This document shows, one piece after another, positions 1 through 41,316 of a stretch of 41,316 nucleotides of DNA. The DNA is from a virus (Duplodnaviria; Caudoviricetes): positions 1 to 41,316 of the IMG/VR virus record IMGVR_UViG_3300024986_000171; one strand, written 5' to 3'. Position 1 is the first letter of the stretch; each line of letters opens with the position of its first letter. A model generated the notes under the pieces. The model did no database searches. It was not told the DNA's origin and saw only the letters and a program-made list of their open reading frames with translations. The translations under genes were made by a program, and so were the position numbers.

Positions 1-1083
1 ATGGCATCCATCCAGCAAACCGGGCCGAACTCGTGGCGGGTGCTCGTCCGCCGCAAGGGGCACTCGGCATTATGCCGGACCTTCCGCACCGAGAAGGAAG
101 CGCGCGCGTTCGGCAAGCGCGCCGAGCGCGAGATCGCCGAGGGCAAGACGCCTGCGAAGGGTGGACTGACCGTTGCGCGCCTAGTCGAAGTGTTCCGCGA
201 GTTGCGCGACGCCGGCAAGCGTCCGATCAAGGCGGCCAGCACCGAGGAGTACATGCTTCGCCACTTGGCGGACCCGGATGGCATCGGGGGCGTCGAGATC
301 GAGCGCTTGACGCCGCAGCGGATCGCCGAGTGGTGTCGTACGCGCGCCGACGATGGCGCCGGCCCCTACACAATCGGGATGGAGATCTCCAAGCTCTCGA
401 CGGTGCTCAAGTACGCCGCGATCGCGCAGCATACCGCCCTGCCGGATGTGGTCGGGGCGGCGCGCCCGCTTCTCGAATACAACGGTCTGATCGGGCCTGG
501 CGTGTCGCGCGAGCGGCGGCCGACGCAAGAGGAGATCGACCGCGTGTTAGAGCATCTCAGTCCGCAGATGGCCGACATAGTGCGATTCGCGATCGCCTCG
601 GCGATGCGGCGAGGCGAGATCTGCCGAATTCTGTGGGCCGACGTTGATGCGGAGCGAAAGCTCGTGCTGATTCGGGACCGCAAGCACCCCAGGCGCACGA
701 AGGGCAATCACCAGCTCGTGCCGCTGGTCGATCGCACGGGAATCGATGCGTGGAAAGTCTTGGAGCGCCAGCCGAAGATCAATGCGCGCATCTTCCCGCT
801 GACGACTGAAGCGGTGTCAGACGCGTTCACGGCAGCGTGCCGGGCCGCCGGCATCGAGAATCTGCACTTCCACGACTTGCGCCACGAGGGCACGTCGCGC
901 CTTTTCGAATCCGGTATGACGATCGATCAGGCGGCGATCATCACCGGGCACCGCGATTGGCGCAATCTCAAGCGGTATGTGCAGCTTCAGCCCGAGCACG
1001 TTCACGGCACTCGTCCAGATACTCCGCTACGTCCCGATAGTCCGCGTACCGAGTCCCGCCGTCCAGATACGTCGGAAGCCTGA
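1..1083 (+). CDS. int: Tyrosine recombinase / phage integrase
   Basis: Catalytic motifs AMRRGEI, FHDLRHE, TGH...LKRY; N-terminal arm-binding-like WRVLVRRKG. Confidence 0.95.
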   Translation: MASIQQTGPNSWRVLVRRKGHSALCRTFRTEKEARAFGKRAEREIAEGKTPAKGGLTVARLVEVFRELRDAGKRPIKAASTEEYMLRHLADPDGIGGVEIERLTPQRIAEWCRTRADDGAGPYTIGMEISKLSTVLKYAAIAQHTALPDVVGAARPLLEYNGLIGPGVSRERRPTQEEIDRVLEHLSPQMADIVRFAIASAMRRGEICRILWADVDAERKLVLIRDRKHPRRTKGNHQLVPLVDRTGIDAWKVLERQPKINARIFPLTTEAVSDAFTAACRAAGIENLHFHDLRHEGTSRLFESGMTIDQAAIITGHRDWRNLKRYVQLQPEHVHGTRPDTPLRPDSPRTESRRPDTSEA

Positions 1084-1207
1084 GCGTGCCGGCAGAAATG
1101 CGGTTGCGAAGCGTCCCGTGCGCGACGCCGAGCACCTTCGCAAGATCCTGCATGCCGATCCGCGGGCCATACTTCTCGAGCAGGTAGGCCTGAGAAAAGA
1201 AACTCAT
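968..1207 (-). CDS. Excisionase-like small HTH DNA-binding protein (79 aa)
   Basis: MSFFSQAYLLEKYGPRIGMQDLAKVLGVAHGTLRNRIS (AlpA/PrtN/Xis-like HTH); adjacent to int; ATG at 1207 overlaps the upstream stop. Confidence 0.75.
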   Translation of the reverse strand: MSFFSQAYLLEKYGPRIGMQDLAKVLGVAHGTLRNRISAGTLRLPTYLDGGTRYADYRDVAEYLDECRERARAEAAHTA

Positions 1208-1668
1208 CAGCCCCGTACCTCCCGCAGCATCCGATGCAGTCGAGCCTCGCTGTAGGTCGTCTCGGTGCCGACGTAGAGCACCCGCAATGGCCGACCGTCG
1301 GGCCGATCGACCCGGACCACACACTCGGCATTGCGCCGGTTCCGGTGGCGCCGCCACACGACCCGGACGCCGGCCATGCCGGTACACTGCTGCTTGTCGC
1401 GATGCTCGCGAGGCAGCCGGCGCGGCCGCGGCTTGTAGATGCTCAGCAGATATTCGGTTGCTCGAGCGAGCGATGCCTTCGGGCTGCCGAGTCGCCGGCG
1501 GCCAGCGGCATCGACATACGAATCCGAGAAGAAGCGCGACGGCTTGCGAAACCGCACTTGCCATCCGTGCGTGCCGGCACCGCCGTCGTCGATGTCGATG
1601 CGCACGATGTGGCGAGGCACGCGCAGCGTGGCTGCATGGCCCGGGATCCTGCAGAGACGGGTGTGCAT
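1207..1668 (-). CDS. Putative AP2-like DNA-binding protein
   Basis: THGWQVRF...FSD...GSPKASLARA pattern resembles phage AP2-type domains; Arg-rich. Confidence 0.5.
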   Translation of the reverse strand: MHTRLCRIPGHAATLRVPRHIVRIDIDDGGAGTHGWQVRFRKPSRFFSDSYVDAAGRRRLGSPKASLARATEYLLSIYKPRPRRLPREHRDKQQCTGMAGVRVVWRRHRNRRNAECVVRVDRPDGRPLRVLYVGTETTYSEARLHRMLREVRG

Positions 1669-1674
1669 TACGGC

Positions 1675-2037
1675 TTACGGGGCGGCGCCGGCGGAATCGT
1701 TGGTCTCGGATGTGTCAGTGGCTGGCTGGAGCCAACGCGCTCCGTCCACGCGACCGCACAGCGCGGAATAGGAAAAGTACTGCGCGACCTGGAGTTTCTT
1801 TCGCTCGATGGCCGCGCGGACCTCCGGTTCGGACGGCAGGGTTAAATGCCCCTCATCGATCAACATCTCAATGGCCGCGATCGCGTGGTACCACTCGCCG
1901 AGGATGCGCTCCGCATTCGTAGTCAGCTGGCCTGGCTGCACTTCGCACATGCCGAAGCGAGCAGCTTTGCTGGCGCGGTGGGCGACTTCTCCACACTCTT
2001 CCGCCAAGATCCAGAGCAGATGATCCAAGCGGTTCAT
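1675..2037 (-). CDS. MazG-like nucleotide pyrophosphohydrolase
   Basis: LAEECGEV...ASKAARFG...ERILGEW pattern of the MazG-like all-alpha NTP-PPase fold; the second acidic motif looks degenerate (EWYH); ATG 2037 overlaps the upstream stop. Confidence 0.65.
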   Translation of the reverse strand: MNRLDHLLWILAEECGEVAHRASKAARFGMCEVQPGQLTTNAERILGEWYHAIAAIEMLIDEGHLTLPSEPEVRAAIERKKLQVAQYFSYSALCGRVDGARWLQPATDTSETNDSAGAAP

Positions 2038-2333
2038 GCGAATTCCTCGGCGAGCACCGCGATCGGCAGCTGCTGGTCGACCGCGCAACGCTCGCAGACC
2101 GTGAGCTTGGCCGGCTCCATCATCGGCATGGCCATGTCCTCATCCGGGCCCATGGCCTGCGCGAGCGCGGGGCTACCGAGTAGCGCTGCGAGACCGTCCT
2201 GGCGTTGGGCTGCGCGCAGGTCGATCCCGTAGCGCTCGATCGTCACGGCCCAGAAGAGCGGCAGACCAGCGCCCCCGATCCGCTTCGCGCACAGCGAGCA
2301 TGTGGCATGCTCGCGCAATTCGCACTCCTTCAC
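2034..2333 (-). CDS. Hypothetical zinc-finger protein
   Basis: CSLC...CERC pairs; coupled to neighbours by start/stop overlaps. Confidence 0.7.
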   Translation of the reverse strand: MKECELREHATCSLCAKRIGGAGLPLFWAVTIERYGIDLRAAQRQDGLAALLGSPALAQAMGPDEDMAMPMMEPAKLTVCERCAVDQQLPIAVLAEEFA

Positions 2334-2656
2334 GTGATCCTCCTGATGAGCTTGCCGCCGGCGAGACTCGGAATGTGGCTGTGATCGGAACCTGGCCGCC
2401 GCGGCGGGGCGACAGGCGGCACGTACGGTCGCACGGCGACCTGCAGCTCAGGCGCAGGGACAGCGCGCCGGCCAGCGCGGGTCAGCTGCCACCGCCCCCA
2501 CTTGAGCGCGATGAGGCCCTCATCGGCCAGGCGCTCGATCGCGCGCGCGACGTGCGGCCTGGCCGCACCCGAGATCGCCACGCACAACTTGTCCGTCGGC
2601 CGCGGAGCTTCAGAGAGCAGACGTAGTAGCTGCGACCCGAGGCGCGGGAGAGTCAT
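2330..2656 (-). CDS. Winged-helix hypothetical protein (108 aa)
   Basis: MTLPRLGSQLLRLL...VARAIERLADEGLI...WQLTRAG wHTH pattern; ATGA coupling. Confidence 0.6.
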   Translation of the reverse strand: MTLPRLGSQLLRLLSEAPRPTDKLCVAISGAARPHVARAIERLADEGLIALKWGRWQLTRAGRRAVPAPELQVAVRPYVPPVAPPRRPGSDHSHIPSLAGGKLIRRIT

Positions 2657-2931
2657 GGCAAGCCCCTCAGGTGATTGAATGCGCGGTCCGCCAACAGCTC
2701 GGCCAGCCGTATGCGATCCTCGCCCGAATGCACCGGCGAGTCGCCGATCGTCCATCCTTCTGCCGCCATCGCGACCGGCAGCACCGCGAGAAACACCCGG
2801 TCCCATGCTCTGTTGGCCGCAGCCAACCGCTGCTTGGCGTCCATCTCGACCCGGGCGCGCCTGCAGCCGGCGCTGTAGCCGCGGGCGTAGGCGCGCTTTT
2901 CTACATCCGCGATCTCGGGTGCGAGGGTCAT
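2653..2931 (-). CDS. Hypothetical phage protein (92 aa)
   Basis: MTLAPEIADVEKRAYARGYSAG; ATGA overlaps at both ends. Confidence 0.65.
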   Translation of the reverse strand: MTLAPEIADVEKRAYARGYSAGCRRARVEMDAKQRLAAANRAWDRVFLAVLPVAMAAEGWTIGDSPVHSGEDRIRLAELLADRAFNHLRGLP

Positions 2932-3167
2932 GCTTTGCCGTCCCGCAGGTCGCGCACGTACTGCTCGCTCTCGCGCACCAGCGCGCGGAGCTCGGCGGTG
3001 GCCACGGCCTGGTCGCCCGACGACGAAATCTGCACGATGTTGACGAAGGCCGCCATCGCGCCAGCGTAGAATGCGCGCCGCATTTCCTGGCGCTGGATCT
3101 GCCCGATGCCGGGCGACATCACGCAGCGCTCGAAGTCCTGCCACATTTCGAGGACGGTCGCGCTCAT
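2928..3167 (-). CDS. Hypothetical phage protein (79 aa)
   Basis: QRQEMRRAFYAGA motif typical of small phage proteins; coupled. Confidence 0.7.
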   Translation of the reverse strand: MSATVLEMWQDFERCVMSPGIGQIQRQEMRRAFYAGAMAAFVNIVQISSSGDQAVATAELRALVRESEQYVRDLRDGKA

Positions 3168-3313
3168 GACGGTGCGCCATCCTCGGCGTGGCGCCTCGCG
3201 CGATTCAGCCGGGGGCCATCATCCGGAGTGGGTGCGGTGGCGTGTTGGATGTGGCGCAAGGCGAGCAGCGGCATCGCCTCGGACGATCGGCTGTCGTCTA
3301 CTGGTCCCGGCAT
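3164..3313 (-). CDS. Small hypothetical protein (49 aa, MPGPVDDSRS...)
   Basis: GGAG before the ATG; stop overlaps the next ATG (ATGA); fills the gap after the RT. Confidence 0.4.
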   Translation of the reverse strand: MPGPVDDSRSSEAMPLLALRHIQHATAPTPDDGPRLNRARRHAEDGAPS

Positions 3314-4404
3314 GGGTAGCTCCGTGTCAAAGGATGATCGACGCTACGCCCGCGCTGGCGCAGCAGGTTGGCCAGGCGCGCGCGATCAGCATGGCTCGAG
3401 CTCGCCTGGCGCAGCAGACCGAAGTAGCTGTTGCCGACCGCTCGGAGATCAGCTTCAGGTATCGTGGCCACGCGTCGCAGCGCCTGTTCCACGGTGCGAC
3501 GCCGCGTGACGCGGCGCCATGGCAGGATGACCTGGCCAACGAAATCGATACCGCGCTCGATCGGCTGGCAGATCGTCTTGCGCGGATTGAGCTGCAGGTG
3601 CAAGCGCTCCTGCAGGAATGCATCGATTCGGCGCCTCGCCTCCTTGAGCCATTGCGGCGATTCATGCAGCAGCACGAAGTCGTCGACATACCGGATGTAG
3701 TGCCGCGCGCGCAGCTGGTGCTTGACGAACTGATCGAGTGCATCAAGATGCACGTTGGCGAAAAACTGCGAGGAGAGGTTGCCGATCGGCAGGCCGAGCT
3801 CGGGCACTTGATTGCTGAGTCTCTTGTGCTCAGGCACCCGCCGCATCATCGCCGCCGTACTCTGCATCACGGCGCTCGGACGCGGATCGTGCATGAGGAT
3901 CAGCTCGGCGAGCGCGAACCACCAGGGATCGGTGATGCGCTTGCGCAGCTGCTCGAGGAGAATCCGCTTGTCGATCGAGACGAAGAAATTCGCGAGGTCG
4001 CCCTTGAGATACCAGCCGGGACGCCGCCAGTTGTGTGTCTGGCTGCGTACCTTGGCCTCGAGCCGCTCGACAGCGTAGAGCGTGCCGCGGCCCGGAATGC
4101 ACGCGCAGGAATCCGCGATGAACGAGGCCTCGATCGACGGCGCGATACGGTGATAGAGCAGATGGTGAACGATGCGATCGCGAAACTGTGCGGCCCATAC
4201 CTCGCGCGGCTTGGGCCGGGTGACCACAAAGCAGATCGAGGGCCCCGGCTGATAGGTGCCGCTCACCAGCTCTTCATGGAGCTCGACCAGGTGGCGCTCG
4301 CGATGCTCCTCGAAGGCGAGCGCCGAGGCCGTGTTGCGCTTGCCGAGACGGCAGTTCATGTAGGCGCGCACCGCGTGCGCGAGCGTCGGCGCGCCGGCGC
4401 TCAC
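3298..4404 (-). CDS. DGR reverse transcriptase (about 368 aa; start GTG 4404 inferred)
   Basis: KPREVWAAQFRDRIVHH, LKGDLANFF, GLPIGNLSSQFFAN (DGR-type GxxxSQ), YIRYVDD, GIDFVG; adjacent TR and avd. Confidence 0.95.
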   Translation of the reverse strand: MSAGAPTLAHAVRAYMNCRLGKRNTASALAFEEHRERHLVELHEELVSGTYQPGPSICFVVTRPKPREVWAAQFRDRIVHHLLYHRIAPSIEASFIADSCACIPGRGTLYAVERLEAKVRSQTHNWRRPGWYLKGDLANFFVSIDKRILLEQLRKRITDPWWFALAELILMHDPRPSAVMQSTAAMMRRVPEHKRLSNQVPELGLPIGNLSSQFFANVHLDALDQFVKHQLRARHYIRYVDDFVLLHESPQWLKEARRRIDAFLQERLHLQLNPRKTICQPIERGIDFVGQVILPWRRVTRRRTVEQALRRVATIPEADLRAVGNSYFGLLRQASSSHADRARLANLLRQRGRSVDHPLTRSYPCRDQ

Positions 4405-4413
4405 ATCGAATCG

Positions 4414-4523
4414 ATCTGCGGACAGCCCGGGCAGGGAACTTGTTGTCCTTGTGGTAGTTGTTCTGGTTACCGTCGCCGAAGTTCTGCGCCCAGGCGTAGT
4501 CGGCGTTGCCCGCGTACTGCGTA
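4414..4523 (-). repeat. DGR template repeat (TR), 110 bp
   Basis: Minus strand TACGCAGTACGCGGGCAACGCCGACTAC...AACCAGAACAACTACCACAAGGACAACAAGTTCCCTGCCCGGGCTGTCCGCAGAT; 6 AAC triplets; differs from both VRs only at adenines. Confidence 0.96.
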
Positions 4524-4699
4524 GTGTCGCGCTATCCACGTCGCCCCGCCGAAGGCCTGCGCCGATCAGCGGGGAGACTGCGCCGGACCTGGCCAGGCCA
4601 TTGCCTGCGGTGTCCGTGCTGCGCCTGTCGGTGGCCTCGTGAGCCAGCGGCGCGACCAGATCAAAAGTCGCGCAGGCGTGATCGCCGTGACGATCACGC
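4524..4699 (-). ncRNA. Putative structured 5' portion of the DGR template RNA (avd-TR spacer)
   Basis: About 170 nt between avd and TR with hairpins GCGCGAC/GTCGCGC (4650-4673) and GCGTGATCG/CGATCACGC (4676-4699). Confidence 0.5.
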
Positions 4700-5053
4700 A
4701 GCGGGCGACGATGCGGCTGCATATTTGCGCCATCCGTTGGCCTGCTTGCCCACCGAGGTGGTGAGTGCGATCGCGCGAGCGTACTGCGGATCGCTGATCA
4801 GGTGCTTGTCGTGACAGAGTCGTATCAGGAGCTCGGCCACCTGCAGGCGCTCGAGCAGCTCGACCAGATGCACCGTTTTCTCGCGCGCGACATTCGCGCG
4901 CAGGATCAGCACGAGGATCTCGATGCACTCCTCGCGGATCTTCGCGCCGACACTCGCCTTGTAGTCGCGCCGCATGTTCGCGGTGAGGTCGGCGGCGAGC
5001 CCGAGCAGATCGTAAGCGATCTTGTAGATGGGCAGGGTGTTGTGCAGGGCCAC
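4694..5053 (-). CDS. avd: DGR accessory variability determinant (Avd, four-helix bundle)
   Basis: 119 aa basic helical protein LPIYKIAYDL...GAKIREEC...LLIRLCHDKHLIS...VGKQANGWRK, located between the targets and TR. Confidence 0.9.
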   Translation of the reverse strand: MALHNTLPIYKIAYDLLGLAADLTANMRRDYKASVGAKIREECIEILVLILRANVAREKTVHLVELLERLQVAELLIRLCHDKHLISDPQYARAIALTTSVGKQANGWRKYAAASSPAA

Positions 5054-5071
5054 GGCGAAATGACCAAAGGG

Positions 5072-5569
5072 TTAAATGATCAATCTGCGGACAGCCCGGG
5101 CAGGGAACTTGTTGGCCTTGCGGTAGTTGAGCTGGATACCGTCGCCGAAGTTCTGCGCCCAGGCGTAGTCGGCGTAGCCCGCGTACTGCGCGTTGGTCCA
5201 GTACCACTCTCCAGCGAACAGCTCGGACACGTTGACGACGAGGATGCGCGACTCGCGCCTGTCGGGGACCGAATACTGTTCGCCGAGGCTGGGTGCCCAA
5301 TCGACCGCCGCCTGCCAGGGGCCGGGCTTGAACACCTCCTCGTGCACGAGGAGGTGATAGTCGCGCTGGCCCTCGAGGCCGCGCACGAGGCCGGCGTAGA
5401 TGTCGGTCGTGCCCGGCCAGCACTGGCCGAGCGCGGGCGCAATGAGCGGCGCGGATGCCCTCTGCTGGATCTCCTGCTGGAGCCAAGCCTGCAGGAGGTC
5501 GCCGGCGGGCACGTTGAGCGTGCCCCTGCCGAGGCCGAAGACGATGGTGTCGCGGACGGTGGTTTGCAT
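5072..5569 (-). CDS. DGR target protein 1, DUF1566/CLec-like, C-terminal VR
   Basis: W..AVDW...VPDRRE...WYWT..QY...AW.Q.F.DG...ARAVRR; VR1 at the 3' end; no signal peptide. Confidence 0.9.
   Translation of the reverse strand: MQTTVRDTIVFGLGRGTLNVPAGDLLQAWLQQEIQQRASAPLIAPALGQCWPGTTDIYAGLVRGLEGQRDYHLLVHEEVFKPGPWQAAVDWAPSLGEQYSVPDRRESRILVVNVSELFAGEWYWTNAQYAGYADYAWAQNFGDGIQLNYRKANKFPARAVRRLII
5083..5191 (-). repeat. Variable repeat VR1
   Basis: Versus TR: ACG>GCG, AAC>TAC, AAC>ATC, AAC>CTC, CAC>CGC, GAC>GCC; 7 substitutions, all at TR adenines. Confidence 0.96.
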
Positions 5570-5590
5570 GGCGTGTAAATGATCGAATGG

Positions 5591-6193
5591 TCAAATGGCT
5601 GATCTGCGGACAGCCCGGGCAGGGAACTTGCTGCCCTTGTGGCAGTAGGTCTGGTTACCGTCGCCGAAGTACTGCGCCCAGGCGTAGGCGGCGTTGCCCG
5701 CGTACTGCGTACTGGACCAATGCAATTCCTCAGCGAAGGCCTCCGGACCGCCGGTGCGGAATTCCTCGAGCGCGGTCTGCGCCGGGTCCGTGGGCGTGTA
5801 GGCGTAGCCGACAGGGATGCTCGAGGGATTGTCGCCGCGCCAGCACCAGTTCTTCTGCGTGCTCGGCTTGAATGCGCGATAGAGCATCTCGAGCTCGTCG
5901 CGCGACGGCAGATACCAGTCGTCGCGTCCGTCGATGCGCAGCGAGCGGGCCCACTTCGCGATCGCGCTGCCGGCGGCGGCCATCGCCTCCGTGTTCGCGA
6001 AGCCGTCGCAGAAGCTGCGCGCACCCTCGACGGCGCGCAGGGACTTGTTCCACACCGCGGGGACGTGGAGGCCGACAGCGGCGGGTGCGCAGATCAGCGC
6101 GTAGGGGTTGCGGTCGACGAGAATGCGGCCGGTGTAGTGGCCGCCGTCGAACCTCTCGCCGAGCTTCGGCGCGTGGGCCTGGGGTGCGTTCAT
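5591..6193 (-). CDS. DGR target protein 2, DUF1566/CLec-like (200 aa), C-terminal VR
   Basis: AGGAG RBS before ATG 6193; GERFDGGHYTG...DGFANT...DDWYLPSRDEL...HWSSTQY...ARAVRR; no signal peptide. Confidence 0.9.
   Translation of the reverse strand: MNAPQAHAPKLGERFDGGHYTGRILVDRNPYALICAPAAVGLHVPAVWNKSLRAVEGARSFCDGFANTEAMAAAGSAIAKWARSLRIDGRDDWYLPSRDELEMLYRAFKPSTQKNWCWRGDNPSSIPVGYAYTPTDPAQTALEEFRTGGPEAFAEELHWSSTQYAGNAAYAWAQYFGDGNQTYCHKGSKFPARAVRRSAI
5601..5711 (-). repeat. Variable repeat VR2
   Basis: Versus TR: GAC>GCC, AAC>TAC, AAC>ACC, AAC>TAC, TAC>TGC, GAC>GGC, AAC>AGC; 7 substitutions, all at TR adenines. Confidence 0.96.
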
Positions 6194-6390
6194 GCGCTCT
6201 CCTGTGAGCTGGTGGTGGTGAGGTCGATTGCCGTCGAGCCTGCGCGGCGCAGCTCGTCGGCCAGGTCCTGGAATGCGGTGGCGAGATGCGGCTCCGGATA
6301 GAGCAGCTCGTCGGCGGCGTCTTGCGCCGCTTCCTCGAGCCAGTCGATGACGCGATCGCGCACGACCGCGGGGATGACGACGGGGCTCAT
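6190..6390 (-). CDS. Small acidic hypothetical protein (66 aa)
   Basis: MSPVVIPAVVRDRVIDWLEEAAQD; ATGA coupling to parB and to target 2. Confidence 0.6.
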   Translation of the reverse strand: MSPVVIPAVVRDRVIDWLEEAAQDAADELLYPEPHLATAFQDLADELRRAGSTAIDLTTTSSQESA

Positions 6391-8078
6391 TGCGGGCTCG
6401 TGGGAAAGGGCCACGTCGAGTCGGCCTCGGCGGCCGGCTCGGTGCTCTTGGGCGGGACCTTCTTCGGCGAGAATTTCTTGGCCGCCGGTTTCTTCGCTGC
6501 AGGTTTTTTCGCGGCAGGCTTCTTCGGCGCCGCAGCCTTGGTCGCCTTGGCCTTCTTCTTCGCCTTCTCCTCAGCCTTGAGCCCGCGCTTGATCTCGGCG
6601 GCATCGACGCCGAGCCGAGCGGCGAGCTCGAGCATGCGCTTGGGATCGGTCTTCGAATACGTCCAGACCATCAGCTCGCTCGCGAGCGCCATGTCGTACA
6701 TCAGGAGAGCGAGCTGCGCCGCGTCGAGCTCGTCGATCGGGCTCCCGTCGGCAGCGATCGTCGACCATGACCAGATATCGCGGACGCGGCTGCGCTGGTC
6801 ATGGCCGAGGTGCTCGTAGAACGCGCGCGCGATCATGCGACGGTCCTCGAGCGACGGCTCGCTCGGCACGCGCAGGCGCAGCGCACCGAAGAGCGCCTTC
6901 CGGTAGGCTTTCTCGGCCGCCACGCGCTGGCGCTCCTGGCGCTCCGCATCGCTCATCGTCGCCGGCGCTGTGATGCCCTTGTCGGCGAGGACCTGAGAGT
7001 AGGCCTTCTCCGCGACCGCCTCGACGACTCGATTCGTGTGCGGGTTCACGAGCAGCACGCGCTCGACGTCGGCTTTGCCGACCAGCGTGCGGCGCTTCTT
7101 GCCGCCGAGACCGGAGCGATGCTCGGTCTGATCTAGGTCGACGTAGCCTTTCGGCTCGCTATGACGATATGCGAAGATCTTCTTCGCGGCATCCCCATCG
7201 ATGACCTTCTGGCCCTTGGCCTGCGCCTCTTCGATCACGCGATCCTTGTGCGCTGCGGCCTTGCGCTCGAAGCATTTCGGATCCGTGCACGTGTCCGGGC
7301 CCTTGATGTCATCGAAGAGCTCGCCGGCGTTGCCGGTGCGCTTGGGGCATGTCGTGCACGGTCCGACGCCGGGCAACAGATCCGCGTCGCTGGGCTTGAA
7401 GGGCGCGGTGGCCAGGCGCAACATGTACGTGCGCTGGATATGCTCGCTCGCCTGCGCCGTCGACATCGGCTCGCCGCTGAAGGACCGGACGATCTCCTGC
7501 GTGGCCTTGGCCTGCAGGTCGGCGCCCGGGATGCGCGCGACGAGCAGCGCAGTGCTCGGCGTGAGCTTGCCGCCGAAGAATGCCTTGCGCGCGGTCTCGC
7601 ATAGCGACGTGAGCCGCAGGCGCGCGTAGACGTAGCCCTCGCTCTTGTCGACCTTCGCTGCGATGTCGGCCACGCTGTAGCCGTGGCGCTCGTGCAGCGC
7701 TTCATAGCCTTCGGCTTCCTCGAGCGGATGCAGGTCGGCGCGCTGCAGGTTCTCGATCATCTGGATCTCGAGGACCTCGGTGTCGGTGAGCGCGCGCACC
7801 AGCGCCGGGATCTCGACCAGCTGCGCGGCATCGGCCGCACGCAGGCGGCGCTCGCCGGCGACGAGCTCGTAGAGGTAGTGCTCGCGCTCGAACGCCTCGC
7901 GCGTGTCGGGCAGTGGTCGAACGAGGATCGGCTGGATGATGCCGTGGCGGCGTACGCTTTCGACGAGCTCGGCCTGCGCGGTCTCGTCGAAGTGCTTGCG
8001 GGGATTGTCCAGCGGCCGAGCGATTCGCGCGACGCGAATGGTCTGCACGCCGGGCTGCATCAGTTCAGGAGCGTTCAT
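6387..8078 (-). CDS. parB: ParB/RepB/Spo0J-family protein with Cys cluster and histone H1-like PAAKK tail
   Basis: NPRKHFD...GIIQPILVR...AGERRLRA...ENLQRADL; HTH; CTTC...C...C; KKPAAKKPAAKKPAAKK. Confidence 0.88.
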   Translation of the reverse strand: MNAPELMQPGVQTIRVARIARPLDNPRKHFDETAQAELVESVRRHGIIQPILVRPLPDTREAFEREHYLYELVAGERRLRAADAAQLVEIPALVRALTDTEVLEIQMIENLQRADLHPLEEAEGYEALHERHGYSVADIAAKVDKSEGYVYARLRLTSLCETARKAFFGGKLTPSTALLVARIPGADLQAKATQEIVRSFSGEPMSTAQASEHIQRTYMLRLATAPFKPSDADLLPGVGPCTTCPKRTGNAGELFDDIKGPDTCTDPKCFERKAAAHKDRVIEEAQAKGQKVIDGDAAKKIFAYRHSEPKGYVDLDQTEHRSGLGGKKRRTLVGKADVERVLLVNPHTNRVVEAVAEKAYSQVLADKGITAPATMSDAERQERQRVAAEKAYRKALFGALRLRVPSEPSLEDRRMIARAFYEHLGHDQRSRVRDIWSWSTIAADGSPIDELDAAQLALLMYDMALASELMVWTYSKTDPKRMLELAARLGVDAAEIKRGLKAEEKAKKKAKATKAAAPKKPAAKKPAAKKPAAKKFSPKKVPPKSTEPAAEADSTWPFPTSPQ

Positions 8079-8286
8079 TCGTACGGATCCAGTGGGTGCA
8101 CCAGCGGTAGGTTTTCACGATCGCGTCATTGCGCGAGCAGTAACGGTCGTGGTTGGAGTTGCGCCGTCCGTCGGGCGGCGGCCTGACGTGGTCGCAGGTG
8201 CTGCAGCGCTCCTCGTGCTGACGAGCGCCGCTCGTGCGGTAGCCTGCGGCCGCGAGACGGGCCTGTGCTGCTGCAGCTGATTTCAT
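8065..8286 (-). CDS. Small four-Cys protein (73 aa)
   Basis: C-x2-C-x18-C-x12-C ending in WCTHW; ATGA coupling. Confidence 0.6.
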   Translation of the reverse strand: MKSAAAAQARLAAAGYRTSGARQHEERCSTCDHVRPPPDGRRNSNHDRYCSRNDAIVKTYRWCTHWIRTNERS

Positions 8287-8912
8287 GGCGTGCCCCGCAG
8301 CTCGGCGGGCTCGATGAGATCGAGCAGCAGATCGCTCGCGATCTTCGCGAGCCGATCCGACGATCCGGTATTGACGATCTCGGCATCGACCGGCCAGTGC
8401 TGATGCACACGCTCCGTGTGATGCCCGGAGGGCTGGCGTTGACCGAGCCGCGCCACGCGCCACAGCGCACCGTCATGGCGGCGCAGCCAATCGAATTCGT
8501 GCTGCAGTCGCACGTCGGTGATGATCACCGCACGCGGCTCGGTGGCGGCGACCTCGAGCCAGCGCGCCTCGAGCGCGCGCACGTAGTGCGTCAGGTCGGT
8601 GCGTGCGATCCAGTCGCCCCAGGCCTGCATGACGGTGCGCGGCTTGAGCGACTCGAGCGTGGCGAGATGCCAGTGCGCGGCGACGAACTCCGCGTGCGTG
8701 CAGCGGCGCAGAGCGAGCTGATGCAGGCTCGTGTCCTTCAGGATTGGGTCATGGAAGATGGCGACATCGACATGCCAGGCCGCGGCCACTTCGCGCTTGA
8801 GCTCGTCGGCGAACGCCAGCTGAGCAATGCTGTAGCGCTCGGCGAGGAGCCGCGCCACCGTGTCCTTGCCCGACCGGCTGTAGCCGGTGAGGCCGATGAG
8901 CGGCGGGGTCAT
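8283..8912 (-). CDS. Deoxynucleoside monophosphate kinase-like P-loop protein
   Basis: IGLTGYSRSGKDT, FADELK, PRTVMQAWG, IITDVR..HE, H.TE, IVNTG motifs of phage dNMP kinases. Confidence 0.85.
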   Translation of the reverse strand: MTPPLIGLTGYSRSGKDTVARLLAERYSIAQLAFADELKREVAAAWHVDVAIFHDPILKDTSLHQLALRRCTHAEFVAAHWHLATLESLKPRTVMQAWGDWIARTDLTHYVRALEARWLEVAATEPRAVIITDVRLQHEFDWLRRHDGALWRVARLGQRQPSGHHTERVHQHWPVDAEIVNTGSSDRLAKIASDLLLDLIEPAELRGTP

Positions 8913-9070
8913 CGCGCGCGCTCCCGCGCCGGCGCGGCCGGGCGCAGCGCCTCACGCAGCTCGTAGATCACGCGCCGGATGATGGCCTCGCGCATCGTCT
9001 GCGAGCGCGTGCCGCGGATCGTGCGCGCGCGCCGGCGCGCCTCGAGCAGATGCATCTCGCGTGGCGTCAT
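8909..9070 (-). CDS. Small basic hypothetical protein (53 aa, MTPREMHLLEARRRAR...)
   Basis: GGAG RBS; ATGA overlaps on both sides. Confidence 0.55.
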   Translation of the reverse strand: MTPREMHLLEARRRARTIRGTRSQTMREAIIRRVIYELREALRPAAPARERAR

Positions 9071-9237
9071 GCGGCTCTCCGGATGCGTGGAGCGGGGCGC
9101 GGCGCCTGGCCGAAGAGCGGCCGGATCTCGAGCCCTCGGGGGTTGGCCTGCGTCAGACGCTGGATGCGCGCCTGCAGAGCACGGTATTCGTCGTGCGCGG
9201 TGCGCAGAGCGAGGAGTTGCTCGATGCGATCGCGCAT
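9067..9237 (-). CDS. Small hypothetical protein (56 aa, MRDRIEQLLALR...)
   Basis: Open frame exactly filling the gap in the coupled operon. Confidence 0.5.
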   Translation of the reverse strand: MRDRIEQLLALRTAHDEYRALQARIQRLTQANPRGLEIRPLFGQAPRPAPRIRRAA

Positions 9238-9238
9238 G

Positions 9239-9472
9239 TCAGTCGAGCGCGGCGAGCGCGGCGGAGATGCGTGTCAGCAGGTCGGGCTCGCGGCCGAGGC
9301 CGGCGTCGTCGAGCCAGACACCGGCGGCGACGAGCGCGACCACGGCGAGGCCGATGAGCAGCGCGTAGCCGATGCACATCGCGAGGAGATCGATCGCGCG
9401 CGCCTGGCGTAGATCGAGGGCGACTTGGCGCAGGGCGCGCAGGATTGGGGGCTCGGGGCGCGGCGCGCTCAT
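9239..9472 (-). CDS. Small membrane protein
   Basis: One long hydrophobic segment LLAMCIGYALLIGLAVVALVAAGVWL. Confidence 0.6.
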   Translation of the reverse strand: MSAPRPEPPILRALRQVALDLRQARAIDLLAMCIGYALLIGLAVVALVAAGVWLDDAGLGREPDLLTRISAALAALD

Positions 9473-9870
9473 GCGCGGTCTCCGCTCTCGTTGAGCAGCA
9501 CGCAGTCCTCGAGGCGCTCGGCGCTGTCCGGCGTGATATGCGGCCCGTCGTCCGCGTCATCGTGGTCGAGCATCGCGAGCATGTCGATTACGCCCGCCGC
9601 CTCGACCAGCAGCGCGGCGAATTCGCGCAGCTGGTCGGGCGTGCTGTAGATCGCGCCGCCCCATGCGCCGGTCCGCAGATTCACCTGGGCGTTGGCAGGC
9701 CGCGCATGCCCGGCCGTATAGACGGCGACGCAGATCTCGGCCGGGAGAGGGTAGCCGTCGACGGCATCGCGGGGCTGTCCGCGCCAGTTGCCGTCGGGGT
9801 CCAGCCGCATACGCGGCGGGGTGTCGGGCGCGGTCGCAGCCCGGTTGGCATCGTGGAGAGTTGCAGCCAT
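9469..9870 (-). CDS. Hypothetical protein, first gene of the leftward early operon
   Basis: GGAGG RBS before ATG 9870; directly downstream of pL. Confidence 0.65.
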   Translation of the reverse strand: MAATLHDANRAATAPDTPPRMRLDPDGNWRGQPRDAVDGYPLPAEICVAVYTAGHARPANAQVNLRTGAWGGAIYSTPDQLREFAALLVEAAGVIDMLAMLDHDDADDGPHITPDSAERLEDCVLLNESGDRA

Positions 9871-9898
9871 CTCGCCTCCGCTAAGTAACAGCGAGGCG

Positions 9899-9941
9899 AT
9901 TACAGCATTACTGAACGATGGTTGTCAACAGCAATGCTGAA
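9899..9941 (-). promoter_or_regulatory. pL early promoter with two repressor operators
   Basis: Minus strand TTGACA (9928-9923), 18 nt, TGTAAT (9904-9899); operators CAGCATTACTG (9903-9913) and CAGCAATGCTG (9929-9939). Confidence 0.75.
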
Positions 9942-9987
9942 TTTCGGGCGGATTGAAAACGGAGTGACTCATACAATATACGCCGCA

Positions 9988-10032
9988 TGTATGCACAAAA
10001 AACTTGACATCTCTCTTTTGTGTGCATACAAT
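9988..10032 (+). promoter_or_regulatory. brnTA sigma70 promoter with inverted-repeat operator
   Basis: TTGACA (10004-10009), 17 nt, TACAAT (10027-10032); perfect inverted repeat TGTATGCACA (9988-9997) / TGTGCATACA (10021-10030). Confidence 0.85.
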
Positions 10033-10038
10033 TTGTTC

Positions 10039-10317
10039 ATGGAAATCGAATTCGACCCTACGAAGAACGAGCGCAACATCCGCGAGCGCGGCCTGTCGTT
10101 CGAGCGGGCAGAGGACTTCGAGTTCGAGTCAGCGATCTACGTGGCGGACGATCGCAAGGACTACGGAGAGAACAGGATTCGAGCGTTCGGGCTCCTCGAC
10201 AACCGGCTTCATGCGCTCGTGTTCGTGGAGACCGAAAAGGGCATCCGCGTGATTAGTTTTCGCAAGGCGAACGCAAGAGAGATAGAGCGATATGAGCAAG
10301 CAACCAAGGGCCGATAG
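10039..10317 (+). CDS. brnT: BrnT-family ribonuclease toxin
   Basis: MEIEFDPTKNERNIRERGLSF...DYGENR...IRVISFRKAN.RE...Y. Confidence 0.93.
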   Translation: MEIEFDPTKNERNIRERGLSFERAEDFEFESAIYVADDRKDYGENRIRAFGLLDNRLHALVFVETEKGIRVISFRKANAREIERYEQATKGR

Positions 10318-10561
10318 GGCCGACCGCGACAACCCGGAATGGACCGCGCGCGACTTCGAGCGCGCCACGCCCTTTGTAGGGCTGCCCGGGGCGCTGCGGA
10401 AGAAACTTGGTCGGCGCGGGCCTCAGAAGGCGCCGACCAAGGAACGCATCACGATCCGGCTGTCACGAGAGGTCGTGGAGAGCTTCCGGGCGACAGGGGA
10501 AGGTTGGCAAACGCGCGTCGATGCAGCGCTCAAGGAATGGCTACACGAGCATCGGGGCTGA
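10292..10561 (+). CDS. brnA: BrnA-family antitoxin
   Basis: DNPEWT..DF...RGPQKAPTKERITIRLSREVVESFRATGEGWQTRVDAAL; overlaps brnT. Confidence 0.93.
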   Translation: MSKQPRADRADRDNPEWTARDFERATPFVGLPGALRKKLGRRGPQKAPTKERITIRLSREVVESFRATGEGWQTRVDAALKEWLHEHRG

Positions 10562-10571
10562 GGGGTGCATG

Positions 10572-11555
10572 CTATTGATTGCTGCGCGGTCTGATCGGCA
10601 CCGCGAGGCACTGTCGCAGCGCGTTTGGATTGGAGGCATACCAGTTCGAACAGTCGGTCACTTGGCGCTTGCAGGCGGCTGCGATGTCTCCTCGCTCACT
10701 ATCGCAGCGCTCAAGCGCTGCCTCGGCTGGCGTAATTGGGGTGTCCCAGCCTCGCCGATAGAAGATCCGGCCGCTGCCGGAGTCGAATGCAATTACCTCA
10801 TCGACCCGTAACGTCATGGAAGCCTCAGTCACCTCGTCAGCGAAGGGGTGCGAAATCGAAGGCGAGCTGGATCGTTCTACGATGCTCACATAAGGCTGCA
10901 CCAGGGTGCCGAGTAGAGCCCAGGACGCCGTGCGTGTGTTCCTCTCGGCGTCCTCGCCGGACATTGTGACCGGCACGAAGCACTGGGTATCCTGCGATGG
11001 CGACTCGAAGGCGATCAAGAGAGAGGAGATCCGCCGACGCGTAATCGTCTTGGTCACGCCAAATGCATTGTGGCCGGTGTAGATGCCCAGCTTGTCCTCT
11101 TTGCGGTAATGCTCATAGGGCCGGGTGCTGACGCAGACCTGGAAGACTTCGGTATCTGGATCATAGCTATAACCTGGCCACCCAGAAAACGTGCCCGATT
11201 TGAATAGGGGACCGGAAACGGCGATGCGGTCGGTTAGGCGAACCCGGCCGTAGGCATAGGCCTCGATCGTCCTGCGCTGGCGAGCTTCATATGCCTCGGT
11301 CGTTTCAAATTCGCCGCGAGGTTTTACGCTCGCTGCATGCAAAGCCAAGCGCAGCATGTCGTGGCCGCGCCAATGCGGAGGGACACTTTCGATTGCAGAT
11401 GGAAGCGAGTCGATTTGGTAGAGGGGCCGCCTCTTCTCTTCGCTGCGCGCCTCGGAACTGACCGTGAGCATCGCGGTAGCAACGATGATGGCCAGCCAGA
11501 GCCCGGTGATCCAAGACTCGAGGCACGTCCACCACTTAAGAGACGGGTTACTCAT
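10572..11555 (-). CDS. Exported or membrane-anchored protein of unknown function (moron downstream of cI)
   Basis: N-terminal hydrophobic segment; KPRGEFETTEAYEAR motif; Cys-rich C-terminus; GGAG RBS. Confidence 0.7.
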   Translation of the reverse strand: MSNPSLKWWTCLESWITGLWLAIIVATAMLTVSSEARSEEKRRPLYQIDSLPSAIESVPPHWRGHDMLRLALHAASVKPRGEFETTEAYEARQRRTIEAYAYGRVRLTDRIAVSGPLFKSGTFSGWPGYSYDPDTEVFQVCVSTRPYEHYRKEDKLGIYTGHNAFGVTKTITRRRISSLLIAFESPSQDTQCFVPVTMSGEDAERNTRTASWALLGTLVQPYVSIVERSSSPSISHPFADEVTEASMTLRVDEVIAFDSGSGRIFYRRGWDTPITPAEAALERCDSERGDIAAACKRQVTDCSNWYASNPNALRQCLAVPIRPRSNQ

Positions 11556-11700
11556 TGATCCACTCCGTTGGTCCCCCGAAGCGACGATCGTTGGGCGGCC
11601 AAGCGATGATCAGTCTCGAGCCTTGTGTCCATGAAGCAATAACGCGATCGGACACTTCACCGATTCGCGGTAGCAGGCGAGATGGAAAATTCGAGCCGAC

Positions 11701-12156
11701 CTAGGCGACGCTCCGGCTGCTTTTTGTCTTGCTCCGATGCGCCTCCTTCTCTCGATTTTCCTCCTCGCACGTAAGTAGGACGCCATAGGCTGCGGCTTCG
11801 ACGAGACGCCTTTGCGGCCGAGACAGCCGGTCGAATCGCGCGCGAGCGAACTTCCGGAATGGCCACTCATCTGTTGCCAAGCGGACGACTGGCGGTCGGT
11901 GATCGGGCGCTCCTTCCAGCCACTCCGGGGTCGGAGGGATCGGTGCGTCCGGACGAACCCACCACTCGAGCCTAGTCTGTGTGAGCCTGGCGAGGACGGG
12001 CAGATGCCGTTTATCCACGCGACCACGGGTTTTCCATTCCGTGATGGCAGAAAGCGATTTCACCTTCGTCTCTTCCTGCAATCGGGCTGGAGTGACGCCT
12101 TTCTTTTCGATGGCCCAACGGACCTTCTTCGCGAGCGCTTCAGAAGTAGAAAGCAT
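11701..12156 (-). CDS. cI: CI-like repressor (HTH; no S24 autopeptidase domain recognised)
   Basis: HTH-like GVTPARLQEETKVKSLSAITEWKTRG; divergent from cro with operators between; start ATG 12156 inferred. Confidence 0.75.
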   Translation of the reverse strand: MLSTSEALAKKVRWAIEKKGVTPARLQEETKVKSLSAITEWKTRGRVDKRHLPVLARLTQTRLEWWVRPDAPIPPTPEWLEGAPDHRPPVVRLATDEWPFRKFARARFDRLSRPQRRLVEAAAYGVLLTCEEENREKEAHRSKTKSSRSVA

Positions 12157-12228
12157 TGCTGAATTTTCCAAGCCCAATAGGCATATCAGCAATGCTTCTT
12201 GCGCTTGAATTCAGTAATGCTGTATTGT
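12149..12228. promoter_or_regulatory. oR-like control region with three operators and pR
   Basis: AAGCATTGCTG (12151-12161), CAGCAATGCTT (12187-12197), CAGTAATGCTG (12212-12222); possible -35 TTGCGC and -10 TATTGT (12223-12228). Confidence 0.8.
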
Positions 12229-12235
12229 TGGCGGG

Positions 12236-12505
12236 ATGAACCTCGGAATTGAACGAGCAATCGAGTTCTACGGGAGCATGGCCGCGCTCGCGCGATCCCT
12301 CTCGATCACCGCCCCGGCAGTCCATGAGTGGCGAAGCGGAGCGCGCCCGGTGCCGGTCGAGCGATGTGTGCAGATCGAGCGGATGACAAAGGGTGCGGCG
12401 ACCCGCGTCGACCTGCGCCCATCCGACTGGCACCGCATATGGCCCGAGTTGATCGGCGCGCCCGGGGCCCCGGCCATCCCGACCGAGGAAAAGGCGCATG
12501 GGTGA
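12236..12505 (+). CDS. cro: Cro-like / YdaS-family HTH regulator
   Basis: GSMAALARSLSITAPAVHEW...VPVERCVQIE..T.G...DLRP.DW..IWPEL. Confidence 0.88.
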   Translation: MNLGIERAIEFYGSMAALARSLSITAPAVHEWRSGARPVPVERCVQIERMTKGAATRVDLRPSDWHRIWPELIGAPGAPAIPTEEKAHG

Positions 12506-12589
12506 GCGGGGCGAAGGGTTGTTGCCCCAACGCGTCGCCGTGCTCGAGCGGCGCGTGACTGCGCTTGGGCGCCCGGCGCATTGATCGTC

Positions 12590-12838
12590 ATGGCCGCAGA
12601 GCTGAAGGACTTTCGCGGAAAAATCACGGCCGAGGCCGACTGCGTGCTCGAGGCCATCAACCGCGTCACCGGCCGGGACCGCTCGGAAATCGCTCGTGAG
12701 GTGCTGCATCGCTGGGCTCTGGAGGAAATCGACAAGCACAGCGTACTGACACAGCTGCTGCGCAGCGAGGGACTGCTCAGGGAGCCCGAGGGACTGCGGG
12801 TGGCATCCGAGGGAATCGCAGGGAGCCGCAGGGAATGA
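12590..12838 (+). CDS. Small regulator in the CII position (possible ribbon-helix-helix)
   Basis: ELKDFRGKIT...VLEAINRVTGRDRSEIAREVLHRW; immediately after cro. Confidence 0.6.
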   Translation: MAAELKDFRGKITAEADCVLEAINRVTGRDRSEIAREVLHRWALEEIDKHSVLTQLLRSEGLLREPEGLRVASEGIAGSRRE

Positions 12839-12978
12839 GCGGGATTCGTGACGGAATGCACGGCTGCGCTCGCTCTAGCGGCCGCCTCGCCGGCCTCGCT
12901 CGCCGCCTCGCGCTCGCGCGGCACCCAGACGTGATCGCGCGGCTGGTGCGCGAGTGGCTGAGGGAGGTCGCGCGATGA
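12835..12978 (+). CDS. Small hypothetical protein (47 aa)
   Basis: ATGA overlap with the upstream gene; open frame MSGIRDGMHG...REWLREVAR. Confidence 0.35.
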   Translation: MSGIRDGMHGCARSSGRLAGLARRLALARHPDVIARLVREWLREVAR

Positions 12979-13039
12979 ACCCGCGCTGTCGGCATCCGAC
13001 GCAGCCGTGGGTGCGGGTACTCGATGACGTGGGGGCGTA

Positions 13040-13312
13040 ATGGCGACGATTGAGAATATCGGGGAATCCGACATCGCCGCTCGGTTGCGCGATATGGACG
13101 ACAACCAGCTCGTCGCACAGGAGCTCATCCAGCAGGGCGCCGTGAATGCGGTGAGCTTTCTCATCGCGCACGGCTGCACCGAAGCCGTGGCCAACGACAT
13201 GTTCGAGTCCTTACGGGAAAGCGCTTCCGCCGTCCGGGCGGAAATCGAGCGCCGAGGCGAATCGCCGCTGTTCGGGTCCGATCAACTCGCGGGGGATGCG
13301 CCGCCGTGCTGA
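13040..13312 (+). CDS. Hypothetical protein
   Basis: 90-aa ORF in the rightward early operon, overlapping the next start. Confidence 0.6.
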   Translation: MATIENIGESDIAARLRDMDDNQLVAQELIQQGAVNAVSFLIAHGCTEAVANDMFESLRESASAVRAEIERRGESPLFGSDQLAGDAPPC

Positions 13313-13962
13313 GGCGTCAATTTGGCTGGGTCGAGCAGGAGCTCGTGCGCCGCAACTATGCTCACGTGTACACCGAGGCATTGGCGCACGTCCTGAAGTG
13401 CACTCCCGCCCAGATCTATCGCCTGGCGGCACGGATGGGCGTACACAAATCGCGCGAGACCATCGCCGCGCGGGCGCGCGAGCTCATGGCGATGCCCGGA
13501 CACGGCAGCCGCGCATCGCGCTTCCAGCCGGGCCATGTGCCTGCGAATAAGGGGCTGCGGCGCCCGGGCTATGCTCCGGGACGGATGGCGTCGACGCAGT
13601 TCCAGCGAGGGAACCGTCCGCACACGTGGGTCCCCGTCGGCAGCCATCGCATCAATGGCGACGGCTATCTCGATCTCAAGGTCAATGACCTACCGGGCCC
13701 GAGCAACGTGCGCTGGCATCCGGTGCATCGGCTGGTCTGGGAACGGGCTCACGGTCCGGTGCCGCGCGGCCACGCGGTGGTATTCAGGCCGGGCCGGCGA
13801 ACCACGGTGCTCGAGGAGATCACGCTCGACGCGGTCGAGCTCATCACGCGCCGCGAACTGATGGCGCGTAACACCATCCACAACCTGCCTGCGCCGTTGG
13901 TCGGCGTGATCCGGCTGCGCGGCGCCCTCAACCGGCAGATCAACAGGCGGAGGCGATCGTGA
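13306..13962 (+). CDS. HNH endonuclease-like phage protein (probably degenerate)
   Basis: RFQPGHVPANKG and TQFQRGNRPH repeats, then DGYL...HRLVWERAHGPVPRGHAVVF...ELITRRELMARN; canonical H/N residues partly lost. Confidence 0.75.
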   Translation: MLRRQFGWVEQELVRRNYAHVYTEALAHVLKCTPAQIYRLAARMGVHKSRETIAARARELMAMPGHGSRASRFQPGHVPANKGLRRPGYAPGRMASTQFQRGNRPHTWVPVGSHRINGDGYLDLKVNDLPGPSNVRWHPVHRLVWERAHGPVPRGHAVVFRPGRRTTVLEEITLDAVELITRRELMARNTIHNLPAPLVGVIRLRGALNRQINRRRRS

Positions 13963-14237
13963 CAGACCCTGTAGATGATGGCGTGCTCAGCGTCGATACC
14001 CTGCGCGCGCATCTGTTTGCGACGCTGAAGGCATTGCGCGACCCGAAGGATCCGATGGAAATCGAGCGTGCGAAGGCGATCTCGGATGTCGCGCAGGTCA
14101 TCATCAACTCGGCCAAGGTCGAGGTCGAGTACCTGAAGGCAAACGGGGGAGGCGATTCCGAGTTCATCACGGCCGTCGGCAGGAAGAACTTGCCGCCCGG
14201 CATCACAGGCGTGCGCCGGCATAAGCTCACGGGTTAG
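13959..14237 (+). CDS. Phage hypothetical protein coupled to the HNH-like gene
   Basis: LRAHLFATL..L.D...EIERAKAISDVAQVIINSAKVEVEY; GTGA overlap. Confidence 0.75.
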   Translation: MTDPVDDGVLSVDTLRAHLFATLKALRDPKDPMEIERAKAISDVAQVIINSAKVEVEYLKANGGGDSEFITAVGRKNLPPGITGVRRHKLTG

Positions 14238-14243
14238 TGCGAC

Positions 14244-14528
14244 ATGGGCGGCTCTATCGAGTGGACCGCGCAGCAGGTCCTCGGCCTGCGCAGCACCTCG
14301 CCCGGCATCATCTCGCGCCGAGAGCGCGAGCACCAGGTGCTCGCCGTGCTGAGGGCGGCGGGCCGGCCGCTCTTCGCCGCGGATATCGCCCAGCGCGCAG
14401 GCCTCGGGCGCTGGTACGTCGCAGAGCTGCTCAGGGCCCTGCGCGACCGCGGCGAGGTGACCGACAGCTATCGGATGCGGCCAGCCGGGCGCGGGCGCAC
14501 GCCGTCGACGTGGGAGGCGGTGCGGTGA
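14244..14528 (+). CDS. Winged-helix protein
   Basis: VLAVLRAAGRPLFAADIAQRAGL...LLRALRDRGEV. Confidence 0.6.
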   Translation: MGGSIEWTAQQVLGLRSTSPGIISRREREHQVLAVLRAAGRPLFAADIAQRAGLGRWYVAELLRALRDRGEVTDSYRMRPAGRGRTPSTWEAVR

Positions 14529-14553
14529 TCGATCGCGAGGGCCGCTAGCGGTC

Positions 14554-16929
14554 ATGCCGGCCAAGCGGGTCGATTTCGCGGCGCTCGCGCGCACGCTGCT
14601 CGATGCAGCCGACCGGCTCGTGCCGTTGTGGCTGGAGGGCGGCCGTCGCGCCGGCCATGAATGGCAATGCGGCAATCTCGCGGGCGAGCCCGGCAAGAGC
14701 TGCAGCGTCAACCTCACGACTGGGCAGTGGGCCGATTTCGCCACCGGCGAGCGCGGCGGCGACCTCATCTCGCTCTATGCGGCGATCCATGGCCTGCAAC
14801 CCGGCGAGGCCGCGAAGCGGCTGCGTGCCGAGCTGAGGATCGGCGGATCGGGCGAAGCATCGACGCGGCCGCCCGAAACGAAACTGACCGAACGCGAGAC
14901 GAAGCGCGCCAGCTGGGCGCCGATCGTGCCCGTGCCCGAGACGGCTGCGCTGCCGCCGATCGCACATCCCGTGCGCGGGCGCTCCGAGCACATCTGGTGC
15001 TATCGCGATCGCGACGGGCGCATCCTCGGATACGTCCATCGCTTCCGCACCTCGGACGGCGGCAAGGAAATTCTGCCCGTCGTCTGGGCACGCAATGCGA
15101 GAGGCCGCGAGGATTGGCGCTGGATGCAGTGGGCGATGCCACGGCCGCTCTATGGGCTCGATCGCCTGCGCGATGGTAAGCGCGTGCTCATCACCGAAGG
15201 CGAGAAATGCGCCGACGTCGCGCACGAGCACCTCAGCGACATCGTCGATTGCCTCAGCTGGCCAGGCGGCGGCAACGCGGTCCTGAAAGTCGAGTGGGCG
15301 ACCCTGGCGGGCCGCGAGATCCTGCTGTGGCCGGACTGCGATGCGAAGACCCCTCGGAACAGCGACGAGCTGCTGCCGGAGGCCAAGCAGCCCGGCGTGC
15401 GCGCAATGGAGACCATCGCCGAGCAGCTGCTCGCCCTGGGCTGCAACGTGCGCATCGTCCGCATCCCGGCGCCGGGCGTTAAGGCCGACGGCTGGGACAT
15501 CGCGGATGCAGTGGCAGAGGGTGCGACGCACGAGGATCTCGTCGCGATGCTCGAGGATCTGCGCCCCTGCGCGGCGGCATTGAAGATCAATGCGCCGGCG
15601 CCGCAGGCATCCGCGGCGACGTCAGCTGGCGCGGGCGAGCCGGAGGATCCGGGCGGTGAATGGCGTCATCGTCTCCTCGTGCGCAAGCACGAGTTGGTGC
15701 CGTGCCTGGCGAACGTGGTGCAGATCTTCACGCGCGACCCGAAATGGGCAGGCGTGCTGGCGTACGATGAGTTCGCTCAGCGCGTAGTCAAGCGCAAGCC
15801 GCTGCCGTCGTGCGGTGTGCTGGGCACCGTGGAATCGCCCGAGGGCGACTGGACGGATCTCGATACGAGCCTGGCCACCGTGTGGCTGACGAACGCGTAT
15901 TCGATCACGCCAGCGACCGCGATCGTCAATGAGGCCGTGGAGCTCGCTGCAGCGATCAACCGATTCCACCCTGTGCGCGCGTATCTCGGCGGGCTGCAGT
16001 GGGATGGCACGGAGCGACTCGAGGACTGGCTCGCAGACTATTTCGGCGTCGCGCGCAGCGAGTATTCGACGCGCGTGGCGCGCTGGTATCTCACGGGCAT
16101 GGTCGCGCGGGTGATGCGCCCAGGAGTGAAATTCGATTACTGCCTCGTGCTCGAGGGCGAGCAGGGGCGCAACAAGAGCTCGGCGCTCAAGATCCTCGCG
16201 GGGGAGTGGTTCTCTGAGGCAGAGCTCGACATCACGAGCAAGGACGCGCTATCGGCAATCCGCGGCAAATGGCTGCATGAGTTCCCCGAGATGGGCGCGA
16301 TCGTGCGCGTGGAATCGCTGCGCCAAAAGTCGTTTCTGAGCCGCACGGTCGACGAGTTCCGGCCGGTCTATGGGCATCGCGAGATCAAGTGCCCGCGTCA
16401 GATCGTGTTCGGTGGCAGCACGAACGAGTGGCAGTGGAACAAGGATCCCACGGGGGGCCGACGATTCTGGCCTGTCGACGTGCCGGCCGAGGTCGACCTC
16501 GAAGGCCTCGCAAACGCACGCGACCAGCTCTTCGCCGAAGCGCTCGTGCGCTATCGCCGCGGTGAGCGATTCTGGCCGACGGGGGATGAGCAGCGCAAAA
16601 TCTTCGATCCCGTGCAGCTCGCGCGCGAAGCGGAAGATGCGTTCATGGATCCGATCCATGACTGGATCGAGCGCCGCGCACTGCCCGAATTCACGTTGCA
16701 CGACGTGCTCGTCGACGCGCTGAAATTGGATGCGGGTCGCATGACGCGCGACGTGATGACACGGGTCGGCATGCAGCTCAAGCGCATGGGCGCGCAGCGG
16801 GTCGAGCGTCGCAACGGCACGACACGGTTCGTGTATCGGCTCCCGACCTGGGCGCCGTACTGGGGGCGGATGCAGCAGGCAGCACCGGCAGCAGGTGGCG
16901 AGGGCAGAGATGGACCAATGCCGTTCTAA
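14554..16929 (+). CDS. DNA primase (TOPRIM) - VapE-like helicase fusion, replication protein
   Basis: WADFATGERGGDLISL N-domain; PLYGL...LITEGEKCAD...WPDCD TOPRIM; FHPVRAYL...LEGEQGRNKSS (Walker A)...STNE...DPTGGRRFWPV VapE. Confidence 0.9.
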   Translation: MPAKRVDFAALARTLLDAADRLVPLWLEGGRRAGHEWQCGNLAGEPGKSCSVNLTTGQWADFATGERGGDLISLYAAIHGLQPGEAAKRLRAELRIGGSGEASTRPPETKLTERETKRASWAPIVPVPETAALPPIAHPVRGRSEHIWCYRDRDGRILGYVHRFRTSDGGKEILPVVWARNARGREDWRWMQWAMPRPLYGLDRLRDGKRVLITEGEKCADVAHEHLSDIVDCLSWPGGGNAVLKVEWATLAGREILLWPDCDAKTPRNSDELLPEAKQPGVRAMETIAEQLLALGCNVRIVRIPAPGVKADGWDIADAVAEGATHEDLVAMLEDLRPCAAALKINAPAPQASAATSAGAGEPEDPGGEWRHRLLVRKHELVPCLANVVQIFTRDPKWAGVLAYDEFAQRVVKRKPLPSCGVLGTVESPEGDWTDLDTSLATVWLTNAYSITPATAIVNEAVELAAAINRFHPVRAYLGGLQWDGTERLEDWLADYFGVARSEYSTRVARWYLTGMVARVMRPGVKFDYCLVLEGEQGRNKSSALKILAGEWFSEAELDITSKDALSAIRGKWLHEFPEMGAIVRVESLRQKSFLSRTVDEFRPVYGHREIKCPRQIVFGGSTNEWQWNKDPTGGRRFWPVDVPAEVDLEGLANARDQLFAEALVRYRRGERFWPTGDEQRKIFDPVQLAREAEDAFMDPIHDWIERRALPEFTLHDVLVDALKLDAGRMTRDVMTRVGMQLKRMGAQRVERRNGTTRFVYRLPTWAPYWGRMQQAAPAAGGEGRDGPMPF

Positions 16930-16940
16930 AGTCCGAAAAG

Positions 16941-17206
16941 CTCCACACCTTCCATACCTCGCGGCGGAGGTATGGAGGCCGGAAAGCGAGGCTGGGCGTG
17001 GGGTTCCATACCTTCCATACCTTCCACACCTGCCCCGCGGGCGCACGCGTACATACGCACGCACGTACGTGCACACGCGATCGCGCGCGTACGCGCGCGC
17101 AGCATCCATCCATCCTATGGAAGGTATGGAAGGTATGGAAGAGCAAGCACCGGCGCGGGTTTCGGGGCTCCATACCTCAGCCAGGGGTATGGAACAGGTA
17201 TGGAGG
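16941..17206. repeat. Putative replication origin: symmetric iteron array around an alternating purine-pyrimidine tract
   Basis: About 12 copies of (TT)CCAYACC / GGTATGG(AA) in mirrored orientation; RY tract 17041-17101; directly after the primase gene. Confidence 0.75.
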
Positions 17207-17212
17207 CAGCCA

Positions 17213-17458
17213 ATGAGCGAGCGCAGCGGTTCGATGCGTGACGTGATGCCGACCGTGGCTCGATGGATCGACGAGCTGCGACGCGTTTTCGGCGCCGATC
17301 AGGTCGATCCGAGCATCCGGGCCGGCATGCGTGGCGAGCCGAATCGCTTTTATGCGTGCGAAGCGGGACTTCAAATTGGGACGCCGTTCCACTCCGAATG
17401 GCGTGCGGCGAAGTGCGACGGTCATTACACTGGCGACGCACAACGCACGGAGGTATGA
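17213..17458 (+). CDS. Phage hypothetical protein (81 aa)
   Basis: GGAGG RBS; MRDVMPTVARWIDELRRVFG...FYACEAG..IGTPF. Confidence 0.7.
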   Translation: MSERSGSMRDVMPTVARWIDELRRVFGADQVDPSIRAGMRGEPNRFYACEAGLQIGTPFHSEWRAAKCDGHYTGDAQRTEV

Positions 17459-17459
17459 A

Positions 17460-17846
17460 ATGTTGAAACGTACGCTTCAAGCCATTCTCCCCGCGGTCGT
17501 TCTGGCGGGCTGCACGGTTGCCCCGCCGAGAGGCCAGCCCGGAACGTTCCGTTTGATCCAACAGGGACAGATTGCACCGGCTCGGGCGCTGGCCTTCTCG
17601 GCGTGCGTGATGGACGGATTCGATAGGGCGCATCTCACCCTCACTAGCGTCCACACTCGACAGCAGCGGAGAGCGAATGGCTATCGGATCGAGACGATGG
17701 TGAATGCGACTGCACTCGTGAGCGTCGATATCAGCGACGACGGTCGGGTCGAGATGCTCGAGAGCACCGCGGCGCTGATGATCGACACCTCCGATGAGCG
17801 GCGGGCGTTCACCGAGTGCGTCGGCAATGAGAAGGCCACGCAATGA
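17460..17846 (+). CDS. Lipoprotein (128 aa)
   Basis: MLKRTLQAILPAVVLAGC lipobox; GGAGG upstream. Confidence 0.75.
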   Translation: MLKRTLQAILPAVVLAGCTVAPPRGQPGTFRLIQQGQIAPARALAFSACVMDGFDRAHLTLTSVHTRQQRRANGYRIETMVNATALVSVDISDDGRVEMLESTAALMIDTSDERRAFTECVGNEKATQ

Positions 17847-18643
17847 TCAAGGTGAGAATGCAGATCGAGGGCACCGATGCCGTGCGCCATCACATCGCTG
17901 CGCTGTCCGGGCCCGCACTGCGCGCGGCAACTGCTGCAGCGCTCAACGATGTAGGGTTCGATCTGCGGCGGAGGTATCAGCGGGAGATCACGACCGTCTT
18001 CGATCAGCCGACACCGTTCATCTCGCGCTCGATCCTGGTGGAGCAAGCGCGACCCGATCACCTGCAGGCGATCATCGGTCCGACACGCGCGGTTGGGAAG
18101 GGAGTGGACCCAGCCAGCGTGCTCGCCGCCGAGATCGCCGGGGGTCATCGTCGCGACAAGCGCTCGGAGATCGCTCTACGGCGTGCTGGCATCCTGCCTG
18201 CGGGCTATGCCACCGTCATCCCCTCGCAGCCCTTCCCTGGTAGCGAGGATGGCTACGGCAACATCAAGGGGTCATTCATCACGATGCTGCTCAGCTACTT
18301 CCGTGCATTCGGCGAGCAGGGGTATCGCGCCAATATGACCGATCGGCGCCGGCGGGCGCTCGCCGCGCGCGGCAGGACCGCGAACGGTTACAAGACGATC
18401 AACGGCTTCGAGCTCTTCGTGGCCTACGGGCCGCTGCGTGGCGGCAAGACTCGCCATCTCGCGCCCGGCATATGGGCCAAGCGTGGAATCCATGGCGCGA
18501 TCCTACGCCCAGTGCTCATGTTCGTGCGCACGCCAACCTATGAGATTCGGCTGCGGATGGACCGGATCGGCAACCCGTCGGCAATGCAGATGCTCTTCGA
18601 GCGACGGCTGCGTTATCGAATTCGGCTGGCAGCTGGGGTCTGA
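17843..18643 (+). CDS. Phage protein upstream of terS (gpZ / HK97 gp10-like tail completion?)
   Basis: AALNDVGF...VFDQPTPF..RS basic protein; position before cos/terS. Confidence 0.55.
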   Translation: MIKVRMQIEGTDAVRHHIAALSGPALRAATAAALNDVGFDLRRRYQREITTVFDQPTPFISRSILVEQARPDHLQAIIGPTRAVGKGVDPASVLAAEIAGGHRRDKRSEIALRRAGILPAGYATVIPSQPFPGSEDGYGNIKGSFITMLLSYFRAFGEQGYRANMTDRRRRALAARGRTANGYKTINGFELFVAYGPLRGGKTRHLAPGIWAKRGIHGAILRPVLMFVRTPTYEIRLRMDRIGNPSAMQMLFERRLRYRIRLAAGV

Positions 18644-18660
18644 GGATGGCAATGGGGCGC

Positions 18661-18772
18661 GGGTCCTTCCGGAAAGCGGGCGATGAGGGTAATTCGATCC
18701 CCGTCGGCGCGCTAGTGGCTGGCCCTGCATTTCCCTGACGTCATGCCTCACCTGTTCGACCTCTAACCTGAC
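18661..18772 (+). other. Putative cos packaging region
   Basis: GGGTCCT (18661-18667) is identical to lambda cosQ; followed by GGGTAATTCGATCCCC and CCTSAC repeats just before terS. Confidence 0.55.
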
Positions 18773-19276
18773 ATGCCGACCTACGTTTCGATCGCCGAGT
18801 TCGCCCGCGACCGAGGGGTAACGCGGCAGTCCGCGCACGAGTGGGTGAAGACGTACAAGATCCCGCTCGTCGACGGGAAGATCGATCTCGAGGTCGGCCG
18901 CGTGCAGTGGGAGGTGCACCGCAAGCGCCGGCCGGCGCGCGCGGGAGGCGAGGAGCCGAAGGGAGAGGGCGCGAAGGCAGGTGGTGGCTCCGATTACTGG
19001 GCGGCCAAGACCAGGCGCGAAGAGGCCGAAGCGCAACTGGCAGAACGCAAGCTCGCGGAAATGTCCGGGCAGCTGGTGGCGCGTGCAGACGTCGAGCGTG
19101 CATCGTTCACGGCGGCGCGGATCATGCGCGATCAGCTCGCCTCGGCCTCGCCTCGACTGGCTGCCGCAGTCATGGGTATGACCGACGTCGTTGCGGTGGA
19201 GCGCGCAATCGCCGCTGAGCACCGCGCTGTGCTCGAGATGTTCTGTCGGATGCTGCGCGTCGAGGTGCCGGCCTGA
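18773..19276 (+). CDS. terS: Terminase small subunit (gpNu1-like)
   Basis: N-terminal HTH SIAEFARDRGVTRQSAHEW; YWAAKTRRE...LAE..GQLV.RADV; precedes terL. Confidence 0.85.
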   Translation: MPTYVSIAEFARDRGVTRQSAHEWVKTYKIPLVDGKIDLEVGRVQWEVHRKRRPARAGGEEPKGEGAKAGGGSDYWAAKTRREEAEAQLAERKLAEMSGQLVARADVERASFTAARIMRDQLASASPRLAAAVMGMTDVVAVERAIAAEHRAVLEMFCRMLRVEVPA

Positions 19277-21261
19277 TGGGCGCCTCCGAAGCCTTCGAGG
19301 ACATGCCGATCGCCTGCGGCTTCTCGTCGACGCTTGCCGCGTGCGCCGATGGCGCGCAGCCCGACGAGGCGCTCTCCGTCGACGAGTGGGCCGAGCAGTA
19401 CATGGTGATCCCGAAGGACACCGGCGCTGCCGAGCCCGGGCCGTACCGGCTCGATCGAACGCCCTATGCGCGCGAGGTGATGCGCTGCCTGTCGGCCGAT
19501 CATCCATGTCGGCGTGTCGTCGTGCGCGCGGCCTCGCAGATGCTCAAGACGCAGGTCGCGCTGAACTGGCTCGCGTCGATCATCGACCAGACGCCGGCGA
19601 ACGTGCTGGTGCTGCTGCCGACCGAGCGGTTGACCAAGCGCGTCTCGGGGCGGATCGCGAAGACGATCAAGGCGGTCGATCGGCTGCGCGATAAGGTCGC
19701 ACCGGAACGCTCGCGCGATGCGCGCAACACGATCGACACGAAGGAATTCCCGGGCGGGTCGATGTACATCGTCACCGCAGGGTCGGCCGCGAACCTGGCC
19801 GAGATTCCGGCGCGCTTCGTCTACGCCGACGAGGTAGATCGCTGGCCTACGGATGTGGACGGCGAGGGTGATCCGGCGTCGCTGGCCGAGAAGCGCACGA
19901 GCACGTTCGCCGCGACCTCGAAGGTCTACTACTCGAGTTCGCCGACGACCGAGGGCGAGAGCGCGATCGATGCGCTGATGGCGCAGTCCACGTGCCGACA
20001 GTACCAGGTACCGTGCCCGCACTGCGACGAGATGCAGGTGCTCGACCCGGAATACCTGCGCTGCAGCGAGGATCTGTCGCGCGCGTGGATGGTCTGCCGG
20101 CACTGCGGCACTGAGATCGAGGAGCGCGCGAAGGCGGCGATGCTTCCCGCGGGCGAGTGGGTGGCGACGTCCGCCGGAGACGGGCGCACGGAAGGGTTCG
20201 AGTTGAATGCGCTGTATGCGCCGCTCGGCTGGGTGTCTTGGCTGGATCTGGCGCGCGAGCGCGCGCACGCGAAGGCGAAGGAGGCCGCCGGCGACACCGA
20301 GGCCATGCAGGTGCTGGCGAACACCCGCTGGGCGCGCAGCTACAAGGTCACTGGCGAGAAGCTCGACGACGAGCGGATCAAGGATCGGGCCGAAGACTAC
20401 GAGCTGCTGCTCGTGCCGGCCGGCGGCTTCGTGCTCACGATGTCCGTTGACGTGCAGAACGATCGTCTCGAATACGCGATCGTCGCCTGGGGGCGCGGCG
20501 AGGAATCGTGGCTCGTCGACTACGACAAGATCTACGGCGACCCGGGGCAGGAAGTCCCGGGCAGCGTGTGGGAGCGCCTGGACGAGATTCGGGCCCGCAC
20601 CATCGCGCACGCGAGTGGGCAGCAGCTGCGCGTCGAGGCTTGTGCGATCGACTCGGGCGGGCACCATACGCACCAGGTCTACGCCTACTGCCGCACGCGC
20701 GAGCATCAGCGGGTATTCGCGATCAAGGGCGATACCGACGTGAAGGCGCCGATCAAGGGGCGCGCGCGGATGATGGACGTGAACCTGCGCGGCAAGGTCC
20801 TCAAGCACGGCGTGCGGCTGTGGTTCGTGGGCGTGCACGTGGCGAAGGACCTTCTCGCCGGGCGCTTCAGGCTCGCGCAGCCAGGGCCCGGTTACATCCA
20901 TCTGCCCAAGGCGATGCCCGATGACTACTGGGGGCAGCTCACCGCAGAGCAGCGCGTGTGGAAGCGCACCGCGCACGGCGGCGCCTGGCGCTGGGTGAAG
21001 GTCAACAATTCCGCGCGGAACGAGGGCTGGGACCTGTGGGTGTACTGCCTATGGGCTGCGCACGCTATCGACCTGCACAAGTACCGCGCCGCGCAGTGGG
21101 ACCGTCTCGAGCAGATGGTGGCGCCCCGACAGGGCGACCTGCTTTCGGGGCAGCCGATCGCTCCCGCGAAGGCCGCGGTCGCGCTGGAGACGAAGGTGTC
21201 GACGCGGCCATCGGTGCGCTCGTCGGCCCTAGGATCGGACGATTGGAGCGCCAGGCTGTGA
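19276..21261 (+). CDS. terL: Terminase large subunit (lambda gpA family)
   Basis: RTPYAREVM, ASQMLKT, YADEVDRW, SSPT, VPCPHC, SVDVQ, AIDSGG, RNEGWD. Confidence 0.96.
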   Translation: MGASEAFEDMPIACGFSSTLAACADGAQPDEALSVDEWAEQYMVIPKDTGAAEPGPYRLDRTPYAREVMRCLSADHPCRRVVVRAASQMLKTQVALNWLASIIDQTPANVLVLLPTERLTKRVSGRIAKTIKAVDRLRDKVAPERSRDARNTIDTKEFPGGSMYIVTAGSAANLAEIPARFVYADEVDRWPTDVDGEGDPASLAEKRTSTFAATSKVYYSSSPTTEGESAIDALMAQSTCRQYQVPCPHCDEMQVLDPEYLRCSEDLSRAWMVCRHCGTEIEERAKAAMLPAGEWVATSAGDGRTEGFELNALYAPLGWVSWLDLARERAHAKAKEAAGDTEAMQVLANTRWARSYKVTGEKLDDERIKDRAEDYELLLVPAGGFVLTMSVDVQNDRLEYAIVAWGRGEESWLVDYDKIYGDPGQEVPGSVWERLDEIRARTIAHASGQQLRVEACAIDSGGHHTHQVYAYCRTREHQRVFAIKGDTDVKAPIKGRARMMDVNLRGKVLKHGVRLWFVGVHVAKDLLAGRFRLAQPGPGYIHLPKAMPDDYWGQLTAEQRVWKRTAHGGAWRWVKVNNSARNEGWDLWVYCLWAAHAIDLHKYRAAQWDRLEQMVAPRQGDLLSGQPIAPAKAAVALETKVSTRPSVRSSALGSDDWSARL

Positions 21262-21554
21262 CGCGCGCTCAGCCAGAAGACCGCGCGGTGAGTCTGCGCT
21301 ACGCGCTGACCGCCATCTTGCGCGAGCGCGTGGGCTATCACGAGCGCTACGCCAGCCAAATTGCCGAGGACATCCTGCACGGCTTGCAGGAGCGTTACGG
21401 GGGCGACGAGCTGTATATCCCGAAGACGGCTAATCGAATCGCGCGCGACGCTGCTGTGCGGCAGATGTTCAACGGCCGCAACCGTGTCGAGGTCTGCAGG
21501 ACCTTCAGGATCAGCCGGGCGACGTTCTATCGGATCGTGGCCATCCGCGAATAG
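21258..21554 (+). CDS. Mor/C-family transcriptional activator (late regulator)
   Basis: YGGDELYIPK...RDAAVRQMFNGRN..EVCRTFRISRATFYRIV; GTGA overlap with terL. Confidence 0.8.
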   Translation: MTRAQPEDRAVSLRYALTAILRERVGYHERYASQIAEDILHGLQERYGGDELYIPKTANRIARDAAVRQMFNGRNRVEVCRTFRISRATFYRIVAIRE

Positions 21555-21597
21555 TCTCAGCTGTCCCCTAAACGTGGGACGGCCTCGCCGATACGCT
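21550..21597 (+). promoter_or_regulatory. Late promoter 1 (activator site GTCTCA-N15-TGGGAC plus -10 TACGCT)
   Basis: 31-bp block 21550-21580 repeated at 28748-28778 with 2 mismatches. Confidence 0.75.
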
Positions 21598-21605
21598 GGC
21601 TCGCC

Positions 21606-21821
21606 ATGAGTACAGCGACGGAAATGCTCGCCAAGTACCTGGCAGCTGAGGCGGCCCTGCTTGTCGGAAAAGAGGTCTCGTTCGGCGACCGGCGGCTGCG
21701 GCGCGAGGATCTGGCTGAAATCCGGGCTGGCCGACGCGAATGGGAGAGCCGCATTGCGGCCGAGCAACGCGCCGCCAATGGCGTTCCGTCTATCACGCTG
21801 CTACGCGCGAGGATGGATTGA
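21606..21821 (+). CDS. Head-tail joining protein (gpW-like)
   Basis: EMLAKYLAAEAALLVGKEVSFGDRRLRREDLAEIRAGRREWE; between terL and portal. Confidence 0.8.
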   Translation: MSTATEMLAKYLAAEAALLVGKEVSFGDRRLRREDLAEIRAGRREWESRIAAEQRAANGVPSITLLRARMD

Positions 21822-23353
21822 ACGCGATCGACAGGCTGGTCGCGTGGTTCGACCCCATGGCAGGCTTGCGCCGCCGCGCGGCGCGAGGTGTACTCGCGGC
21901 CTACGAGGCTGCACAACCATCGCGCCAGCGCAAGTTTCGCCTCGCGGATCGGTCCTTTAACCAGGTCGTACAGCGCGATGCGCCCAGCCTGCGCGCGCAG
22001 ATCCGCTGGCTCGAGCAGAACCACGACCTCGCGCGCGGAGCGCTGCGAGTGCTCGTGAACAACACGATCGGGCCGACCGGCATCGGGATCGAGCCACAGC
22101 CGCGCCGCGGAGATGGTTCGATCGACAACGACTACGCCAAAAAACTGCGTGAAGCGTGGGTGGACTGGCAGCGCCGGCCCGAGGTCACTGCGCGCATGAC
22201 CTGGTCTCGCGCGCAGCGCGTCATGGCCCGCACATGGTTCCGCGATGGCGAGGCTTTCGCGCAGCATGTCACGGGCCCGGTGCCAACGCTCGATCACGGG
22301 ACACTTGTACCGTACTCGCTCGAGCTTCTTGAAGCGGACATGGTTCCCATCGACCACAACGATGCGAACAAGGGAATCCGCCATGGCGTCGAGCGCAATG
22401 CCTGGGGTCGCCCAAGAGCGTACTGGGTCTACAAGACCGATCCCGCCGATGGTTATCGCAGCGCGGGCACGACTGACCTCAAGCGCGTGCCAGCCGACTC
22501 GATGATGCATGTCGCCGCCGTGGATCGAATTGGGCAGATCCGCGGCGTTTCGGAGTTCGCGAGCGTCATCCTGCGTCTGGACGACATCAAGGACTATGAG
22601 GAGTCCGAGCGGATCGCCGCAAAGATCGCCGCGCGACTGACTGCCTACATTCGCAAGGGTAGCCCGGAGCTCTACAACCCGGATGATCAACGGTTCGAAC
22701 GCGATGCCAGCGGCGCCCCGCTGCCACGCGATCTACGCCTTGAGGCCGGGACAATCATCGACGGGTTGGGTGCCGGCGAAGAGATTGGCACCATCGACAG
22801 CAAGCGCCCGAACCCGAACCTGGTGACGTTCCGACAGGGGCAGTTGCGCGCCGCCGCGGCAGGTCTCGGCACCACCTACAGCTCGCTTTCGCGCGACTAC
22901 AACGGCACCTACTCTGCGCAGCGACAGGAGCTCGTCGAGCAGTGGGTGCACTACGCCACGCTCACCGACGAATTTACCGGCATGTGCGTGCGCCCGGTGT
23001 GGGAGACATTCGTAGAGGTCGCCGCGCTCTCCGGCGTCGTGCCGCGCCCGCGAGACGTACCTGCGCAGCTCGCTGACGACGCGCTCTTTGTTGGACAGTC
23101 GATGCCATGGATCGACCCGATGAAGGAGGCCAGCGCCTGGAAGGAACTCGTGCGCGCCGGGTTCGCGAGCGAGGTAGAGGTGATGCGCAAGCGAGGCGTC
23201 AACCCGCGCGACGTCCTCGCGCAGATTGCGCAGTTTCGGCGCGAGGCACGCGAAGCGGGACTCGTTTTCGCGAGCGACGCCGCCAATGATTCCACCGGGC
23301 CAGCCTCACCGCAGGCAACCCCTGAACCGATTGATCCGCCGCCGGCGGAATAG
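21818..23353 (+). CDS. Portal protein, lambda family (TTG start inferred)
   Basis: AYEAA...LRAQIRWLEQNHD...RDGEAF...GVERNAWGRP...QIRGVS...YSSLSRDYNGTYSAQRQEL...WIDPMKE. Confidence 0.95.
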   Translation: MNAIDRLVAWFDPMAGLRRRAARGVLAAYEAAQPSRQRKFRLADRSFNQVVQRDAPSLRAQIRWLEQNHDLARGALRVLVNNTIGPTGIGIEPQPRRGDGSIDNDYAKKLREAWVDWQRRPEVTARMTWSRAQRVMARTWFRDGEAFAQHVTGPVPTLDHGTLVPYSLELLEADMVPIDHNDANKGIRHGVERNAWGRPRAYWVYKTDPADGYRSAGTTDLKRVPADSMMHVAAVDRIGQIRGVSEFASVILRLDDIKDYEESERIAAKIAARLTAYIRKGSPELYNPDDQRFERDASGAPLPRDLRLEAGTIIDGLGAGEEIGTIDSKRPNPNLVTFRQGQLRAAAAGLGTTYSSLSRDYNGTYSAQRQELVEQWVHYATLTDEFTGMCVRPVWETFVEVAALSGVVPRPRDVPAQLADDALFVGQSMPWIDPMKEASAWKELVRAGFASEVEVMRKRGVNPRDVLAQIAQFRREAREAGLVFASDAANDSTGPASPQATPEPIDPPPAE

Positions 23354-23380
23354 CCGTAGCTCAGTAGAGGAGCCCTCATC

Positions 23381-23905
23381 GTGATGAAGTGCAGCAAGTT
23401 TCTCGCCGGCTTGACGCTGGCCATCGTTGCCCTGGCGACACCGTTCATGCCTCAGGTCCGCGCCCAGTCGCTCACTGACTACGGCGAGAACAAGAGCGTC
23501 GACACGATCATCCGTGGCCAGACCGCCGCGTTCCCCGCGACGTGGTACGTCGGACTGGACACGGTCGCTTGCACCGACGCCGGCGGTGGCACCGAGGTCT
23601 CGACCTCCGGCACCGGCTACGCGCGCGCGTCGATTGCCGCAAGCTTGGCGAACTGGGCCGGCACGCAAGGCGCCGGCACCACAAGCGCAAGTACCGGCAC
23701 CGGTGGGCAGACGAGCAACAACATCGCCATTACGTTCCCACCCCCGACGGGCAACTGGACGCAGGTCCTTTCGTTCCGGATGTGGGATGCAGCGAGCGGC
23801 GGCAACGCATGGTTCTGCCAGACGCTCACGAATCCCAAGACGATCAACTCCGGCGATGCGGCTCCGAGCTTCGCAATCGGAGCCATGACGTTCACGTTCC
23901 AGTGA
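23381..23905 (+). CDS. Phage fibre/structural-subunit-like beta protein with N-terminal signal peptide
   Basis: TDYGENK...WYVGL...EVS...GYAR...SNNIAITF...WDAASGGN...KTINSGD..F; preceded by MMKCSKFLAGLTLAIVALATPFMPQVRA. Confidence 0.7.
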   Translation: MMKCSKFLAGLTLAIVALATPFMPQVRAQSLTDYGENKSVDTIIRGQTAAFPATWYVGLDTVACTDAGGGTEVSTSGTGYARASIAASLANWAGTQGAGTTSASTGTGGQTSNNIAITFPPPTGNWTQVLSFRMWDAASGGNAWFCQTLTNPKTINSGDAAPSFAIGAMTFTFQ

Positions 23906-23912
23906 GGCCGCG

Positions 23913-24290
23913 ATGAGATCGCTCATTCTCGCCGCGACGCTCATCGCGCCGCTCGTGCTGGCGTCATGCGCGCAGGCGCCGGTCCAACTTGCATCCACGC
24001 CGCAGCGCGATACCGGTGTCATCGCGGCGGCCACGCTGGCGCCGCTCGGCTCGTTCGAATGGCAGCTCGCGCCCGACTACACCCGGCTCGCCGTCACGCG
24101 GCGCATGGCGGCGCGCTTGCTCGCACAGGGCCGAATCAGCATCGAGGTCGCCGAGCAGGTGCAGGTCGAGGCTGATGCAGCTCGCAGGCTGCTCGATGCT
24201 GCGGTCGCCGCCGGCAGCGGTGCCGCGAATGTCGCCCAGGCGCGCGAGCACATCGCCCGCGCGCAGAGACTCGTGGAGGTCCTGCGATGA
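23913..24290 (+). CDS. Lipoprotein
   Basis: MRSLILAATLIAPLVLASC lipobox. Confidence 0.7.
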   Translation: MRSLILAATLIAPLVLASCAQAPVQLASTPQRDTGVIAAATLAPLGSFEWQLAPDYTRLAVTRRMAARLLAQGRISIEVAEQVQVEADAARRLLDAAVAAGSGAANVAQAREHIARAQRLVEVLR

Positions 24291-24469
24291 AAATCGAAGA
24301 CGCACGCGCGTTCGCGCAGGCGCTGCTGGCGGCTTGCGACGCCGCGCAAGCCGCTGGGCAGACCGAGGTCGCCCTCGATCCGTTCGTCGCAGACGACGAC
24401 GCCGCGCGCACCGAGCTCGATGACGCCATCGCGCAGGCCAAGGCGCGCACGCCGGGCGGCCAGCGGTAG
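24287..24469 (+). CDS. Small acidic hypothetical protein
   Basis: GGAGG RBS; ATGA overlap. Confidence 0.6.
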   Translation: MKIEDARAFAQALLAACDAAQAAGQTEVALDPFVADDDAARTELDDAIAQAKARTPGGQR

Positions 24470-24810
24470 TGCGCCTGGCTGATCTCCCGCGCACCGTCGT
24501 CATCGGCGGTAAGCGCCCGCGCGTGCGGCGCGTGCGCCTCGATCCGATGGGTAGCGCTACCGAGCTGCAGGCGAGGCTCGATGCGTGTCGCGAGGCGCTC
24601 GGAGCGGCGCAGGAGCTTTACCGCGAAACGCTGGGCGTGATCGTCCTGATGTGCAACCCGAAGGGCGTGGATGCGCGCCGCATGCTCGAGCGCACCTGCG
24701 AGATCGGACGTGAGTTTCTGACCGCGGCTGGCGCGCGCAGATGGGAGCGCCCGAGCACCTATCGACATCGACCGCTGCCCGCGCGTAGGCGCAAAGGAGC
24801 ATTGAAATGA
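24469..24810 (+). CDS. Hypothetical protein
   Basis: Overlapping start/stop with both neighbours. Confidence 0.5.
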   Translation: MRLADLPRTVVIGGKRPRVRRVRLDPMGSATELQARLDACREALGAAQELYRETLGVIVLMCNPKGVDARRMLERTCEIGREFLTAAGARRWERPSTYRHRPLPARRRKGALK

Positions 24811-25148
24811 CCCTGGGTGAATTTCTCCTGGCCATGATCGCGCGCTTCGATGCGCAGATCGCAGCCATCAACACGAGGATCGAGAGCATGAGCACGATGC
24901 AGCCTGGCATGACCGACGTGGAGGCGCAGGCGTTCGCCGCCCTGAGGGCATCGGTGGCGACACTCACCGAGCAGATGGCTGGCGTGCGCGAGGCGATCAG
25001 CACGATCGTCCAGACGCAGGCCGCGCACGCGGAGGCCATCAGCGGAGTGCATTCGCGGCTGGACGAGCAGGCGCAGGCGCTCGCCACCATGCAGCAGTCC
25101 TGGGGCACGCTCCCCGAGCTGCCGGCGCTGCCCGGCACGCAGGCATGA
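24807..25148 (+). CDS. Coiled-coil hypothetical protein
   Basis: AGGAG RBS; heptad-like pattern. Confidence 0.65.
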   Translation: MTLGEFLLAMIARFDAQIAAINTRIESMSTMQPGMTDVEAQAFAALRASVATLTEQMAGVREAISTIVQTQAAHAEAISGVHSRLDEQAQALATMQQSWGTLPELPALPGTQA

Positions 25149-25546
25149 GAGCGATCCTCGGCGCGCTGCTCGCAGCGGTGGCGCTGACGGTGCAGGCACA
25201 GGTGACACCCGCGCAGCTCACGGCGTACGTGACGCAGCTCGGTAACCTGGCGATCGCGCAGGACGCGCAGATCAGGGCCCTGCAGGCCAAGGTCGCGGAG
25301 CTCGAGACACGCGAGGCCAAGAACCGCGAGAACATCAGCCACATCATCGCGCACGCCGACGTGATGGTGCGCTATGCCGTGGGCCTGGAGTGCTGGTTCA
25401 ACAAGAACGTACCGTCGATCCTGACCGCGTTCTCCTGGGTCAAGCCTTTCGAGCTGGGAGCGATCGCGTGCCCGCCGGAGGATCAGCGCTACTACCTGCC
25501 GTACTACCTGAGCCCCGACGGGCCGATCCTGCCCCCGGCGCAGTAG
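25145..25546 (+). CDS. Secreted coiled-coil protein
   Basis: Signal peptide MRAILGALLAAVALTVQA; QIRALQAKVAELE. Confidence 0.65.
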   Translation: MRAILGALLAAVALTVQAQVTPAQLTAYVTQLGNLAIAQDAQIRALQAKVAELETREAKNRENISHIIAHADVMVRYAVGLECWFNKNVPSILTAFSWVKPFELGAIACPPEDQRYYLPYYLSPDGPILPPAQ

Positions 25547-25553
25547 CACCTCA

Positions 25554-28448
25554 ATGCCGACGATCACCACGACCGAGCTGGGCGCGTCCGGCCGCTACGT
25601 TGATTTCGGTGATCCGGCGTCGCTGCGGGATCTCACGAACCAGACGATTCTCGCGTATTGCAGGCCGACCGGCGCCGAGGGCAACCTCGGCTATCTCCTG
25701 AGCAAGCAGGTCGGCTCGATATCCTGGAAGCCCCGGCTCATCTGCGCCACATCGCCGCCGCGATGGGTGTTAGGAGCATCAAGTGGAGGCGGTCTTAACC
25801 CGGACGCCGAAGCGAGCGCAGATTCGGTCGTTCTCAACGGATGGGTGCATATCGCTGCGACATGGGACGGCAGCCTGCTCGCAAGCGGCATGCATTTTTT
25901 CATTGGACAAGCCGGCGCGGAGATCACCGAACACACCGGCCGCTATGCCACGTATGACGGGTCTGGATCGGTCGAGTCCAATGCGGGCGGGATTTGTACG
26001 CTGCTGAACCGCCACAGCCGCGGTCGCGCATTCGTCGGCGATGTGGCCTACATCGCGTACTGGAATCGCATCCTCTCGCTTGAGGAGCTTGTGACCGCGC
26101 AGGCGAACGGCCCGCTCTCTGTGCCCACCGGCCTCGTGCTGTGCTGGGCCAATCAGCAGGACTACGGCCCGAACAGCCTCACGCCCACGGGTCGCAGCAC
26201 GTTCGTGGGCGGCGCGCTGCCGCCGAATACGGCGCTGGGCGGTGGCGCCGCGGCGGCGCTGGCCGGCGACGCGGTGGTATCGGTGCAGGCCACCGGCGCG
26301 CTGCCGACGACGCATGCACTCGCAGGCGACGCGACCGTGGCCGTGCAAGCGGCGGCCGCCTTCGCTGAACAGACGACGGTGATCATCACCGACCTGGATG
26401 CCGGCAACGCCAACCCGGCCACGTCCACGGTCACCGACGCGGGCACGGCCACGCCGATCATCGAGGTGCAGCGGCGCACCGGCGCCGACGGCGATGGCGG
26501 TTGGCGGCACTTCCTCTTCGCGGTCGAGGGCGTCGAGGGCAAGCTGCCGGTGTTCCGCTGGGCCAAGGCCGGACACCGATTCGGCGGGAGCTTTACGAGC
26601 GCATGGGCGCCCGTGTACACCACCGACTGGATCACGTGGACGAAAGCACCGGCGCGCACGATCGGCGCAACCTGGATCGAGTGGAGCTTCTCGGGCCCGT
26701 TGCCGGCCGGCCGCGTCTATGTCGCCTCGCATCCGCTCGGGCAGCAGGCGCATGCAGCGACGTTCGCAGCGGATCTGCTGTCCACCTACCCGACGGTGGC
26801 CGCGCCAACTCCGTCGGCCGACACATCCGGCATCTACAACACGACGCCCGCCGAGACGGATGACCTCAGCCGCGCGGTGGGCGCCAACGCGCAGTACGCG
26901 CTGCAGCTCGCATGGGGCGGCCCGACCACCGATGGCAAGCCCAAGCGCAAGCTCGTCGTGCTCGCCGGCATGCACGCCGCTGGCGAGGCGCACTCGTGGA
27001 TCGGGTTCACGTCGGCGGTGCAGTGGATGCTGTCGGACTCCTCTGCCGAAGCCGCGGCGTTCCGCGCGAACTGGGATGTGTGGCTCTATTTCAACGTCAC
27101 GCCGAACGGCCTGCGCGGCGGCAATGCGCGCTGGAATTTCCGCTCGAGCCAAGACCCGAATCGAGACTGGAAACTGAGCGGCTCGAGCACGCTGGCCGAG
27201 ATCACCGCACTGCGATCTGCGATCGAGGCTGACACCGGCGGCGCCGTGAACGTGCTGTATTCGTTCCATGGCGCGGCCGACAAACCGTCACGGTTCAACG
27301 TCTATTTGACCGACACCGACAGCAACGTCGATACGCGCCGCCCGATTATGCAGTCGTTTCTCACATCAGGCGCTTCGATCTTCGGCGTGTCAGCCCATAT
27401 TGAGGGTCGCGTCAACAACACTGAGACGTGGTGGTCGGACGCGAAGCTCGGCACTGTGCTCTCGTTTCCCGTCGAATTTCAAGCGCTCGGCGAGTCGAGC
27501 CAGGCGGAGGCCGAGTTCGTTGGCCGCGCCTGGATGCAAACCCTGCAGGCGGTGGACGCCGCCGGATGGTTCGCCGGCGCCGCGCTCGCAGCCGCCCCCG
27601 TGGTCACCGTGCAGGCCGGTGGTGCGCTCACGACCGCGACTCAACTCGTCTCCGCTGCGATCATCGCGACGACGGCCACCGGCACACTGAGCACCGGTGT
27701 GCAACTCGCTGGTGCCGCAGCCTCGGCCGCGCTCGCCGCGGGCGCGCTCACGGTGCAGCTCCGCCTGCGCGCCGACGCACTGGCCGCGGCGATCGCTGCG
27801 GCCGGCCTCACGACCGCGCTGCGGCTCGCCGCATCCGCGCAGGCCGGGGCGCAGGCCTCCGGCGCTCTCACTACGGCCGGAGATGGTGCCGCACTCGCCG
27901 GCAATGCCGCGGCGGCAGCGCTCGCCACCGGATCGATCACGATCCAGATCCGCGTGGCCGGCGCCGCACTTGCCTCGGCGATCGCCCAGGGCGTGCTCGC
28001 CGGCAGCGCGGCGACGCTGCAGGCCGATGCGATCGCCGCCGCGCTGGCCACGAGCGACGTGGCAACGGCGGTGCGGCTCGCGGCTTCGGCGCTCGCCTCG
28101 AGCGCGTCCACGGGCGCCCTCACCGCGCCGGGCGCCGGCGGCGCCCTGCAGGCCGACGCGCAGGCGATCGTCATCGCCGAGGGTGGGCTCACCACCAGCA
28201 TCCGGGTTGCCGGCGCCGCGGCGGTGGTTTCGCAGGCCACCGGCACGCTGGATGTAGGGCTGACGCTGCGCGCCGGCGCCTTCGTTGCGGCTGCATCCGA
28301 CGGAATGCTGCTCGCGCAGATCCAACTTAATGCGGCAGCACTGGCCAGGGCGCTCGCCTCCGGCTATCTCGTCGGATCCATCCCGCCTACGGTGCCCGCC
28401 AGCCGTACGATTCCGGTAGCAGCCGAGTCTCGAATGGTGCCGGCATGA
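25554..28448 (+). CDS. LamG/ConA-like lectin + M14-like zinc carboxypeptidase + 20-aa Ala-rich repeat protein (964 aa)
   Basis: NGWVHIAATWDG...GDVAYIAYWNRILS (LamG); GMHAAGE, NVTPNG..GGNAR, QDPNRDW, SFHG, PVEF (M14-like); about 13 C-terminal repeats of about 20 aa. Confidence 0.75.
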   Translation: MPTITTTELGASGRYVDFGDPASLRDLTNQTILAYCRPTGAEGNLGYLLSKQVGSISWKPRLICATSPPRWVLGASSGGGLNPDAEASADSVVLNGWVHIAATWDGSLLASGMHFFIGQAGAEITEHTGRYATYDGSGSVESNAGGICTLLNRHSRGRAFVGDVAYIAYWNRILSLEELVTAQANGPLSVPTGLVLCWANQQDYGPNSLTPTGRSTFVGGALPPNTALGGGAAAALAGDAVVSVQATGALPTTHALAGDATVAVQAAAAFAEQTTVIITDLDAGNANPATSTVTDAGTATPIIEVQRRTGADGDGGWRHFLFAVEGVEGKLPVFRWAKAGHRFGGSFTSAWAPVYTTDWITWTKAPARTIGATWIEWSFSGPLPAGRVYVASHPLGQQAHAATFAADLLSTYPTVAAPTPSADTSGIYNTTPAETDDLSRAVGANAQYALQLAWGGPTTDGKPKRKLVVLAGMHAAGEAHSWIGFTSAVQWMLSDSSAEAAAFRANWDVWLYFNVTPNGLRGGNARWNFRSSQDPNRDWKLSGSSTLAEITALRSAIEADTGGAVNVLYSFHGAADKPSRFNVYLTDTDSNVDTRRPIMQSFLTSGASIFGVSAHIEGRVNNTETWWSDAKLGTVLSFPVEFQALGESSQAEAEFVGRAWMQTLQAVDAAGWFAGAALAAAPVVTVQAGGALTTATQLVSAAIIATTATGTLSTGVQLAGAAASAALAAGALTVQLRLRADALAAAIAAAGLTTALRLAASAQAGAQASGALTTAGDGAALAGNAAAAALATGSITIQIRVAGAALASAIAQGVLAGSAATLQADAIAAALATSDVATAVRLAASALASSASTGALTAPGAGGALQADAQAIVIAEGGLTTSIRVAGAAAVVSQATGTLDVGLTLRAGAFVAAASDGMLLAQIQLNAAALARALASGYLVGSIPPTVPASRTIPVAAESRMVPA

Positions 28449-28741
28449 GCGGATACACCATCAAGGGCGGGCTGCCCCATGTGCGTATGGCCGCCGGCGA
28501 GACTCTGGATTGGTCGCGTGACTGGACGACGCAACTCGAGCTCGAGGAGACGGTCACCTCGAGCATCTGGGAAGTGACCTCCGGACTGGTGGCCGGCATC
28601 GCCGCCCTCAGCGGGACAGTGGCCACTCAGTGGCTTACGACCGTAGACGAGGGTTCCTTCGCCGTCACGAACCAAATTACGACGAGTGTCGGCCGCGTGA
28701 TACGCCGCACGTTCATCGTCGACGTGGTTGCGCAGCGGTGA
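28445..28741 (+). CDS. Small Ig-like fibre adaptor-type phage protein
   Basis: ETLDWSRDW...TVTSSIW...VTNQITTSVGRVIRRTFIVDV beta pattern. Confidence 0.6.
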   Translation: MSGYTIKGGLPHVRMAAGETLDWSRDWTTQLELEETVTSSIWEVTSGLVAGIAALSGTVATQWLTTVDEGSFAVTNQITTSVGRVIRRTFIVDVVAQR

Positions 28742-28747
28742 AGCGCA

Positions 28748-28795
28748 AATAGTCTCAGCGGTCCCCTAAACGTGCGACTCGCGTCCGGGCAGAGT
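28748..28795 (+). promoter_or_regulatory. Late promoter 2 (GTCTCA-N15-TGCGAC plus -10 CAGAGT)
   Basis: 29/31 identical to 21550-21580; same 56-bp distance to the downstream ATG. Confidence 0.75.
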
Positions 28796-28803
28796 GCAGG
28801 CTC

Positions 28804-30822
28804 ATGAGCACGCCAAAGTGGTATTCGATTCGCGCCTCGGCTCGCACACCGCGCGCCGCCGAGGTCTTCATCTACGGCGATATCGGCGAGAGCTGGTGGA
28901 GCGACTCCATCACCGCCGCAGATTTCGTGCGCGAGGTCTCGGCGCTCGACGTCGACGAACTCACCGTGCGCGTGAACAGCTACGGCGGCTCGGTCCCGGA
29001 CGGGATCGCAATCCACAACGCGCTCAAGCGGCACAAGGCCGCTGTGACGGTGGCAATCGACGGTGTCGCCGCCTCGATCGCATCGCTCATCGCGATGGCG
29101 GGCGACACAGTGGAGATGGCCGAGAACGCGCTGCTCATGATCCACGCGCCCTGGGGTGTCGCCGCCGGCGATGCAACGGTGTTGCGCGAGTACGCGGATT
29201 TACTCGACACCTGGGCACAGGCCATGGCTACGAGCTACGTAGCCAAGACCGGGCGACCGCTCGATGAAATGCTGGCGCTGCTCACGGATGGCGCCGATCA
29301 CTGGTATACGGCCGCCGAGGCGAGCGACGAGGGGTTCATCGACTCCGTCGTGGCTGCGATTCCGATTGCGGCCGCATTCGATCTTTCCCGCTTCCGGGGT
29401 ATTCCGGCGGCCGCCGCCAAGTTTTCCACGAAGGAGCGCCCGATGGGTGATCAGAACAAGCAGTCCGGCACGTCGAATTCGCCGGCCGTCGTGAACGAAG
29501 CCGAGGTCGAAGCGCGCGGCCGCGAGGCCGAGGCGCAGCGTCGCAAGGACATTGCGGACCTCGGCGCTGGCCGCCTCGGCCAGCGCGAGGGAGTCGCCGC
29601 TCTGCTGAAGACCTGCCAGGAGGATTTGGCTTGCACGGTGGACGTGGCGCGCCAGCGCCTGCTCGCGCATCTGGCCACGGATGCCGGGCCTCTGGGCGGG
29701 CACTACGTTGCCACGCTCGAGGACGAGCGCGAGAAGTTTCTCGCCGCCGCGAGCGCAGCGATCATGGCGCGCGCCGCTGCACGCGATTCCAAGGGCGCGA
29801 CGATCCGGGTGGACGAGAGCAATCCCTATCGCGGCCGGCGCGCCGTGGACCTCGCACGCATCTGTGCGCAGCGCGCCGGCGTGCGCGTCGACGGCCTGGA
29901 CGAGATGCGAGTGGTGGGCGCTGCGTTCACGCAGTCGGGCAGCGATTTCCCGATCCTGCTCGAAAACACGATGCGCAAGACGCTGCAGCAGGCCTATGCC
30001 GTACAGCCGGCTACTTGGACACGGTTCTGCAGGGTCGGCTCGGTTTCGGACTTTCGCGCGCATCCGCGCTATCGGCTCGGCAGCCTCTCGAATCTGGAGC
30101 AAGTCGCCGAGAATGCCGAATACAAGAACAAGCAGATCCCCGATGGCGCGAAGGCGTCGATCACCGCGATCACCAAGGGCAACATCATCTCGGTGAGCCG
30201 CCAGATGATCATCAACGATGACCTCGGTGCATTCATCGATCTGGCGGGCATGCTGGGCCGGGCCGCCAAGCGCACGGTGGAGGCTGACGTGTATGTGCTG
30301 CTCGTCCTCAATAGCGGCATGGGGCCGACGATGAGTGACGGCAAGGCGCTGTTCCACGTCGATCACGGCAACGTCGCCGCCGACGGCGACCTGAGCGTGG
30401 TGGTGGTCGACAGCATGCGCTCGAAGATGGCGTTGCAAAAGGACATCTCAGGCAACGACTACCTGGATCTGCATCCCGCAGTGATCGTGGTACCGACGGC
30501 CAGTGGCGGCACGGCGCGCGTCATCAACGATGCGCAGTACGACCCGGACACGGCAAACAAGCTGCAACGCCCGAACATGGTGCGCGGTCTCTTCCGCGAC
30601 ATCGTGGATACGCCGCGCTTGGCCGGCACGCGCGCCTACGCGTTTGCGGATCCGAACGAGGCGCCGGTGATCGAGGTCGCGTTCCTGAATGGCGAGCAGG
30701 AGCCGTTCCTCGAGTTGGAGGAGGGCTTTCGAATCGACGGGGCGCAGTGGAAGGTGCGGCTCGACTTCGGGGTGGCCGCGCTCGACTACCGCGGTGCCGT
30801 GACCGCCAAGGGCGCCGCGTAA
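28804..30822 (+). CDS. ClpP-like prohead protease / major capsid protein fusion
   Basis: IYGDIG...RVNSYGGSV.DG.AI...DGVAASIAS...LMIHAPW; capsid part SDFPILL...SVSDF...SRQMIINDDLGAF...KVRLDFG. Confidence 0.95.
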   Translation: MSTPKWYSIRASARTPRAAEVFIYGDIGESWWSDSITAADFVREVSALDVDELTVRVNSYGGSVPDGIAIHNALKRHKAAVTVAIDGVAASIASLIAMAGDTVEMAENALLMIHAPWGVAAGDATVLREYADLLDTWAQAMATSYVAKTGRPLDEMLALLTDGADHWYTAAEASDEGFIDSVVAAIPIAAAFDLSRFRGIPAAAAKFSTKERPMGDQNKQSGTSNSPAVVNEAEVEARGREAEAQRRKDIADLGAGRLGQREGVAALLKTCQEDLACTVDVARQRLLAHLATDAGPLGGHYVATLEDEREKFLAAASAAIMARAAARDSKGATIRVDESNPYRGRRAVDLARICAQRAGVRVDGLDEMRVVGAAFTQSGSDFPILLENTMRKTLQQAYAVQPATWTRFCRVGSVSDFRAHPRYRLGSLSNLEQVAENAEYKNKQIPDGAKASITAITKGNIISVSRQMIINDDLGAFIDLAGMLGRAAKRTVEADVYVLLVLNSGMGPTMSDGKALFHVDHGNVAADGDLSVVVVDSMRSKMALQKDISGNDYLDLHPAVIVVPTASGGTARVINDAQYDPDTANKLQRPNMVRGLFRDIVDTPRLAGTRAYAFADPNEAPVIEVAFLNGEQEPFLELEEGFRIDGAQWKVRLDFGVAALDYRGAVTAKGAA

Positions 30823-30850
30823 GCGCGACCACTGACCAGGAGATCTGAAG

Positions 30851-31186
30851 ATGGCGAAGAAGTTCATTCAGCCCGGAGAGGTCTGGGATCACACGCCGGG
30901 CGCCGACGTCGCCGTCGACGCGGTGGTCGTCATGGGCGAGGTGGTCGGCGTGGCGCTCGGCAACATCAAGGCGGGCGAAACCGGGTCGGTGCAGGTGAGC
31001 GGCGTCTGGGAGCTCCCCAAGCTCTCGAGTGACAACGTGACGCAGGGCGTGATCCTGTACTGGGATGCCGGCAATAATCGGCTGACCACCACCGCCGGCG
31101 GCCTGAAGGTCGCTGGCGCCGCCGTGGCCGCGGCTGCCGCCGGCGTGGCCACGGCTCGCGTGAAGCTGCGCGGCAATTGCGCGTGA
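30851..31186 (+). CDS. DUF2190-like capsid cement/decoration protein
   Basis: MAKKFIQPG...GVAL.NI.AGETG....GVWELPK...LYWD. Confidence 0.85.
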   Translation: MAKKFIQPGEVWDHTPGADVAVDAVVVMGEVVGVALGNIKAGETGSVQVSGVWELPKLSSDNVTQGVILYWDAGNNRLTTTAGGLKVAGAAVAAAAAGVATARVKLRGNCA

Positions 31187-31190
31187 ACCC

Positions 31191-31478
31191 GTGGGATTCG
31201 AGGATCTGGAGGTCGCCGCCACCGCTGCGGTGATCGATGCGCTGGCGAATGCCGAGGCGGTTTTCGGCGGCGGCGTGCGTGTGCGCGGAATCTTCGAGGA
31301 GCCAGGAGTGCGAATACTCGGGACGGTCAGTGCAACCGTCCCTACCTTTACGTTCCGCCGCCCGGCCGAGCTGGAGGTTGCGCGAGGAGACGAGGTCGCA
31401 ATCGGAACGCACGGCTACCAGGTGATCGCAGCCGAGGCCCACGATGCGGGCCTGATCACGCTCGGACTCTCCGCATGA
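31191..31478 (+). CDS. Head-tail joining protein (gpFII-like)
   Basis: VRGIFE...P......RGDEV.I....YQV.....DAGL; position after the capsid genes. Confidence 0.7.
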   Translation: MGFEDLEVAATAAVIDALANAEAVFGGGVRVRGIFEEPGVRILGTVSATVPTFTFRRPAELEVARGDEVAIGTHGYQVIAAEAHDAGLITLGLSA

Positions 31479-31924
31479 CCAGCAAGGCCGAGCGCATCGC
31501 GCAGGCAGTCCTCGGCGCGCTCGTCACGCCGACCATGGATGGCGTGCCGCCGACGCGCATCTACCGGGACATGGAGGGGGCGCTGGGTGCGGCCGAGCTG
31601 CCAGCGGTCGTAGTCGAGATGGGCGACGAGCCTCCGCCAGAGCCTGGCGGCACGCTGATCGGCCGCAAGATGCGCGAGCTCGAGGTGCGCGTGCAGACAT
31701 TGGCGAGCGCATGCGTCGGTGCCAGCCCGTACGCGGTTGCCGATCCTGTTGTCGTCGAGGCACACGACCGCTTGGCCGCCGATCCGACGCTCGGGGGACT
31801 TGCCTTCGGGTTCGCCGAGGGTGGCACCGGCCGCCGGCGCGAGGACGCCGAACGCAACATCGGGTCGGTCACCAAGATCTACCTGTTCCGGTATCACACG
31901 ACCGAGTCGAGCCTCGAGTCCTGA
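31475..31924 (+). CDS. Tail terminator (gpU-like)
   Basis: SKAERIAQAV...IYR...ELPAVVV..GDE...LAADPTLGGLA; precedes the tail tube gene. Confidence 0.7.
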   Translation: MTSKAERIAQAVLGALVTPTMDGVPPTRIYRDMEGALGAAELPAVVVEMGDEPPPEPGGTLIGRKMRELEVRVQTLASACVGASPYAVADPVVVEAHDRLAADPTLGGLAFGFAEGGTGRRREDAERNIGSVTKIYLFRYHTTESSLES

Positions 31925-31936
31925 GGAGGAATACAT

Positions 31937-32908
31937 ATGGCCTTCGAGCGCAAATTCCGAAATGTCGTGTTGCTCGCGAAGATCGAGACGGCAAAGGGTA
32001 CTGATGCTGTGCCGACGGGGGCAGCCAATGCCATCCTGCCGGTCGGCGAGGTAACGTTCACGCCGGTGGACGCCGAGCGTGTGCCGCGCAACGTGATGCG
32101 CGGCTACTTCGGCGCGCCCGATGCGCTGCTGGGCTCGGTATGGGCGCAAGTACGCTTCGCGGTCGAGCTGCAGGGTTCGGGCGTAGCAGGCACGGCCCCC
32201 GCCTGGGGGGCTCTCCTGCAGGCCTGCTCCTATGCCGAGACCGTCACTGCCGGCTCGCGGGTGGAGTACACGCCGGTCTCCACGAGCCCGAAGAGCGTCT
32301 CGCTCTACTTCTACGCCGACGGCGTGCTGTACAAAATGCTGGGGGCCGTAGGCACGTTCACCGGCGCGACGCTGGTCGACGCCATCCCGGCGCTCAACTT
32401 CACCTTCCTCGCTCCCGCCGTGGCGCCGACCGCGGTTGCCAACGCGACGCCGACCCTCACCGCCTGGAAGGTGCCGGCGCTCGTGAACGAGGTCAATACC
32501 GCGCAGCTCGTGCTGGGCGGCGCTTACGCCACCGGCGCCATCACTGGTGGCACCTCCTATGTAACGGGAGGGCTGGAGTTCGATGTCGGCAACCAGCTCT
32601 CCCGCATGAAGCTCATCGGCGCCAAGGACAGCACGATCACCGATCGCAACGTCACCGGAACCATCAAGACGATGGACCTCACCGCGGCGCAGGAGGTGGC
32701 GCTCTATACCCTCATCACAGGCGGCCAAGCGCAATCGATCGGTATCACGCACGGGCAGGTGGCAGGCGCCAAGATCCTGCTCTTCTTTCCCAGCGGGCGG
32801 CTCCTCGGGCTCACACCCGTGAATCTCGAGGGGGTATGGACGAGCGACGTCCCATTCGAGGCGCCGCCCCTGGCCGGCAATGACGACCTGCGCATCGTAG
32901 CGCTCTGA
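31937..32908 (+). CDS. Major tail tube protein
   Basis: LLAKIET..GTDAVPTGAANAI...VELQGSG.AGTAPAWGALLQAC; GAGGAGG RBS. Confidence 0.85.
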   Translation: MAFERKFRNVVLLAKIETAKGTDAVPTGAANAILPVGEVTFTPVDAERVPRNVMRGYFGAPDALLGSVWAQVRFAVELQGSGVAGTAPAWGALLQACSYAETVTAGSRVEYTPVSTSPKSVSLYFYADGVLYKMLGAVGTFTGATLVDAIPALNFTFLAPAVAPTAVANATPTLTAWKVPALVNEVNTAQLVLGGAYATGAITGGTSYVTGGLEFDVGNQLSRMKLIGAKDSTITDRNVTGTIKTMDLTAAQEVALYTLITGGQAQSIGITHGQVAGAKILLFFPSGRLLGLTPVNLEGVWTSDVPFEAPPLAGNDDLRIVAL

Positions 32909-32910
32909 CC

Positions 32911-33231
32911 ATGTTTCAACTGAAACCAAATCCGACATTCTGGGTGACCGTGGAGATCCACCGTCCAGGCGAGGGCGCGACGCCGCTGGAGATCGAGTTC
33001 CGGCATATGGGCACGAGTGCGGCGCTCGATCTCGCGCGGGAGATCAGTGCCGGCATGCCGCGCGATCGGCGCCTGGAGGTGCTCGAGATGATCGTGACTG
33101 GATGGCGTGGCGCAGACGCCGAATTCTCGACGCGGGCGCTCAGGCAGGCCGCCGAGGATTTCCCAGCGCTCGCCTCCGAGGTGATGGTCGCCTATCTGCA
33201 GGAGCTCCAAGGCGCGCGCCGAAAAAACTGA
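32911..33231 (+). CDS. Tail assembly chaperone (gpG-like)
   Basis: MFQLKPNPTF.VTVEI..PG; ends in slippery A AAA AAC TGA. Confidence 0.85.
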   Translation: MFQLKPNPTFWVTVEIHRPGEGATPLEIEFRHMGTSAALDLAREISAGMPRDRRLEVLEMIVTGWRGADAEFSTRALRQAAEDFPALASEVMVAYLQELQGARRKN

Positions 33232-33554
33232 TCGAGATCGCGCGGCGACTCGTTTCCGGCGGCCGGGACGACCGAGCGATCCAGAGGAATGCCGCCGCCG
33301 CGGGGCTGCGGATAGAGCTGCCGCCGGACACGAGTCTCGAGGTATGGCCCGAGAACTGGACAGTGATGCAGGTCGCAGTGCGGATGGCCTCGCAGTTGAA
33401 CGTCGGGTTCAGCGGCGTCGTGGGATTTCGCTACGAGGCCCTGCCTGTCGTCATGAGGGCGCTACATGTGGGCACTACCGGGCAGCTCGAGGTGCTCGAT
33501 GCACTGCGTGTCGTTGAGGGTGAAATCGCGCGACGGCTCAACGCGAGGCGCTGA
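33222..33554 (+). CDS. Frameshift extension of the tail chaperone (gpT/DUF1799-like), reached by programmed -1 frameshift
   Basis: Heptamer AAAAAAC at 33222-33228; the -1 frame reads LIEIARRL...EVWPENW...GFRYEAL...LRVVEGE up to the TMP start. Confidence 0.8.
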   Translation, partial: KKLIEIARRLVSGGRDDRAIQRNAAAAGLRIELPPDTSLEVWPENWTVMQVAVRMASQLNVGFSGVVGFRYEALPVVMRALHVGTTGQLEVLDALRVVEGEIARRLNARR

Positions 33555-35446
33555 TGGCTGACCCGCAGTCCAAGTTCATCCTGCTCGCCGAGGATCGCGC
33601 CTCGGCAACGCTCAAGCGCGTCAGCACCGAGTTCTCGGGCCTGGGAGAAGCGGCCAAGTCCGCCGCGGGCCTGCTGCTGGGCTTCGGTGGCGCGCTTTCG
33701 CTGGGCGCGATCGCCGTGCAGATGAAGCACGTGGCCGACTTGCAGGATGAGTTCGGTAAGCTCAGCCAGCAGCTGGGCGTGGGCGTCGAATCGCTCACCG
33801 AGCTTGATTACGCCGCGAAGCTCTCGGATGTTTCAACCGAGGACCTGGCAGCCGGAATCACGCGCCTGACTTCCAAGATGGCCGACGTCGCCCAGGGCGG
33901 CAAGGAGGCGGCGGCAATCTTCGAATCGCTGGGCGTGAAGGTCAAGAACACCGATGGCACGCTACGGCCTGCCGAAGAGGTCCTGAAGGACATCGCGCAG
34001 CGCTTCAGCGAGTTCGAGGACGGTTCGACCAAGACCGCATATGCGGTCGAGATCTTCGGGCGCGCGGGCGCCAAGCTCATCCCGTTGCTCAACAGCGGTC
34101 GCGCTGGCCTGGCCGATATGGCGAACGAGGCGCGCGCACTTGGAATCGTCTTCGACGAGAAGGCAGCCAAGGCGGCCGAGGAATTCAATGACAATCTCAC
34201 GCGGCTCTCGGAGGCCGCGCGCGGCCTGAAGATGGAACTCCTGCAGGGACTCATCCCGCAGGTGACCGAAATCACCCAACGGTTTCTGGACGCGCGCCGG
34301 GAGGGGCTGGGTTTCATCGACGCGATCGATGTGGCGGCGAACCTCAAGGGCCTTCGCACGGTGGACGAACAGATCGCCGACGTCCAGCGGCGGATCGCGG
34401 ATGCGAGGTCCGGAAAGTGGACAGGGTTCTTCGGCACCGAGAACCTCAAGGATCTCGAGGCGCAGCTACTCAAGCTCCTCAAGCTCAAGGACCGCTTCCT
34501 CTCGCGTGAGACCGCGGGCACAGAGCTGACCATCGATTACTCCGAGTTCGGCGCGCCGCAGAAAGCGCCGCCGAAGCTCAAGCCGGCGACGGATCCAGCC
34601 GCGGACGCGGCAAAGCGCCGAGAAGAGGAGATGCGTTCGCTCATCGACGCCGCGATCCAACGGGATTTCGAGCGCTACCAGAAGGATGTCGAGGCGCTCG
34701 ACGCTGCGATCTCCGCGGCGCTGGATCGCGAGGCCGACCGCCTGGAGAAGGCTGCATCGGCCTGGAAGGATGTCATCGATCCTACGCGCGAGTACGTCCG
34801 CCAGCTTCAGGAGATTCGCGATCTCGTCGCGTCAGGCGACCTCACCAAAGAACAAGGCATTGCCGCCGAGTTCGAGGTGCAGGATCGTATGCAGGATGCG
34901 ACGGTGAAGCCCGGGCTTGAAAAGGCGGCCAAGGCATTTGGCGAGATCGACGAATGGACAAAGGAGGCTGCGCGAAACATCCAGGATGAGCTCGGCGACA
35001 ACCTCTACGATGTGCTCGATGGTCACTTCGAGAACATTGGCAAGAGCTTCGGCAACATGCTCAAGCGCATGGCGGCAGAAGCGCTCGCGGCGGACCTTGC
35101 CCGTGCGATGTTCGGAGATTTTGCCAAGACCGGTGAGGTCGGAGGATGGCTTGGCGAAGGACTCAAAGCAATCGGCACGCTGATCCCGACTCACGCGGCG
35201 GGATTGGACTACGTTCCCTATGACGGCTATCTCGCGCGGCTGCACGTGGGCGAGCGCGTGCAGACGGCGGCCGAAGCTGCTATCGGCCGCTCTAGCGGGG
35301 GCGTCGAGATCAATCAGACCTTCCATTTCGGTGCGAACGTGAATCGCGCCGAGATGGCTGCGTGGGCGGAACGCATCCGTCAGCAGACGATCGCCTCGAT
35401 TCGCCAGGCCAATCAATCCGGCGACTACGCTTTCACCGGAACTTGA
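33554..35446 (+). CDS. Tape measure protein
   Basis: Long Ala-rich helical protein after the chaperones; LSQQLGVGVESL..LDYAAKLS, IFGRAGAKLIPLLN; C-terminal HAAGLDYVPYDGY.A.LH.GERV. Confidence 0.9.
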   Translation: MADPQSKFILLAEDRASATLKRVSTEFSGLGEAAKSAAGLLLGFGGALSLGAIAVQMKHVADLQDEFGKLSQQLGVGVESLTELDYAAKLSDVSTEDLAAGITRLTSKMADVAQGGKEAAAIFESLGVKVKNTDGTLRPAEEVLKDIAQRFSEFEDGSTKTAYAVEIFGRAGAKLIPLLNSGRAGLADMANEARALGIVFDEKAAKAAEEFNDNLTRLSEAARGLKMELLQGLIPQVTEITQRFLDARREGLGFIDAIDVAANLKGLRTVDEQIADVQRRIADARSGKWTGFFGTENLKDLEAQLLKLLKLKDRFLSRETAGTELTIDYSEFGAPQKAPPKLKPATDPAADAAKRREEEMRSLIDAAIQRDFERYQKDVEALDAAISAALDREADRLEKAASAWKDVIDPTREYVRQLQEIRDLVASGDLTKEQGIAAEFEVQDRMQDATVKPGLEKAAKAFGEIDEWTKEAARNIQDELGDNLYDVLDGHFENIGKSFGNMLKRMAAEALAADLARAMFGDFAKTGEVGGWLGEGLKAIGTLIPTHAAGLDYVPYDGYLARLHVGERVQTAAEAAIGRSSGGVEINQTFHFGANVNRAEMAAWAERIRQQTIASIRQANQSGDYAFTGT

Positions 35447-35447
35447 C

Positions 35448-36050
35448 ATGGCGGCCTACGACTATCCGGTGTCGGATCTGTTTCTTCCCGCTTCGTGCAA
35501 GGTTTGGATCGCGCCTAACGTGCTGGTGGTCACCTCGCCGCTCACGCAGCAGAGCACGGTGCGCGACCTGGTGGGAGACAAGTGGCGCATGCAGCTCGAC
35601 TTCGATTGGGTCGCGCGCGGCGATGCGGTCGATGATCAAGCGTCGCGCGAAGCGTTCTGGAATTCGGTCGGTCTCGCGAACACCGTGCGCCTATGGCACT
35701 TTGCGCGGCCCGTTCCGCGCGGCACGATGCGCGGCTCGCCGACACTGGGCGCCGCCGCGGCCAAGGGCGCCACATCGCTCTCGATCTCAACCACCGCCGG
35801 CGCGACGCTCTATGCAGGCGACATGATCGGCGTGGCGAGCCAATGGCTACAGGTCACCGCGAACGCCAGCGCCGACGGCGCCGGCGCGATGGCGGTCTCC
35901 GTCGCGCCGAAGCTTCGTGCGGCAGTGGCCTCCGGCTCGGCCGTGGCATGGAGCCGGCCAACCGTGGAGTTCCGCTGCGTCGCGCCTATCGAGATCCCGT
36001 ATTCATACGGTCCGTCCCCTGGTTTCACGGTCGACTTGGTCGAGCGATGA
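35448..36050 (+). CDS. Distal tail protein-like
   Basis: Follows the TMP; SPLTQQ...GDKWRM...P.LR pattern. Confidence 0.65.
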   Translation: MAAYDYPVSDLFLPASCKVWIAPNVLVVTSPLTQQSTVRDLVGDKWRMQLDFDWVARGDAVDDQASREAFWNSVGLANTVRLWHFARPVPRGTMRGSPTLGAAAAKGATSLSISTTAGATLYAGDMIGVASQWLQVTANASADGAGAMAVSVAPKLRAAVASGSAVAWSRPTVEFRCVAPIEIPYSYGPSPGFTVDLVER

Positions 36051-36622
36051 AAACCTACGACCCCTCGGCCGCGGCCGCGTTCGCCGGCGACACGCCGATC
36101 GCGATGTACATCCAGTTGGACTTCGCGTCCGGTACGCAGCGCTACTGGACCGGCGGCGCCGACACGACTTGGAATGGATTCTCATGGATCGGCGCCGGCG
36201 GCGTCGTGTCAATCGGCGAGATCCGCGAGACCGAAGAGCTGATCGCCACCACGGTGCCGCTACAGCTCGCGGGCACGTCCGATGCGCTCATCGCGCTGCT
36301 GCTCTCGGAAAAAGTGCGTGGGCGTCTGTGCACGCTATGGTTTGCGCCGCTGGGCGCGACGCTCGACCCCATCGGCACACCACCCATCGAGTTTCGCGGC
36401 AAGCTCGACGAGCCAGCCATCCGCATCGAGGCGCCCGAAGCCACCGTCCAGGTCAACGTGGTCTCCGCGCTCGCGGACTTCGCGCGCCCGAAGGAGCGCC
36501 GCTACAGCAACGAGGACCAGCAGCTCTACTACCCCGGCGACACCATTTTCGACGGCATCCACGAGACCGCGGAGATGGTGGTGGTGTGGCCGAACAAGGA
36601 ATGGTTCAAGGCTCATGGCTAG
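36047..36622 (+). CDS. Tail tip/hub protein (gpL/DUF2163-like)
   Basis: LDFASGTQRYWTG...WIGAG...RYSNEDQQ.YYPGD..F; ATG 36047. Confidence 0.7.
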   Translation: MKTYDPSAAAAFAGDTPIAMYIQLDFASGTQRYWTGGADTTWNGFSWIGAGGVVSIGEIRETEELIATTVPLQLAGTSDALIALLLSEKVRGRLCTLWFAPLGATLDPIGTPPIEFRGKLDEPAIRIEAPEATVQVNVVSALADFARPKERRYSNEDQQLYYPGDTIFDGIHETAEMVVVWPNKEWFKAHG

Positions 36623-37019
36623 GCGGGAGGATTGGCCGGAGCGTCTCGCGACGTTCCTCGATGCGCGCCGCGAGCGCGCGTTCGCCTGGGGCTCGCATGA
36701 CTGCGTGACGATGGCTGCAGACTGGATCATCGAGGCCTCCGGCGTCGATCCGATCGAGGATCTGCGGGGGCAGTGGAGCGACGAGATCGCGGCGGTGCGC
36801 CTCATCGCGAGTCTCGGAGGTCTGCGCCTGATCACTGAGCGGCGCCTTGGCGCGCCCATCAGCCGCGCGCTCGCGCAACGCGGCGACCTGGTGCTGCACG
36901 ACCTCACCGGACGCGATGGCCTGGGTATCTGCATCGGCGCGGAGTTCGCCGCGCCCGGGCTCGAGGGCGGCATCGTCATGGCGTCGATGGAGCACGCGCT
37001 CATGGCCTGGAGGATCTGA
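36615..37019 (+). CDS. NlpC/P60-like tail assembly protein (gpK-like)
   Basis: DWPERL...FAWGSHDC...AQRGD. Confidence 0.8.
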   Translation: MARREDWPERLATFLDARRERAFAWGSHDCVTMAADWIIEASGVDPIEDLRGQWSDEIAAVRLIASLGGLRLITERRLGAPISRALAQRGDLVLHDLTGRDGLGICIGAEFAAPGLEGGIVMASMEHALMAWRI

Positions 37020-37020
37020 C

Positions 37021-40009
37021 GTGCCCGGGTTGCCAGCGGCGATCTTTGCGTGGGTGTCGGCTCTTTCGGCCGCCACGATCGTCAAGGCCATCATCACCAC
37101 GGCGCTCATCGTCAATGGCGTGCAGCAGGCCAAGCGCGCCAAGCGCAAAGCGCACGCTCACGATCCGTTCCGCGGTGGCCGCGCGCACCATCGTCTATGG
37201 GCGCGCGAGGGTGGGCGTGGTGTTCATCCGCAAGCCCATCATGTCGGGCGACTACAGCGAATTCATGCACCTGCAGTTCGCGCTCGCCGGCCATGAGATC
37301 GATGCGATCGAGGACATCTGGTTCGGCGACGAGTCGATCGGCCCGCTGGACGCCAATGGCTACGTGACCGGCGGCAAGTACTACCGAGGCGGCTCAGAGC
37401 CAGCGGGCGATTCGGCCTACGTGCCGGGCTCACGACAGATCACGCTCACCTATGCGCCATCGTCGATCCAATCCGTGGCGCTGTCGCTGGGAGACGGCGT
37501 CTACGATTACATCCCGAGTGGATCCATTACCGTCGCCGGGAACGTGATCACGCTGCCTGCGACGTGGAACGGCGCCCTGACAGAGGGGCGCTACGCGACG
37601 GTGACCTACACCCGCTCGACAGGCGCCGCCTACGTGCGGGTGAAAAAGTTCCTCGGGACCACCGCCGGTGAACGCGACACCGAGCTCGAGGCGCTCGCGC
37701 CAGGCATCTGGAAAGCTACGCACCTCGGCAAGGGCGTACCGCGGCTGCACATCACGATCCAGTACGACGACGCGCTCTTTCCATCCGGCCTGCCGGAGAT
37801 CACCGCGATCGTTCGCGGCAAGCGCCTCTATGATCCGCGCACCAGCACGACGGCCTGGAGCATGAACAGCTCCCTGTGCTCGCGCGATTACATCGTCGAT
37901 CCGCTGGGCCTGGGCGAGACACCCGGCTACGTCAACGCCGCCCGCGCCATCGCATCGGCCAACGTCTGCGACGAGGCGGTTTCGCTCGGCGACCTAACGC
38001 AGCCACGCTACACCTGCAACGGCGTGCTCTCCACTGCGGACAACCGGCTCGAGAACCTCGGCGCGATCGCAACCTCCATGGCGGGCAGCGCGGTGTACTC
38101 CGGTGGGGAGTGGCACATCAACGCCGGGGCGTACTCCGCGCCGGTGATGGATCTCACCGACGACGATCTCGCCGACGGCCCGATCGAGCTTGTCACCGAG
38201 ACTCCAACTCGTGACATCTTCAACGCGGTGCGCGGCAAGATCATCGATCCGTTGCGCGGGTACCAGGAGGTCGAGTTCGCGCCCTACGTCTCGCCGGTGT
38301 ACGTCGCCGAGGACGGTGGCGAGACCATCTTCCAGGACATCGTTCTGCCGCTCACCGACGATATTTTTCGGGCGCAGCGCCTCGCGAAACTGATCCTGCA
38401 TCTCTCGCGCCAGTCCGTGGGGCTGAGCGCCTGGTTCAAGGACGCGGCGGCGCGCCTGCAACCCGGCGATACCGTGCGCCTAAGCGTGGGGATCTTCGGC
38501 CAGGAGCTGAAGACCTATCGCGTCAAGGACCGTCGGTTCACGTTTCCGGGGCGTGTGCAACTGCTGCTGCAGGAGACCGCGGCCGCGATCTACTCGTGGT
38601 CGTATACCGAAGCGATCGGTTACGACCCGACGCCGAATACCACGTTGCCCGATCCCAGCGTGGTCGCGCCAATCACCGGGCTCACCGTCACGAGCGGCCC
38701 GACGAAATACCGCGTGATGATGGACGGCTCGCGCCAGGCGATCATGACCATCGCCTGGGATGCCTCGACCGACATCGCGGTGCGCTCGAGCGGCGCGATC
38801 ATCGTGCTGGTCAAGCGCGCGATCGACACGCAGTACGAGCGCATCCGGCTCGACGGGGATGCGACCTCGGTCGACTACGACGTCGCCAACGGCGAGGCGT
38901 ACAACCTCATCGTCTACGCGAGCAACGGGCTCGCCGAGGGCGACGCGGAATTCACGACGCACCAGGTGACCGGTGCGCCGGTGAACACGCCGGCGAGCGC
39001 CTCGATCACGCTCGACCGGTTCGCCGCGCTCGCACTGAGCGGGATGTCGATCACCCCGGACCCCGGGTTCGAGGACCTCACCGCCTGGAGCATCAACGGC
39101 ACGATCACGCGTCAGCTCGTGACATGGAACCGGTTCGGACGCTACGCAATGCGCGCCGATAGTGCCTCGGCGTATCTCTATACGAAGCGCGTGCCGATCG
39201 ACGCCGCACGGCGGTATCGCGCCACCGTCATCATGAACGCGACTGCGGGATCGAATCGCCTCGCGTATCTGATGTGCATTTTCTACGATGCGAACGGCAA
39301 CGTGATCACTGGGTCATCGGACCCCGCCGGTTGGCCCGCCAGTGGTACGTATCACTACTTCGGTCTGGTGGGGCAGGAGCCGCCGGAGAACGCGCTCACC
39401 GAGTACAGCGTTGCCTTTGGTGGCGGAGAGGCGGCCGGCATTCCGTCGAGCGCCAAGTTCGTCTCAATCGGCGCGCTGCTGAACTACGATGACGGCGCCG
39501 CGCGCACGGGCCAGAACTGGCTGTGCCACGCGCGCATCCAGCAGATGCAGGACACCGCACTGCTTGGCACATCCTCTGGCACCGAGGTGAGCTTCTCGAT
39601 CAATGCTGGCGGTTCGATGGCCGCAGGGCCTGGCGCACTCGGTGAGTACCTGTGCTACGTCAATGTCACGAACAGCAGCGATCGCGACGCAGTCATCTCC
39701 GCGAGCGCTCAGGGCTACCTGCGCGTCTATTACGGATCTGTCGACAGCCCAAGTTATTGCACTGCTCTGCTCGCCGCCGGCTCCATGAAAACGCCGCTTT
39801 TCGGCGGCTCTGTGCGCGTAGCCGAGTGCACGTCGGGCAGCGCAGGAAGCAGCTTTTCGCTCGAGAACTATGGCGTGCTCGCCGCGGGCCAGAGCACGCA
39901 GGTCTACGTGCTCGCGTCCCGATTCAACCGGCGCAATTCCGGGCCCACCGAATACGCGCAGATGGACTACGGGTCGTGCACGTTGCGCGTGGAGCTCATC
40001 AAGATATGA
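37021..40009 (+). pseudogene. Tail tip / host-specificity protein (gpJ-like) interrupted by a frameshift near 37150
   Basis: N-terminus MPGLPAAIFAW...QQAKRAKRKA (GTG 37021 after GGAGG) is in a different frame from RTLTIRSAVAARTIVYGRARVG...GKRLYDPR...RYTCNG...AQRLAK. Confidence 0.7.
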
Positions 40010-40455
40010 GACGACTGCAGTTCTACGATCCCGAGACGGGGATCTTCAGTCCGCGCGGATACTGCGGCCACGCCGTCGAGCAGAACGTGCCTGCAGGGCT
40101 CGCCGCGTTCGACGTGACCGATGTAGTGGACTTCGACTGGCAGGCGATGCGAGTCGAATCCGGCGCGCTCGTGGACTACCGGCCGCCAGCGCCGCCGGAC
40201 ACGGAGTTCGAGACCTATGCATGGGATGCAGCGACGCGCCGCTACGTGTCGACGCAGACCGCGGCCGGATGCTGGCGGGGCGTGCGCGCAGAGCGCGATC
40301 GCCTGCTCACAGCGTGCGACTGGATCGTGGCGCGCGCGCTCGAGCGTGGCGAGGAGGTGCCTCCCGCCTGGCGCGAGTACCGCCAGGCGCTGCGCGACAT
40401 CACGCTGCAGGCCGACCCGCTGGCCATCGTGTGGCCGCAGCCGCCGCAGAGCTGA
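40006..40455 (+). CDS. Tail fibre assembly chaperone-like protein
   Basis: RAERDRLL..CDW...WREYRQALRDIT.Q......WPQPP. Confidence 0.85.
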   Translation: MRRLQFYDPETGIFSPRGYCGHAVEQNVPAGLAAFDVTDVVDFDWQAMRVESGALVDYRPPAPPDTEFETYAWDAATRRYVSTQTAAGCWRGVRAERDRLLTACDWIVARALERGEEVPPAWREYRQALRDITLQADPLAIVWPQPPQS

Positions 40456-40457
40456 GC

Positions 40458-40877
40458 ATGGTGCGTCTGCTCATCAGCATGCTGGTCGCGCTCGCCGCCG
40501 CCAGCGCGTCCGCGCAGACCCTGATGTCCGGGTTCATCTCGCGGCATTCGAGCGGCGAGTACTGCGAGTCAAATCCTGGCATCGGCGTGCGCATCGACGC
40601 CGGCGCATGGGCCGGCTGGGCGGTCGGCGTCTACCGCAACAGTCTGTGCCGCACGAGCGTGTACGTGGCGCGCGAGTGGACGCACCGGGTCGCGGGACCG
40701 CTGCACTTCGGCATGCTGGGCGCGCTGGCAACGGGCTATCGGTGGGCCGTCATGCCGGCGGTGCTGCCGGAGGTTGTGCTGCGCTTCGAGCACTTCGAGG
40801 CCGCGCTTATCGTGCAGCCGCTGAGCATCGAGCAGTCGCCGGCGTTCGTCGCCGCGCAGCTGCGTTGGAGGTTCTGA
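40458..40877 (+). CDS. Small outer-membrane beta-barrel protein (PagP-like pattern)
   Basis: Signal peptide ending ASASA; SRH....CESNPGIG...GVYRNS...SVY...ATGY; C-terminal LRWRF. Confidence 0.7.
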   Translation: MVRLLISMLVALAAASASAQTLMSGFISRHSSGEYCESNPGIGVRIDAGAWAGWAVGVYRNSLCRTSVYVAREWTHRVAGPLHFGMLGALATGYRWAVMPAVLPEVVLRFEHFEAALIVQPLSIEQSPAFVAAQLRWRF

Positions 40878-41215
40878 TGGAAGCGCGCGAGCTGGTGGAG
40901 TGGCTATCGTTTCTCGGGCTCAAGGTCGTGACACTCGTGGCCGGATTCTTCGGCGCCACGGTGGCACTGACGGTGGCGCCGAAGCTGGGGCCTTGGCAAC
41001 TCATCACATCGATCTTCGGGGGCTTGGCGATCGCCGTATTCCTTGAGCCGCTCGTGAGCTACTACCTCAGCATTCCTGCGCAGGCGCAGGGCGGCGTCGC
41101 CTTCGGGCTCGGGCTCGCGGGGCTGATCATCGCCGCCGGAATTGTTGAGGTGGCGAAGGCGCTGCCACAGATTGCGATCCGAAGAATTAAGCGCATCTTC
41201 GGGGACGTCGAATGA
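40877..41215 (+). CDS. Putative holin
   Basis: 112 aa, three hydrophobic segments (AGFFGATVAL...; GGVAFGLGLAG), basic C-terminal tail. Confidence 0.75.
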   Translation: MEARELVEWLSFLGLKVVTLVAGFFGATVALTVAPKLGPWQLITSIFGGLAIAVFLEPLVSYYLSIPAQAQGGVAFGLGLAGLIIAAGIVEVAKALPQIAIRRIKRIFGDVE

Positions 41216-41316
41216 TGACCATGCTCTATTCGATCATCTGCGCAGTCATCTGCCTGCACGCGATCGTCGATCTCAACGCATCAACGCGGCGAACCTCACG
41301 CCTGCATCGCGGAATC
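41212..41316 (+). CDS. Partial membrane protein (second lysis gene?), truncated by the window end
   Basis: ATGA overlap; MMTMLYSIICAVICLHAIVDLN. Confidence 0.5.
   Translation, partial: MMTMLYSIICAVICLHAIVDLNASTRRTSRLHRGI

What the first reader, a model, noticed from the sequence alone, without database searches (positions are those of the whole stretch)
3298..6193. Two-target diversity-generating retroelement in the phage EARLY operon, diversifying small non-exported DUF1566-like proteins rather than a tail fibre
Seen: target2(VR2)-target1(VR1)-avd-spacer-TR-RT, all on the minus strand. TR (4414-4523) differs from VR1 and from VR2 at 7 positions each, all at TR adenines. TR has 27 adenines before its A-free G/C-rich end, none at third codon positions, giving 4^27 theoretical sequences per target. 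Established: this is the adenine-specific mutagenic retrohoming signature of Bordetella BPP-1, whose target is the tail-fibre adhesin Mtd; multi-target DGRs are known. Unusual here: the targets are 165 and 200 aa, lack signal peptides or recognisable virion-attachment domains, lie more than 25 kb from the tail genes, and are embedded in the coupled leftward operon behind the operator-bearing pL, between parB and xis. Inference: they are hypervariable intracellular binders made just after induction or infection, for example anti-defence proteins, host-takeover factors or inhibitors of competing phages.
Basis: partly seen in the sequence, partly recalled or inferred. Interest (0 to 1): 0.92.

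Follow-up and report, generated by a model that had tools for sequence, protein, structure and literature searches.

The report
Phage mutator diversifies anchorless early lectins
A temperate phage from wastewater carries a targeted-mutation system that rewrites the tips of two small lectin-fold proteins encoded among its early genes rather than its tail genes; these proteins are likely detached tail-fibre tips that would bind partners inside the infected cell, but what they bind is unknown.

Summary
The DGR is real and active. TR (4414-4522) differs from each VR at 7 sites, all TR adenines. Four database variants of the two targets differ only inside VR, at adenine codons.

The cassette type is catalogued: Wu 2018 Table S1 (TG-TG-AVD-TR-RT, DUF1566-only), Roux 2021 clade 3, phage Magia. 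This scan has also met it on at least eight other windows.

Early-operon placement is a clade trait. 76 of 89 and 40 of 50 related loci have switch or replication genes upstream; 63 of 74 and 32 of 39 have int/xis downstream. Tail neighbours occur only beside distant RTs.

Added here:
- The 200-aa target matches the C-terminal tip of real tail-fibre proteins, minus the anchor, and the sister RTs lie in tail modules.
- The upstream RNA is Rfam RT-15.
- Most VRs, including both here, end in a period-8 repeat array absent behind TR, likely a target tag.

An intracellular binding role (counter-defence or host takeover) is inferred, about 0.55. No expression, virion or ligand data exist.

The parts
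3298..4404 (-). DGR reverse transcriptase, 368 aa, IGNLSSQ at 207 and YVDD at 239
   Evidence: Pfam RVT_1 60.9 bits; motifs; 63-66% identical to RTs in 11 records of cultured phages, next best 37% or less
4414..4522 (-). Template repeat TR, 109 nt, 29 adenines
4520..4710 (-). Rfam RT-15 structured RNA, 5' of TR, overlapping the end of avd
   Evidence: 181.4 bits, gathering 82; found in 12 of 12 clade loci tested
4694..5053 (-). Avd accessory protein, 119 aa
   Evidence: Pfam bAvd 49.7 bits, cut-off 40
5059..5082 (-). Three period-8 units (about YRRYCMTT) behind VR of target165; likely part of the target-recognition (IMH) signal
   Evidence: one of only two such arrays of 3 or more units in the window
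5072..5569 (-). Target165 (B type): N-terminal hairpin plus helix (residues 8-37) tethered to a minimal CLec domain (57-164); VR 5083-5191
   Evidence: AF2 pLDDT 95.1, pTM 0.77; best Foldseek hit Lcl C-terminal domain 8q4e, E 4.5e-5
5578..5601 (-). Three period-8 units behind VR of target200
5591..6193 (-). Target200 (A type): stand-alone Lcl_C/DUF1566 CLec domain with two insertions; VR 5602-5710
   Evidence: Pfam; AF2 pLDDT 95.6; 8q4e Z 12.6, rmsd 3.1, 123 aligned; profile match to B type
6387..8078 (-). ParB-like protein upstream in the same gene run
   Evidence: Pfam ParB_N and HTH_ParB
9899..9939 (-). Putative pL: TTGACA (9928-9923), 18-nt spacer, TGTAAT (9904-9899), overlapped by two operator-like palindromes (9903-9913, 9929-9939)
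   Evidence: read from the sequence; operator pattern 8 hits vs 1.39 expected, pattern derived from these sites; not listed by the promoter scan
11701..12505 (.). Lysis-lysogeny switch: putative repressor (11701-12192, minus, no family hit), cro (12236-12505, plus), three operator-like sites at 12151, 12187, 12212
   Evidence: P22_Cro and YdaS hits
1..1207 (.). Integrase (1-1083, plus) and xis-like HTH gene (968-1207, minus) ending the leftward run
   Evidence: Phage_integrase 76.6 bits; HTH_17 E 0.002

Best explanation
An active adenine-specific retroelement rewrites the C-terminal tips of two small stand-alone C-type-lectin-fold proteins encoded in the early leftward gene run of a temperate phage; the proteins are likely tail-fibre tips that lost their virion anchor, and they would be made in the cytoplasm right after infection or induction, where they likely bind variable host proteins such as defence components. 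Mechanism: a transcript carrying RT-15 RNA plus TR would be copied by RT-Avd with errors at adenines (established for BPP-1; inferred here). The cDNA would replace either VR, which a period-8 repeat array behind each VR likely marks as recipient (inferred). Repressor control would tie both diversification and target expression to lytic growth (inferred). Shown: cassette, adenine-only variation among close variants, fold by prediction, conserved position, homology to tail tips. Inferred: timing, location, ligand class.
For: Activity: P0121, P0124, P0126 and P0127 carry 9, 11, 10 and 8 differences from the window proteins, all within the 36 VR codons and all reachable from TR by changing adenines only. 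Position, target-seeded loci: 76 of 89 with 6 kb upstream have CI, Cro, CII or primase in pL orientation; 63 of 74 with 4 kb downstream have int/xis. Position, RT-seeded loci: 40 of 50 and 32 of 39. Five cultured phages whose annotation I viewed agree, including the myophage Magia. No tail gene is the best hit among the 125 commonest neighbour families. Among 126 rarer same-strand neighbours, tail genes occur only in L147 and L154, whose RTs are 47% identical. No lipobox or Tat motif in 156 A and 160 B proteins; a hydrophobic N-terminal stretch in 13 and 3 (heuristic). Tail ancestry: P0148-P0158 carry the same domain (33-43% identity over 76-96% of the query) at the C-terminus of proteins of about 500-1500 aa; P0150, P0151, P0152 and P0155 have tail-fibre N-termini. 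The 101-RT clade (support 0.954) is sister to L154 (tail module) and L158 (0.977). The domain is also fused to MazG-like (P0054) and DHH (P0143) enzymes. No stop codon in 224 VRs.
Against: No expression, localisation or ligand data. RNA runs hold the stretch only as contigs, one 39.9 kb long, which may be DNA. The domain's nearest long relatives are virion tips, and its best structural matches are surface adhesins. No PADLOC hit for the targets or neighbours (15 proteins), and no attached effector domain. 13 of 89 and 10 of 50 loci lack the upstream marks, and 3 of 89 show a mark in the other orientation. The two enzyme fusions may be stop-codon losses between neighbours. L139 has an early-type context but groups with tail-context L147. 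The amino-acid spectrum at AAC codons (Tyr, Asp, Gly, Ser) resembles the intrinsic bias reported for BPP-1 RT (PMC12875486, section 7), so it is no sign of selection.
Confidence: 0.55

Rival explanations
1. The targets are virion-carried: loosely attached accessory receptor-binding tips, or internal proteins packaged and injected with the DNA.
For: The domain is a tail-fibre tip elsewhere. BPP-1 Mtd is a separate protein at fibre tips (PMC3240598, passage). The Magia authors suggested host-range change. Roux 2021 leave uncharacterised structural proteins open for PC_00009.
Against: No linkage to tail genes in the clade. The same cassette occurs in a myophage and in this TipJ-bearing phage. Extra targets lie scattered among early recombination genes. 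No anchor domain.
Confidence: 0.17
2. The targets keep their ancestral surface-ligand chemistry but act as soluble proteins: they mask a receptor or its precursor from inside to exclude competing phages, or act as decoys released at lysis.
For: Tail-tip ancestry; anchor loss makes them soluble; no export signal.
Against: Exclusion genes usually need expression in the lysogen (general knowledge), and the only promoter-like site found upstream is operator-covered. Early timing is not needed for release at lysis.
Confidence: 0.15
3. A and B proteins form an obligate two-chain binder, like an antibody's paired variable domains.
For: 103 distinct adjacent A-B pairs in the target-seeded set; 57 of 58 RT-seeded loci have two or more targets.
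Against: RT-seeded arrangements include BB 12, AA 3 and BA 5 of 58, and Magia and QDWS have only B types. A occurs alone in 14 of 18 RT-less loci.
Confidence: 0.08
4. The cassette is a mobile passenger tolerated in the early region, and its targets are nearly neutral.
For: Patchy presence: 18 loci with 3 kb downstream keep targets but lack RT and Avd, including Medea1.
Against: No stops in 224 VRs; scaffold residues invariant across 104 A proteins; targets retained after RT loss; extra remote targets that track the same TR.
Confidence: 0.05

Closest known systems
Wu et al. 2018 (PMC5758913) Table S1 DGRs: TG-TG(-TG)-AVD-TR-RT, architecture B1, CLec2, category d1 (DUF1566 only), in Burkholderia, Thauera, Pseudomonas, Polaromonas, Collimonas and others
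   Same: Gene order, two or three short DUF1566-only targets, extra targets 3-10 kb away, about 24-34 TR adenines, proteobacterial hosts (18 of the 20 matching rows)
   Different: The passages and rows I saw give no phage-operon position or function; most rows show no phage structural homolog. Sequence identity to those entries was not tested.
DGR of Burkholderia phage Magia (Gafford-Gaby et al. 2021, PMC7883833; NC_070954)
   Same: RT 64.7% identical; Avd; short lectin-fold targets between the immunity region and xis/int
   Different: Magia has three B-type targets and no A type. The authors guessed adaptation or host range and did not remark on early placement.
Roux et al. 2021 (PMC8144416) DGR clade 3, target cluster PC_00009
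   Same: Proteobacterial, partly prophage-encoded, called 'non-structural/unknown'
   Different: A broad mixed cluster that includes the Legionella DGR; membership was not tested by sequence; no operon analysis in the parts I read.
Bordetella phage BPP-1 DGR (mtd-avd-TR-brt)
   Same: A-to-N pattern, Avd, GxxxSQ motif, C-terminal VR in a CLec fold
   Different: RT only 35% identical to a BPP-1-species phage; one virion target of about 380 aa; Phage_DGR RNA rather than RT-15; a GC hairpin behind VR, which this window lacks.
Rfam RT-15 (RF03018; Weinberg et al. 2017, PMC5737381)
   Same: Full-length match at 4520-4710
   Different: The main text does not name RT-15 or assign it a role, and the supplement could not be read; here it is placed between avd and TR of this DGR clade.

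Membership tests
Diversity-generating retroelement | TR-VR pair with mismatches confined to TR adenines | tested here: met
   7 and 7 in 4414-4522; 3213 A vs 65 non-A over 243 pairs in relatives, with scoring that penalises non-A mismatches
Diversity-generating retroelement | DGR-type RT with [I/V/L]GxxxSQ and intact YxDD | tested here: met
   motif as given in PMC7826257
Diversity-generating retroelement | Accessory Avd gene | tested here: met
   Pfam bAvd above cut-off
Diversity-generating retroelement | C-terminal VR in a CLec-fold domain | tested here: met
   predicted models match the Lcl C-terminal domain, TvpA and Mtd
Diversity-generating retroelement | IMH: G/C-rich A-free VR end, then divergence from TR | tested here: met
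   VR-specific period-8 array follows
Diversity-generating retroelement | Ongoing mutagenic homing | tested here: met
   4 variants differing only at VR adenine codons; indirect, not read-level
BPP-1-type tropism-switching DGR | Target is a virion adhesin encoded in the tail module | tested here: not met
   early gene run, no anchor domain; presence in virions itself could not be tested
BPP-1-type tropism-switching DGR | GC-rich hairpin behind VR | tested here: not met
   none behind either window VR; present behind 70 of 225 VR ends in relatives
Wu 2018 CLec2/d1, B1 proteobacterial DGRs | TG-TG-AVD-TR-RT with DUF1566-only short targets | tested here: met
   target165 is below the Pfam cut-off but aligns with the A type
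Wu 2018 CLec2/d1, B1 proteobacterial DGRs | RT falls in the same clade as the listed entries | not tested
   those accessions were not fetched
Phage anti-defence protein | Binds or blocks a host defence component in vivo | not testable with these tools
   needs experiment
Phage early (pL) gene | Transcribed from the repressor-controlled promoter after induction | tested here: inconclusive
   position and operator-like sites fit; contigs cannot show transcription

The most novel reading that the evidence does not exclude
A whole clade of temperate proteobacterial phages has turned tail-fibre tips into a cytoplasmic, hypermutating binder library expressed on induction: a phage 'adaptive counter-immunity' that evolves inhibitors against whatever defence or regulatory proteins a new host carries. 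A hairpin-free period-8 DNA tag lets one template serve two to four targets.
Probability: 0.3. Interest if true: 0.9.

Novelty: new variant of a known kind. Interest (0 to 1): 0.58.

Why it matters
Phage DGRs are read as host-range switches acting on virion adhesins. A widespread clade whose targets are anchorless early proteins would extend targeted hypermutation to the fight inside the infected cell. It can be tested now, since cultured phages carry it (11 records at 63-66% RT identity). The short VR-specific repeat tag and the RT-15 assignment give concrete handles on how cDNA picks VR over TR, and on aiming one template at several genes.

Tried and rejected
- A second read-laying run gave no answer; read-level VR variation is open.
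- Contig breaks at TR and VR can come from repeat collapse and are not counted as activity.
- RNA runs X16-X20 hold part of the stretch as contigs only (only X16 was laid); not taken as expression.
- The PADLOC scan was blank.
- The Atlas search of residues 1-45 of target165 gave only under-the-bar matches.
- A search for longer B-type relatives found none among 7996 candidates (weak evidence).
- A locus search with the B alignment could not run.
- VIA-align for target165 was not obtained.
- Amino-acid skews at AAC codons and near-invariant CAG codons were considered as proof of selection and set aside, because RT context bias can produce them.
- A hairpin reading of the post-VR element was rejected: stems of 5 bp or more in 55 of 224 vs 23 shuffled, with no common stem or loop.
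- No remote VR lies in the tail genes of this contig, though its right end lacks the endolysin.
- Papers on Haboob and Cruim01 do not mention the DGR in their main text.
Full report
Observation. On the minus strand lie a 200-aa gene (5591-6193), a 165-aa gene (5072-5569), avd (4694-5053), a non-coding stretch and a 368-aa RT (3298-4404). TR 4414-4522 aligns without gaps to both gene ends at offsets +669 and +1188, with 7 mismatches each, all at TR adenines. Including base 4523 adds one non-A mismatch for the 165-aa gene. The chance of this pattern is about 3e-9. The 27 adenines before the A-free tract are all at codon positions 1 or 2. The RT has IGNLSSQ and YVDD. The contig is a temperate phage (integrase, Cro, terminase, capsid, tape measure, tail-tip protein). 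Near-identical DNA occurs in wastewater and bioreactor runs, and one RT cluster member is labelled Burkholderiales.

Activity. Of 6 other members of the two targets' 90% clusters, four differ from the window proteins at 9, 11, 10 and 8 residues. All these differences are inside the 36 VR codons and all are reachable from this TR by changing adenines only. One member differs at a single residue outside VR, and one is a shorter identical copy. This shows diversification among close relatives, not a rate. Laid contigs (4 of 24 runs) show a second strain but cannot show transcription.

Targets. Both fold as C-type-lectin domains by prediction (pLDDT 95.6 and 95.1), closest to the Legionella Lcl C-terminal domain (Z 12.6, rmsd 3.1, 123 aligned). 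They share one core. The 200-aa A type adds two insertions; the 165-aa B type adds a tethered N-terminal hairpin and helix that could oligomerise (untested). A hydropathy heuristic gives 1.18 and 1.12, against 2.57-2.71 for four window proteins that look exported. No lipobox or Tat motif occurs in 156 A and 160 B proteins, though 13 and 3 have a hydrophobic N-terminal stretch.

Among 25 longer relatives of the A type, many are proteins of 420-1540 aa with this domain at or near the C-terminus. Several have tail-fibre N-termini and Ig-like domains (P0150, P0151, P0152, P0155). The A type is thus a tail-fibre tip without its anchor. Two relatives are fused to MazG-like (P0054) and DHH (P0143) enzymes, which may be read-through of neighbours.

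Position. In the window the genes from 9870 to 1207 are tightly packed, 11 of 18 junctions overlapping by 4 nt. They lie behind a promoter-like site overlapped by two palindromes that recur three times between the putative repressor and cro (the pattern came from these sites; the promoter scan did not list this promoter).

I fetched 155 loci with the A alignment. With the window, 116 carry an RT; duplicates were not removed. Of 89 with 6 kb upstream, 76 have CI on the same strand or Cro, CII or primase on the other; 3 show a mark the other way. Of 74 with 4 kb downstream, 63 have int or xis. An RT-seeded set (72 non-duplicate of 78 new loci, partly the same contigs, scored with HMMs from the first set) gave 40 of 50 and 32 of 39. 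In it, 57 of 58 loci have two or more targets (AB 24, BB 12, BA 5, AA 3, others).

PHROG scans of the 125 commonest neighbour families and of 126 rarer same-strand neighbours of 200 aa or more gave tail genes as best hit only in L147 and L154, plus an ejection-protein hit in L158 and a partial terminase hit in L007. Shorter or opposite-strand rare genes were not scanned. Annotated phages LPPA56, Cruim01, Magia, QDWS and Haboob show the same placement; Medea1 keeps two targets without RT.

In a FastTree of 112 RTs, 101 form a clade (0.954), sister to L154 and L158 (0.977). L139, with an early-type context, groups with tail-context L147; deep nodes are poorly supported. A move from tail module to early operon is the simplest reading, but the direction rests on a distant root.

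Cis elements. The stretch between avd and TR is Rfam RT-15. It is present in 12 of 12 clade loci tested and more weakly in L138 and L147, absent from L154, L157 and L158, and replaced by Phage_DGR in a BPP-1-species phage.

Behind each VR lies an array of 8-nt units. Of 211 VR ends, 136 have three or more units and 170 have two or more, against 0 of 91 TR ends and about 2 of 211 shuffled. Pattern-free identity at lag 8 is 0.50, versus 0.28 shuffled and 0.23 for TR (the pattern was derived from this set). In targets not used to derive it, 106 of 140 have two or more units and 65 have three or more, against 0 of 140 in one shuffle each. Across 75 loci (1.06 Mb, both strands), 71 of 74 arrays sit at a target end, the other 3 behind VR-like ends, and none on the opposite strand. 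The window's only two arrays of three units follow its two VRs, which have no GC hairpin.

Similar spacing shows in L158 and, by eye, behind the BalMu-1 and Lagaffe targets, so the tag is not confined to this clade. A role in translation of the next gene is a rival, since in the window the arrays occupy the ribosome-binding position of target165 and avd.

What is known. Wu 2018 (passages, section 14 part 1, Table S1 rows) lists 18 proteobacterial two- or three-target DUF1566-only cassettes of this order. Roux 2021 (passages, sections 8 and 9, passages of supplement file 5; files 9 and 12 not searched) calls PC_00009 non-structural/unknown. The Magia announcement (body read in full) notes short targets and guesses host range. 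Weinberg 2017 (passages, supplement unreadable) assigns only RT-10 to a DGR in the main text; the supplement may say more on RT-15. Passages were also read in PMC11661182, PMC7826257, PMC3240598, PMC11846083 and bioRxiv 2024.05.07.591244, and passages plus section 7 in PMC12875486.

Nine full-text searches surfaced no paper stating early-operon placement, tail-tip ancestry of these targets or the period-8 array. Most listed papers were seen as listings only, and subscription journals are largely missing. Earlier notes of this scan report the same layout on at least eight other windows, one marked as partly fallen on later check, and a periodic tag behind an archaeal VR. They are unchecked and are not counted as support.

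Mechanism and verdict. Shown: an intact DGR, adenine-only variation among close variants, a conserved place between the immunity region and the integrase, and anchorless CLec targets homologous to tail tips. Inferred: expression from pL on induction, cytoplasmic location, and binding of variable host proteins. Against: no expression or ligand data, surface-binding ancestry, no effector domain, and amino-acid patterns that RT bias can explain. I put the intracellular binder at 0.55, virion-carried at 0.17, soluble receptor masking or decoy at 0.15, obligate two-chain binder at 0.08 and passenger at 0.05. The element is a catalogued type whose biology appears undescribed: a new variant of a known kind, interest 0.58.

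Noticed in passing
window 5578-5601 and 5059-5082 (minus); most related loci: Period-8 repeat array behind VRs, never behind TR; a candidate hairpin-free target tag. Similar spacing by eye behind the BalMu-1 (L164) and Lagaffe (L168) targets.
   Followed up: yes
window 25554-28448 (plus): 964-aa protein with an N-terminal laminin-G domain and an Ala-rich repetitive tail, encoded between portal and capsid genes; no PHROG hit. Possibly a capsid or neck fibre.
   Followed up: no
window 10039-10561 (plus): BrnT-BrnA toxin-antitoxin pair with its own consensus promoter (10004-10032), inserted between the repressor and pL.
   Followed up: no
window 10572-11555 (minus): 327-aa protein with a hydrophobic N-terminus right behind the putative repressor; no Pfam or PADLOC hit. 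A candidate lysogeny-expressed exclusion gene.
   Followed up: partly
window 16942-17165: Inverted arrays of an 8-nt repeat just after the primase/VapE gene (I1 and I8); origin-like.
   Followed up: no
L138/L139: Early-type context (ParB upstream, integrase downstream) with an RT that groups with tail-context L147; a second relocation or an RT swap.
   Followed up: partly
L113 376-876 and 2440-2937; L160 4507-4887; L020, L078, L092 and others: Extra targets several kb upstream in the same early run, each tracking the same TR; in Magia one lies just after the immunity region.
   Followed up: partly
L002, L010, L028, L045, L046, L049, L050, L072 and ten more: 18 loci keep target genes, often with the repeat array, but have no RT or Avd within reach; frozen alleles, or targets served in trans.
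   Followed up: partly
L192, L206: TR-VR pairs with 10-12 non-adenine mismatches; likely a replaced TR or a stalled element.
   Followed up: no
window 3388-4386: A second strain in the same runs carries an RT allele with about 17 amino-acid differences but nearly identical Avd and target backbones.
   Followed up: no
related loci: TR adenines followed by G almost never change in VR (CAG 0.00, AAG 0.03, GAG 0.05, vs 0.2-0.7 elsewhere): RT context bias or selection.
   Followed up: partly
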